DNA of 64,000 bases from positions 29,574,001 through 29,638,000 of the forward strand of contig NW_027266271.1 in assembly GCF_022045235.1 (NCBI RefSeq), written 5' to 3'. The DNA comes from Haliotis cracherodii (Eukaryota). Below the pieces are notes generated by a model, which worked only from the letters and a program-made list of their open reading frames with translations, was not told where the DNA came from and ran no database searches. Shown in pieces: positions 1 to 64,000 of this stretch. Numbering within the stretch: position 1 is the stretch's first letter; each line of letters opens with the position of its first letter. The position numbers and the translations under genes were made by a program.

Positions 1-39
1 CCTCACAGTTTACACCCCACGGTGTTTATCTCCCACACG

Positions 40-240
40 TTAGGGGATTCCGGGTTTAATACAGTAGGTCCCAGCAACCCATGATGGTCGTAGGAGGTCA
101 CTGCATGGATCTGGCACTCGTTGCCTTCAGTGAAAGGTCTCTTCGTTCCACGTCGGCGTGGGCCGCTGCTCATAATATCAACCACTGGTTTGTCTGTTCC
201 GGACTTACGGTTGGTACATTATTACTGCGTGTGGCGAAAA
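40..240 (+). mobile_element. Diverged copy of the structured short retroposon (family A)
   Basis: GGGGATTCCGGGTTT...AGGTCCCAGCAACCCATG..GTCGTAGGAGGTCACT...GCTCATAATATCAACCACTGGTTTGTCTG matches the family A copies at 31122 and 46555 by eye. Confidence 0.6.
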
Positions 241-569
241 ATACATAAACAGTAGCCTGCCTTACTCGTACAGTAGGAATCCATGATGGTTTCATTAAAA
301 CAATTAATTGATGCCAATAACATAAACTCAATGGAACAAAAAGGCAATATATATATTTGCAGTGGCCTTGTTAGTTTTCCCAAAATATGCACTTTCACTT
401 TTTAGTTTGTAATTCATTTTACCAATTACTTATTGTTATAAAATCTCTTACTCTTTATTCCAGATATCATAAAATGATTTTCAGGCATCAAATATTTGTA
501 GCTTTTAATGGCATCTAAACTTGGATTTCTGTGATTCGTGCAACTGTACACAGCTGTGAGAACTAGATA

Positions 570-1988
570 TAGAACGAGTCTGCTATTGTAAAATGAGTTT
601 GCTATTGTAGAACGAGTCTGCTATTGTAAAGTGAGTTTGCTATTGTAGAACGAGTTTGCTATTGTAGAACGAGTCTGCTATTGTAAAGTGAGTTTGCTAT
701 TGTAGAACGTGTCTGCTATTGAAGAATGAGTCTGCTATTGTAGAACGAGTCTGCTATTGTAGAACGAGTTTGCTATTGTAGAACGAGTTTGCTATTGTAG
801 AATGAGTCTGCTATTGTAGAATGAGGCTGCCATTGTAGAATGAGTTTGCTATTGTAGAATGAGTTTGCTATTGTAGAATGAGTCTGCTATTTTAGAATGA
901 CTCTGCTATTGAAGAATGAGGCTGCTATTGTAGAACGAGTCTGCTATTTTAGAATGACTCTGCTATTGAAGAATGAGGTTGCTATTGTAGAACGAGTCTG
1001 CTATTTTAGAATGACTCTGCTATTGAAGAATGAGGTTGCTATTGTAGAAGAGTTTGCTATTGGAGAATGAGTCTGCCATTGTAAAGTTAGTTTGCTATTG
1101 TAGAACGAGTCTGCTATTGTAGAATGAGGCTGATATTGTAGAATGAGGCTGCTATTGTAGAATGAGTCTGCTTTTGTAGAATGAGTCTGCTATTGTAGAA
1201 TGAGTCTGCTATTGAAGAGTGAGTCTGCTATTGTAGAATGAGTCTGCAATTGTAGAATGAGTCTGCTATTGTAGAACGAGTCTGCTATTGTAGAATGAGT
1301 CTGCTATTGAAGAGTGAGTTTGCTATTGTAGAACGAGTCTGCTATTGTAGAATGAGTCTACTATTCTAAAACGAGTTTGCTATTGTAGAACGAGTCTGCT
1401 ATTGTAAAGTGAGTTTGCCATTGTAGAACGAGTCTGCTATTGTAAAGTGAGTTTGCTATTGTAGAACGAGTTTGCTATTGTAGAACGAGTTTACTATTGT
1501 AGAATGAGTCTGCTATTGTAAAGTGAGTTTGCTATTGTAGAACGAGTTTGCTATTGAAGAATGAGTCTGCTATTGTAGAACGAGTCTGCTATTGTAGAAT
1601 GAGTTTGCTATTGTAGAACGAGTCTGCTATTGAAGAATGAGTCTGCTATTGTAGAACGAGTCTGCTATTGTAGAACGAGTTTGCTATTGTAGAATGAGTT
1701 TGCTATTTTAGAATGAGTTTGCTATTGAAGAATGAGGTTGCTATTGTAGAATGAGTTTGCTATTGTAGAATGAGTCTGCTATTGTAGAATGAGTCTGCTA
1801 TTGTAGAACGAGTTTGCTATTGAAGAATGAGTTTGCTATTGTAGAATGAGTCTGCTATTGTAGAACGAGTTTGCTATTGAAGAACGAGTTTGCTATTGTA
1901 GAATGTGTCTGCTATTGAAGAACGAGTTTGCTATTGTAGAATGAGTCTGCAATTGAAGAACGAGTTTGCTATTGTAGAACGAGTCTGC
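570..1988. repeat. Tandem minisatellite, 19-bp unit (GCTATTGTAGAAYGAGTYT)
   Basis: Unit recurs with 19-bp period (e.g. 601, 620); roughly 75 copies. Confidence 0.97.
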
Positions 1989-2831
1989 GGCAAAAACAAT
2001 GTCCATAATCATAAGAAATATACTACAAGCGAACGTCTATGTAGGAACCCGACTATATGTATCATAAGCATGTGTTTATTAATCATTCGAAAGTTTGAAT
2101 CTGGGCATCTTCTATTTCTGCCATTACTTGAGTTTGTTGTGATACATACATTTACTTAAACTGATACCCTTCAACAGTATGCAAGAATCAGTGAGCGGTC
2201 CCGTTGGTTTACAAACATATCTCGAAAGGTTAGTGTTCATATATTTCTGAGCGGCATCACATGTATGGGACTAGATTCATACATATTGTTGAACCTCACA
2301 TTTTAAAGATGTTATTTAAAAAAGGAATCAGAAAAATAACGCTACTGGATATGATCGAATAATGGTTTTGAAGAATAATTCACCTATTGAGTAAATAACC
2401 AGCAAATTAAGGCTGTTCATGTGTTGTACCATTTTGTGTATAAGTGAGCTTCAGCACTTCTTGTTTTCGTTTAGCTGATATCTTCCAGGAGTAGTGCTGA
2501 CCTGAATCCTGGGAATACGTGTTCCTGGGTTAACATGGTTAACGCCGCGTGTTTGTAGTTAGCAGCTTCACCCGTACCCCGTCGTCAAAATGAATACTGA
2601 CGTCATGGTCGCGTGGAGATCCCGAAGCGGTATATGCTCGGTCATTACCCAATGGTTGCCGCAAGAGACGACTAAAATTGGCATCGGGTGTTCACAGTCT
2701 GTTTGTCATTGTTCTCAATGTCAACCACTGCCCGCCTTACACTCAAGTATTACAGATTGCCGGACGTGTTGTCTGCAAGGTAATAATTACATTGGCTCGC
2801 GAGTACAATATTTATTTGTTTGGTATTCCAG

Positions 2832-3271
2832 ATATTACAGAACACCTGAACAAACGAGCTGGGTCATCCAGGGTCGCATTCTCTGCCGGTTTGACGACCA
2901 ATCTCGAGCTCCACCAGCCCGTCAACATCACCTTCGACAAAGTCTTCACCAACATCGGCGACGCCTACGACAACAACACGGGCGAGTTCACCTGCCCGGC
3001 GGCAGGGACTTACGTGTTCCAGTTTCATGGTCTGACCGAGTCTGACGGATCCATCTGGATGGAGCTGTTTAAGAATAACGCGTACGTCATCTCCGCCTAC
3101 TCCCACTCTGCCAACGACTACGGTGCTGCTTCCAACGCCATCGTCCTTCAACTTGCCGTCGGCGACGTCGTACACCTCCAAGGTCACGGGGACGTTTATC
3201 TGTACGGCGCCTCCGATGAGGTGTACGCCACGTTTAACGGCTTTCTCCTATACCCAGCTAAAAGCTCGTAA
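2832..3271 (+). CDS. C1q-domain-containing protein, terminal coding exon (globular C1q domain)
   Basis: Translation has VAFSAGL, ITFDKVFTNIGDAYDNNTGEFTCPAAGTYVFQF, ASNAIVLQLAVGDVV and TFNGFLLY. Acceptor TTCCAG ends at 2831 (alternative AG at 2840). Stop TAA 3269-3271 with AATAAA overlapping at 3271-3276. Upstream exon(s) not identified. Confidence 0.9.
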
Positions 3272-3334
3272 ATAAATAAGCTACGACACTGTTCGCTCTT
3301 TTGTGAACTGCACTGCACTGGTCGAGGTTTGGGT

Positions 3335-6300
3335 TTGAGTGCCTTGTGTCTTGTGCCTTCTATCGATTGTCTTGTGTCGTGTGTCGAGAGTCTTGTGTCT
3401 TGTTACGTGTGTCGAGTGTCTTGTGTCGTGTGTCGTGTGTCGAGTGTCTTGTGTCGTGTGTCGATTTTCTTGCGCCAAGTGCCTTGTGTCGTGTGTCGAG
3501 TGTCTCATTTCGAGTGTCTTGTGTTGAGTGCTGTGTCGAGTGTCTGGTGTCGTGTGTCGTGTGTCGAGTGTCGATTGTCTTGTGTCGTGTGTCGAGAGTC
3601 TTGTGTCTTGTTACGTGTGTCGAGTGTCTTGTGTCGTGTGTCGTGTGTCGAGTGTCTTGTGTCGTGTGTCGATTTTCTTGCGCCGAGTGCCTTGTGTCGT
3701 GTCGAGTGTCTCATTTCGAGTGTCTTGTGTTGAGTGCTGTGTCGAGTGTCTTGTGTCGAGTGTCTTGTGTCGTGTGTCGAGTGTCTTGTGTCGTGTGTCG
3801 TGTGTCGTGTGTCGAGTGTCTTGCGCCGAGTGCCTTGTGTCGTGTGTCGAGTGTCTCATTTCGAGTGTGTTGTATTGAGTGCTGTGTCGAGTGTCTTGTG
3901 TTGAGTGTTTTGTGTCTTGTGTCGAGTTTCTTGTGCCGGGTGTCTTGCGTTGAGTGTTTTGTGTCGTGTGTCGGGTGTCTTGTATCGAGATTCTTGTGTC
4001 GTATGTCTTGTGTCGAGCGTCGAGTGTCTTTTGTCGGGTGTCTTGTGTCGTGTGTCGAGTGCCTTGTGTCGGGTGTCGGGTGTCTTGTATCGAGATTCTT
4101 GTGTCGTGTGTCGGGTGTCGTGTGTCGAGTGTCTTGTGTCTTTTGTCGATTTTCTTGCGCCGAGTGCCTTGTGTCGTGTGTCGAGTGTCTTGTATCGAGT
4201 GTCTTGTGTTGAGTGCTGTGTCGAGTGTCTTGTGTCGAGTGTCTTGTGTTGAGTGTTTTGTGTCTTGTGTCGAGTGTCTTGTGCCGGGTGTCTTGCGTTG
4301 AGTGTTTTGTGTCGTGTGTCGGGTGTCTTGTATCGAGATTCTTGTGACGTATGTCTTGTGTCGAGCGTCGAGTGTCTTTTGTCGGGTGTCTTGTGTCGTG
4401 TGTCGAGTGCCCTGTGTCGGGTGTCGGGTGTCTTGTATCGAGATTCTTGTGTCGTGTGTCGGGTGTCGTGTGTCGAGTGTCTTGTGTCTTTTGTCGAGTG
4501 TCTTGTGTCGAGTGTCTTGTGTCGAGTGTCGAGTGTCTTGTATCGACTGTCTTGTGTCGAGTGTCTTGTGTCGAGTGTCTTGTGTCGAGCGTCTTGTGTC
4601 GTGTGTCGTGTGTCGTGTGTCTTGTGTCGAGTGTCTTGTGTCGGGTGTCTTGTATCTTATGTCGAGTGTCTTATGTCTTGTGTCGAGTCTTTTGTGTCGA
4701 GTGTCTTGAGTCTTGTGTCGTGTGTCGAGGGTCTTGTGTCGTGTGTCGAGTGTCTTGTGTCGGATATCGTGTGTCTTGTATCGAGATTCTTGTGTCGTGT
4801 GTCGTATGTCGGGTGTCTTGTGTCGCATGTCTTGTGTCGAATGTCAAGTGTCTTGTGTCGGGTGTCTTGTATCTTGTGTCGAGTGTCTTGTGTCTTATGT
4901 CGTGTGTCTTGTATCGAGTGTCGTGTGTCGGTTGTCTTGTGTCGTGTGTCTTGTGTCGAGTGTCTTGTGTCGAGTGTCATGTATCTTGTGTCGAGTGTCT
5001 TGAGTCTTGTGTCGTGTGTCGGGTGTCTTGTGTTTTGTGTCGTGTGTCGAGTGTCTTGTGTTTTGTGTCGTGTGTCGAGTGTCTTGTGTTTTGTGGCGAG
5101 TGTCTCGTGTCGTGTGTCGAGTGTCTTGTGTTGAGATTATTGTGCCTTATGTCGTGTGTCTTGTGTCGAGTGTCGTGTGTCGGGTGTCTTGTATCTTGTG
5201 TCGAGTGTCGTGTGTCGAGTGCCCTGTGTCGGGTGTCGGGTGTCTTGTATCGAGATTCTTGTGTCGTGTGTCGGGTGTCGAGTGTCGAGTGTCGAGTGTC
5301 TTGTGTCGAGTGTCGAGTGTCTTGTATCGAGTGTCTTGTATGGAGTGTCTTGTGTCGAGTGTCTTGTGCCGTGTGTCGTGTGTCTTGTGTCGAGTGTCTT
5401 GTGTCGGGTGTCTTGTATCTTATGTCGAGTGTCTTATGTCTTGTGTCGAGTCTTTTGTGTCGAGTGTCTTGAGTCTTGTGTCGTGTGTCGAGGGTCTTGT
5501 GTCGTGTGTCGAGTGTCTTGTGTCGGATATCGTGTGTCTTGTATCGAGATTCTTGTGTCGTGTGTCGGATGTCTTGTGTCATGTGTCGAGTGTCTCGTGT
5601 CGTGTGTCGAGTGTCTTGTGTTGAGATTAGTGTGCCTTATGTCGTGTGTCTTGTGTGGAGTGTCGTGTGTCGGGTGTCTTGTATCTTGTGTCGAGTGTCT
5701 TGTGTCGAGTGTCCTGCGTCTTGTGTCGTATGTCGGGTGTCTTGTGTTGAGATTAGTGTGCCTTGTGTTGTGTGTCGGGTGTCGACTGTCGGGTGTCTTG
5801 TATCTTGTGTCTTGTGTCGAGTGTCTTGCGTCTTGTGTCGTGTGTCGGGTGTCTTGTGTTTTGTGTCGTGTGTTGAGTGTCTTGTGTTTTGTGGCGAGTG
5901 TCTCGTGTCGTGTGTCGAGTGTCTTGTGTTGAGATTATTGTGCCTTGTGTCGTGTGTCTTGTGTCGAGTGTCTTGTGTCGGGTGTCTTGTATCTTGTGTC
6001 GAGTGTCCTGCGTCTTGTGTCATGTGTCGGGTGTCTTGTGTTGAGATTAGTGTGCCTTGTGTCGTGCGTCTGGTGTCGAGTGTCTCGTGTCGTGTGTCTT
6101 GTGTTGAGATTATTGTGCCTTGTGTCGTGTGTCTTGTGTCGAGTGTCTTGTGTCGGGTGTCTTGTATCTTGTGTCGAGTGTCCTGCGTCTTGTGTCGTGT
6201 GTCGGGTGTCTTGTGTTTTGTGTCGTGTGTTGAGTGTCTTGTGTTTTGTGGCGAGTGTCTCGTGTCGTGTGTCGAGTGTCTTGTGTTGAGATTATTGTGC

Positions 6301-6575
6301 CTTGTGTCGAGTGTCTTGTGTCGGGTGTCTTGTATCTTGTGTCGAGTGTCATGCGTCTTGTGTCGTGTGTCGGGTGTCTTGTGTTGAGATTAGTGTGCCT
6401 TGTGTCGTGCGTCTGGTGTCGAGTGTCTCGTGTCGTGTGTCAAGTGTCATGTGTCTTGTGTCTTGTGTTGTGTGTCGAGGGTCTTGTGTCGAGTGTCTTG
6501 TGTCTTATGTCGTGTGTCGTGTGCCCGGTGTCTCGTGTCTTGTGTCGAGTGTCTTGTGTTGAGATTAGTGTGCCC
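3335..6575. repeat. Degenerate 7-bp satellite (GTGTCGA/GTGTCTT/GTGTCGT) with higher-order duplications
   Basis: Continuous heptamer variants; blocks recur ~348 bp apart (3905 vs 4253). Confidence 0.97.
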
Positions 6576-7437
6576 AGTGGTCTAAAGGGACACAGCTCGA
6601 TCAGTTGTATCTGTTAGCTGCCAGGATCCGCTAATCGCGGGTTCGAATCCAATCATCCTGATTACGTCACCTCAGACCTTTGCTTGTAAGTTATAACGCC
6701 TGCACTGTGTACAATGTCGCCCCGCCTGTTACTGAACTGTTACAAGTCGCCTTATGTATAATTGTTAGAGTGTTCCATGCCTTAAACTAATCCGATAAAC
6801 CTGGTCTTGTGATCTTGTAAATATGCAAATGAGGCTACTGATCAGGATGCACCAATAATAAGCCCTCTTCATGATGTGGGTTTGCTTTTTCCAAAAGTAT
6901 TGCATAAAGTTCCCTAAATGATAAGATAGTGATTCTCGGATGTTTGAGCACTTATATAAACAGCCAAGGCTGAAAATAATTTGGCACTATATCATAAATT
7001 GCGAATGTTCACCCAGACCTTGTATTCCTACGCGTTTTCTAAAGTTCTAGTGAACAGCAATGCGTCAAGCTTCGACCGTTTTAAGAGTGCCCTAGCACTC
7101 GACTAAGAATCACTATTTAACAGCATCTTATTCGGCCAGGACCTGCGTGGATTGTGTGGCATCAACAAAACCTGACAGTATGGAATACATTTTCAGTTGG
7201 TGAGCAATGTTTCTAGCAGGACATATTCTTTAAGAAAACAAGTATTTCTCAGAATTAAGATAACGTCGGTGTTTTGACACCAGCTCTTGTTACCCTGCCG
7301 TTAAGGACGTTGTAAGGAAGTATATTTGTGAAAGTGACTACACCACTGTTACATCCAACAATTTCACAATGTTATACAAACACTGGGAAACAGAAACCTC
7401 CTCATTAAAGGGGGTGGGGGGGGGTGGGGGGTGGGGG

Positions 7438-7690
7438 GCTTTACAAAGTGGTTTATAGAGCCACAATGAGCTGTGTAGAGTTGCGTCCCTCTGATGGTGG
7501 GTTCGAATCCCGATTCAGTATTCTTTTGACTTGGTTTGTCTGAACCATATCCTTGCTCGTTGGTTTCAGCAATGCTGTTAAACGTCTTAGACTTGTCTCA
7601 CTTCGGGTTTTCCTCCTACATTGGGATGACATGCCGTGGTTTAACTGAAATGCAGGTCAAAGCGGCCTTGAAGCCAACTTATTTACTTAG
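7438..7690 (+). mobile_element. Diverged tRNA-derived SINE (family B)
   Basis: B-box-like GGTTCGAATCC; body matches the 55930-56203 copy. Confidence 0.75.
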
Positions 7691-7992
7691 TCAGGGACTT
7701 AACAGACCCAGAACAGGTAAACCATGATTTGTACAGCTTGCACAGGTTGACGAAACCACGTAGTTGAAAATGCATATTTTTCAAGTCTGTCATTCATTCA
7801 GTGAGTGCCTTGTCGCAACAACGGCAACTGGGACCTCATGCTACAAGCGTTCATCACCTTTAATGACGGGGTTGCAACACGCGTCCACTCTACACGAACA
7901 GCTGCACATGGTCTCATTAAGCCGTGTCCGTCCGGAACAATATACAGTTAGTTAAGTACGTTATGCTTGCTGTAGGAGCCTAGAGAGAGATA

Positions 7993-8014
7993 GTGTGTGT
8001 GTGTGTGTGCGTGC

Positions 8015-8053
<39 letters not shown>

Positions 8054-8063
8054 GGCGTGTGTG
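7993..8063. repeat. (GT)n/(GC)n microsatellite
   Basis: Direct inspection. Confidence 0.9.
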
Positions 8064-8721
8064 TTGTATTACTCTAGGTATATCCCAACGGCCTTTAAAT
8101 AATCGAGTTTGGACTAGACAATCGATCCACGCCTTCGGGGGACGGTGACACACAATCAACCACGTCACCAAGCATACGTTACTGGGGACCTATTCTTATG
8201 CGAGCGAGTTAGCACATATTATTGACCAAAGAAATTAATAATATAATATATCAATTTGGTCTAGCCTAAACAAAAAACAAGTCCAACTGAAAGCAACACT
8301 GTGTCGCTAGTCGCAGCGTGTGACATGACAGATTGTAGGTCGGTTTATCCCGACGGCGTGCATGGTGGTCATACTCCGAGAACGGTGCTCATGCTGTCAA
8401 CCACTGGTTTACCTGTTTTAAACAGACTATATATTGCTGTGACTACAGCGATAAAGAACATTCACTACACAGAGGCAATGTACAGGAATCGTGCTGTGTA
8501 ACAGGTGCTCGTTCATCCAGTAACGCAAACACGCGCTACGCTTGATGTATTTATTCTTGAGTAAGCAAACATTACATGACATTCAGAATAAACTGTCACT
8601 CGTTCCATCCTGATGTACAACAACATGTTTAACTATAGTCTATAATATGAACTAAACATTGAGTGTGGATACTGACATGCAAGGAAAACTTTTCATAGTA
8701 TGGTATGGGAGATGGTTCGTC

Positions 8722-10215
8722 ACGATATGAACCTCACAGCTACAACACTATCTTAGTTGTGTGGAATAACATCTATAACACTGTCTCAGAGGTGTGGAGC
8801 AGCATATGTATACACAACAGCAAGCTACTGACCTCAGCTACAACACTGCCTAAGAAGTGTCGAAAAATATCTATATACACAACAGCAAGCTATGAACCGC
8901 ACAGCTACACCACTGTCTCAGGCGGTGTGGGTAACATCTATATACACAACAGCAAGATATGAACCTCACAGCTACACCACTGTCTCAGACGTGTGGCAAC
9001 GTCTATATACACAACAGCAAGATATGAACCTCACAGCTACAAGACTGTCTCAGACTTGTGGAAACATCTATATACACAACAGCAAGATATGAACCTCACA
9101 GCTACAACACTGTCTCAGGCGTGTGGGCAACATCTATATACACAACAGCAAGATATGAACCTCACAGCTACACCACTTTACAAAGTGGTCTATAGAGCCA
9201 CAATGCGCTGTGTAGAGTTGCGTCCCTCAGAGATGCCCGGAAACTATATGATGGTGGGTTCGAATCCCGATTCAGTCTGCTTTTGACTTCTGGTTTGTCT
9301 GCACCATATCCTTGCTCGTCGGTTTCAGCAATGCTGTTAAACGTCTAAGACTTGTCTCACTTCGGGCTTTCCTCCTACATTGGGATGACATGCCGTGATT
9401 TAACACCACTGTCTCAGACCCGTGGAAACATCTATATACACAACAGCAAGATATGAACCTCACAGCTACACCACTGTCTCAGACGTGTGGGCAACATCTA
9501 TATATACAACAGCAAGATATGAACCTCACAGCTACAACACTGTCTCAGGCGTGTGGGCAACATCTATATACACAACAGCAAGATATGAACCTCACAGCTA
9601 CAACACTGTCTCAGGCGTGTGGGCAACATCTATATATACAACAGCAAGATATGAACCTCACAGCTACAACACTGTCTCAGGCGTGTGGGTAACATCTATA
9701 TACACAACAGCAAGATATGAACCTCACAGCTACACCACTGTCTCAGACGTGTGGGCAACATCTATATATACAACAGCAAGATATGAACCTCACAGCTACA
9801 ACACTGTCTCAGGCGTGTGGGCAACATCTATATACACAACAGCAAGATATGAACCTCACAGCTACAACACTGTCTCAGGCGTGTGGGCAACATCTATATA
9901 TACAACAGCAAGATATGAACCTCACAGCTACAACACTGTCTCAGACGTGTTGGCAACATCTATATACACAACAGCAAGATATGAACCTCACAGCTACAAG
10001 ACTGTCTCAGACGTGTGGGCAACATCTATATATACAACAGCAAGATATGAACCTCACAGCTACACCACTGTCTCAGACGTGTGGGCAACATCTATATACA
10101 CAACAGCAAGATATGAACCTCACAGCTACAACACTGTCTCAGACGTGTGGGTAACATATATGTATACAACAGCAAGATATGAGCCTTACAGCTACAACAC
10201 TATCTCTAAGACATA
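8722..10215. repeat. 66-bp tandem minisatellite downstream of the TLR stop codon, interrupted at 9177-9400
   Basis: Unit ATATGAACCTCACAGCTACAACACTGTCTCAGGCGTGTGGGCAACATCTATATACACAACAGCAAG; 22-aa periodic ORFs. Confidence 0.95.
9177..9402 (+). mobile_element. Family B SINE fragment inserted in the 66-bp array
   Basis: Near-identical to 7438-7640; ACACCACT on both flanks. Confidence 0.8.
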
Positions 10216-10288
10216 AACATACAGTACTTGTCCGGATAGATGGGTTTCCAGCCTTACGTTGTGTATACATAACAGCAAGAGATGCACA

Positions 10289-12337
10289 TTACTGCTGCAG
10301 ACACTGTTTCAGACGAGTCCAGAACATACACCTGTGTTCTTCTTCCCCCGGCCACTTGATGTAGGTTGTCGTCTGCAGCAGTGCGTACAGTGATGAGGTC
10401 ATGTATCGGTCGTCCATCTCCTCCAGGACAACAACAACCACGTAGAACTCTCTCTCCAGAGCACGTTTCTGGACCAAGGTCAACTCAAACTGGCACCACG
10501 GACTCTGACTGAAGTTGTTTGACAACACAAGAACAACCTTTCTGCTGTTTTCTAGATTATCCATTATGTTGTCCACAATGTAGCGTCCAGGTGTGAAGTT
10601 CCTCTCGTGGATGCATAGCTGTAGACTGTCGTCTGCTTCAACACTTGGTAGAAGATGATGTCTCACCCAGCTGGAATCTTCATCACAATAGAGAACAAAC
10701 GCGTCAAATGTGAAGGTCATCTGCACGTCTTCATTATTCCTCTTCTTGTATCGCAGCATAAACACATAATACCGGATGTGCCAGCGCCACCTATAGGCAA
10801 GGGAGATAAGAATGAGTAGCACGAGAGTGGGGACCGAGAGTCCGAAAATTATTGGGAACGTCAAGGGGGACATCCGACAGTGTTGTTCAGACACGCCAGC
10901 GTCAAATATGGAAATGGACTGCAAGTTAGGCGGGTAACCACACCTGTAGGAATCGAGATTGGAAAACTTTTCGGACCGTGAAACCCATTCTATGAACCAC
11001 AGATTTACGCACTTGCATATATAACTGTTGTATTCTAATTTTACTTTAACAAGTTGGTTTCGAAGATTTAGTGGGAACACCGATTCAGGCACCATTAGCA
11101 ACGCATTTTTTGAAACATCGATGGTTTTCAGATTCTTCAAATTATCAAACATCCCATCTTCTAACAGCAGTATGCGGTTTCCGTGAACGTCAAGCTTTTG
11201 CAACTGCAAGAGGTTGGATACCACCTTCGGTAGAAAATACAATTGGCAATGTGCTAATCTCAAGGTCTGAACAGTATTGAGATTTCCAAGAAGTGTATCA
11301 AAATAGGTATTATTTGAATCAGCCATGTCATTGTAGGACAAAGACAGTTCCAACAACCCACCACACCCTCCTAAACATGCAGGGTCCACTGTACCGATGA
11401 AAGAACCATATGCAGTAAGGCTATTCAGAATCAGCGATTTAATAACGCTGTTATTAAAAGCATAACTGTAAACATGCCCATTGGCGTTTTCGAAGACGTT
11501 CTCCAGGTAGATGACGCCAAGTCGCGGCAGCGACGTAAACGTACTGGATCCAATCGTCCCCACTCGGTTGTTCGTGATATAAAGATACTCCAGACTTGTA
11601 AGACATTCAATATATTGTCGTGGTAGGAGGTAGATGTTGTTGTCACAGACGTCGAGGTATCTGAGCTGGGAGACCTTGGTGTGATTGCTACAGAATCTGG
11701 GCAGGTGTCTTAAGTAGTTGTCACGTAACGTGATGTTTGTCAGGTGTGAGGGCACATGACCAGTGGTTGTGTACAGAGCGTTGTGCCCCATCGATAAAAC
11801 ACGCAATGGCTTAAGCAAAGAAAGTTCGGAAAAGTTTAACTTTTGTTCGATACGACAGTATTCCAGAGTGAGTGTTGTGATGTTTTTTCCAATGAGGACG
11901 TCAACGAAACCATTGAACCTTACCAGTCTGTTTTGCGATAAGTTGATGATCTGAATATTGTGGTCTAAACTTTGGAATGCGAAAACAAGGTCACGTGGAT
12001 GGATAAAATTGTATTGAAGATCGAGGTATTTTAAAGATGTAAGATTCCTGAAGGCATAACTTGATATGTTCCGGATCTTATCATTGTGAAGTATTAAACT
12101 TCTTACGAAGGTTATGTTTTTGAATGTTTCGTTGGTTATATTTCTTAGGGTGTTGTTTGAGAAGTTCAAGCAATCGCATGTGATATTTATCCTTGGGATG
12201 TAGGTGAGGTCTCTCCCTGTTATATGGCAGCATGGAACGGTCCAGTTGTCCTCAGTAGCGGCATCGAGTGCTGCATCAGACCCCGACAGAACGGAACACA
12301 CCAACAGAACCCCAGCACACAGCCTCCAAAGGGACAT
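10289..12337 (-). CDS. Toll-like receptor (single exon, single-cysteine-cluster type), 682 aa
   Basis: ATG at 12337 starts signal peptide MSLWRLCAGVLLVCSVLSGS. LxxLxLxxN repeats, LRR-CT (NSYICKC...YRCGYP), TM (FPIIFGLSVPTLVLLILISLAY), TIR motifs FDAFVLY, LCIHERNFTPG, SPWCQFEL, WP..FWTRL. Confidence 0.97.
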   Translation of the reverse strand: MSLWRLCAGVLLVCSVLSGSDAALDAATEDNWTVPCCHITGRDLTYIPRINITCDCLNFSNNTLRNITNETFKNITFVRSLILHNDKIRNISSYAFRNLTSLKYLDLQYNFIHPRDLVFAFQSLDHNIQIINLSQNRLVRFNGFVDVLIGKNITTLTLEYCRIEQKLNFSELSLLKPLRVLSMGHNALYTTTGHVPSHLTNITLRDNYLRHLPRFCSNHTKVSQLRYLDVCDNNIYLLPRQYIECLTSLEYLYITNNRVGTIGSSTFTSLPRLGVIYLENVFENANGHVYSYAFNNSVIKSLILNSLTAYGSFIGTVDPACLGGCGGLLELSLSYNDMADSNNTYFDTLLGNLNTVQTLRLAHCQLYFLPKVVSNLLQLQKLDVHGNRILLLEDGMFDNLKNLKTIDVSKNALLMVPESVFPLNLRNQLVKVKLEYNSYICKCVNLWFIEWVSRSEKFSNLDSYRCGYPPNLQSISIFDAGVSEQHCRMSPLTFPIIFGLSVPTLVLLILISLAYRWRWHIRYYVFMLRYKKRNNEDVQMTFTFDAFVLYCDEDSSWVRHHLLPSVEADDSLQLCIHERNFTPGRYIVDNIMDNLENSRKVVLVLSNNFSQSPWCQFELTLVQKRALEREFYVVVVVLEEMDDRYMTSSLYALLQTTTYIKWPGEEEHRCMFWTRLKQCLQQ

Positions 12338-12685
12338 CCTGGAGCCTTTCCACGCAGCAACCACTCTCAGTCCGCGGAAACTTTATAGTCCTGATTCTGA
12401 GAGCGTACAAGACGGAACAGTTTAGATTAGAAATTACAGAAAACCATCATGCGCTAGGCAAAGGTTGGGAAGACAAAAAATAATTAACGATAAAGTAACT
12501 TAAAGCGCTTGATGACAACCTATAAATGGGGATAGACAAATTGGCTGCCTAGATACCTTTACGTTAATTGAGGTAAAGCGAAGATCCTGTTTCTAAAGAT
12601 AATGTTGGCTGAGGCGTTGGAGAAATTCACTCACTCACTCACTCACTGAATGATGTGACCGCACATTACCTTGTCTGCTTTGGCC

Positions 12686-13460
12686 CGTACACCAAATGTC
12701 GTCCTCCACACTGTACGTGATGTTCACCAAAAGTCGTCCTCCAGACTGTTCGTGATGTTCACCAAAAGTCGTCCTCCACACTGTACGTGATGTTCACCAA
12801 AAGTCGTCCTCCACACTGTACGTGATGTTCACCAACTGTCGTCCTCCACACTGTACGTGATGTTCACCAAATGTCGTCCTCCACACTGTACGTGATGTTC
12901 ACCAACTGTCGTCCTCCACACTGTACGTGATGTTCACCAAATGTCGTCCTCCACACTGTACGTGATGTTCACCAAAAGTCGTCCTCCACACTGTTCGTGA
13001 TGTTCACCAACTGTCGTCCTCCACACTGTACGTGATGTTCACCAAAAGTCGTCCTCCACACTGTACGTGATGTTCACCAACTGTCGTCCTCCACACTGTA
13101 CGTGATGTTCACCAAATGTCGTCCTCCACACTGTACGTGATGTTCACCAACTGTCGCCCTCCACACTGTACGTGATGTTCACCAAATGTCGCCCTCCACA
13201 CTGTACGTGATGTTCACCAAATGTCGTCCTCCACACTGTACGTGATGTTCACTAACAGTCGTCCTCCACACTGTACGTGATGTTCACCAAAAGTCGTCCT
13301 CCACACTGTACGTGATGTTCACCAACTGTCGTCCTCCACACTGTACGTGATGTTCACTAACAGTCGCCCTCCACGCTGTACGCGATGTTCACCAAATGTC
13401 GTCCTCCACACTGTACGCGATGTTCACCAACTGTCGTCCTCCACACTGCACGCGATGCAT
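12686..13460. repeat. 35-bp tandem minisatellite
   Basis: CCACACTGTACGTGATGTTCACCAAMWGTCGTCCT, ~22 copies. Confidence 0.96.
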
Positions 13461-13776
13461 TCGATAGACACGCGACACCGCAAGGTCGTTTCACCTATCA
13501 TCTTCCGTCTAACGACAGATCTAGTTTGTGCATCGTGATGTTTAAGAGCAACAAATATCAGCTCTGGCTTAAATAGGATGTATTGAAACCGGACATTATC
13601 TTAAGATAGTGGGATTACCATCGCAGCGCTATTTAGAGACTGGAGTTCTCAGGAAATATATAGTATCATAAGGAAGTGAACTCAACGGTCAACAATGTTC
13701 CTGTAATATCATGGCGGTCTGAAAACAATAGAGCCTTGAGCAGAGAAACAAATAACTGAAAAAATAACCAATGGGT

Positions 13777-14392
13777 ACACGCCGTCAAGGCAAGATGACA
13801 CGCCGTCAGGGCAACATGAAAAGCCATCAGGGCAACATGACACACCGTCGGGGGAAAATGACACGCTGTCAGGGTAACATGACACGCCATCAGGGCAAGA
13901 TGACAAGTCGTCAGGGGAAGATGACACGCCGTCAGGGCAACATGACAAACCATCAAAACAGGATGACAAGTCGTAAGGGGAAGATGGCATGCTGTCAGGG
14001 CAACATGACACGCCATCAGGGCAAGATGACAAGTCGTCAGGGCAACATGACACGCCGTCAGGGGAAAATGACACGCTGTCAGGGCAAGATGACAAGCCAT
14101 CAGGGCAACATGACACGCCATCAGGGCAACATGACAAGACGACAGGGGAAAATGACACGCCATCGGGGCAACCTGACATGCCATCAGGGCAACATGACAA
14201 GTCGTCAGGGGAAATGACACGCCATAAGGGCGAGATGACACGCCATCAGGGCAAGATGACAAGTCGTCAGGGGAAGATGACACGCCGTCAGGGCAACATG
14301 ACACGCCATAAGGGCAACTTGACACGCCATCACGGCAAGATGACAAGTCGTCAGGGGAAGATGACAAGTCGTCAGGGCAACATGACAAGTCG
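13777..14392. repeat. 21-bp tandem minisatellite
   Basis: CAGGGCAASATGACACGCCRT variants; 7-aa periodic ORFs. Confidence 0.95.
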
Positions 14393-14447
14393 TATAGTTT
14401 TTTTGTGCATGAGTCAGTTCAACAAGGAACGGAGGTGTATATTAACT

Positions 14448-15015
14448 TTGTTTAACCTTGCTAGCAACTGAAGTATATATTGACGTTGTTTAACATTGCT
14501 AGCAACTGAAGTATATATTGACGTTGTTTAACATTGCTAGTAACTGAAGTATATATTGACGTTGTTTAACCTCGCTAGCAACTGAAGTATATATTGACGT
14601 TGTTTAACCTACCTAGCAACTGAAGTATATATTGACGTTGTTTAACCTAGCTAGCAACTGAAGTATGTATTGACGTTGTTTAACCTCGCTACCAACTGAA
14701 GTATATATTGACGTGGTTTAACATTGCTAGCAACTGAAGTATGTATTGACGTTGTTTAACCTCGCTAGCAACTGAAGTATGTATTGACGTTGTTTAACCT
14801 TGCTAGCAACTGAAGTATATATTGACGTTGTTTAACCTTGCTAGCAACTGAAGTATATATTGACGTTGTTTAACCTCGCTAGCAACTGAAGTATGTATTG
14901 ACGTTGTTTAACCTACCCAGCAACTGAAGTTTATATTGACGTTGTTTAACCTAGCTAGCAACTGAAATATGTATTGACGTTGTTTAACCTTGCTAGCAAC
15001 TGATGTTTATATTGA
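14448..15015. repeat. 38-bp tandem minisatellite
   Basis: CTAGCAACTGAAGTATATATTGACGTTGTTTAACCTTG, ~15 copies. Confidence 0.96.
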
Positions 15016-15024
15016 AATTGCCAC

Positions 15025-15510
15025 AACTGCGATGGAAACACGTTTGGTTTAGTGACGAATCATGTTTTATGCTTCGCCGTGCGGATGTTAGACTGACAAC
15101 AGCCTTCAACTGAAATAACAACATCCAAGTTCTGTCTTGGTCCTCCAGATCTCCAGATCTAAAACCAATTTAAACTGGATTAACGACTGCGAGCACGTCA
15201 GCAACAACCCCAGAACCTCCGACCGTTGGCCGAGCACTGCAGGCAGAATGAGTAAACATTCGGCGTCTGATTACTTCCATGGGACGACGATGCCAGTCAG
15301 TTTTGGACTCTAACGATGGCCATACAAAATATTGATAGATAACCTTCACCTTGAAAATCCACTGTTCCATACGTGCAATATGGAACCTCGGTCAATGACA
15401 ATGGTGTGTGCCAATTTTGAACAATCGATTCCATCTGCTTATTATTTAAACGATATATAAAATATATATCTAAAATTACTTTTGCGGGGTTTTTTTGCGA
15501 GTATGTGTAG
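15025..15510 (+). mobile_element. Internally deleted Tc1/mariner remnant
   Basis: Fragments translate WKHVWFSDESCF and WSSRSPDLKPI (Tc1 DDE motifs), with most of the intervening sequence missing. Confidence 0.7.
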
Positions 15511-15989
15511 AAAGGGTACTGTTTTTAAGTGTAAATAAGGTTTTATGCTGCTGAAACTTAAGTTATTATCTATTCCTTTCTTTCCAAATGAGAATGTTGA
15601 TGCGTTGTAGAGATGTTTTGACCCGAATACATGACAGTTCTCGCCAAGTGGCTAGTTAATAGGACTTTTAATTATTTCAGGCCTCATGGAGATTGCTCCT
15701 ACTTGTGGTTTGCAACCCAGTCAGGCAATACAAACTGTAGTGAGGTCGGGCACAGTGCTAGACGACTGGGGCATGTGCATAGTTGGCGATAGTTTGGTGA
15801 AGACTCCAAGCTTGTGTGAAACACTGCCGTGTTCACTATATTATTTTACATAAAGTGAAACAAAGCTGTCCTGACTATTCCATTTAACCTTGTGTGAAGC
15901 AGTACTATTGATCTTGATAATGGACTCAAGCGAAAGGGCTTCACGTCTTTGAAAGGCATTTAGAAGTGACATTAGGAAGATACTATTTG

Positions 15990-16595
15990 TATGTCAACTT
16001 CTTTATTATTGGATATATATGGGAGAACCAATATGTTATTTGCCCCGAATCATTTATTTCCGAATGTGACGATCGGTTAAAATTTGCTTACGAACAGGAT
16101 TGGCATTGGTCTTTAGCAAATAGTTCTAAAATGTTCCATTATACACTTTTCAAAAATTCATTTAGTCTAGAGTTGTATTTGTCTGCTATGACTATCGACA
16201 AATTTCGTGTTGCACTAGCCCAGTTTCGCTGTAGCTCCACGCTCTCCACATTGAGACTGGTAGATACGTTAATACTCCACGTGAGCAGAGATTGTGCAAT
16301 AGTTGCAACCAAAGATATTTCGAGAATGAATATCATTTTTTTATTAATTTGTAACGCTTATAGTGAACCTCGTCTTAAGTATTTACCACAGAAGTATTTT
16401 GTACATCCTACTCTTGCTAAATTCAATACGCTTATGGCGGTGAACAATGAAACTGTTATTAGAAATGTTGCAACTTTTATATACCATGCTATGAATGTTA
16501 GACTCCAAACACTAAGCCTATAAATGTTAATGCTGGACCAAATAGTGTACCATGGGCCGCTGGCCCACACATGTACATGAATAAAGAATTGAACT
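15990..16595 (+). mobile_element. 5'-truncated LINE 3' end (CR1/L2-group-like)
   Basis: Frameshifted ORF2 C-terminus (FRVALAQFRCSS..., HFLLIC-type region); 3' GGGCC-NN-TGGCCC hairpin plus AATAAA, as in the 50345-51960 element. Confidence 0.75.
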
Positions 16596-16606
16596 TCTTT
16601 ATTATG

Positions 16607-16715
16607 AGGAACACAACGTTTGGGAGTAAGTGCCACCTGATGAAGGAGCAACATATACTCCGAAATGTTGTGCTCTTCATGATAACGAAGTTGACATCCA
16701 TATATTCTCTTCCTC
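16607..16715 (+). mobile_element. Penelope-like terminal fragment with inverted arm and hammerhead-like core
   Basis: CACAACGTTT-GGGAGTA ... CTGATGA-A-GGAG(loop)CTCC-GAAA-TGTTGTG; second copy at 49734. Confidence 0.55.
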
Positions 16716-17303
16716 AAAAGAGTTTCCTTTATTTGTAATATGTACTGACTTTTCTTGTAATTAGTTCTGCTTTTGATATGTGACAACAGCGTTCCACCAA
16801 TGGTTGAATTAAAAAAGGCGCTCCTGGAGAAGATCTTGGGGGCGCGGCATCCAAATGATGTTTATGATAAACTGGAGACTGAAGTGTGGGTAACCACCAT
16901 ATCGGTAGAGGAGAATACCATTTCAGAGGAGAACAGAAGACTATTAACTCTTTTGCTGGTCATGACATAGACTAACGTTGCGTGTCTGAAACTATATGAT
17001 TTGGATCGAAACAAGCAACTACATTTAAATTGAAAAGGAGCCCTGAATTGGGAACCTGAACCTAGACTTGCTTTATTCAGGGTTTTGGCATTACAGTAAG
17101 GGCTGGGCAAAAGGAAAAGGACATGGTTCAGGGGCGGTGCGAGAGACTAGTAATGACACTACTCCGTTAATTAAATAACAGAAACATATGTCTTCTGTAC
17201 TGAGGTCACGTAAGCACATCACATAAACGGACAACGTCATTGTGTAGGGAAATACTGTGTTTTAATACAGCAGCAGACAGGCACTCCGTGATACTCAGGT
17301 CTG

Positions 17304-17554
17304 TCAGTCACTTCGAAGCAGGTAGCCGGAGAACTGCGTTCGCGCTCCACTTGAAATGGGGGTGGCGCCGCCATGGAGGGTCTTCCTGACGAGCACGTGT
17401 TCTCCGGCGTTGACGTGGAAGATGGCGCTCGTGAACTTGCTGCTCCACATACGTTGAATGGACAGCTCCGACTTGACGACGCCCTCGCACACCAAGCAGA
17501 AGACAAACCCGCCAGCGCCGGATGATTCCAGCTGAACTTTGAACTCGTAATACC
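17304..17554 (-). CDS. Secreted C1q-domain protein, exon 3 (gene total 153 aa)
   Basis: CTGCAG acceptor; GYYEFKVQLES...SAIFHVNAGEHVLV...TQFSGYLLRSD*; exons sum to 462 nt. Confidence 0.88.
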
Positions 17555-17894
17555 CTGCAGGAATTGAACAAAAAGAAAATGTGAGAAAGTTACACGTCCG
17601 ACGGTTTGTTACATACACAGAGATGATGGGGTGATCAATAACATTTAACTGACTCTCCCTTCCCTTGTATCGCATAATTCCGAGATAACGTCATTTGATT
17701 TACTATGGGGTCGTTAAGAAACCTGTGAACCGTAACAGATTCCAAGGTACTAGAATGAAAATTAAATCAACCTGCCTTGGAACGGTATACACCATTTGGC
17801 AGGCCGTCAGGTAGTGACTCGTCATGTAGCTGAAATATTGCTGAGTGCGGCGTTAAACAACAGACAACCATACCTGTGTCTTGTCCTATAAAAT

Positions 17895-18545
17895 ACCATT
17901 TAGCATGCAAGGTCAACATCTAAGGAAACATCACTTTTCCTTCAACAAATGTCCCTGTGAAAGTAAGTTACCATTTAACATGTAAGGTCAACATCTAACG
18001 AAACATCACTTTTCCTTCAACAAATGTCCCTGTGACAGTAAGTTACCATTCAACATGTAAGGTCAACATCTAAGGAAACATCACTTTTCCTTCAACAAAT
18101 GTCCCTGTGAAAGTAAGTTACCATTCAACATGTAAGGTCAACATCTAAGGAAACATCACTTTTCCTTCAACAAATATCCCTGTGACAGTAAGTTACCATT
18201 TAACATGTAAGGTCAACATCTAACGAAACATCACTTTTCCTTCAACGAATGTCCCTGTTACAGTAAGTTACCATTCAACATGTAAGGTCAACATCTAACG
18301 AAACATCGCTTTTTCCTTCAACAAATGTCCCTGTGAAAGTAAGTTACCATTTAACATGTAAGGTCAACATCTAAGGAAACATCACTTTTCCTTCAACAAG
18401 TGTCCCTGTTACAGTAAGTTACCATTCAACATGTAAGGTCAACATCTGACGAAACATCACTTTTCCTTCAACAAATGTCCCTATGACAGTAAGTTACCAT
18501 TCAACATGTAAGGACAACCATGTACGGTCAGCATCTAAAGAAACA
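17895..18545. repeat. 75-bp tandem minisatellite in C1q intron 2
   Basis: GTAAGTTA recurs at 17963, 18038 and onward; ~8 copies, ending near the exon-2 donor. Confidence 0.93.
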
Positions 18546-18555
18546 TGACATCTAC

Positions 18556-18696
18556 CTGACACTGGGGCATGGAACACTCCGGAGGTTGGATTGTACCCCT
18601 TCCCGATGTTTGCTTCGCATTTGTCAAATATCACCGTGCTGTGAATCCCAAAGGTTTTGCCCTTGGACAGCGACGCTTTGAAGTAAACCAAACGGC
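18556..18696 (-). CDS. Secreted C1q-domain protein, exon 2
   Basis: TTTTCAG acceptor; RLVYFKASL...VIFDKCEANIGKGYNPTSGVFHAPVSG; donor G|GTAGA; phase 1/1. Confidence 0.88.
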
Positions 18697-19051
18697 CTGA
18701 AAATAAAACATGCCGATTGTACGTTTCGTTTAGGGTCAGTTTGTAAAGGACATCCATTGCGTTGGAAAGTGTATGTTGTTGTGGGTCAGTTTGTAAAGGA
18801 CATCCATTGCGTTGGAAAGTGTATGTTGTTGTTTTTACAAAAACCCTGCTGCTTTGAGTATGTAAGAGAATATTTATATGTGTCGAGGCACTTGCAGCAT
18901 ATGCGGGAATATTTACATGTACCGAGGCACTTGCAGCATGTAAAAAAGATTTTAAATGTGTCGATGCACTTCCATTATTCATTCAAACGAGACACCATGA
19001 CAGGCATTAACATGAAGTTAACACAAGTTTCAAATTCTACGAAGCACTAAC

Positions 19052-19121
19052 CTTTGTGTTCCTGGGCGTCATGGCATAGCACCGTACAGAAAAACATGAG
19101 AGTGTATACACTGAAACCCAT
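19052..19121 (-). CDS. Secreted C1q-domain protein, exon 1 (signal peptide)
   Basis: ATG at 19121, MGFSVYTLMFFCTVLCHDAQEHK, donor G|GTTAGT, phase 1 matching exon 2. Confidence 0.75.
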
Positions 19122-19429
19122 GACGTGTGTCACTGATCACTGCACTATATCTGTGTGGGATTTGCTATGACTTTACATAGACATATTGCAAGTGATTCCA
19201 TAGCATTTGATTATCTAACCAATCACTTTTGTTTACGTTCATGTTCCGTAAATCTAAAATATTTAGTCCACGCCCACTAGCGACTAGCGGACAGCTGTTT
19301 CCGGACTGGCTAATAATAGAATGGTATATTTTTCTGTTTAAAATGTATTTAAAATGTATGGAAACGTCCTGGGAGCCCTGTCAAAGAGCAGAAGAAAATA
19401 TAAGTTGTGATTATATGATAATTATTAAA

Positions 19430-20170
19430 TTACAATATGACACCGTCATACCTTAAAGATCTAGTACCTCAACATGGCGGGGACAACGTAACACACAACC
19501 TCAGAGCTGCTCATAATATATTTTAGCTATGCCTTTATTACGTTAATTCTTTTCTGAATCCTCGTTTATACCATCATCTTTTAAATTGTGGGACACATTA
19601 CTTATTCAACAAAGGAAGATTTAAACCTACTTTCGATCTTAATCCAGAACAAAAAGAACAAATAAATCTACAGACCCTTATTTCTCATATGTTCTCAGAA
19701 AAAATACATACAAAATATAGACATGATGATAGTGAATTAAAAAAATGATTTAGAAAAAGTTTAAACGGGAATCCTAAATGCCGATGTGGCAACCCATTTG
19801 AAAATTCACATCATTTGTTTTCATAAAGTGTACATTTTTTAAATTGGTTAGAAACGAACTGATGCACTCACTATTGTTAATTGTGAAAGATACTTGTGAT
19901 GTAAATATTGACCTGGTGCTAGTTGGTAATGCAGTTTTACCTAATCACGATAACATTTTCAGGAATGCACATACATCTATAATGAAAACAAAATAGGTTT
20001 GAGGGAGCAATGTTAATGTACATACGTTTTTCTGTTTCTCTTCAATTCCCTTCTGTCGTGTAATTTATAAATTGTAAATGTGCATAGATGTAAATCTATG
20101 GAAGAGGGCGTTCTGATAGCCTGTGCCCTAACCTTTTCATGAGGATAAATTATGTTTAAACTAAAACTAA
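19430..20170 (+). mobile_element. Highly degraded LINE 3' remnant
   Basis: Residual PKCRCGNPFENSHHL Cys/His motif typical of ORF2 C-termini; many stops. Confidence 0.4.
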
Positions 20171-20484
20171 ACATAGAAAGCTCGGGGTGTGTGATGCATT
20201 CTGTCACTGCATTATGTGATGTATCTCGTATTGTTGTCTACAGTTGTTTTGTATTGATGATTAAATAAGCAGACTGTGAAGTTGTTATTGTTGACTTATC
20301 TCGTTATAAGAATTTACTTCAGTAATACATTTGCACCTTTGGAGATATAGATACGAACAACGGTGTACCCACTGTGCCTGGCTTAGATAAATATCTCCTA
20401 TAACTCACGAGGTGAGAAAGGTTTGAGAAGGTTTTCATTTGTGGGTTGGTATTTACTTTGCAGTTTACGTTCATTGTTCTTGTT

Positions 20485-22447
20485 TTGAGGGGTTTCATAT
20501 TGTTCATAGTGCTTGCTTACCCTTGAGGGGTTTCATATTGTTCATAGTGCTTGCTTACCCTTGAGGGGTTTCATATTGTTCATAGTGCTTGCTTACCCTT
20601 GAGGGGTTTCATATTGTTTATAGTGCTTGCTCACCCTTGAGGGGTTTCATATTGTTCGTAGTGCTTGTTTACCCTTGAGGGGTTTCATATTGTTCATAGT
20701 GCTTGCTCACCCTTGAGGGGTTTCATATTGTTCGTAGTGCTTGTTCACCCTTGAGGGGTTTCATATTGTTCGTAGTGCTTGTTTACCCTTGAGGGGTTTC
20801 ATATTGTTCATAGTGCTTGCTTACCCTTGAGGGGTTTCATATTGTTCATAGTGCTTGCTTACCCTTGAGGGGTTTCATATTGCTCGTAGTGCTTGCTTAC
20901 CCTTGAGGGGTTTCATATTGTTCGTAGTGCTTGTTTAGCCTTGAGGGGTTTCATATTGTTCATAGTGCTTGCTTACCCTTGAGGGGTTTCATATTGTTCG
21001 TAGTGCTTGTTTAGCCTTGAGGGGTTTCATATTGTTCATAGTGCATATTGTGGTTTGAGGTTTTCATTTGTGGGTTGGTATTCACTTTGCAGTTTACGTT
21101 CATTGTTCTTGTTTTGAGGGGTTTCATATTGTTCAAAGTGCTTGCTTACCCTTGAGGGGTTTCATATTGTTCATAGTGCTTGCTTACCCTTGAGGGGTTT
21201 CATATTGTTCATAGTGCTTGCTTACCCTTGAGGGGTTTCATATTGTTCGTAGTGCTTGCTTACCCTTGAGGGGTTTCATATTGTTCGTAGTGCTTGTTTA
21301 CCCTTGAGGGGTTTCATATTGTTCATAGTGCTTGTTTACCCTTGAGGGGTTTCATATTGTTCGTAGTGCTTGTTTACCCTTGAGGGGTTTCATATTGTTC
21401 GTACTGCTTGCCTACCCTTGAGGGGTTTCATATTGTTCATAGTGCTTGTTTACCCTTGAGGGGTTTCATATTGTTCGTACTGCTTGCCTACCCTTGAGGG
21501 GTTTCATATTGTTCATAGTGCTTGCTTACCCTTGAGGGGTTTCATATTGCTCGTAGTGCTTGCTTACCCTTGAGGGGTTTCATATTGTTCATAGTGCTTG
21601 CTTACCCTTGAGGGGTTTCATATTGTTCATAGTGCTTGCTTACCCTTGAGGGGTTTCATATTGTTCATAGTGCTTGCCTTCCTTGAGGGGTTTCATATTG
21701 TTCATAGTGCTTGCCTACCCTTGAGGGGTTTCATATTGTTCGTAGTGCTTGCTTACCCTTGAGGGGTTTCATATTGTTCATAGTGCTTGCTTACCCTTGA
21801 GGGGTTTCATATTGTTCGTACTGCTTGCCTACCCTTGAGGGGTTTCATATTGTTCGTAGTGCTTGCTTACCCTTGAGGGGTTTCATATTGTTCATAGTGC
21901 TTGCTTACCCTTGAGGGGTTTCATATTGTTCATAGTGCTTGCTTACCCTTGAGGGGTTTCATATTGTTCATAGTGCTTGCCTTCCCTTGAGGGGTTTCAT
22001 ATTGTTCATAGTGCTTGCCTACCCTTGAGGGGTTTCATATTGTTCGTAGTGCTTGCTTACCCTTGAGGGGTTTCATATTGTTCATAGTGCTTGTTTACCC
22101 TTGAGGGGTTTCATATTGTTCGTACTGCTTGCCTACCCTTGAGGGGTTTCATATTGTTCATAGTGCTTGCTTACCCTTGAGGGGTTTCATATTGCTCGTA
22201 GTGCTTGCTTACCCTTGAGGGGTTTCATATTGTTCATAGTGCTTGCTTACCCTTGAGGGGTTTCATATTGTTCATAGTGCTTGCTTACCCTTGAGGGGTT
22301 TCATATTGTTCATAGTGCTTGCCTTCCCTTGAGGGGTTTCATATTGTTCATAGTGCTTGCCTACCCTTGAGGGGTTTCATATTGTTCGTAGTGCTTGCTT
22401 ACCCTTGAGGGGTTTCATATTGCTCGTAGTGCTTGCTTACCCTTGAA
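20485..22447. repeat. 38-bp tandem minisatellite (two sub-arrays)
   Basis: TTGAGGGGTTTCATATTGTTCRTAGTGCTTGCTTACCC, ~50 copies; unique leader repeated at ~21057-21115. Confidence 0.97.
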
Positions 22448-22904
22448 GGGTTGGGCTTACTAACAACAGCATTTTCATGGTTTTCTTTGTGCAGAGCCCT
22501 GTTACACAGATTTCAGAAAAGCTTGGGACATGGAGAACGACATCTGGCTGGGTTGGGTCTGTGGGGTCACCCCGGGGTGGCGTCTGTGGGGTGGGACTGG
22601 GGCTGGCCTCGTCGTGAGATAGTGGTGAACCATGCATCGATATTAAATTTGTAAGGAAGTAAACTGCCACCCACAAGGCTACCCGACCGCCCCAAATAGG
22701 ATTAGGATCAGGATGTGTACTATACAGTAGGCTGGTTGAAGCTGATTTACGACTGACGTGGTATGACACACGCGTGTTATCCCGGATCGGATGTTTTGAT
22801 ACTTAATAAAATAACTTTTCAGAAAAATGTTTCACAGAGTTGTCTTCGTTGAACATACTGTCATTGACACATGGCAATATTAGATTGTTGATCTGAACAA
22901 GATA

Positions 22905-22985
22905 GAGGTGGGGTGAGGTGAAATTGGGTTTAACGTAGCGTCAAAGATTATTGCACTCATATAGCGACGTGCATTCACGTGTGTG

Positions 22986-23033
<48 letters not shown>

Positions 23034-23135
23034 CTTGTCCGGACTGGTGCCAATTTATAGTGCTATCACACTGAGATACCATGCCGCAGTTTATCATGAA
23101 TACCCCATTCAGACACAGTATACTGACACCGAGCC
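22905..23135 (-). mobile_element. 5'-truncated MetaSINE-like element (family C) with expanded (GT)n
   Basis: Matches the 56735-56925 part of the full-length copy. Confidence 0.75.
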
Positions 23136-23603
23136 TATATATGTCTACAAAATATGATATAAAATACAAATAGACAATGCTTGATTCAGTGAGGCAATCT
23201 AGAATACCAAATAGTTCTAGAATTGAGTTGGATTTATTTCTTAATTCATTCGATGGGATCTAGGGGACAGTCCAGACGCAACACCTGTTGGGGCTACCGT
23301 CACACATGCCGTGAGCGGTGGTGGTAGGAACTGAGAGCGTATTGTGAGTGTTCCAATCACCGTCACAGATGTCGCTGATCGAGTAGACGGTGTAATGAGA
23401 GAGGTGTTACATCCTTGACGAACTGATCAGATATCAGATTTATCCCATATGTATGTTGGATGACATTTGAAAACAAGAAAAAGCACTTGTTCAATTTTAG
23501 AAAGGCAACATTGTATGATTATTATGTTTGATAGAAGAGCATCGGCGCAATAATAATGATGATGATAATAATAATAATAATGATAATAATAATAATAATA
23601 ATA

Positions 23604-24240
23604 TTTTGTGAGTGGATGGCCAGCTTTGGCACAAACACAGTATCTTAAACGACATGATGGTGTAGCTCGATCGTTTGATTACCGTCTTCGCCATGCTGGT
23701 GGTTGTGACACTGAGGTCCATCCATGGTACGACTCGGAATATGTAGAGGGCGTCATGGAAAATGACAAATACAATATTCTTTGGAATAGGCCCATTTACA
23801 GCCTTAGACGTATCCAGGCCGACAAACCTGATCTTTTGCTTTTTGATAAATCCAATGATTGTATTTTCTGTCCCTTTTGACACTAATGTGATTGACAAGA
23901 TTGAGGAAAAATATGGCAAATATACTTTCGAAATGTCACGCTTGCATCCCAAGTACCAAGTTGTCCGACTCCCCATTTTTCTCGGTGCCTTAGGTTTGGT
24001 ACCTCCCAATCTGTTGACTTTGGGAGAGTACCCAGGTTTACTACCAGGAATACAGCCTTCTGACAATCTGGGTAACGCAGAAGGCTGCAGTGTTGGGGAG
24101 TCTTCACATTCTCCGAAAAGTTCTGGGTGGGTTTGACTAGGCAGCGCTTCCTGGGCCCTGAGTTGATGATGAGCCTAACCAGCCTGACTGTGCCAGGATC
24201 CCCCAAACCCTCTTTGCTGCATTTTTTATTTTAATCTGTA
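23604..24240 (+). mobile_element. R4/Dong-clade non-LTR retrotransposon 3' fragment (restriction-like endonuclease)
   Basis: YLKRHDGVAR...KPDLLLFDK...PFDTNVIDKIEEKYGKY (RHD, PD..D..K motifs; frameshifted); flanked by (TAA)n on both sides. Confidence 0.8.
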
Positions 24241-24251
24241 AATAATAATAA

Positions 24252-24286
<35 letters not shown>

Positions 24287-24364
24287 AGTCCATTCATACT
24301 GCGCCAGATTCCATTCACCAAGTTAATGCTCATGTTGCTACATAGTTTTAGCAAATAATGCCAA

Positions 24365-24455
24365 ATACCTCAGCGAAACCTCACTGCGATTGTCAACTAT
24401 TTTGGCCGCCAGGAGGTAGCATCGCGGTCGCATTGTCTGTGTGACTCAGGCTTAA
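24365..24455. mobile_element. Terminus of a non-autonomous DNA element (TIR AAGCCTSAGTSACACAGACAATGCGACCGCGAT)
   Basis: Reverse complement of 25161-25195; subterminal sequence matches 25885-25940. Confidence 0.55.
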
Positions 24456-24660
24456 CCAAGAGAGTAGAAATAACTGGACCATTGATGGGCATGACAACTA
24501 AATACAACTACAGTAGACTACGGATATAACAAACTCAAAGGGAGCTCTAATTCTAGTTCGTTATAACCGTAGTTCGAAATAAGCATGTATACAGTATATA
24601 TACAGCAAATGGGACCATAAAAGACAGTTCCTTATATCCGTCAGTTCGTTAAAAGCGTGT

Positions 24661-25125
24661 CAATCAATCAATTAGTTTATTCGGTAATAAGGCCTCAGGC
24701 CCACGTACAGATATATACAGATTAGTTTCACATCTAGTGCTGCATGAAATAATATTTACAGGTAAGAAGAACAGATAGCATTTTTAACATAATTGGCTAA
24801 GTTCTCAAGGCGGTTTACATCAGAAGAGTTTAACATTCTAACCAGTGTGTCTTTACGATTATTACCAGTAATGAAGTCTAAATATGGGAAATATTTTGAG
24901 CGAATATCTTCATAAATAGGACAAACAAGAATGAAATGAATTTCATTTTCAACTGCCCTTAACACAATGGACAAAACCGGAGTGTCTTATCGATGCCATC
25001 CCTCCTTCCTATGTTATGCATAATTCCCAGTTCTCCAATACGTAAAAGGGTAAGCATACGTCGCTTTTCTTTTGATAATATATTTCATAGATATGGTTCA
25101 AGTGATAATGATGTCTTAAATAATG
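24661..25125 (-). mobile_element. LINE 3' fragment (same group as 50345-51960)
   Basis: ENEIHFILVCPIY motif; 3' GGGCC-TGA-GGCC, AATAAA, (ATTG)n tail. Confidence 0.75.
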
Positions 25126-25160
25126 AATACACTTATAAGCGTGTCCGTTATAAACGTAGT

Positions 25161-25940
25161 TTAAGCCTCAGTGACACAGACAATGCGACCGCGATGAAAC
25201 CTCCATTCATGGGCCAGCTCAGAATGGAGCATCGGGCTTTCCTCACACATTAAGCTGACACGCCGCGATATAACTGGAATACTGTTAAAAGCGGCGTTAA
25301 ACCCAACTCACTCATTCACTCACTCCTCATCAGGTGTCCGCCTCTTCTTTTGTTGAGATGTTGTTGGCTCTGGCTCCATTGTAGCAGACCTGTGCACCAC
25401 AGCAGTTGTCTCTAGTGTATCTTCTACAGTTTCTGGTTCTTTTGTGTTCCTGCCTTTACGGACCATAGTGATGAATGGAAATAATTGATGTGAACTCTCT
25501 GAGTACTTATGACAAAATGATGATGTAATGCACAGACAGGTCTTTCTCCGGACGGTGACATGTTGCATACCCAACGGCCAGTGATCGACGCACGCTTGGA
25601 AACCACTTTGCAACCAATCGACAACCAGTCACCGATGATAAGCCGGTGGATCACTGCCTCATCACTGATCAATCACCGATAGGTCGCCACTAGGTTGCAA
25701 AGAGTCAACACCCTTGTGTGTAGACGAAACCGATCGCCGCACAGTGGAAACCAATCTGCGATTAGAATAACACCACTTGGGGACCTCCAAGCGACCAAAT
25801 CGGTCGCAGCCAGTCTTTTGTGCATGTTCAAAAGACTGGTTGCGACCGAATGGGTTTTGCGACCGCTCTGAAACCTTGTAGCGACCTCAGTGAAACCTTT
25901 CAGAGACCCTTGAAACCTCATTGCGATTGTCAATTATTTT
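25161..25940. mobile_element. Non-autonomous DNA element body, interrupted by a family B SINE 3' end (~25230-25325)
   Basis: TIR at 25161; GCGACC/GGTCGC-rich internal repeats. Confidence 0.5.
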
Positions 25941-26027
25941 GACTGTGTTCATGTTTAAAATTTCAGTCGATAATGTGCCAAATCATATATCCAACAAGAC
26001 TGAGTATTTGTGTCTTTACATCTTATA

Positions 26028-27486
26028 TACTGAACAACAAAAGTTCCTGTGACATTGAATAAGAGTTAATGCAAACTTCTGTTTTTTACCAAATCTGAAA
26101 TAATTTCGGTTTGCAACAGATAAAAGACTCCTGCATTAAGTGTTCAAATGGTTTAATTTGCCTTACTGACTTCAGAAAATGCGTGATTTCATAACAAACA
26201 TGAACATGCCAAAATGTCAATTTACAAATCAATAGCGTGTGCAAGCAAGCAACACATCTTCGTCTCATGGAATGGACCAGGCGTCGCACAAAGTCCTGTG
26301 GGATACTTGTCCATACCTGCTGGAGCATGTTTCGAAGTTCCTGGAGTGTCTGTTGAACACGTGGTTGACGTCGAAGGCGCCGATCCATCTCTTTCCACAT
26401 GTGCTCGATTGGTTAGAGATCAGGGGAGCGAGCCGGCCAGGGTATTTACATTCACGTTGTTTTGTTGAAGGGAATCCTGAACAAGTCGAGCAACATGAGA
26501 CCGGGCGTTGCCATGTTGAAAGGTAATGCCTGGGCCATGACGACGCAAAAATGGTAGCACAACAGGGCCGATGATCTCGTCGCGGTTGCGCTGTCCATTG
26601 AGATTTCCCTATCAAACGGGTCCTCTGTCTTGCTGTAATCCCACCCTATACCATAACGCTGCCGCCCCCGAAACGATCTTCTTCCACGACACAATGATTG
26701 ACGTAACATTCACCCCGACGTCGGAACACTTGAATCCGTCCATCGCTGTGGCTGAGGTGAAAACGAGACTCGTCAGTGAATAGAACTTGTCCCCACTGCA
26801 TGGCCGTCCAGCGTAGACGCTGTCTGCACCACCGTAGACGTGCTTGACGGTGGTTCCCTGTCAAAATGGGACGTCTGGCGGGTCTTCTGGCGACAATCCC
26901 TGCACATCTGAGGCGACGACGTATGGTCTGTGAAGATATTCGTCGAAGGCCAGGGATGATTCTTGCAGTCACTGTTGCTGGCTGGAATCGATTTCGTCGA
27001 TTATTGGTTACGCATGGCCTGCCACTCTGCGTATGGTCTCTGACTGCATTCGTATGTTGCCAACGTTGCCATAAACACCAAATGGTGTTTCTGTGGACGT
27101 TAAATTCTCTTGCAACATTACGTTGACTCGATCCTGCTTCTAGCATACCAATGGCTCGCAGACGCTCATTTTCGGACAGTCGTGGCATTTCGTAATGTTG
27201 AATAATTGCATAAGTTTGTTGTTTTTCTGAGTGGTTGTTGTCAGCACGATGCTAAACAATGCAAATGGATTCCCGTTAACGCATATGTTTTTATATCCAT
27301 TCTTGGGTAGTGAAATGCATGAGGCTTGCATAAAAGTCGACTTTTGCATGGAATGCATGCTTTAATGTAGCAGTTGCGTTTTGGTAACTTGATTCCATAC
27401 ATGTACTACAATATTGAAAACCAAACTTTATTTGTTTGAAAAATACACTAAAATATTGGTGTCACAGGAACTTTTGTTGTTGAGTA
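26028..27486 (-). mobile_element. Full-length but defective Tc1 transposon
   Basis: TIR TACTSAACAACAAAAGTTCCTGTGACA at both ends with TA target duplication. Transposase starts at ATG 27188 (paired HTH, FTDES), then frameshift, QHGNAR (catalytic D to G) and SPDL*PIEH stop. Confidence 0.93.
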
Positions 27487-27788
27487 TATTTTGTTTCTTT
27501 ACTTCTGTAAATATGTTCTAAATGTTACAGGTGTATTTATGTAAACGGATTGTGTGTATGTCCACTACATTGTCTTTGTTCAGTAATTACTAGATAGATA
27601 TACTAGTAGATAGATATTTTATTCGGTATTTAAGGCCAGATATTACTCATTACTATTCATATTGAGAATCTCACCCAAGTGTCTTTTGATATCATCATTT
27701 CATTGTGACGTCATGATAACCAATTGCGTCACAATGGTCTGCAAAGCAATTTCATTGCAGCGATATCTACAATGTAGATTATATAGAG

Positions 27789-27867
27789 AATACTACACTC
27801 ATTCTCGTTAGATACCATTTTTACGGGTTTCGTAAAAATGGTATCTAACGATAATGAGTGTGGTATT
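27789..27867. repeat. Near-perfect palindrome (37-bp arms, 5-nt loop)
   Basis: AATACTACACTCATTCTCGTTAGATACCATTTTTACG / CGTAAAAATGGTATCTAACGATAATGAGTGTGGTATT. Confidence 0.85.
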
Positions 27868-28210
27868 TCATCTATTACCCACGTTAAATATATATTTAAG
27901 TGTAAATAAATAACAACTTCCGTTCGTTGACAGACCAAACTGAAACCGGTTGCAAAATCTGGTTGCGCATGAATATTGACATATGCCCAAGTATCGGCAT
28001 TATTGACATTTCTATGCATACGAATTAACAACATAGGCCTGCAGTTGTGTTGCAAACAAAACAGCACCGACGCTCAAGATCCTTTTGGAAGAATGTCTTC
28101 AACTTGTGGTAGGTAATTCAAGCGCATTGTCGTTATTACGCAGGATACCTATAAGAAAATTGTAAAAGTCACATTAGCGCCGCGCTTTGAATATCGGACC
28201 AACGATCTGT

Positions 28211-28320
28211 CCACAGGAACTCGTTATTGGTCAGTAAATAAAAATATATACCCCCTAGTTGTAAGTAGAGATATAGGGGGCATATATTTTTATTTACTGA
28301 CCAATAACGATTTCCTGTGG
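28211..28320. repeat. Near-perfect palindrome (~47-bp arms), MITE-like
   Basis: CCACAGGAACTCGTTATTGGTCAGTAAATAAAAATATA..CCCCCTA / TAGGGGG..TATATTTTTATTTACTGACCAATAACGATTTCCTGTGG. Confidence 0.85.
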
Positions 28321-29361
28321 GTCTTTCGCTCGCACTGCCGGGGGTGGGGGTAGGGGTGGGGGGCCCGGCTTTACAATCAAAATGGTTCGGTTTCCTTGAT
28401 CTATTAGCTGAATTTATATCCTGTCCGTACCATTTTGGAAGAGGGGAATCAGAGTGTTCGACAAAGACATTCACTTCTATGGAGTTTTCGAATGATTTGT
28501 ATCGTAAAAGGTTCACCTTTAGTGATGTGATCGTGCAGTCGTCTATGTTCATTCATGAACAAACACCTCCGGGAGCAATGTCACAAAATACGCTTCGAAT
28601 GGCGACACTGATGGCACAACCGGAGCATCGAACGTAAGTCTAGATATATGTCCAGATAGTTTAAACTGACATCTTTTCACCACGCTTAAACTTTTACGTT
28701 AAATCAAATTGAAAGTCGCGAACGTGATCGGACGTGCGTCACGCTCATTGGGACCCTCGATCCATCGGTAGACATTGCATATGGATATGCATGGCTCGAT
28801 TATATAATGTCTGCAGTAGCTCTATGCATAACTAATATAGAATGCAAAGCGAATTTAATGCGTGTGACTATCTTGTTTGGTTTAATAAAGTGTGTGTAAA
28901 TGTCTCTCGCTTTCGTGAGATTGTTTAGTTCTGTTTGGTAGTTGAGGAAACGAATGACGCCTCGCGATTTTTTTATGAATGAAAAAAGTAGTTCCGGTGT
29001 GACAGAGGCCCCGGTTATCCAATCAAAACGAATAAAACGAGGTCAACCTTGTACGACACACGTGTGACGTACGGATTAAGTATCTTACCACCTGTACCTT
29101 CACCACGTGGATAATAAATTACTCTTAGCTGACCTGTGTATATGTTGGCCACACGGCCAATTCTTGTTGTGTTTCTTGTTAAATTAAATTTCTTGATAAA
29201 ATCTTCTCTTTTATTTTACTTTGTATCGAAACCTATGAAGTATTTAAGCCTGTAAGTAACAGACTCGCCGTTGTGTCGGGGAGTGTACGTGGGAAGGGAC
29301 ATAACTCTGCACGCTACTTTTCCTGATGATACATCTGTTTGTATGTCAGTGAGTCCCCGCG

Positions 29362-29519
29362 ATGTCAGAAGCCGCCCTCCCCGCCACCGTTGCCGACGTC
29401 CCCACCCCGTGTCTGCTGGTGGACATCGACAAGGTGAACAGGAACTGTAAGAGAATGACTGACACTGCCAGGAATATGGGAGTCCAGCTGAGACCGCACG
29501 TCAAGACCCACAAGACCAT
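29362..29519 (+). CDS. DSD1: D-serine dehydratase-like enzyme (fold-type III PLP, alanine-racemase-like barrel), exon 1
   Basis: MSEAALPATVADVPTPCLLVDIDKVNRNCKRM...LRPHVKTHKT (PLP-lysine motif); donor AT|GTAAGT. Confidence 0.92.
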
Positions 29520-31121
29520 GTAAGTAGAGCCGCCATCATACACGCCGTGTCGGCCCCCTTTCTCTGTCTATCGAGCTGTGAGTACATTGTCACGGACACT
29601 GTCTGGCGACACGGGCAGGTGACTTTGTCAGTCGCCGTGTCAACTAAATTGACAGGATTTTGAATATTCAACGTATCGGGGCTTCAAGCATACTTCGACT
29701 GCTGATCCCGTGTCACTGGGAGAGCCGCCCTCCCGCTCAGGGCGTTGACATATTTTAAGGCTGCTTCGTGTGGAAAAGTTGATAGATCAAATCAGACACC
29801 GTAATTGGTATATGATCTCCGATTCAAATCAAACTGTAAGTCCGAAATTGATTAAGTCACCTAGGTTTTTTTCAATGTAGGCAGAACTGGATGCTAGTTC
29901 TGCTGTACATACCCGCAGGGAGGTTGGTACGTCCCCTTTCAGTGGATTAACCTTGGTAAAGAACAATGACGAAAAATATCTTGAGACTGGAATCATGGCA
30001 GTTTTTTTAGTTGGAAATAAAACTACAAAGAAAATTGCAGTCAATAAAGAATCGGTTTATAACAACTAAAAACAATATATACACGTTTAAAACTTGTAGA
30101 TATTGATGAACAGAGAATTCCATCAACAGCACGTATCCTGCAAAGTATCGTAGGCAGTTTGGCAGGGTATAGGTTTTAACAGGGAGTCTGTATACGTTTA
30201 ATATATTCCCTCAGTTAAGTAAGTTGATTATATCTATTTAAGTATTGAGAGTGATGCCAATACAAACTAGGGCAGCAGCTGGGCTTTTATTCCTATGGCC
30301 AACAGCACGGAGTCATTGACATTGTGGATGAGGTGCGGGATACTCGTGGCAGCTGGTCAGTGATCCCATGAAGCTGGCGCGGGGATATATAGGTAATAGT
30401 GTTCTAAGCTTTGTTAAGCCCGCTTGAACCAGCCGCCGTCCTACAATCACCGGATGTCTGTCTCCAACCATCAGAAATATCATCTCCACATCAGCTTTGT
30501 ACAATGAAGCCAACCAGTCATCAATTATTTCAAGGTTACATTTTCATTAATGCGGACGAGTTAGTGAGAATTGCTTTATGTTGTTTTCGGCAATATACCA
30601 CGGCGGTCCATAAATACACTACTCAAACGGGGTAGATCGACACCCGATTCTTTCATATTACTGTAGTTAATCTGTCATACCATTAACTATTATTACTTAA
30701 AACAAAGTTACGTGAACTTTAATGACAGTTGGATAGACGCAATCATTTTGCTAACACTCCAATAGTTCGAGTATGGGTACTAAATCCTCCCATAGTTTTC
30801 CTTGAAACTTCCCCCCCCCCCCCCCCCCCCCCCAATAGTTAAACAAGAGCGGTCACCCTCCAAAGGTAGAGCATAGTATAGTGAACATCACTTGAAGATT
30901 AGTTTGGGACATTAACTTGATCGAACTTTGTTATAAGTAGGAGAAAGTCCTCAATCCCGCGATTATTTTCGGACATTCTCCTAACATAACTACCGTAATA
31001 TGGAAGGATCGGGTGTTACTTCACTCCTTTTGAGTTGTATAATTTAATCTGGTGCAGGCAAATTAGGTGATGGTATGAAAAGTGGTTATCGGCAACATCA
31101 ATTCATCACTCATTAGCAACC

Positions 31122-31387
31122 GACCCGTGAAGATCCGGGGTAGAATCGGTCTTTAGCAACCCATGCTTGCCGTACAAGGTAACTATGCTTGCAGTAAAAG
31201 GCGACTAAGGGGATCAGGTGGTCAGATTCGCTGACTTGGTTGATGCATGTCATCGTATCCCTATTGTGTAGATCGATGCTCATGGTGTCCATCACTGGAT
31301 TGTCTAGTCCAGACTCGATTATTTACAGACCGCCGTCATATAGCTGTAAAATAGCTGAGTGCGGCGTTAAACAACAAACAAACAAAC
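31122..31387 (+). mobile_element. Structured short retroposon, family A (full length)
   Basis: Starts GACCCGTGAAGATCCGGGG, ends GCTGAGTGCGGCGTTAAAC-(AAAC)n. Confidence 0.85.
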
Positions 31388-31424
31388 ATGAGCCGGCCCC
31401 AATCCCTCCGTGTTTGTCCTCCAG

Positions 31425-31562
31425 AGAGGGCGGGGACATCACGACTGCCGGCACCAGGAGGAAGATCGTTGTCGCCACTCTCAATGAAGCGGAATTCTTC
31501 GCTGCAAATGGCTACGATGACATTCTTTATGGTTTCCCGATATCGAAGGAAAAAATACCCAG
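31425..31562 (+). CDS. DSD1: D-serine dehydratase-like, exon 2
   Basis: EGGDITTAGTRRKIVVATLNEAEFFAANGYDDILYGFPISKEKIPR; phase 2/2. Confidence 0.92.
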
Positions 31563-32249
31563 GTGAGACATGTGAATGCTTTAGACCTTACAGAAGACTT
31601 AACAGATCCATGAAATCGTTTATTATATAATACATTTCTCTCCTTTAAAACATAATTCTTTATCGGAATTTATAGGAGCTTGATTTTTGTAATCTAGACT
31701 GAGTTTTGTTTCATAAAGTACATTCATTGCACAGCCAGGGAGGATAACGAACCTGATGACAACCATCTATTGCCTTTCCGCAGCACTGAGCGTTAATTGC
31801 CTGTGTTGTGTACTTAGCCTTGCTCCAAGACTGTACTGAAAGAAAAGTCCATGGATGTGTAGTAATTCTATCCTCCTAATAGGCAAGTCTAGATACGTGG
31901 CCACGAGGATGGTTTTCTCTTATAGGGACAACATGTTCTTATCATTTACATAATCAAGAACTTTTGATTTAAGCTAATCATTATTGCCTTAGGGACTTGT
32001 GCCAGTCTAGGTTGTACTCAACTCAACAAAGTCAGTTTACTGCTGCCTCAGATCATACAGTGACTGACGAAGCGTGACATTAATGTAAATTTAAATTGAC
32101 GATGTCACGGACAGGTGGCGGTGTGTACATAGTCTGCATCAGCAACAGCAGCTATTGTTGTTGAAGGATGCTTTCCAATATAACAGCAATAAATCTACTA
32201 ATAAGGAACAGATAACATCTGTTCTAAATTTAACAACTGGTATAATTAT

Positions 32250-33100
32250 CCGAGGTGGGAGATTTAGGAATATAGTCTTCAAGTACATTCTTTTTGAAGA
32301 GCCTGTAAAATATACCGTAAACGGAGATGGTTATGTCTGTTTAGACTGATCAGAATAGCAAGCTCAATGGTACATTTTAAAGGGTAGAAAACATTGTTCA
32401 TTCCACACGTAACTTCAACCAAAATTATTCAGAGAGTTTCTTATATGTTCAGTCCAGTTATGTTTAAACATATCATCGAAACTCATTCTATACAATAAAG
32501 CAGATACTTTAGTATGTTCGCCAGTTAGAAATTGCCCAGAATAAGATCATTCTTTGCTGGATAACAAATGGCCACCTTTCTAGTACTTTAAAAAAGTCAG
32601 TATATATTTAAGGAAATCTGTAAGAAGTTTTTTAATTAAATCCAATGTTCTAATCCCAATATTTCTGATGCAGAAGTGAATGTTGGTACAACCCTTTGGT
32701 CAAATAACTGTCGGTCTATTGGTAAATTCAGATTTCTCAATCTTACATACAATAAATACAATTGTTTTCGCCCTGTGCAACAAGTGCATTTTTTGCTGTT
32801 AGAAAGTTACATGACTTCTTAATACAATTCCAAGATACTTATACTGGTCAACAATTTAGGAAGTATAACACCTAAAAATATAATTCTCAAAGGACGTTCC
32901 TGATCCAAAGATGACAACGTACTTTTGATTTATCTTCATTTACAGATAAAATATTTCCAGGTTTAACAGCAATCAGCAAAATTATTCAAGTTATGCTGTA
33001 AATCGGAAGTACTTTCTGCAATCAATACAGTATCATCAGCATATGGTTGTTTTATCATATTTTTGCGTAATTCTATAGCATCATCATCAACTATTTTAAC
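32250..33100 (-). mobile_element. Degraded LINE reverse-transcriptase remnant in DSD intron 2
   Basis: Minus-strand YADDTVLI (~33022-33045) and FLGVILP motifs. Confidence 0.6.
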
Positions 33101-33256
33101 TACGGAAGCATTTAAGGGCCATTTATTTTTTTATTTTTTTATTGAAATTTCAAGATATTAAGTTGAAATTTCAAGATACATACTAAGTTGAAATTTCAAG
33201 ATGCTATGTTGAAATTTCAAGAAAAAAAATATAAATGGCCCTAAAAGGCTTCCGTA
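33101..33256. mobile_element. Small MITE
   Basis: TIR TACGGAAGCMTTTWAGGGCCATTTAT at both ends; internal TTGAAATTTCAAGA repeats. Confidence 0.8.
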
Positions 33257-33634
33257 CCATCACAAATATATAAATAACCTTCCAGATCATACAAATAAGG
33301 TGCAGACAACACAGGTGACATGTTTCCCCCATGTGAGAGGATTTACGTTTACTGGAAATACAAGACTTGATATCCTCAGATTTAAACACTTCCCATGTTT
33401 ATTAGACTTAGGTAATGTTTTTTTGCAAAAGACTTTGAGTATTTTTAAATAAATGTACAATATACTTGAATTGTATATTACTTAGAAGTTGGGGAATGAC
33501 GAAGTAGACACAATTAAGGATAACAACTTCTTTATTTACTGTTAAGGCAACGGTATAGATCCCTATACCTTTGTCAGCCTGATCACTAGGATAATATGTG
33601 AAGTACATCTCGATTCCTGTTGCTATGGTTACAG

Positions 33635-33777
33635 GTGTCAGAAGCTGGCCAATCAGCTGTCCGAGTTCCACATCATGTGTGACAGCGTGGAGGCCATGCA
33701 GTGGGTCAAAGATACCCCGCTCAACCCGGACAAGAAGTGGTCAGTCATCATGAAGGTGGACACAGGATATGGGCGAG
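33635..33777 (+). CDS. DSD1: D-serine dehydratase-like, exon 3
   Basis: CQKLANQLSEFHIMCDS...WSVIMKVDTGYGR; phase 2/1. Confidence 0.92.
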
Positions 33778-35254
33778 GTGTGTGTCGAGTTGTTGTCTGT
33801 AGGAATATAGTATGGTGCATGAATATATATATTTACACATCAAAGTGACGGTATCCCTCACTCTCCTACCCAGAGTTCCATGCGACCACCCTAGTCCCGC
33901 TGCAACAGGCCAGCGCCATACACTTCAGTCATTTAAAAACCTTAACAGAATCTTTAAACAATCTGAAAAATACAAACAAAAGTAATGACAGATGTTTGAG
34001 GTCACTAAAATTCTTTATCATATATTTGGATATGATAATATACAAAATCAAATTTAAAAAACATACGATGCCGGTTTTGGAAGCGAAAGAATACAAGTCT
34101 CGATTGGCGAGTTAAATGATAAATTCACAGTTTATAACGAAACATTGTCAAAAGAACAACTAACGACAAGAAGCGATTTTAACTCCACAAATGACCATCT
34201 GTCATTATTTTGCCTTGCCAATGTGGTACTAACGTAATTAGTAACAATTTGTGTACGGGCCAGACCCTTACGAGGGGAGACAATTTACGGGGATGTACAT
34301 TGTAGCTCTTGCATGACATTACTTCCTTCAAAGTGTTATGTTCACTTAAATGAAAATATCAATTCCAGAAAACTCAATCTTTCACACTGAAGTATATAAT
34401 AAAATGCTCAGCGAGAATTACTGAAAACGATGGTACCCATATGTGTGGGTAATACTATTTTTGATTCTATTGTCTATGTAAAACACTGCTGTACGCATGT
34501 CTGTGTGGCATACAGTCACACTGTGGTACTTCCTTTTTAAGGATCAAACACGACTCCGAGGTTTTGGTTGAACATGTAAAACCGCCAGCGAGGGAAGAGC
34601 TTTCCCCAGCTCGAGGTTTTACATTTTCAATCAAATCCGTGGAGGAGTGTTTTATCCAACATGAACCGTCTAAATGCAAGAAATGTCAAAATAAAAAACA
34701 ACATCGAGATACTTTACTGTGAAACAATAGTTTGTGGTGGTATATTAGGAATTTGATGAAAGCGTGCAAGGGAAAAGACCACGTAGAGCATGCACACAAC
34801 TGAAGTCATGACATGTAAGAGTGAATAACCGTTCATCACCTGCCCCGGTGGCTCAGTGGGAAAACAATTGGTTACAAAACTTAAGTGTGCAGGCTCGATT
34901 CACATCGTGGAATTTTCATGTAAAAAGCAATTGTGGCTTTTAACCAATCAGAGTTTCATGTCAAAAGGTCAGTTTATGAAACTTCAAATGTAAAATCTAT
35001 GGATTGCAATTCAAATGTAAAATCTTAAGGCAGGTCTTAAAAAATGTAAAACCCCTAAGCAGGTCTTAAAATTCAAATGTAAAACCTCTGTGCAGGTCTT
35101 ACTTGAAAGTAGTAACTCTACAATAGGCACAAATGGCAGGAAGTTTATAAGGAGAGTCAAATGGGAATGAACGCCTCACAAATCTTGTCGCTGGCTTGAG
35201 CTTTGCCGGTCGGTCTGGTAATACCGAAAGTTACTACAGCTTCGTACAGCGGTT

Positions 35255-38200
35255 TAAGAGAGAGGGAAATGCTGAAGAGGAAAGTAAAGAGAGAGTTTAA
35301 GGCTGAGAGGGGAAAGTAAAGAGAGAGGGAAGGCTGAAGAGGAAAGTAAAGAGAGAGGGATAGACTGAAGAGGAAAGTAAAGAGAGGGATAGACTGGCTG
35401 AAGGGGAAAGTAAAGAGAGAGGGATAACCTGAAGGGGAAAGTAAAGAGAGAGGGAAGGATGAAGAGGAAAGTAAAGAGAGAGAGGGATAGGCTGAAGAAA
35501 GTGAGGAGAGAGGGGAAGGCTGAAGAGAAAAGTAATGAGGGGGGAAGGCTGAAGGGGAAAGTAAAGAGGGAGGGAAAGGCTGAAGAGGAAAGTAAAGAGG
35601 GAGGGATAGGCTGAAGGGGAAAGTAAAGAGAGAGTGATAGGCTGAAGGGGAAAGTAAAGAGAGAGTGATAGGCTGAAGGGGAAAGTAAAGAGAGAGGGAT
35701 AGGCTGAAGGGGAAAGTGAAGAGGGAGGGAAAGGCTGAAGGGGAAAGTGAAGAGAGGGGAAGACTGAAGAAGAAAGTAAAGAGGGAGGGGAAGGCTGAAG
35801 AAGAAAGTAAAGAGAGAGGGGAAGGCTGAAGAAGAAAGTGAAGAGAGGGGAAGGCTGAAGAAGAAAGTGAAGAGAGAGGGGAAGGCTGAAGAGGAAAGTA
35901 AAGAGAGAGGGATAGGCTGAAGGGGAAAGTGAAGAGAGAGGGATAGGCTGAAGGGGAAAGTAAAGAGAGAGGGAAAGGCTGAAGGGGAAAGTGAAGAGGG
36001 AGGGGAAGGCTGAAGGGGAAAGTGAAGAGAGAGGGATAGGCTGAAGAGGAAAGTAAAGAGAGAGGGAAAGGCTGAAGGGGAAAGTGAAGAGGGAGGGGAA
36101 GGCTGAAGGGGAAAGTGAAGAGGGAGGGGAAGGCTGAAGGGGAAAGAAAAGAGAGAGGGATAGGACAAAGGGGAAAGTAAAGAGAGGGGGAAGGCTGAAG
36201 GGGAAAGTAAAGAGGGAGGGGAAGGCTGAAGAAGAAAGTAAAGAGAGAGGGGGAAGGCTGAAGGGGAAAGTAAAGAGAGAGGGATAGGCTGAAGGGGAAA
36301 GTGAAGAGAGAGGGGAAGGCTGAAGAGGAAAATAAAGAGAGAGGGATAGGCTGAAGGGGAAAGTGAAGAGAGAGGGATAGGCTGAAGGGGAAAGTAAAGA
36401 GGAACGGGAAAGCTGAAGGGGAAAGTGAAGAGGGACGGGAAGGCTGAAGGGGAAAGTGAAGAGAGAGGGATAGGCTGAAGAGGAAAGTAAAGAGAGAGGG
36501 AAAGGCTGAAGGGGAAAGTGAAGAGGGAGGGGAAGGCTGAAGGGGAAAGTAAAGAGGGAGGGGAAGGCTGAAGAAGAAAGTGAAGAGAGGGGAAGGCTGA
36601 AGAAGAAAGTGAAGAGAGAGGGGAAGGCTGAAGAGGAAAGTAAAGAGAGAGGGATAGGCTGAAGGGGAAAGTGAAGAGAGAGGGATAGGCTGAAGGGGAA
36701 AGTAAAGAGGGACGGGAAAGCTGAAGGGGAAAGTGAAGAGGGACGGGAAGGCTGAAGGGGAAAGTGAAGAGAGAGGGATAGGCTGAAGAGGAAAGTAAAG
36801 AGAGAGGGAAAGGCTGAAGGGGAAAGTGAAGAGGGAGGGGAAGGCTGAAGGGGAAAGTGAAGAGGGAGGGGAAGGCTGAAGGGGAAAGAAAAGAGAGAGG
36901 GATAGGACAAAGGGGAAAGTAAAGAGAGGGGGAAGGCTGAAGGGGAAAGTAAAGAGAGGGGGAAGGTTGAAGGGGAAAGTAAAGAGGGAGGAAAGGCTGA
37001 AGGGGAAAGTAAAGAGAGGGGAAGGCTGAAGGGGAAAGTAAAGAGAGAGGGATAGGCTGAAGGGGAAAGTGAAGAGAGAGGGGAAGGCCTAAGACGAAAG
37101 TGAAGAGAGTGGGATAGGCTGAAGGGGAAGGTAAAGAGAGAGGGAAAGGCTGAAGGGGAAAGTAAAGAGAGAGGGAAAGGCTGAAGGGGAAAGTAAAGAG
37201 AGAGGGAAAGGCTGAAGGGGAAAGTAAAGAGAGGGGAAGGCTGAAGGGGAAAGTAAAGAGAGAGGGAAAGGCTGAAGGGGAAAGTGAAGAGGGAGGGGAA
37301 GGCTGAAGGGGAAAGTAAAGAGAGAGGGATAGGCTGAAGGGGGAAGTGAAGAGGGAAGGGAAGGCTGAAGGGGAAAGTAAAGAGAGAGGGGAAGGCTGAA
37401 GGGGAAAGTGAAGAGGGAGGGGAAGGCTGAAGGGGAAAGTGAAGAGAGAGGGATAGGCTGAAGGGGAAAGTGAAGAGGGAGGGGAAGGCTGAAGGGGAAA
37501 GTAAAGAGAGAGGGAAAGGCTGAAGGGGAAAGTAAAGAGAGGGGAAGGCTGAAGGGGAAAGTAAAGAGAGAGGGAAAGGCTGAAGGGGAAAGTGAAGAGA
37601 GGGAAAGGCTGAAGGGGAAAGTAAAGAGAGAGGGGAAGGCTGAAGAGGAAAGTAAAGAGAGAGGGATAGGCTGAAGAGGAAAGTAAAGAGAGAGGGATAG
37701 GCTGAAGAGGAAAGTAAAGAGAGAGGGAAAGGCTGAAGGGGAAAGTAAAGAGAGAGGGAAAGGCTGAAGGGGAAAGTAAAGAGAGAGGGGAAGGCTGAAG
37801 AGGAAAGTAAAGAGAGAGGGATAGGCTGAAGAGGAAAGTAAAGAGAGAGGGATAGGCTGAAGGGGAAAGTAAAGAGAGAGGGAAAGGCTGAAGGGGAAAG
37901 TAAAGAGAGAGGGAAAGGCTGAAGGGGAAAGTAAAGAGAGAGGGGAAGGCTGAAGAGGAAAGTAAAGAGAGAGGGATAGGCTGAAGAGGAAAGTAAAGAG
38001 AGAGGGATAGGCTGAAGGGGAAAGTAAAGAGAGAGGGAAAGGCTGAAGGGGAAAGTAAAGAGAGAGGGAAAGGCTGAAGAGGAAAGTAAAGAGAGAGGGA
38101 TAGGCTGAAGAGGAAAGTAAAGAGAGAGAGGGATAGGCTGAAGAGGAAAGTAAAGAGAGAGGGAAAGGCTGAAGGGGAAAGTAAAGAGAGAGGGAAAGGC

Positions 38201-38935
38201 TGAAGGGGAAAGTAAAGAGAGAGGGGAAGGCTGAAGAGGAAAGTAAAGAGAGAGGGATTGGCTGAAGAGGAAAGTAAAGAGAGAGGGAAAGGCTGAAGGG
38301 GAAAGTAAAGAGAGAGGGAAAGGCTGAAGGGGAAAGTAAAGAGAGAGGGAAAGGCTGAAGGGGAAAGTAAAGAGAGGGGAAGGCTGAAGGGGAAAGTAAA
38401 GAGAGAGGGAAAGGCTGAAGGGGAAAGTAAAGAGGGAGGGGAAGGCTGAAGGGGAAAATAAAGAGAGAGGGATAGGCTGAAGGGGAAAGTAAAGAGAGAG
38501 GGAAAGGCTGAAGGGGGAAAAAGAGAGGGATAGGCTGAAGGGGAAAGTAAAGAGAGAGGGGAAGGCTGAAGAGGAAAGTAAAGAGAGAGGGATAGGCTGA
38601 AGAGGAAAGTAAAGAGAGGGGAAGGCTGAAGGGGAAAGTGAAGAGGGAGGGGAATGCTGAAGAGGAAAGTAAAGAGAGAGGGAAAGGCTGAAGAGGAAAG
38701 TAAAGAGAGAGGGGTAGGCTGAAGGGGAAAGTAAAGAGAGAGGGAAAGGCTGAAGGGGAAAGTGAAGAGGGAGGGATAGGCTGAAGGGGAAAGTTAAGAG
38801 GGAGGGATAGGCTGAAGAGGAAAGTGAAGAGAGGGATATGCTGAAGGGGAAAGTGAAGAGGGAGGGGAAGGCTGAAGGGGAAAGTAAAGAGAGAGGGAAA
38901 GGCTGAAGGGGAATGTAAAGAGAGAGGGGTAATGC
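35255..38935. repeat. Purine-rich ~31-bp satellite in DSD intron 3
   Basis: GGCTGAAGGGGAAAGTAAAGAGAGAGGGAAA variants; ~742-bp higher-order repeat. Confidence 0.97.
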
Positions 38936-39118
38936 TGAGAGTTTTGATGAAGATGGTTAATCAAGAGAGGAAAACCGAGGATTACTACGTAGAGGACGTG
39001 GGGGGATTAATACAGGGGTTAATTCAGAGCGTTGATATACGGAGGTGTATTTCGGAGCGTCACTAGGGAGAGTTATTTGGGAGAGTTAATACGTAAGGTA
39101 ACTTCACAAATGTTGTAG

Positions 39119-39299
39119 CCGGCGTGTTGTGGGACAGTGATGACGTCGTTACCGTCGCTAAAGCGGCCGTTGACGCCGACAACGTGAAGTTCCTCGGCAT
39201 CTACACCCACTGCGGGAGCTCCTACGACTGTACGGGTGTAGACGAACTGAAGAAGTTTGGCACCACCAACACAGACAGACTGACCACAGTGAGAGACAA
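39119..39299 (+). CDS. DSD1: D-serine dehydratase-like, exon 4
   Basis: AGVLWDSDD...FLGIYTHCGSSYDC...; phase 1/2. Confidence 0.92.
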
Positions 39300-39507
39300 G
39301 TAGGTAACAACCTTAAAGGGGCAATCGTGTACGTGTAGCAATGATTTAACACTGGAAGTAGTACAAGACATAGTTAAACATTTCCTGTCGACCGGCGGCG
39401 TGCGGGACTTTCACAGGACAGCTGTTTCTTGGCGACAATTTGCATAAAGCACGACCGGTATTTACATCTAGGTAAGAGTTTCATGAAACTATATTAATGT
39501 CTTCCAG

Positions 39508-39629
39508 GCTGAAGTCGGCGGGGATCGCCTGTGAGACGGTGGGGACAGGCTCCACTCCTTCCTGCAGTAAACCTGCAGACAACATGGCCGCCCTGACGGA
39601 GTTCCATCCGGGCAATTACATCTTTTATG
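39508..39629 (+). CDS. DSD1: D-serine dehydratase-like, exon 5
   Basis: GTGSTPSCS...[11 protein letters not shown]; phase 2/1. Confidence 0.93.
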
Positions 39630-39642
39630 GTAGGGACTTACA

Positions 39643-39910
39643 TTTGTTTGTTTGTTTGTTGTTCGACGCCGCACCCAGCAATATTCAAGCTAATTGACGG
39701 CGCTCTGTAAAAAATCGAGTCTGGACCAGCCAATACAGTCATTGATATCATGAGCATCGATATGTATACGCAATTGGGATACAATGACATGCATCAACCA
39801 AGTCAGCCAGCCTGACCACCCGATCCCGTTTGTCGCCTGTTACAACAAGCTTAATCACCTTTTACAGCAAGCATGGGTTGCTGAAGACCTATTCTACCTC
39901 GGATCTTCAT
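39643..39910 (-). mobile_element. Family A retroposon
   Basis: Reverse complement of the 31122 copy. Confidence 0.85.
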
Positions 39911-40184
39911 TGTCCGGAGGGACTAACACTTTGACAATCTATCTCACTATCAGACAATAGTAAACCGATATCAGTAGAAGAATGACACATTAACTGCATA
40001 ATGAACAACGCTCGTCACACAAACATCTGTTTGCAGCATTCATTATTATGTGCATCACTATCAGCGCCAGTTGCAGCTCATAAATGATACAACACCAGGC
40101 TGAAGGTGTATGCCTATGAAGCGACATGTTCAATACAATACAAGGCCATCCTTGACAACACTGGCAATGGGTTGTGTGTTTCAG

Positions 40185-40374
40185 ACTACGAGCACGTGCG
40201 GATAGGGGCGTGTACCCTGGATGACGTGGCAGTACGTGTCGCCACCAGGGTCATCAGTCACAAGCCCTCCAAGAACCAGCTTGTCACAAACAGCGGCTTC
40301 ACATCAGTCTCACACGACGGGATCAAACAAATCGGCGAGGAGTTCTGTGTTGTGCAGGACCACCCCAATCTCAG
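40185..40374 (+). CDS. DSD1: D-serine dehydratase-like, exon 6
   Basis: DYEHVRIGACTLDDVAVRVATRVISH...HPNLR; phase 1/2. Confidence 0.92.
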
Positions 40375-40384
40375 GTCTGTTTTA

Positions 40385-40530
40385 TTTTGTACGTTTAACG
40401 CCACACTCAGCAATATTCCAGCTATGTGACGGCGGTCTGTAAACAATTGAGTCTGGACCAGACAATCGAGTGAATGATGTCATGAGCATCGATCTACCCT
40501 ATTGGGATACGATGACATGCATCAACCAAT
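40385..40530 (-). mobile_element. Family A retroposon, 5'-truncated
   Basis: 3' half matches family A. Confidence 0.75.
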
Positions 40531-41306
40531 TGAGTATCATTTTACGCCGCTTTCAGCAATATTCAAGCTATATCACGGCGGGGGACATCAGAAAAGGGCT
40601 TCACACCAGTCGAACCAGTGGTTGTTGCTATGATCAACGTCCTGCACGACGTGGTAGGATGAGGCGTAATCGTCCACGAAGCCTGACCACCTGACGCTCC
40701 TTACTGGGATCGTATTCTGACATTCTGAAGAAATTCGAAATAAATCTTCTTACAATACTTGGAACTGATATTGAAAATCACATTTACTCTCAGGATCATA
40801 CACCCAAATATTTAATTATTATGTTCATGATAACTCAGAAAGGTGTTCACTGTGATAGAATGACACTTCCGGGTTAGAATAGGTCCCCAGCAACCTATAC
40901 GTGGATCGTTGCTCATAATGTCAATCACCCGGTTTTCTGGTCCAGACTCGATTAGTTACAGGCCGCCCTTATATCGCTGGAATATTGCTCTTCAGATATG
41001 TGTATATGTGTATATACACGTAAATAGGACACCGGAGGTGACATGACTTTGTAATAAAGTTAGCTGGACGGAGGATATTTCTGTTTTACAAATTGCGCTG
41101 CAACGCGTGTTTATAAAACCGGAAGTGTTGTGTCGGCAAAGGTACAAGAAAATTCCTCATTGGAAGCTTGGTCGGAAAATGCCCTGTGTCTTGTGTCACG
41201 CCCAGCAGTTACATATACCTAGTGTACATCATTAAGTACCTGTTCCGACAACGAGCGGAATTGATGTCATTCCAATTATGACACAGTCCTGGTCTTCTGT
41301 TTGTAG

Positions 41307-41412
41307 ACTTGTCGAGATGAGTCAGGAACACGGAAAGATCCGACCTGCCACGGGAGATCTTGACTTCGGAGAATACCCGCTAGGAACCATGTTGTTTCTG
41401 TACCCGTATCAT
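41307..41412 (+). CDS. DSD1: D-serine dehydratase-like, exon 7
   Basis: LVEMSQEHGKI...YPLGTMLFLYPYH; phase 2/0; donor GTAAGT. Confidence 0.92.
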
Positions 41413-41609
41413 GTAAGTTGACCAATCAGAATATTTATATCGATAATCAGTATATTAGTATATTAATTAATAACAACTAACGATATCAAATACGACAGGA
41501 AAGTATCTTCTGTTCAAATTTCAAATGTAGGACATTGTTAAGATAATATAACACGTACTTCTAATACAAGTCTCTATGTCTGCTCATTGCCTGTATCTCA
41601 CCAGCGTTC

Positions 41610-41880
41610 GGGGTGCACGGGTGGCCCAGTCGTCTGAGGCGCCGCGATTCGCTGATCAGAGTTGCGTCCCTTGAGCACGCCAGAAACCTATGATTGTGGT
41701 TTCACCCCGATTATATTTTCTAGGTTTGTCAGCACCATACCCGTGCCCATTGGTTTCACCGAAGTGGTAAACGTCTCAGACCTGCATCACTTCGGGCTTT
41801 CCTCCCACATTAAGCTGACACGCCGTGATATAACTGGAATACTGTTAAAAGCGGTGTTAAACTCAACTCACTCACTCACA
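41610..41880 (+). mobile_element. tRNA-derived SINE (family B)
   Basis: Matches the 55930 copy; (ACTC)n tail. Confidence 0.8.
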
Positions 41881-42205
41881 AACTTTGTGTCTGTCAACAG
41901 TTTGCGTGGCGCCATTTATTTCCAAATCAGACAATGAATGATTACCAATTACACACGGTTAGGGAACAAACTCCCCCTTTAAGACAGTAAAACCAAAATA
42001 TCTGAAGGACTGATATAATTAGATGCATGGCTGAAGTATCTCACTAAATGCTGACCTTGTGTATGGTGTGAACACAGCTACTGTCGCCAGGTTAAACTAA
42101 CAATACAAGGTGAGCTTCTGTACCCCTGGCATTCTTATTTACAGGTGATAGGTGGTTCCGTTTAAAGCTTGACCACATGTATGACACGTGCCTTGTTTGT
42201 TGCAG

Positions 42206-42295
42206 TCCTGTGCCACGGCCTACAACCACCCCCTGTATTACGTCCACTCCGGGGAGACGATCGTGGGGGTGTGGCGTCCAACCCGTGGGTGGTGA
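42206..42295 (+). CDS. DSD1: D-serine dehydratase-like, exon 8 (stop; protein 375 aa)
   Basis: SCATAYNHPLYYVHSGETIVGVWRPTRGW*; H-x-C Zn ligands span the exon 7/8 junction; exons total 1128 nt. Confidence 0.92.
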   Translation, partial: SCATAYNHPLYYVHSGETIVGVWRPTRGW

Positions 42296-42931
42296 TAATC
42301 AGGGTAGAGGGACAAGATTATTTTTTTTGTAATTGACATTTTACTCGTCCCCGTTACAGATAATGCCTGACATCCATGGTGGTGCCTGGCGCAAGTAAGA
42401 AAATATAAACAGACACCTCTAGAAAACACAGGCAAGGTTATTGAATGGGTTTCAGAAGCTAGATAGTCCAATCAAAATCGCCGAACCAAATTGACATTCG
42501 GTTCATTAACAACATGGCGACTGCCGTGTCGACTGCAGGATTTGCAGAGCATGTGTACCGTCAAATAGGTGTTGACAGATGTTTTCCAAATCTTTTCTAG
42601 TTTTTCTCAAGGTGCTCAAGTGATCAAGTGATCAATCAGATTGTCTTGACTGGGCGCCGCCATTTTGTTTGAATCAAATGCAAGTGATGTAATGCGGTGG
42701 AATCTGATTGTTCAATAGAAAGGACATGTAAGTGACATACAACGCTACGATCGAACCAGGAAATTGGGTGGAAACTGGACTTTTACTCATTCACACACAC
42801 GTCCACTCCATTTCTTTTCTAACCCATAAGAGCTGAGCTCTAGAAGCAAACATATCTACATTAGCTAGTTCATGGTAAAGCATGGAAGGAGATCGCCGTG
42901 TGTGCGTGCGTGCGTGTGAGAGAGAGAGAGA

Positions 42932-42962
<31 letters not shown>

Positions 42963-44199
42963 AGAGTTGGAGGGTGTCTCTATTAACTGTAGACGTATAG
43001 AATTTGGAAAATAAAATCTCAGATCCACGACCAGTGTCATATTTTTAATGCATTTACTTGTACAGGAAATGGAAAGTGAACAAGAACTAAATAACATAGC
43101 AGTGGAGCTGACATGGGACAACATTTACTGCGTTTGCTAATTGGGCAGGTGTAATGGGGCCCCTCCAGTTCTGGGGCAGTCTGCGGAAATCTTTGTATAA
43201 TTCTGATTTACGGAGCTCGAGACCCCAGAAGCCTCTTGTGCAAGTAACCCGCTGTTACTTCCTGCCTCGTGAAATGTTTTAAAGTTATCAAGTTCGGAAT
43301 ATAGCTTGGAAACATTTTGTTAATAATCGTAAATATTTCCGGAGCCTTGTCTTTAAGACGATTGATATGAAGAAAATTAGTGTAATAATAGTTAATAGAA
43401 GTGAGCTGTCATAATCATCATAAACAAATTTAGAGGGCTCTCTCCTGATTTTCTTACCCAATTGTGTTGTGTTGGCTTTAAATGATGGCGCCCAATAAGG
43501 GGACGCTAATTAACGTGACGAGATGAAGGTTGTTTTTTTTAAATAACAATCTTCCCCTGTCGCTTATGATACTGTTTAACTAGTTGTGTTGCAGCCTTTT
43601 TGCATATTTCAGAAAAATCAATTAAACATTATCATGGGTTCGATAGTAGCAGCAAGAAGGACAACACTGTCACCACAAGCTTTTTCTGTTAAACAAAAGT
43701 AAACTTTTAAATAGTAGCGCGACCTCAAGTCATTGTCCTCCAACCATCTAAGTGTGGAGTGGCAGTCTTTGTAGAGGACAGATGTGACTTTGTCAGTGTC
43801 CCTTTGGGAGGACGACAGCGTGTTGTTATGCACACAAAGGATACTCACACATAACATTCAATGAAGGTTCACAAGCAAGAGACACATCTAAAGACATTTA
43901 CAAGACTAACTTTCAATAAAGTACCAACAATTCCAAACGTACCAGTTTCTCATCATGAGCACAGTTGTACAATCAAGACTCACCCAGTGAATAAAATATC
44001 TCATTTCTACAAATTCTAAATAAAACGGCCTTAAATAGAGCCTTGAGGTATTTATTTGATTATATTGAGCCAAGTCACCGAGCCTGACCGCCCGATCCAT
44101 TTTGATGCGTCTTGCAACAAGTCTAGGTTGCTCGGGGCGTATAGTCTCGCCCGGAATCTAGACGGGTTCGTGTTCAGTGCGAGTCAGACCCTGACAAGA

Positions 44200-45300
44200 T
44201 CAAGATGGCGGGAGCATGCTGAGGTTTCGTCGAGCTGCAATAAGTTACATTAATTGGACACCTGAACATACATATGAATGTCTACTGACCAAGAACAGAA
44301 AACGTAAGAAGCAGTCCTCCACGTCGGTGAGCACAGCTGAGTCTGACACGAATACATGTGACACCCCAGAACGCACAGTCCTACAAGTCACGATAAGCGC
44401 TGGTACAACAAGTAGCATTGTAAAGCAGTCACTAGACACACTGGATGACTCTTCACTTGAATATTCCCTACCTCAACCAGCACAAACTAACGATAATCAA
44501 GTATCCCCAACTGACTTTAATTCTCACATCCTGGCAACGCTGAACACAATGAACAGCAAGCTCTCAAAATTGGATTCCATTGCAGTTTCAATTGCAAACA
44601 TGCACACAAAACTCCTCCATCTTGAGCTAAAAGTACAAGAAGTGGATCAACTGAAAGAAAAAGTAAACATCCAAGAAGAAGGCTTAAACTATGTGGGCTG
44701 AAGTTTTGATGAATGGAGAGAATGTAAAGTTCACATGGAAAACGACATCAAGTCATTAAAAGATTCAGTTTTGGCTCACACCCCACTTATACAGAAACTG
44801 CAGCCAGAGAACACACACCTCAAGGAAGCTCTCATCGACTTGAAATGTCGTTCTGTGCGAGACAACCTGATCTTGAACAACATACCAGAGTCAGAAACCC
44901 AATCAAACTTCGAAGAATGTGAAAAGCTCCCCAGGAACTTTATATCGACAGAATTAAAAATGGACACACAGCAATCAAATTCAAACGTGTTCATCGCATT
45001 GGCCGACCACGCACACAAGCTAACCCAGGAGGCCGTCCTCGACCAAGCGCCATGATAGCCAAATTCATGTATTCATCTGAGAGAGACGCAGTGAAAAGAG
45101 CAGGGAGGAATTAGACAGTATCCAGGAGCAGCTTCCGGAGGCGGTAAACTCCTATAGGCGGGAGGTACTCATGACCCTGCTCAAGACGGCTAGGTCACAG
45201 AACAAAAGGGCTGTCACCAGTGTTGACAAACTCTATATAAACAAGAATCTTCAGAAAGTAGCTCCTCACCCATATAGGTCCCAACAGACAAGTGTGAACC
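44200..45300 (+). pseudogene. LINE ORF1 remnant (coiled coil plus RRM-like, L1/CR1-type)
   Basis: Heptad-rich segment, LIDLKCRSVRDNLILNNIPE, frameshifted RVHRIGRP..IAKF; in-frame stop at ~44700. Confidence 0.7.
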
Positions 45301-45544
45301 AGTCACAGGGACCCCTTTAGAGATGCGAGGACGGGCAGGAGTCTACATTAGATGTAGGTAGAACAGAAGCACTAAAATTGTTTACTGAGGAAAATGTAAT
45401 TAGTAAAGCAAGAGATTCTAAATATGACATGTGTAGTATAACCTGCAGCAGGACTGATGTTGATAAAGATCTAGTCTACCACAGTGCATAACACCAAATA
45501 TACTTAGTTAAACATACCATGTCATTCCCCAGTTAACATAGATG

Positions 45545-45793
45545 TTGTAGAATAGGTCTTCAGCAACCCATGCTTACCGTAAGAGGTGACTATGCTTGTC
45601 GTAAAAGGCGACTAACGGGATCGGGTGGTCAGGCTGGCTGACTTGGTTGATGCATGTCATCGATCCCAATTGCGTGGATCGATGCTCATGATATCAATCA
45701 CTGAATTGTCTGGTCCAGACTCGATTATTTACAAACTGCCGTCATATATCTGGAATATTGCTGAGTGCGGCGTTAAACAACAAACAAACAAAC
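45545..45793 (+). mobile_element. Family A retroposon (slightly 5'-truncated)
   Basis: GTAGAATAGGTCTTCAGCAACCC ... GCGGCGTTAAAC-(AAAC)n. Confidence 0.85.
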
Positions 45794-46550
45794 CAATCAT
45801 CACTGATAAGTCTAAGGATGCTGAAGGAAACCTGTCATGTAATACCAATACAAACACACATCCTGTGGATGTTGTAAATATATTTGAAATCCATGTTGCT
45901 GTCACAGAGAGGACTCACAATGATGATGAGGTAGCTGGATTCTGTACACTAAGTGTAAACACAGATGCTGATGCTTCTGAATATTATGCTTGTATCACCA
46001 TGATCACGGGGAAGCCTAACATAACTGATGTTGGTCTTGAAGATCCCCCTCAAAGTCAGATGAATATATACTGAGTCAAATTAAAAACTTCACATTTCTA
46101 AAAGTAATCCCATATACGATATACAACGGACATATGTATCAGAGAAGGCACTTTTTAATCATTGATGTCCAAAGAAGGATTTTAATTAACGGTGGTAACC
46201 ATAATTTGTTCCAAGCACCAACGGTATTCGGTAATACCGTTTAATTTGACTCTGTATAATCTCTTCTCCATGCAACAACGACGTCTTCATATCCCAAATA
46301 ATTGTTATATCTGGCCAAATATGTGTAAACGAGGTAAAACGTTATCACCTAAAAAATATCCACTTTAAAACTTGCCCTGATTCAATGTACATATGAACAC
46401 ATTGTTACGTTAAAAGTTTAAATCACTCAAGGCCTGTTACGATTTTCATCTTCATTGAATACATATTATATCTCGTGGCTGCAGGGGATGTTCAGAGGAA
46501 TAAACTGAATTTAACTGTTATATTCCCATGCATACCCGGATGATATCCCA

Positions 46551-46816
46551 ATATGTTTGTTTGTTATTAAACGCCACACTCAGCAATATTCCAGCCATTT
46601 CACGGCGGTCTGTGAATAATCGAGTCTTGGCCAGACAATCCAGTGTTTGACATCATGAGCATTGATCTACGCAACTGCGATACGATGACATACATCCACC
46701 AAGTCAGCGAGCCTTACCACCCGATCCCGTTGGTCGCCTCTCACGACAAGCATAGTCGCCTTTTATGTTAACCATAGGTTGCTGAAGACAAATTCTAACC
46801 CGGATCTTCACGGGTA
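46551..46816 (-). mobile_element. Family A retroposon with 13-bp TSD
   Basis: GGATGATATCCCA at 46538-46550 and 46817-46829. Confidence 0.9.
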
Positions 46817-48384
46817 GGATGATATCCCAGGAACCTCGACTAGTTCGCGACCTGTGCTGCGCCACCCGTAAACGCATTTGTTTCTTTTATTGACAGTATA
46901 AAGGTGCATCGTAACATTGATGAACAAAATGAAATACAGTTTTGTCTTCGTAATAAGAGAGAAATCTAGGCATCTTTTGGGGTTGGGTAGCATCGGTAAT
47001 GGTGACGAAGTTTTGATAAGTAACTTGCTTACGATTTCTTTTACCCTATTTTGACTTGTAACCCAAACTAAATATATCACCTGAGCATTGCTATTTTAAC
47101 GTGTGTGTGCGTGCTATGGTCAGTGTGTAAAATGACTAAAATTTTCACTTAAACAATTTATTAAACGCTTAAATATTAAATTATTCTATAAATTAACTGA
47201 AAGAGTTGTCCATCAATTTTTATATGATGACGAATTCCAAACATTTTGAGGTTTAGTTTCATCACCGAGTCACTGAAAATGATTAAAAGAAAACGAAAGT
47301 CAAAGTACATTTGTATATTTTTTGGCTTCTGATCACAGCATGATTAGTCTATTGTGAACGTCCTTTTGAACGTCTTAATTTATAGTCAATCTGTTTAAAA
47401 ACTGAACAGATATATCAGTCAATTTGTAAAATGACTGAAATATGTGGACATTTTATAAATTGCCCGAGTGACTCACCATTGACATATTGACGATACACGC
47501 CGACAAACGGAGCAGGCTTGTGAAAACAAGGACTCAGTGTTGTCTGTCTCGCATCGAAGGACATCCCAACCAAAACAGAGGAACAAGAATGATTCTGTTC
47601 AATACTACAGCAAATGAAAACAAAATGCAAATATCGTAATTACAACCGACAAAACTTGTATGTATAATATCAGGCTAATACCTTATTCGAGGAATGTATC
47701 CGTAAATATCCACATAAAGGAACACTATCCCATACGTCTGCAACTGTACAAAACACTTTTTAGATGCCAGGTGATACTGTAAAAATCTAATATTTTTAAA
47801 CATAGATAACTTTTATGGATAATAACTGATCACGACAGTTTGTGTCGGATGTTTCACATAGGTTTCAAGTCTCATTGGTCAGTCGAAATAGCACACGTGA
47901 CAACTAGTTTCATGATGTCCACGGTTCTTAAAAAATCCATTGAGCTATAAGATAACACCGAGCAATCAATCAACGTATTTTCGGTTAGTCCTTAGAACAA
48001 AGTATGTTTTTATATCGGCACTCGTCTGCTTTAGTAAACCTACACATGTAAACACTTTCACAGTGATTAATCAGTGAACGTATTTTCGGTTAATCATTTA
48101 ATGGGTGGATTTAATTTTTAGTAACTCAACTGATCATTCTAGTTGTTTCGCTGTCACGTGCATATCACATAACATACATTTCACCCCACTTAAAACCTGG
48201 ATTTAGATTGAATAATTGCCCCAGACACAAGAAATGTCAAATGAAATCCTTTCTAAGGTAATGTGAGTGGTGCTACCTACAACTAATCATACCAATAATA
48301 AATACATAAACTGAGCATCAGGTGAATGACGACAAATACACAGGTGTAGGGTCATACCAGGATATATGGATGACAACAAGGGAG

Positions 48385-48480
48385 TAGTCATGTAGCCCAG
48401 AGTTTAAAGCGTAAGCTCGTCACACCGAAGACCCGGGTTCCATTCCCAACATGGGTACAATGTGTGAAGCTTCAATATTG
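48385..48480 (+). mobile_element. Family D SINE fragment
   Basis: Similar to the head of the 49529 copy. Confidence 0.6.
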
Positions 48481-48539
48481 CCAGGAACTCATTAAAAACT
48501 CCATTACTTTTCTCCAATACAGTTAGATGCATTTAGACT

Positions 48540-49135
48540 TTTGGTTTGTCGTTAAACACCGCATTCAACAATATTCCACCTATATGACGGCGGTCTGTAA
48601 ATAATCGGACCAGACAACCCAGTGATTGACATCATGAGCATCGATCCACGCAGTTGGGATACGATGACATGCTTCAACCAAGTCAGCGAGCATGACCACC
48701 TGATCCCGTTAGTCGCCTCTTACAAGCATTTGTTGTTTGGTTTGTTTTTTAGTTTAACGCCGCACTCAGCAATATTCCAGCTATATGACGGCGGTCTGTA
48801 AAATAATCGAGTCTGGACCAGACAATCCAGTGATTGTGAGCATGAACATCGATCCACGCAGTCGGATGGTTGGTTGTTGGTTTGTTGTTTAACGCCGCAC
48901 TCAGCAATATTTTAGATATATGACGGCGGTCTGTAAATAATCGAGTCTTGACCAGACAATCCAGTGATTAATATCATGACCATCGATCCACGCAATTGGG
49001 ATCGATGACATACATCAACCGAGTCAGTGATCCAGACCACCCGATCCCGTTAGTCGCCTCTTACGACAAGCATAGTCGCCTTTTATGGTAAGCATGGGTT
49101 GCTGAAGACCTATTCTACCCGGATCTTCACGGGTC
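48540..49135 (-). mobile_element. Three stacked family A copies (two truncated, one full length)
   Basis: Three successive 3' tails at ~48545, ~48735 and ~48870; full 5' end at 49135. Confidence 0.85.
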
Positions 49136-49400
49136 GTCACTGCCACTCAAGTCTTCAGGTTCATCATCATGCGCAACGTTTTGGCAACCAGAGCAGGTGC
49201 AGAGATCAGTAAGTGGCAATCTTGGCATGAGACAAGGACACTTTCTGGAGACGACATATGATCGGTCACTGCAGATAAATGATGTATCTGCAGCCATATT
49301 GTCGTCTGAAACATGGCTCTCAACATGTGTTGCTTGAAAGCATCTTCTGTAGAGGGAACATTGTTGCTGCCTTGTCGGTGTTGGAAGTCTGGACATAGCC
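49136..49400 (-). pseudogene. Degenerate Cys-rich (CXC-like) transposon-associated ORF remnant
   Basis: RLPTPT..FQA..KCPC..LPLTDLCTCSGCQN; no intact context. Confidence 0.4.
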
Positions 49401-49528
49401 TAGGTCACCAAGGGTGTTCAACATATCGCAGGAGTTCTGCAACATGTGTCAGCGTCAATTAACAGTTGGCTCCCTTGTTGAGTTCGCACCTTTGTTATGT
49501 TATTACGTTTGCTGTTCATACAAGAAAA

Positions 49529-49690
49529 GGGGCGGTCGGGTAGCCTAGTGGTTAAAGCGTTCGCTCGTCACGCCGGAGACCCGGGTTCGATACCCGACAT
49601 GGGTACATTGTGTGAAGTCCATTTCTGGTGTCCCCCGCCGTGACATTACTGGAATATTGCTAAAAGCGGCGTTAAACTATACTCACTCAC
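49529..49690 (+). mobile_element. Short tRNA-derived SINE (family D, tRNA-Asp-like head)
   Basis: A box TAGCCTAGTGG, GTC at the anticodon position, B box GGTTCGATACC, (ACTC)n tail, TSD TCATACARGAAAA. Confidence 0.88.
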
Positions 49691-49733
49691 TCATACAGGA
49701 AAATATATATGTTTTCTGCTTCATAGCATGAAT

Positions 49734-49815
49734 TCACCTGATGAAGGAGTAAGCATATACTCCGAAACCTTGTGTTCCTTCCGAATGAAGGTGGTGGCAT
49801 CGTAAATTCTTTTCC
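49734..49815 (+). mobile_element. Penelope-like terminal fragment with hammerhead-like core
   Basis: CACCTGATGAAGGAGTAAGCATATACTCCGAAACCTTGTGTTCC; homologous to 16634-16710. Confidence 0.55.
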
Positions 49816-50344
49816 GTATACCTTTGTGTGTATAGAGATTGAGTCCAGAGTATCATCTGCTTGTCCGTTTGAGGGAGAGCAATAACGTTGATATTGTTGT
49901 GCACATTTTTAGTTTGTTTCTTCGTATACTCTAATGGGCTTTACGAAGCATACCCAGAACCATGACAGCTGTATGTGCACCAGTTGCATTTTTATACGTT
50001 TATGTATTACTTATGACTTGACCTTCAAAGTGATATTGACCTTCAAATTTATCTCTTAGTTGGTTGGACAAATCATTTATTTCAGGTAAACCTTTAATTA
50101 TATCCGATATAGAAAAGGTATTTGCAAACGGTGATATGTATGTTTTGTATAAAGTTATTTTTAAATGAAATTAACAATGGGAATAAATTGACAAAATGGG
50201 GTGGTGGGATAACACATAACCAAATTCTTCGAACATCATAAAAGTGAATATGAACATTGCCATCTCGTCATAAGACGTGTCGGCTCATTATGAGATATCA
50301 AATGGCTTGGTTGATAATACTAATAATTTATAATAGAAATGTGT

Positions 50345-51960
50345 AATGTGTATAGAAATGGTTTATTTTTCAAACTATGGAAGGGTGGTATCAAGGGACG
50401 AGTATTTAGAGTTCTTAAAAATATGTATAATTCTGTCAAATCTTGTGTTTCATTGGACTGTGGTCTTACAGATTTCTTTGATTGTATGTCAGGTGTTAGA
50501 CAGGGATGTCAGCTGTCTCCACTTTTATTCTCATTTTTTATTAATGACATTGTCGAGGAGTTAGAGTGTGATGCTCATGGTGTTACCTTACATACTCTAG
50601 AACTGTTCATCTTGTTGTTCGCCGATGACATTATTTTAATGGACGTGCCAGTTGTTGGTCTTCAAAAGCGACTTGATAAACTATCTTTATATTGTGATAA
50701 ATGGAAACTTACTATTAATACTGATGAAAGTAAAGTTGTCATTTTTAGAAATGGCGGAAAACTTAGAAATCAGGAAAAATTTAGGATAGGAAATGATGAT
50801 GTCACCACAGTATCGAATTATAAGTATCTCGGTGTCCAGTTATCCTCTTCTGGCTCGTGGAGTTTAACTCAGAAGACATTAGCCTAGCAAGCTTTGAAGG
50901 TAATTCAAATCCTCCAGTCTAGACTAGGTAAATTCTCATATCTGCCACCAGATGTCTGTTTCAAAATTTTTGATGTAAAAGTGTTACCAATTTTGACATA
51001 TGCATCGGAAGTTTGGGGATTCCATGCATCACCTGACATTGAAAATGTGCACAGTAAATTCTGTAAATTGACTTTGGGTTTGAGTAGAAACACACCAAAT
51101 AGCTTTGTAAAATCTGTCTTGATGAGAAACTCCGTCAAAGTGTCACATTATTTAAAAATTATAAAATTTTGGCTTCGATTATTGATACAAGATAATAATT
51201 TGATTTTGAAAAAACATATAGTTTTCAATATAAAAGGGCAGAGAATGGCAACGCTTGCTGGGCACTCAAGGTTAAATCATTGCTGTTTTCCTACGGATTT
51301 GCAGAGGTATGGCTACAACAGGGTGTTGGTAGATCTGACTTATTCTTACATCAGTTTAGGCAAAGGAGCGTAGACATTGAAAATCAAGTGTTGCACAATA
51401 ATTGTGAATCTTGTTCTAAGCTTGAATTGTTCTCTGCAGTAAGGGATAAATTTTCATATAATACCTGGATTCGATTAATTGATGTAACATTATTTCGAAC
51501 TAATATCTTGAATTTTATCGGATCCAATCATCGTCTTATGGTTGAAACAGGCAGATATCATAATATACCAAGACATGAACGTTTCTGTCCCCTCTGTGTT
51601 GTAAGTGCTATCGAAGATGAGTTCCACTTTTGTATGGTGTGTCCGTTCTATCTTGATCTGCGGTCTAATCTCATACCCAATTATTATCACATGTTTCCAA
51701 GTCGTGAGAAAATGTTCTTATTATTCAGCTCGACTAATCAAAGTATTTGCAACAATTTAGCAAAATATGTATTTCCTGCTGGTAAGAAACGAAATTCTAT
51801 TTTCAAGGGAATACCTGTGTCATATAATTAACTCCAATATTAACAGTTTGAATACTGCATTGTAAATCTTATAATTCAGCGCTCTGTCATATTTGTATGC
51901 CATCATGCTCTGCACGTGTATAATGGGCCGGTGGCCTCATTACCTGAATAAAAGCATCTA
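50345..51960 (+). mobile_element. 5'-truncated LINE (CR1/L2-group-like) ORF2 with RT, disrupted
   Basis: GVRQGCQLSPLLF, LLFADD, YKYLG, C-terminal CPLC..EDEFHF..C; stop and frameshift; 3' GGGCC-GGT-GGCC plus AATAAA. Confidence 0.92.
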
Positions 51961-52530
51961 TAATAGTTCATTTTCCAATAACTGGAAATGAAAATAGAGC
52001 GAAATTTACCATTTTTTCGGCTTATTTTTTATCACAACTAAGTCTGTGAAAGGCTGTAAGTAATTATTGTTCTAATTCAAGTCTACTATGTGTAAACTAT
52101 CACAAAAATGATAAAAATAAGGACTCAATGCATACACTGCTTTTTTAGGGGACTTTATGTGATAATGGGTTTTTTAAAATCCAATACTATCACAAGGCAC
52201 CATTTCACCACTAGACCTAGAACGAAACGTGGCGGACAGCACCCATTCCTATAACCCACTTCCACTTCGTGGATAACAGCGAAATCCGATGAGCTTCCAC
52301 CCTTCCTTTTTTCGCTGATTCTTTAGGTTGAATAAATTAATTAGCATGTGCCCTTTGTAAAATCGGTATGTTCATAGATCACGGGTTACCAATCAGTGTT
52401 CAGAAATGCGTATCCATATTGCCTCCAAGCTTATTTACGCTGCCCTTACAGAGTGTAGCCAAGTCTCTCGTCACGCGTTAGATCAAATCGACTCACGGCA
52501 GCTAGCGGCAGCGATAGACAGCAGGGAAGA

Positions 52531-52800
52531 TTTTTTGTTTGTTTGTATGTTGTTTAACGCTGCACTCAGCATGTTTCAGCAATATGACGGTGGTCTGTAA
52601 ATAATCGAGCCTGGACCAGACAATCCAGTGATTGACATCATGAGCATCGATCCACGCAATTGGGATCGATGACATGCATCAACCAAGTCAGCGAGTCTGA
52701 CCCCCCGATCCGGTTAGTCGCCTCTTACGACAAGCATTGTCGCCTTTTATGGCAACCATGGGTTGCTGAAGATCTATTCTACCCCGAATCTTCAGGGGTC
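52531..52800 (-). mobile_element. Family A retroposon with 12-bp TSD
   Basis: CAGCAGGGAAGA at 52519-52530 and 52801-52812. Confidence 0.9.
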
Positions 52801-53149
52801 CAGCAGGGAAGAAACCAGAGATTAGTGCCTGTCAAATTTTGACAGATGCTGCTCTGATCGATGGATGTTCAACACAAGAGATACTCGGATGCCATGCTTG
52901 TTTATTGGGTTCTACCAAAACTGAAATCACTTCCTGTTATCAAGCTGGTACAAAACAAGGAATAAAGAATTGTACAAACGAATACGAGTCATAGATATTA
53001 GATCATCCCTTCTTTTAGAGATATTGCACACGTCTCTGAGGTATGTAACTGATTACTAAGAAACAAAGGCAAAAACATAAATTAGATAAATTATCATGAC
53101 TATACTAATTAAATAACAAATAAGAATACTTTTTACTTTGGAACTTAAA

Positions 53150-54400
53150 ACGAAGTCAGACAGCTTACGTCCTTGTCAAGCAAGGGGGTTGGTGTGTTCC
53201 CATCTGCACTACTCAACACTTTCCCTATCTATGGTAAATTAGTCGCACTGATAGTCTGCATGCTTCACTGGCGGCTGGGTTTCCCTGGAAGAGTGTTGCA
53301 GCACATTCTGGCTGGAACTGCTGTCTTATCAACACCTGATGTTATGCTTCCGTTTTTGGCATCGGGTTGGTGATTTATAGTTTGGAAGAAGGATGAATTC
53401 CTTGTAATGCTTCTTTCTTCATTTTCCATTGTGTCCATTACACCTTTCTTCGATGAAACTGTGAGTGGTGTAAGGGCGTAGCAGCTTTCCTGTTCATATT
53501 CACCAGAAGGAAACGGTTCACAAAAGTCAATGCTGATATTTTGCCATGGTCGTTCAGGCAGAACAGACATGATGTGTTTCTCAATGATCTGTGTGGTTAG
53601 CTGGTTGACATGGTATGCATTTGGATAGTATTCTTCTACCATGTAGTCGATCCCAAGAAACCACACCTTTTCTGAGCAGAGGCTTGGTTTTTGATGATCC
53701 CTAATGTCCCTGGTGAGCGATCAACAACGCGTTGTTGAGATTTCCAGGAACTACAAGTTTACTCCCACAAAGCTCCTCCCTGATGCGATAACAGGATCTG
53801 TTGACTGGACTCTCCTTGATCCTTCGGTGACTGCACTCATCACCTGCAGGAGCGACTCATGTGTTTGAATTCCGAGAGCGTCATAGCCTTTGGTATAGCT
53901 TGTGATGCCAGAAGTTGACAAATCTTTCAGCAAAAGATGTTGACTGTTGCTATTGCCGGGTGGCGGGACATGTAATCTGTGGGATTGTCCTTACCAGGAT
54001 GATACTTCACAATGAAGGCCTACAATGACATGCCAGTGTTCATTTGATTTTGGATTGTTGAAGATATGCTCTGGAGGCTCATGATTAGTCACTAGGGTAA
54101 ATCAGGTTCCAAAGAGATATAGATGAAAGTTTTCACATGCCCAGACATGGGTGGCGATTTCAAGGATTGATAGGATTCTTCATAAAAAATGTTCACATCA
54201 GCTCCGCATTCGACCATGGCTGATATCAGGGTGTCCATTATTTGTGAACAGCTGTATGGGGATGACTATCATGCTTATACTGACACGCAGATGTTTCACA
54301 TACTACCTTTGGGGCAGGGCAGGCTCAATCAAGGGGATAACTTCCACCACAAAAATAGCATGTGCTTATGACACATGGTTTTTCCATTGACTTTTCACCT
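53150..54400 (-). mobile_element. Degraded Ty3/Gypsy pol remnant (RT/RNase H/integrase)
   Basis: VWACENFHLYLFG, FIVKYHPGKDNPTDYMSRH, AHQGH*G, PERPWQNISIDF; many deletions. Confidence 0.8.
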
Positions 54401-55164
54401 GTGTTTTACTCCTGTAGAGCCGTCTAGAGTGGCGTCAAATTGCTAGAACAGTGGCGCAGACATTCTGTTGATAAAGGTGTCTGTTTATCCTCGTGGCCAG
54501 TGTAAGATTGTGACAGATGCTGGTCTGATTGATGGATGTTCAACACAAGAGATACTTGGATGTTTATTAGGTTCTACCAAACCTGGAATCACTTCCTGTT
54601 GTGAAACTGGAACAAAATATGGAATACAAGATTGTACAGACAAAATACAATTTGAGGATATTACAGTGACCCTTTAAGGATCAGTTTATACAAAAGTGGA
54701 GGGAAGCTGTTGAGTCGAGTCCAAAGGGTGTCTTCTATAAACACTATAAGCAAATCCCAAATTATCAGTTACTCCCCTAAAGCAAGTACATGCCGATATA
54801 AAAAAATCGTACTTAATTTCGTACTTCAAATCAGTTGAGAGTGGGCAATGGCAGAATATACCAAGAGAACTTTTGATATACAAGAATGAATCTTGCTTGT
54901 TTCTCCGCGATCCTGATGTGTCACCGTTTAAGGTTCATTCTATTACAAGTATTTTAGGAGACAAGATCAAAGGCACCACCCAGCATATATTAGTCAACAG
55001 ACAAGGTCGGTCTCACCCCTTTTGTCAGATACCTTAACATCACAAATGTCATGGTTGAGTTGTCCCATTAACCAATACTTGTCATCCAAGTGTTAAAATG
55101 GATTAGTTCCGTCATACCCCATCTGTCGGACACCTCACGAGAATATAAGACTCATAATATATGA

Positions 55165-55423
55165 TGTTTGTTTCTTTGATGTTTAACGCCTCACTCAGCA
55201 ATATTTCAGCTATGATGGCGGTCTGTAAATAATTGATCTGGACCAGACAATCCAGTGATTGACATAATGAGCATCAATCTACGCAATTTGGAAACATGCA
55301 TCAACAAAGTCGGCGAGCCTGACCATCTGATCCCGTTAGTCGCCTACTTACGATAAGCATAGTCACCTTTCACGGCAAGCATGGGCTGCTGAATACCTAA
55401 TCTAACCCGAATCTTCACGGGTC
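55165..55423 (-). mobile_element. Family A retroposon (full length)
   Basis: Ends in the reverse complement of GACCCGTGAAGATTCGGG. Confidence 0.85.
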
Positions 55424-55929
55424 ATGATAATTAAATATACGAAAAGACTTTCATTGTGTATCATCATGATCATAGGCTATATTTGCCAGGCAAATAATTT
55501 AACAAGGTGCAATGTATTACTCTATCAAGGTACATCGTTTAGCATGTTGGAACCAATTACTGAGTCAACCCAACGTCTGTACAGGTCTTAATGATGCATC
55601 TACAGTGAGCACATAATCTCATAACTGGGTCATTCTACAGAAAATGGCAAGATGTTGTCATCGACTAAAACATAATATTCTTTTGTGTTCATGAAAGCAA
55701 GTTTAGCTTGTTTCAACACTATCGATAGGATAAACTAAATCATAAAAACACATTCTTTCATGCTGATTCTGGTTCTCATTTTGGATGTTATTAGTTCAAA
55801 GTTCATCGTTTTTAACACATTAATTTTATAAAACAAAACACTTAAGAAATATAACACTTTGGTATGCTATTTGGTACCTGGTATATACTCAAGCTCCATA
55901 TTAAATACCCAGACTGCAACTTACATGTG

Positions 55930-56202
55930 GGGGGGCACGGGTGGCCCAGTCGTCTAAGGCGCCGTGATTTGCTGTGCAGAATTGCGTCCCTTGGGCATGC
56001 CAGAAACCTATGATTGTGGGTTCGAATCCTGGTTCAGCCCATATTATGTTTCTAGGTTTGTCAGCACCATACCCGTGCTCTTGGGTTTCACCAAAGTGGT
56101 AAACGTCTAAAACCTGCACCACTTCGGGCTTTCCTCCCACATTAAGCTGACGATATAACTGGAATAATGTTAAAAGCGGCGTTAAACCCAGCTCACTCAC
56201 TC
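55930..56202 (+). mobile_element. tRNA-derived SINE, family B (tRNA-Leu-like head), full length
   Basis: GGTGGCCCAGTCGTCTAAGGCGCC head, B box GGTTCGAATCC, (ACTC)n tail, TSD ACTTACATGTG. Confidence 0.9.
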
Positions 56203-56734
56203 ACTTACATGTGACATCTGATGTTGATTTCAGATGTTCGTAATGTTTCATAAATTAATATTGTGCAAACTTCTCTGCTGAGTATATTTTCATAAATGCT
56301 AGTTAACATGTTACAATGATTATGCCAAAATAGATAAATTTATTGATTCAACTTGCGATGAAAGCATGTCAATATTGCAACTTTGAATCACCCAATCTTG
56401 GTCCTCCTGTGTAGGTGACATTAAAATTGTGTTACGTTGCACGCAGAGGGCTATACCCCAAAGTCAACTTTGTTCAAATCTGCCATGTTTGTGACAAACT
56501 CATATCTCTGAATTTAGAAAAATACATGTAAATTGAGCAAACACGATATTCTTGTAAAAAGCAGAGATGAGAAATAAAATTGTTTTCATGATCAAATGGT
56601 TCATTAGTTATATTCTATAAGAGTAGAACATAAAACAATACATTATCTATTGTGTATTAGTAGATCAATTATTTTACACATTAACGTAGGCGTCGTTTCT
56701 ATTATCCTACCGATACAGAGGATGAAGTCTATTA

Positions 56735-57082
56735 GGTGAGGTGAGGTGAAATGGGGTTTAGATTATTGCACTTATATAGCGACGTGCATGTACGTGTGTG
56801 TGTGTGTTTGTGTGGCTGCTTGTTCTAGTCTGGACTGATGCCAATTTACAGTGCTAGCTCACTGAGATACCATGCCGCAGTTTAACATGAATACCCAACT
56901 CAGACACAGTATACAGACTCCGAGACGACCAGTCCTTGTTTTAGCCCCTTAATGCCAAGCGCCAGACAGGGTAACAACAAGTACTATCTTTTAACGTCTT
57001 TTGGTATGACACGGTCGGGGATCGAAGCCCGGACCTTCCGCACTCCGGGCGGACGCTCTACCACTAGACCACGGAGGCGGTC
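56735..57082 (-). mobile_element. tRNA-derived MetaSINE-like element (family C), full length
   Basis: Head GACCGCCTCCGTGGTCTAGTGGTAGAGCG, B-box-like GCTTCGATCCC, core TCAGTGAGCTAGCACT, (ACCTC)n tail; AAGTCTATTAGG on both flanks. Confidence 0.85.
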
Positions 57083-57948
57083 GAAGTCTATTAGGACTCG
57101 TCCATAATACCATCACATGATTTGATGAGCCATCTCTACTCCACTGTCTAACAAGTGCAGTATCTAACAAACAGGGCATGGCCATGTTGTATAGCTCCCC
57201 ACCTTGTCAGTATGTGTTATATAATCGGTAAAGAAATAAAACTGATGCAGTGTCAGTGTGGAAGCATAGTGAATTAAGTCTGTCACAGGCCACAGAAATC
57301 CTCAAAGAATATTAACATTCTACAAGGCTGGTACTGTCCAGATCCCTTAGTGATGCACGTAACTTGATAACGGCTGTCAATCTGTCCGCCACAGCTGCAA
57401 GACAATCCTCCCTGTCACAACTGTTTACCTTTTTAAAACAAATTTTAAAATATTAAATATAAAAACTGGCGTAAGTCGTATACAGTCCTAGCTCTTATTT
57501 GACAAAAACAGTAAGTAAGCTAACTTAGAAGGTCAAGTGGATGTCACATTCTACATATAAGCTGACAACCCTGTTTGTGAAAATATGCACTAGAAATTTG
57601 ATTAAAGGAAATAAAAAATCAATTATAAGACCGCACAGATCAAAAAACCAAATAAAATGTGTTTTGGCATCATCTGTTGTGTATTAGGAAGGAGAAACAT
57701 AAAAGGGCAAGTTCACAAGAAAATAAACCTATTTTTCTTGTATTTTTTCAACATGAAATGTATTTACCTTGTACATGTAGATCCATAGTCAAAACAATAC
57801 CAATATCACAAGTAACTTTATTTTTCACATTTATCAAGATTATTTAATTATTTCCAAGTACAGCAATCCCTTACTACAACGCTACCTTTCGGGGTCTAAA
57901 TACCCGGTAATTGATGAGCGTTAAAGACCATCAGCTGTTTAACCAAAT

Positions 57949-58452
57949 GGAGTCGTTGGGGGTAGATGACCCTCAAAACAGTTTACATGCTCTGCCTACG
58001 TAACACGATCTACGTTTTCAGAGTTTTTTCTTTTGCGGTTCAGTATAGAAAAAATTAAATTTTCATAACAAAATACAATATATGCAATTGTTTAATTTTA
58101 TGTCTTCACTAAATATGCTGAAAATGCTTTGACCATGTTAACTCTGTAATATATGTACTATGCCTTGGAGAGCAGAAAATACAATTTAATTGTTAAGTTA
58201 TCATGTCTAGTGATGTTTCATGTCAAATTTCATATTTTTATTGACCAAGTTTGTTATACCTGTTCATTCACCTGAATTAGCTGGATGGATGTGTTTGTTT
58301 GAAAGCGCATTACACTTGATAAATCTTTTTTTACACTATGAATCATAAACAACTACTATTCTGATCCTTTTTAAAAACTCTGAAAACGTAGATCGTGTTA
58401 CGTAGGCAGAGCATGTAAACAGTTCTGAGGGTCATCTACCCCCAACGACTCC
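57949..58452. mobile_element. MITE with ~80-bp terminal inverted repeats
   Basis: GGAGTCGTTGGGGGTAGATGACCCTC...GATCTACGTTTTCAGAGTTTTT and its reverse complement at 58373-58452. Confidence 0.88.
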
Positions 58453-59714
58453 TGCATGTGAATATTTCCAGTCAGTTCGACAGAATTTTTTGGAGGCGTC
58501 AGGTCAGGCGGTCAGAAATTAAAAAATAGCAGATTTACAACTTCAAAATCTTAAATTATAGTATTTTGAATAATTCATATACCGGTATATTAATAGTAAC
58601 ATTACAGCAAATGAGTTTTTTGTGAACATTGTACATATTTGTGATCCACTCAAACCACCCACTGTTTCTAAACTTAATAACATTATTAACACTATTTGTT
58701 TGAGTTTAACATTTTCTTAAAGATCTGGCCTTGTGCTGGATCTTTAATAGTGTATTCAACGTAATAAGTGCCCAGAGTGCACTCAAAATTAGAAATAGGG
58801 GGCTCTTATTAGAATATTATTATGTTGGGGAAAAAAAACAGTGTTGAAAGATCGTATATTTCGTGGTTAATGCTGACAGCCTGAAAAGCTTATATACCAC
58901 AGATACATTTTTCCAGAACTGAATTGCCCATAATTAAGGGTGCATATAACATGAGTGTGTATTATACATGAATAAATAAGTCTTGTGTACATTGACCAAT
59001 CGGAAGGAGTGCTAATTGGGATTGCTCATTAGCCAATATATTAGTAAATATCGTCAGATGCTCTTGTAAGAGCGGGGCGCTTATTCCATGCAAAGTTGCA
59101 ATGCATTTTCTATGAATGGTTGTCAGAACAAACCAATGGCCCTAACCAATGATCTTCTAAATATAACCGATTTCAAACACTAAACACATCAATGGAGTGG
59201 TCTACCATTTGAAATAGACAAGATTTGTCTGGCACATGCTGGTGTGAAATACAACATCCAGTTACTAATCGTGAAAATATGGCAGTCATTTTGAATTCAT
59301 ACGGGGAAAAAATTAAACAGAATCTATTTTTCCAGTATGTTTCCACTCAGGAACTGACTTTAGAAACGTACCAGGACATATCCTATTTTCGTGTTACTCA
59401 CGTAATCAGCTGGTAATGCATGTGGATTCTTGGTGTGACAACATTTAGCAACAGATCATTTTTGTTTCTTGATATTGCCAAGTATCCTTCATATGTAGCC
59501 TTCAGGTGATGGGAATAGTTATATCCTAATAGGACCAAAAGACAAGCCTAGATTGACGATATGCCGATACCAGAGATAGGGCGTTACAGGGTGGGACAGG
59601 ATGAATAGGCCAATGACATTTACATTTCTGCTTCTGAAAATGCGATTATGAGCAGATAGGTATACAAAGTGATATTCTTACCACTGTGTCACTGGTGATT
59701 GCAGTTGTGTACAT

Positions 59715-59991
59715 TTTCTTTTGTTTCTTTGTTGTTTAATACCGCACTCAGCAATATTCCAGCTATATGAAGGCGGTATGTAAATAATCATGTCTGGTCC
59801 AGACAATCCAGTGATTGATATCATCATGATCATGGGCATCTATCCACGCAATTGTGATACGATGACAGGCATCAACCAAGTCAGCAAGCCTGACCACCCG
59901 ATCCCGTTAGTCGCCTCTAATGACAAGCATAGTTGCTTTTTATGGCAAGTATGGGTTGCTGAAGACCTATTCTACCCCGGATCTTCACAGG
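59715..59991 (-). mobile_element. Family A retroposon
   Basis: Reverse complement of the family A consensus. Confidence 0.85.
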
Positions 59992-60400
59992 ACAGTGCAC
60001 ACTGGTGCCATTACTACCCCGACACTAGTAGTAACACTGGCAACAGCTGACACCAAGTGGAATCAATATTGTAATGACAAACAAGTAAGGTGTAAAGTAG
60101 TATGTGCACTTACTTGGCTTGCTTGATCTCAACTGTCACCATATGGAATCCCCAGCCCGCTGATTGGCTGGGAGCTGACTGGGTCCTCTCGCCTCTCTGG
60201 CATGGGTCACGGCACTCGGATAGCTACAACTGGTCGTCCGAACATCACTGATCACCACACTCTCCTCCATTTACAGGAACCCTTGAAGGGATGGGACCCA
60301 TTCCCCCGCAGATACCGATCAGGGATTTTTCCATGGCAGTTGGGCTTCTTGCACATCTTTTGCTGACATTTGGCTCCCAAGGATAACCTGGGACACAGTG

Positions 60401-60691
60401 ACCTTGGAAGATGTTTCCATTAGGTCTTCTGACCAGGCTTAACCTGGTCTCTGCTATCTGCCCAGCAAATCTACTGGGCCTGCTTCCTTCCACTTCTGCT
60501 CCCTGTGACTCCAAGGCTCTACCGTATCCAGTTATAACCTGGGTCACAATCACCTTGGAAGATGTTTCCATTCCAGAAAAAGGTCTTCTGACCAGGCTTA
60601 ACCTGGTCTCTGCTATCTGCCCAGCAAATCTACTGGGCCTGCTTCCCACCACTTCTGCTCCCTGTGACTCGAAGGCTCTACCGTATCCAGT
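60401..60691. repeat. Two direct repeats of ~135-140 bp overlapping the TatD stop codon
   Basis: ACCTTGGAAGATGTTTCCATT...GCTCTACCGTATCCAGT at 60401-60532 and 60552-60691. Confidence 0.9.
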
Positions 60692-62693
60692 AGATAGCCC
60701 TGGCATTACTGGTGGTGTAATGTAGGACTTCTCCCACTGAGATGCCTCTAGCCCGGGCGACGATGACGGCAAGGTCTCTAATGTGGTGAGGAGTATTCCT
60801 CCATCCTCCACCTGCAGCCAGGTGGGGCGAGTCTGTTTCGAGCAGCAGCCTCTTCAAAGGGACCGCCCGCAACCCTTCCAGTTGCAGCCAGTCAAAAGTT
60901 TCCACGTTGGTGTTAAAACCAAAATAGGTGTTCGGGAAGTCTTGGTGCCAAGCTGCGACGGCGGAAACTTTGCCTGTGAAGTTGTATACATGGACCACTT
61001 GAGTTGGTGGTCTGGCTGTTCTCATCAGCTGGATTCCATGGCGATGGACATCCGAGCCATAGGGATCCCGACTTGTACCTCTTAGTTCCAGGACAACCAC
61101 CTGGTCCATCAATGGAAGCCGAAGAACCTTCTTCAAAACTTGTTCTTGCTGGGCCCAAGTATGTGGAGGCGTGGTCCTATCCAGCCCTACCAGACCCAGG
61201 GCCCGGACATTCGAAGAAGAGGTCAACAGATCAACCATCCTTCCCAGTTCTGTATGGCCAAAATCTCTGGCATGTTTAGGATGGATCCCGATTGCTGTCT
61301 TCCAGGAAGGATTATCTTCGATTTGATGGGGATAGGTGGCAGGGTGACAGTAGAATATGACCCCTCCCTCATACTCCACACTAGCCTGTACCTGGTCTTG
61401 GGCCCGAGGATGGTTGCATAATTCTTCGACCAAGGTGTCTCCGCTCGGCCGGTCATGGTGACAGTGTGAATCAATTGCCTCCGGTAAATTCAGCGAGGAA
61501 TGCTGCGCAGCATCCACCGGGAACTCTTCATCCGAGCTTTCTTGACAGGACCGAGTAGGAACCAGGTCAGCAGTTCGCCTCTCCACAGGACTTGTGGACG
61601 CCTTTACAGCACGGACATTAATTCTCTCCAGCTGCCGCCGAACCCTTTCTCCGACCGGCTCCAACAGCGTCCGAAACTGATTCAATTGATGCCTATCCAA
61701 GTCCACCAGCAGTGCCACCAGGACCCTCCAGTGCACCAGGCATGCCAGTGAGTTCATCGGCTGCAACTGGAATTGGGCTGGCACACGCCAACCCTGGCTT
61801 CTGCACATCCTTCTCAAGTTTTCAGAAGCCTCTTGGGTCACTGTACTGTCTGCTGGTATTCGACGGCTGGTGTTCAGATGGTGCTGCAGTTCTTTCAGAG
61901 TGGATCCAGGGCCAAGGATCATGCCAGACAGACAGTTGAGGGCTCTCATGCGATCTTCCACCACCTCCTTGGTCAGGGGTTGGATTCGCTCTTCAAAATA
62001 AATAGGCAAGTGGGCCTGTTGCACATGCATTTTTAATTTTCTTGACCTTGTTGTGCATCCTGGCAGTGGGCACACTGACTTCCTGTCGCCCCTCCCCCAG
62101 TGAGAGCGCTTGGAAGCTGCTGCAGACTTTGTCCGTGGTGGAACTCTTCTTCTGACTTCCGGTCCAGACTTCAAGGATGGAGAGTGCCTCCAGGTTGGTG
62201 GGTTGTTGCGGCCCACTGCCCCAGCTTGGACATACGGCACTTCCGGCAACACTCTTCGCTGCACCTTCTGGACGTGTTCAGTGGATTCTTGAGATGAACT
62301 CAGCCTCCCCCGTTTCCTTGATTGCCTTTTCTCAGCTGGAAACAGTAAACCAGTGACTCCTCTTCCTCTGGGGGTATCTCTGACTGTCCTCCCTTTGGAG
62401 CTGGATATCCTTGTCCTGTCAAAGGATTCACTTCTCTGACGGACTTCTAACCGACATGGTTCAGGAGTCTTCCTGGACTGATATGACTCCGGCAAGGGGA
62501 CATTGTCCACCATTAAATCCCGACTGGTATCGCTGCTGGATCTTGTCAAGGTCAGTTCACTAGTCTTCCACACAGGGTACCTCATCCTCCTTCCCACCCA
62601 TTTCACACCGGGGAACTCCATAGGGGGAAACTTGCTCATTTCTCTTTCAGAACTCATTTTAGTGATTGTAGTCTGATCCACACGCTGATATTC
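60678..62693 (-). CDS. TatD-family (TATDN2-like) nuclease-fold protein with low-complexity N-terminus and C2H2-like finger; probably a large 3' exon
   Basis: IDSHCH, IGIHP, GLVGLD, LLLETDSP, NTP, TTSNARAIY motifs; CPLPGC..HVQQAH; in-frame TTTTACAG acceptor before 62693; first ATG within the ORF at MSSER. Confidence 0.8.
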   Translation of the reverse strand, partial: EYQRVDQTTITKMSSEREMSKFPPMEFPGVKWVGRRMRYPVWKTSELTLTRSSSDTSRDLMVDNVPLPESYQSRKTPEPCRLEVRQRSESFDRTRISSSKGRTVRDTPRGRGVTGLLFPAEKRQSRKRGRLSSSQESTEHVQKVQRRVLPEVPYVQAGAVGRNNPPTWRHSPSLKSGPEVRRRVPPRTKSAAASKRSHWGRGDRKSVCPLPGCTTRSRKLKMHVQQAHLPIYFEERIQPLTKEVVEDRMRALNCLSGMILGPGSTLKELQHHLNTSRRIPADSTVTQEASENLRRMCRSQGWRVPAQFQLQPMNSLACLVHWRVLVALLVDLDRHQLNQFRTLLEPVGERVRRQLERINVRAVKASTSPVERRTADLVPTRSCQESSDEEFPVDAAQHSSLNLPEAIDSHCHHDRPSGDTLVEELCNHPRAQDQVQASVEYEGGVIFYCHPATYPHQIEDNPSWKTAIGIHPKHARDFGHTELGRMVDLLTSSSNVRALGLVGLDRTTPPHTWAQQEQVLKKVLRLPLMDQVVVLELRGTSRDPYGSDVHRHGIQLMRTARPPTQVVHVYNFTGKVSAVAAWHQDFPNTYFGFNTNVETFDWLQLEGLRAVPLKRLLLETDSPHLAAGGGWRNTPHHIRDLAVIVARARGISVGEVLHYTTSNARAIYWIR

Positions 62694-62709
62694 CTGTAAA
62701 AGAAATATA

Positions 62710-64000
62710 CCTTACTTAGAACAACCCTTCCGCAGCAGCCTCCCCTTACTTAGGACCCTTCCGCTGCAGCCTCCCCTTACTTAGAACAACCCTTCCGCAG
62801 CAGCCTCCCCTTACTTAGAACCCTTCCGCAGCAGCCTCCCCTTACTTAGTACCCTTCCGCAGCAGCCTCCCCTTACTTAGAACAACCCTTCGGCAGCAGC
62901 CTCCCCTTACTTAGAACAACCCTTCCGCAGCAACCTCCCCTTACTTAGTACCCTTCCGCAGCAGCCTCCCCTTACGTAGAACAACCCTTCGACAGCAGCC
63001 TCCCCTTACTTAGTACCCTTCCGCAGCAGCCTCCCCTTACTTAGAACCCTTCCGCAGCAGCCTCCCCTTACTTAGAACCCTTCCGCAGCAGCCTCCCCTT
63101 ACTTAGAACCCTTCCGCAGCAGCCTCCCCTTACTTAGAACCCTTCCGCAGCAGCCTCCCCTTACTTAGAACCCTTCGACAGCAGCCTCCCCTTACTTAGA
63201 ACAACCCTTCCGCAGCAGCCTCCCCTTACTTAGAACCCTTCCGCAGCAGCCTCCCCTTACTTAGTACCCTTCCGCAGCAGCCTCCCCTTACTTAGAACCC
63301 TTCCGCAGCAGCCTCCCCTTACTTAGAACCCTTCCGCAGCAGCCTCCCCTTACTTAGTACCCTTCCGCAGCAGCCTCCCCTTACTTAGAACAACCCTTCC
63401 GCAGCAGCCTCCCCTTACTTAGTACCCTTCCGCAGCAGCCTCCCCTTACGTAGAACAACCCTTCCGCAGCAGCCTCCCCTTACTTAGTACCCTTCCGCAG
63501 CAGCCTCCCCTTACTTAGAACCCTTCCGCAGCAGCCTCCCCTTACGTAGAACAACCCTTCGGCAGCAGCCTCCCCTTACTTAGAACAACCCTTCCGCAGC
63601 AGCCTCCCCTTACTTAGTACCCTTCCGCAGCAGCCTCCCCTTACTTAGTACCCTTCCGCAGCAGCCTCCCCTTACTTAGAACCCTTCCGCAGCAGCCTCC
63701 CCTTACTTAGAACAACCCTTCCGCAGCAGCCTCCCCTTACTTAGAACCCTTCGACAGCAGCCTCCCCTTACTTAGAACAACCCTTCCGCAGCAGCCTCCC
63801 CTTACTTAGTACCCTTCCGCAGCAGCCTCCCCTTACTTAGAACAACCCTTCCGCAGCAGCCTCCCCTTACGTAGAACAACCCTTCCGCAGCAGCCTCCCC
63901 TTACTTAGTACCCTTCCGCAGCAGCCTCCCCTTACTTAGTACCCTTCTGCAGCAGCCTCCCCTTACTTAGAACAACCCTTCCGCAGCAGCCTCCCCTTAC
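62710..64000. repeat. 31/34-bp tandem array, runs off the window end
   Basis: CCCTTCCGCAGCAGCCTCCCCTTACTTAG(T/A)A with or without an extra 3 bp (AAC); highly homogeneous. Confidence 0.97.

Follow-up and report, generated by a model that had tools for sequence, protein, structure and literature searches.

The analysed window, 64,000 nt of Haliotis cracherodii DNA (contig NW_027266271.1, positions 29,574,001 to 29,638,000), carries a stop-to-stop frame on the reverse strand (60678-62711, 677 aa; ATG at 62657) that encodes a TatD-fold protein. Pfam assigns it to TatD_DNase (E 2.8e-24), and its AlphaFold2 model (pLDDT 78.6) has human TATDN3 (2y1h) as top Foldseek match (E 3.4e-12). The protein consists of a basic, low-complexity N-terminus (43 K+R per 195 aa), a C2H2-like finger C-x4-C-x9-H-x4-H (C196, C201, H211, H216), a helical domain, an acidic linker and the TatD barrel (about 393-656), which confirms the finger and helical domain ahead of a TatD fold that a preliminary description had reported. 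The finger-helical part has no Pfam match under E 0.05, and an atlas search returned only unnamed eukaryote clusters for it (0.89-0.91). GC content is 0.52-0.54 in the bins of the ORF versus 0.32-0.40 across the adjoining 5 kb. The surroundings, described earlier as decayed, are not so everywhere, since an open 697-aa LRR/TIR-like frame lies at 10289-12382. Pfam finds nothing in a 202-aa frame at 60245-60853 (reverse strand), which overlaps the tandem duplication listed here. The features of the locus are as follows, with parts beyond the window end numbered by counting on in window coordinates:

53000..54606, reverse strand: downstream exon, start exact and end approximate (loose ends of X6 and X15)
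59994..60250, reverse strand: 3′ LTR remnant (66-72% similarity to an intact element's LTR), with the splice donor used at 60114/60113
60251..60263, reverse strand: polypurine tract directly before the 3′ LTR (place and nearly the same letters as in an intact element)
60383..60691, reverse strand: start of the element's 3′ UTR duplicated in tandem (151/159 bases), each copy with two short hairpins
60678..62657, reverse strand: Ty3/Gypsy ORF3, 659 aa counted from the ATG (ORF call, Pfam, AlphaFold2, Foldseek)
62694..62709, reverse strand: splice acceptor, pyrimidine tract and CAG, 36 bases upstream of the ATG (sequence context)
62710..64000, on to 64430, no strand: 31/34-bp minisatellite, in the intron (repeat analysis)
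about 64446-64560, reverse strand, beyond the window end: integrase C-terminal scrap, 2 stops in 38 codons
about 68300-68800, reverse strand, beyond the window end: leader
about 68800-68817, reverse strand, beyond the window end: PBS-like site
68823-69023 (G000:C8:29642830-29643023), reverse strand, beyond the window end: 5′ LTR remnant

The 5′ LTR, PBS, leader, integrase scrap, polypurine tract and 3′ LTR lie in the right order and on the right strand. The two LTRs are 81% alike over 200 columns (0.22 apart) and are each other's nearest long matches, with no copy above 80% in the genome; the next-best LTR matches, at loci C45 and C67, have no ORF3 or pol match. Apart from the integrase scrap, gag and pol gave no tblastn match under E 0.3 across 84 kb. 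The outer ends of the LTRs have eroded or been disrupted by a repeat, a SINE-like common repeat adjoining the far end of the 3′ LTR remnant, and the target-site duplication is not readable. The ORF itself is single-copy at the subfamily level (next genome match 58-64%). The window copy is a single old Ty3/Gypsy insertion from which gag-pol was deleted and ORF3 was left. Both LTRs and the downstream exon, the informative parts, lay outside the stretch delimited in the preliminary description.

The 31/34-bp array upstream of the ORF is present as described, with about 53 copies at 62723-64430, i.e., to 430 bases past the window end. Both DNA runs of other organisms (X8 and X11) lack it and carry other letters after 62700. 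We rejected the array as an element end or a spacer array because its units are uniform and without unique spacers, it is missing in X8/X11, and similar arrays are common; the minisatellite is lineage-specific and lies outside the element. Arrays of 31 bp with a different sequence are also found at 35256-38928 and 10 kb further upstream. The two direct repeats exist, but with a period of 151-159 instead of ~140 bp (60383-60691, 91% alike); they arose by late duplication within the element's 3′ UTR, and run X16 has a single copy (a skip of 159). With the array absent from both DNA runs and the duplication from X16, these sequences do not frame the system as had been proposed. The hairpins in the repeats are clearly better than shuffles in one copy only (z -5.2 vs -1.4). 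Similar hairpins follow the ORF3 stop of an intact element (z -4.25), whereas the C45 3′ UTR shows no fold (z -0.55), so that hairpin conservation in the element's 3′ UTR is suggestive only; the alignment handled stems poorly.

Relatives of the ORF in the H. cracherodii genome are ORF3s of Ty3/Gypsy LTR retrotransposons with intact active sites, laid out as gag, then PR-RT-RH-IN-PHD, then TatD. ORF3 directly follows gag and pol in all six open relatives whose flanks were fetched first. In four of the six, the LTRs form pairs (258-281 bases, 98.9-100% alike) and come with 4-base target duplications; for the other two, no LTR pair was found within the 30 kb fetched. Of three pol frames scanned in full, two have the complete order PR-RT-RNase H-integrase and one has RT-RH-IN; both gags scanned have a CCHC knuckle, and Pfam showed no J-domain. 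In a tree of 74 of the 173 aligned rows, rooted on two non-element TatD proteins and including no full host TATDN2, the window ORF and an H. rufescens protein nest, at support 1.0, alongside two H. cracherodii copies of the element. The proposed mobile-element origin is thereby upheld, and the element, first called unclassified, can be placed: it is a Ty3/Gypsy element with the TatD gene in the ORF3 position. Public annotations name such relatives 'putative deoxyribonuclease TATDN2'. Our literature search, which covered mainly open-access journals, turned up no report of TatD in an LTR retrotransposon; PMC6962438 names TATDN2 in a figure legend and nowhere else.

The window ORF3 retains DSHCH, GIHP and ETD, and three other ligand positions are changed as stated earlier (GLVGLD, VLELRG, VYNF). 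Mapped by motif, the changed residues correspond to Glu112, His149 and His174 of TATDN1, i.e., the barrel is missing the bridging Glu and the two His that hold the second metal. According to PMC10085689, these TATDN1 residues are the ligands of ZnB, and E112A lowers both activities. All six ligands are present in 132 of 154 ungapped relatives. Both nearest element relatives have the ligands. The L of GLVGLD is private to the window allele, with V in seven of eight runs, the eighth (X16) being without cover there. Site 558 is Y, Y, H and L in organisms A-D, respectively; it therefore carries no ancestral change, and the excess of ligand losses drops from an initial p 0.0005-0.009 for three targeted losses to p 0.04-0.07. 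Of the substituted sites, two of three are common to several species, so the ORF is not a young private pseudogene. The H. rufescens protein additionally lacks the second His of HxH and 13 residues after ETD, including two conserved prolines; the 13-residue barrel loss occurs in two organisms. The ligands were thus lost stepwise and form no new constellation, leaving the notion of a "rewired" active site unsupported. Having lost the bridging Glu together with one or two His, the protein would fail to hold the second metal and would not cut; as judged from sequence, the ORF3 product is likely a catalytically dead pseudo-nuclease.

The locus was found in runs of five organism labels (A-E). None of the locus words occurs in the run of organism F, which is not proof of absence; a search with a shorter protein gave no further ortholog, and the flank motif of organisms B and C is not near the locus in G000, where it has one unrelated match with one mismatch. 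ORF3 carries no stop versus 8.5 (5.4-11.6) expected under neutrality since insertion, and no frameshifting indel versus about 20 expected; for the integrase scrap, 2 stops in 38 codons give p 0.003. In nine of 12 contig spans across the ORF, the net length difference is a multiple of three; the remaining three (X11 +17, X16 -7, X6 -1) overlap untranslated DNA and could hide frameshifts. On several lineages the indels are in frame (21, 39, 12, 6 and 3 bases, and compensated pairs), whereas those beside the ORF are mostly not (1, 7, 4 and 1 vs one of 3). Family-conserved columns are retained in 55 of 62 cases (7 changes vs 12.8 expected, p 0.04, but 0.37 when the LTR clock is set to its lower bound). 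A frame without a stop despite an LTR drift of 0.22 makes it likely that the pseudo-nuclease was held open by selection, as suggested before.

Among the ORF differences listed (40 of 183 and 40 of 203 rows), 44 in number, 32 are non-synonymous and 12 synonymous (dN/dS 0.9-1.1, neutrality not rejected). None of them is a stop, nor does the H. rufescens protein contain one. Within organism A, nine of ten listed differences are non-synonymous. The H. rufescens and window proteins differ at 60 of 646 residues at a DNA difference of about 4%, and coding DNA is as divergent as LTR/UTR (3.8 vs 3.0%, 4.9 vs 3.5%). Amino-acid turnover is 10% in the barrel and 6% in the finger-helical part (p 0.15 for the difference). 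Present constraint on the retained pseudo-nuclease thus looks weak. As to the young pseudogene envisaged earlier, two of the three substituted sites are not private, yet dN/dS among species is near 1, so that this objection holds by half. Synonymous sites are saturated against the nearest relatives, so that the ligand loss is not datable relative to the insertion.

The RNA nature of runs was guessed; no run is recorded as RNA. RNA-like contigs stop at 60114 in four of five such runs, whereas the DNA runs continue in two of two. The loose ends of X6 and X15 match the window once and the genome once, at 54577-54606, downstream of a canonical acceptor, giving an intron of 5.5 kb from the 3′ LTR donor to the downstream exon; the GT-AG joint is missing from both DNA runs. 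The downstream exon sits in a decayed, unrelated LTR-element remnant, has no long open frame and is shared by organisms A and D. At the ORF3 acceptor, one RNA-like contig (X14) departs from the genome with 147 letters unaligned, and X6 is unspliced through it; a similar acceptor precedes ORF3 in intact elements. The 147 letters fit the length of a putative first exon that would start in the 5′ LTR and end at a donor near 68940. No contig spans both the ORF and the 3′ junction. A stop far upstream of the last junction invites nonsense-mediated decay, as the ORF3 stop, 564 bases ahead of the 3′ junction, would.

We favor, with moderate confidence, the explanation that this is the ORF3 of a gutted Gypsy insertion, retained by the host as a spliced gene for a predicted dead, nucleic-acid-binding TatD protein. 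Intact elements would express ORF3 from a message spliced between the LTR donor and the acceptor that follows pol; the window copy would still use both signals. Its LTRs being 0.22 apart, the window copy has not moved again, so that only host-level selection could keep 659 codons free of stops and frameshifts. Binding of DNA or RNA could persist through the finger, helical domain, basic tail and barrel; the likeliest use would be as a decoy or binder competing with the active ORF3 nuclease of still-young relatives, and single-residue constraint would by now be weak.

A possible but clearly less probable course is that the gene was once constrained in the host, lost its role around the species split and is now drifting, transcribed via leftover LTR signals. 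The dN/dS of about 1 among the listed differences, further active-site losses on short branches, the barrel loss in two organisms and a stop so far upstream of the last junction all fit a dying gene, and at 2.5% drift merely about 2 stops are expected per lineage; against it, indels on separate lineages stay in frame where those beside the ORF mostly do not, and neither the 44 listed differences nor the H. rufescens protein has a stop. The same high amino-acid turnover in an open frame, the excess of non-synonymous differences listed in organism A and the presence of young active relatives would also suit a fast-evolving defence factor, in which purifying and positive selection in conflict with active elements average to 1. 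This we consider unlikely, as turnover in barrel and finger-helical part does not differ significantly and the listed variants are a subset.

Slightly less likely again is that the ligands had disappeared earlier, in a parent subfamily that kept transposing although its ORF3 was dead; the LTR remnants would then stem from different insertions, the copy would be younger, and little selection would be needed. The undatable ligand loss and unreadable target duplication leave room for this. However, the two LTRs are mutually nearest with no copy over 80%, both nearest element relatives have the ligands, site 558 still varies among species, and the in-frame indels across species would be left to explain. 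A host TATDN2 ortholog or retrocopy is very improbable: the HxH class and the annotations of the relatives point that way, but LTRs, PBS, polypurine tract and integrase scrap surround the ORF, it nests among element ORF3s, and host TatD pieces of exon size sit at other loci (C56, C34 and probably C20). Thus, the single-copy TATDN2 ortholog considered earlier holds for copy number at the subfamily level, but orthology is refuted by the LTR context and the tree.

Beyond this locus, we tentatively propose a widespread, apparently unpublished marine-invertebrate Gypsy lineage with a zinc-finger-TatD ORF3, whose hosts may repeatedly capture the gene, lose the metal site and keep a dominant-negative brake, twice in abalone (the window locus and the C2 orphan) and with ligand-less relatives in oyster, brachiopod and sea urchin. 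The element origin links many mollusc 'TATDN2-like' or 'YcfH-like' gene models to retrotransposons and not to a host gene expansion. The retained ORF3 would offer a dated, multi-species case of a transposon accessory nuclease becoming a spliced host pseudo-enzyme with ligands still being lost. If the protein acts on young active relatives, the element's own nuclease would have given rise to a kind of retroelement restriction; if the gene is only drifting, the locus is a clean case of LTR splice signals turning an ORF3 into an exon.

The closest known elements are the bdelloid rotifer LTR retrotransposons Juno and Vesta, with a DEDDy exonuclease and a GDSL esterase as enzymatic ORF3s; ORF3s usually form units of their own, made from spliced messages (PMC5408684). 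Like these, the abalone elements carry a non-envelope enzyme gene after pol, one of the bdelloid enzymes being a nuclease; the bdelloid ORF3s have intact catalytic residues and reside within whole elements, and the word TatD is absent from the main text of that source (PMC5408684). Unlike them, the abalone ORF3 has a TatD fold with a finger and a helical domain. TATDN2, TATDN3, YcfH and YjjV are class II (HxH) TatD nucleases (PMC10085689). The window allele shares their TIM-barrel, HxH, GxHP and ETD, but the window ORF3 is without the bridging Glu and also without one or two of the His ligands, and it is a retrotransposon-derived single coding exon with extra N-terminal domains. Several LTR-element genes have been co-opted by hosts, such as PNMA/PEG10/Arc from gag, and syncytins and Fv1-type restriction factors from env or gag. 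As in these cases, one gene of one old insertion is open, the rest has decayed, and LTR and splice signals are reused; in contrast to them, the abalone gene is an accessory nuclease turned putative pseudo-enzyme, under far weaker constraint.

The open frame carries a TatD_DNase domain at its C-terminal end (Pfam), and a motif check confirmed the TatD motifs that the preliminary description had read as kept or changed. The TatD fold proposed there was also recovered in an AlphaFold2 model of residues 183–659 of the window protein (pLDDT 78.6), a TatD-like barrel whose best structural matches were TATDN3 and bacterial YcfH/TatD.

60678–62711, (−): frame open over 677 codons, of which 659 counted from its ATG (62657)
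60251–60263: PPT, downstream of the ORF stop, after the duplicated 3′ UTR
59994–60250: 3′ LTR remnant, after the PPT

Searching the 1.18-Gb genome with the TatD part gave 55 matches (68 candidates scored), the second-best only 58–64% identical to the window copy. Named homologs came from Haliotis rufescens and H. cracherodii. In the 30 kb fetched around each of six relatives with long open frames, gag and pol lie directly upstream of TatD on the same strand in all six, and Pfam assigned a gag with CCHC knuckle and a PR-RT-RNase H-integrase-PHD pol. Four of the six have LTR pairs of 258–281 bases, 98.9–100% alike, with a PBS-like site, a PPT and 4-base target duplications. Thus, TatD is the ORF3 of a young Ty3/Gypsy lineage, occupying the place of env. 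Host TatD pieces, which are exon-sized, sit on other contigs. The relatives keep HxH, GE(V/I)GLD, xHxRG, HxH(S/C)F and ETD. Searching 1.84 billion representatives with a profile yielded 869 proteins at E ≤ 1e-30, and all six ligands are kept in 132 of 154 ungapped sequences (the best 150 of the 869 plus our own rows, with 17 gapped sequences set aside).

Whole young elements of three subfamilies (LTRs 98.9–100% alike; fetched loci L033–L035, L039–L041, L045–L047 and L048–L050) carry a PHD finger at the integrase end, and one subfamily has a helix-hairpin-helix motif at the gag start. Their ORF3 dN/dS is 0.09–0.22 in three of four close pairs and 0.98 in the youngest pair.

A genome search with the window 3′ LTR located its partner 8.8 kb upstream on the same strand, 79% alike (K2P 0.22 ± 0.04 over 200 columns, four indels of 1–2 bases) and followed by a PBS-like site and ∼500 bases of leader. 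In the interval from leader to ORF3, the sole remnant of gag or pol found was an integrase scrap with two stops in 38 codons, adjoining the array. A tree built on 74 rows pairs the window protein with that of H. rufescens and nests this pair with two of the genome's element copies (support 1.0). Synonymous sites between the window ORF and these copies are saturated, and therefore the parent subfamily left no close copy.

The preliminary description had placed the frame between a tandem array and downstream direct repeats. The array has ∼53 units and ends 430 bases beyond the window, and the repeats have a period of 151–159 bases. The framing was not borne out: since the array is absent from runs X8 and X11 and X16 has a single repeat copy, neither is part of the mechanism. 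The repeats carry hairpins like the ones found past the stop codon of ORF3 in an intact element.

Other frames in the window include a single-exon frame of 697 aa at 10289–12382 (−), combining leucine-rich repeats with a membrane stretch and a TIR-like tail, which we take by eye to be a Toll-like receptor, and presumably C1q-domain-like frames at 2594–3271 (+) and 18494–18982 (−), the second apparently decayed. Remnants labeled by eye are broken reverse-transcriptase frames of LINE type and a piece of a Tc1-like transposase (50327–51831 (+), 26646–27251 (−)). Inverted repeats of 80 bases, 98% complementary and 344 bases apart, at 57949–58452 are MITE-like.

Part of the stretch is present in 17 of 21 listed sequencing runs, from organisms A–E, and contigs of seven of these were aligned to it (X6 twice). 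Contigs of X6, X13, X14 and X15, four of five RNA-like runs, end at 60114, a GT donor within the 3′ LTR, and continue with 500–1300 unaligned letters; the fifth, X16, lacks coverage there. Both DNA runs continue past 60114 uninterrupted. The loose ends of X6 and X15 share an identical 30 letters with one genome match, 54577–54606, preceded by a canonical acceptor; these RNA-like contigs splice from the LTR donor to an exon there. This exon has no long frame and lies in another decayed element. That unrelated LTR element (52830–54610 (−); two similar ends enclosing scraps that resemble RNase H/integrase) supplies the exon and AATAAA signals. On the 5′ side, X14 departs from genomic sequence at the acceptor that precedes the ATG and carries on for another 147 letters (one run only), X6 continues unspliced, and X13 and X15 finish just short of the acceptor. 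Because the nearest intact subfamily LTR has the same donor (both copies) and an acceptor precedes ORF3 in those intact elements that were read, the splice signals reused by the window copy are likely those of the element's own ORF3. The donor is not at that LTR place in two other subfamilies. Spliced ORF3 messages are stated as typical in PMC5408684.

Residues 489, 524 and 558 of the window protein match, by motif, Glu112, His149 and His174, which bind ZnB of TATDN1; in PMC10085689, E112A is the sole substitution clearly lowering both activities, and changing His174 alone has little effect. Site 489 is V in organisms A–D and L in the window allele only, site 558 is Y, Y, H and L in A–D, and site 524 has no listed variant. 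Thus, the metal site was lost step by step, with erosion ongoing. Every allele read lacks the Glu together with one or both His, from which the window protein is predicted not to cut. At least two ligands are lost in 16 of the 154 ungapped relatives, at ∼8 separate tree places (P0014/P0165/P0166, P0094, P0109 and P0122 among them); named examples are Ostrea edulis, Lingula anatina and Lytechinus variegatus.

Selection on the frame, which the preliminary description had proposed, is answered in two directions. Had the frame been neutral since insertion, 8.5 stops and ∼20 frameshifting indels would be expected, and none is observed. Over the ORF, contigs differ in net length by in-frame amounts (+30 and −39 in X13; +36 besides the same −39 in X8; 0 in X14; −3 and +3 in X15; +21, +12 and 0 in X16); the spans of +17 (X11), −7 (X16) and −1 (X6) include untranslated DNA and could hide frameshifts. 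Moreover, 55 of 62 conserved columns are retained. These points argue for a host-retained pseudo-nuclease, the reading that we favor by a modest degree. Against selection count the 44 ORF differences among those listed (32 nonsynonymous, 12 synonymous, no stops; dN/dS 0.9–1.1) and a coding divergence not below that of LTR and UTR. Likewise against selection, the H. rufescens protein differs at 60 of 646 residues; it has further lost a His of the HxH motif and, downstream of ETD, 13 residues. The main rival reading, a gene formerly kept and now in decay, we consider rather improbable.

Finger C and H ligands are conserved in nearly all relatives covering them. With finger, helical domain and basic tail retained, binding by a host-retained pseudo-nuclease is plausible; its most likely role would be as a putative binder or decoy against active relatives, a tentative step that is doubtful on its own.

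Contig C2 of this abalone's assembly holds a second orphan:

L023:1492–2853 (G000:C2:27298500–27299861), (−): orphan finger-helical-TatD frame, 454 aa

It has lost five of six ligands and has an acceptor-like site before the finger; gag, pol and an LTR pair were sought in 30 kb and not found. Its identity to a Logan protein is 95%, the 440 columns containing 14 differences and one gap of 9 residues, and it appears to be a capture that is older and better conserved.

Capture of LTR-element genes by hosts is well known. In our literature search, no publication on TatD within LTR retrotransposons came up. Enzymatic ORF3s have been described in bdelloid LTR elements (PMC5408684). New here are the gastropod TatD-ORF3 family, an orphan, spliced, cross-species, ligand-less ORF3, and a second such orphan on C2.
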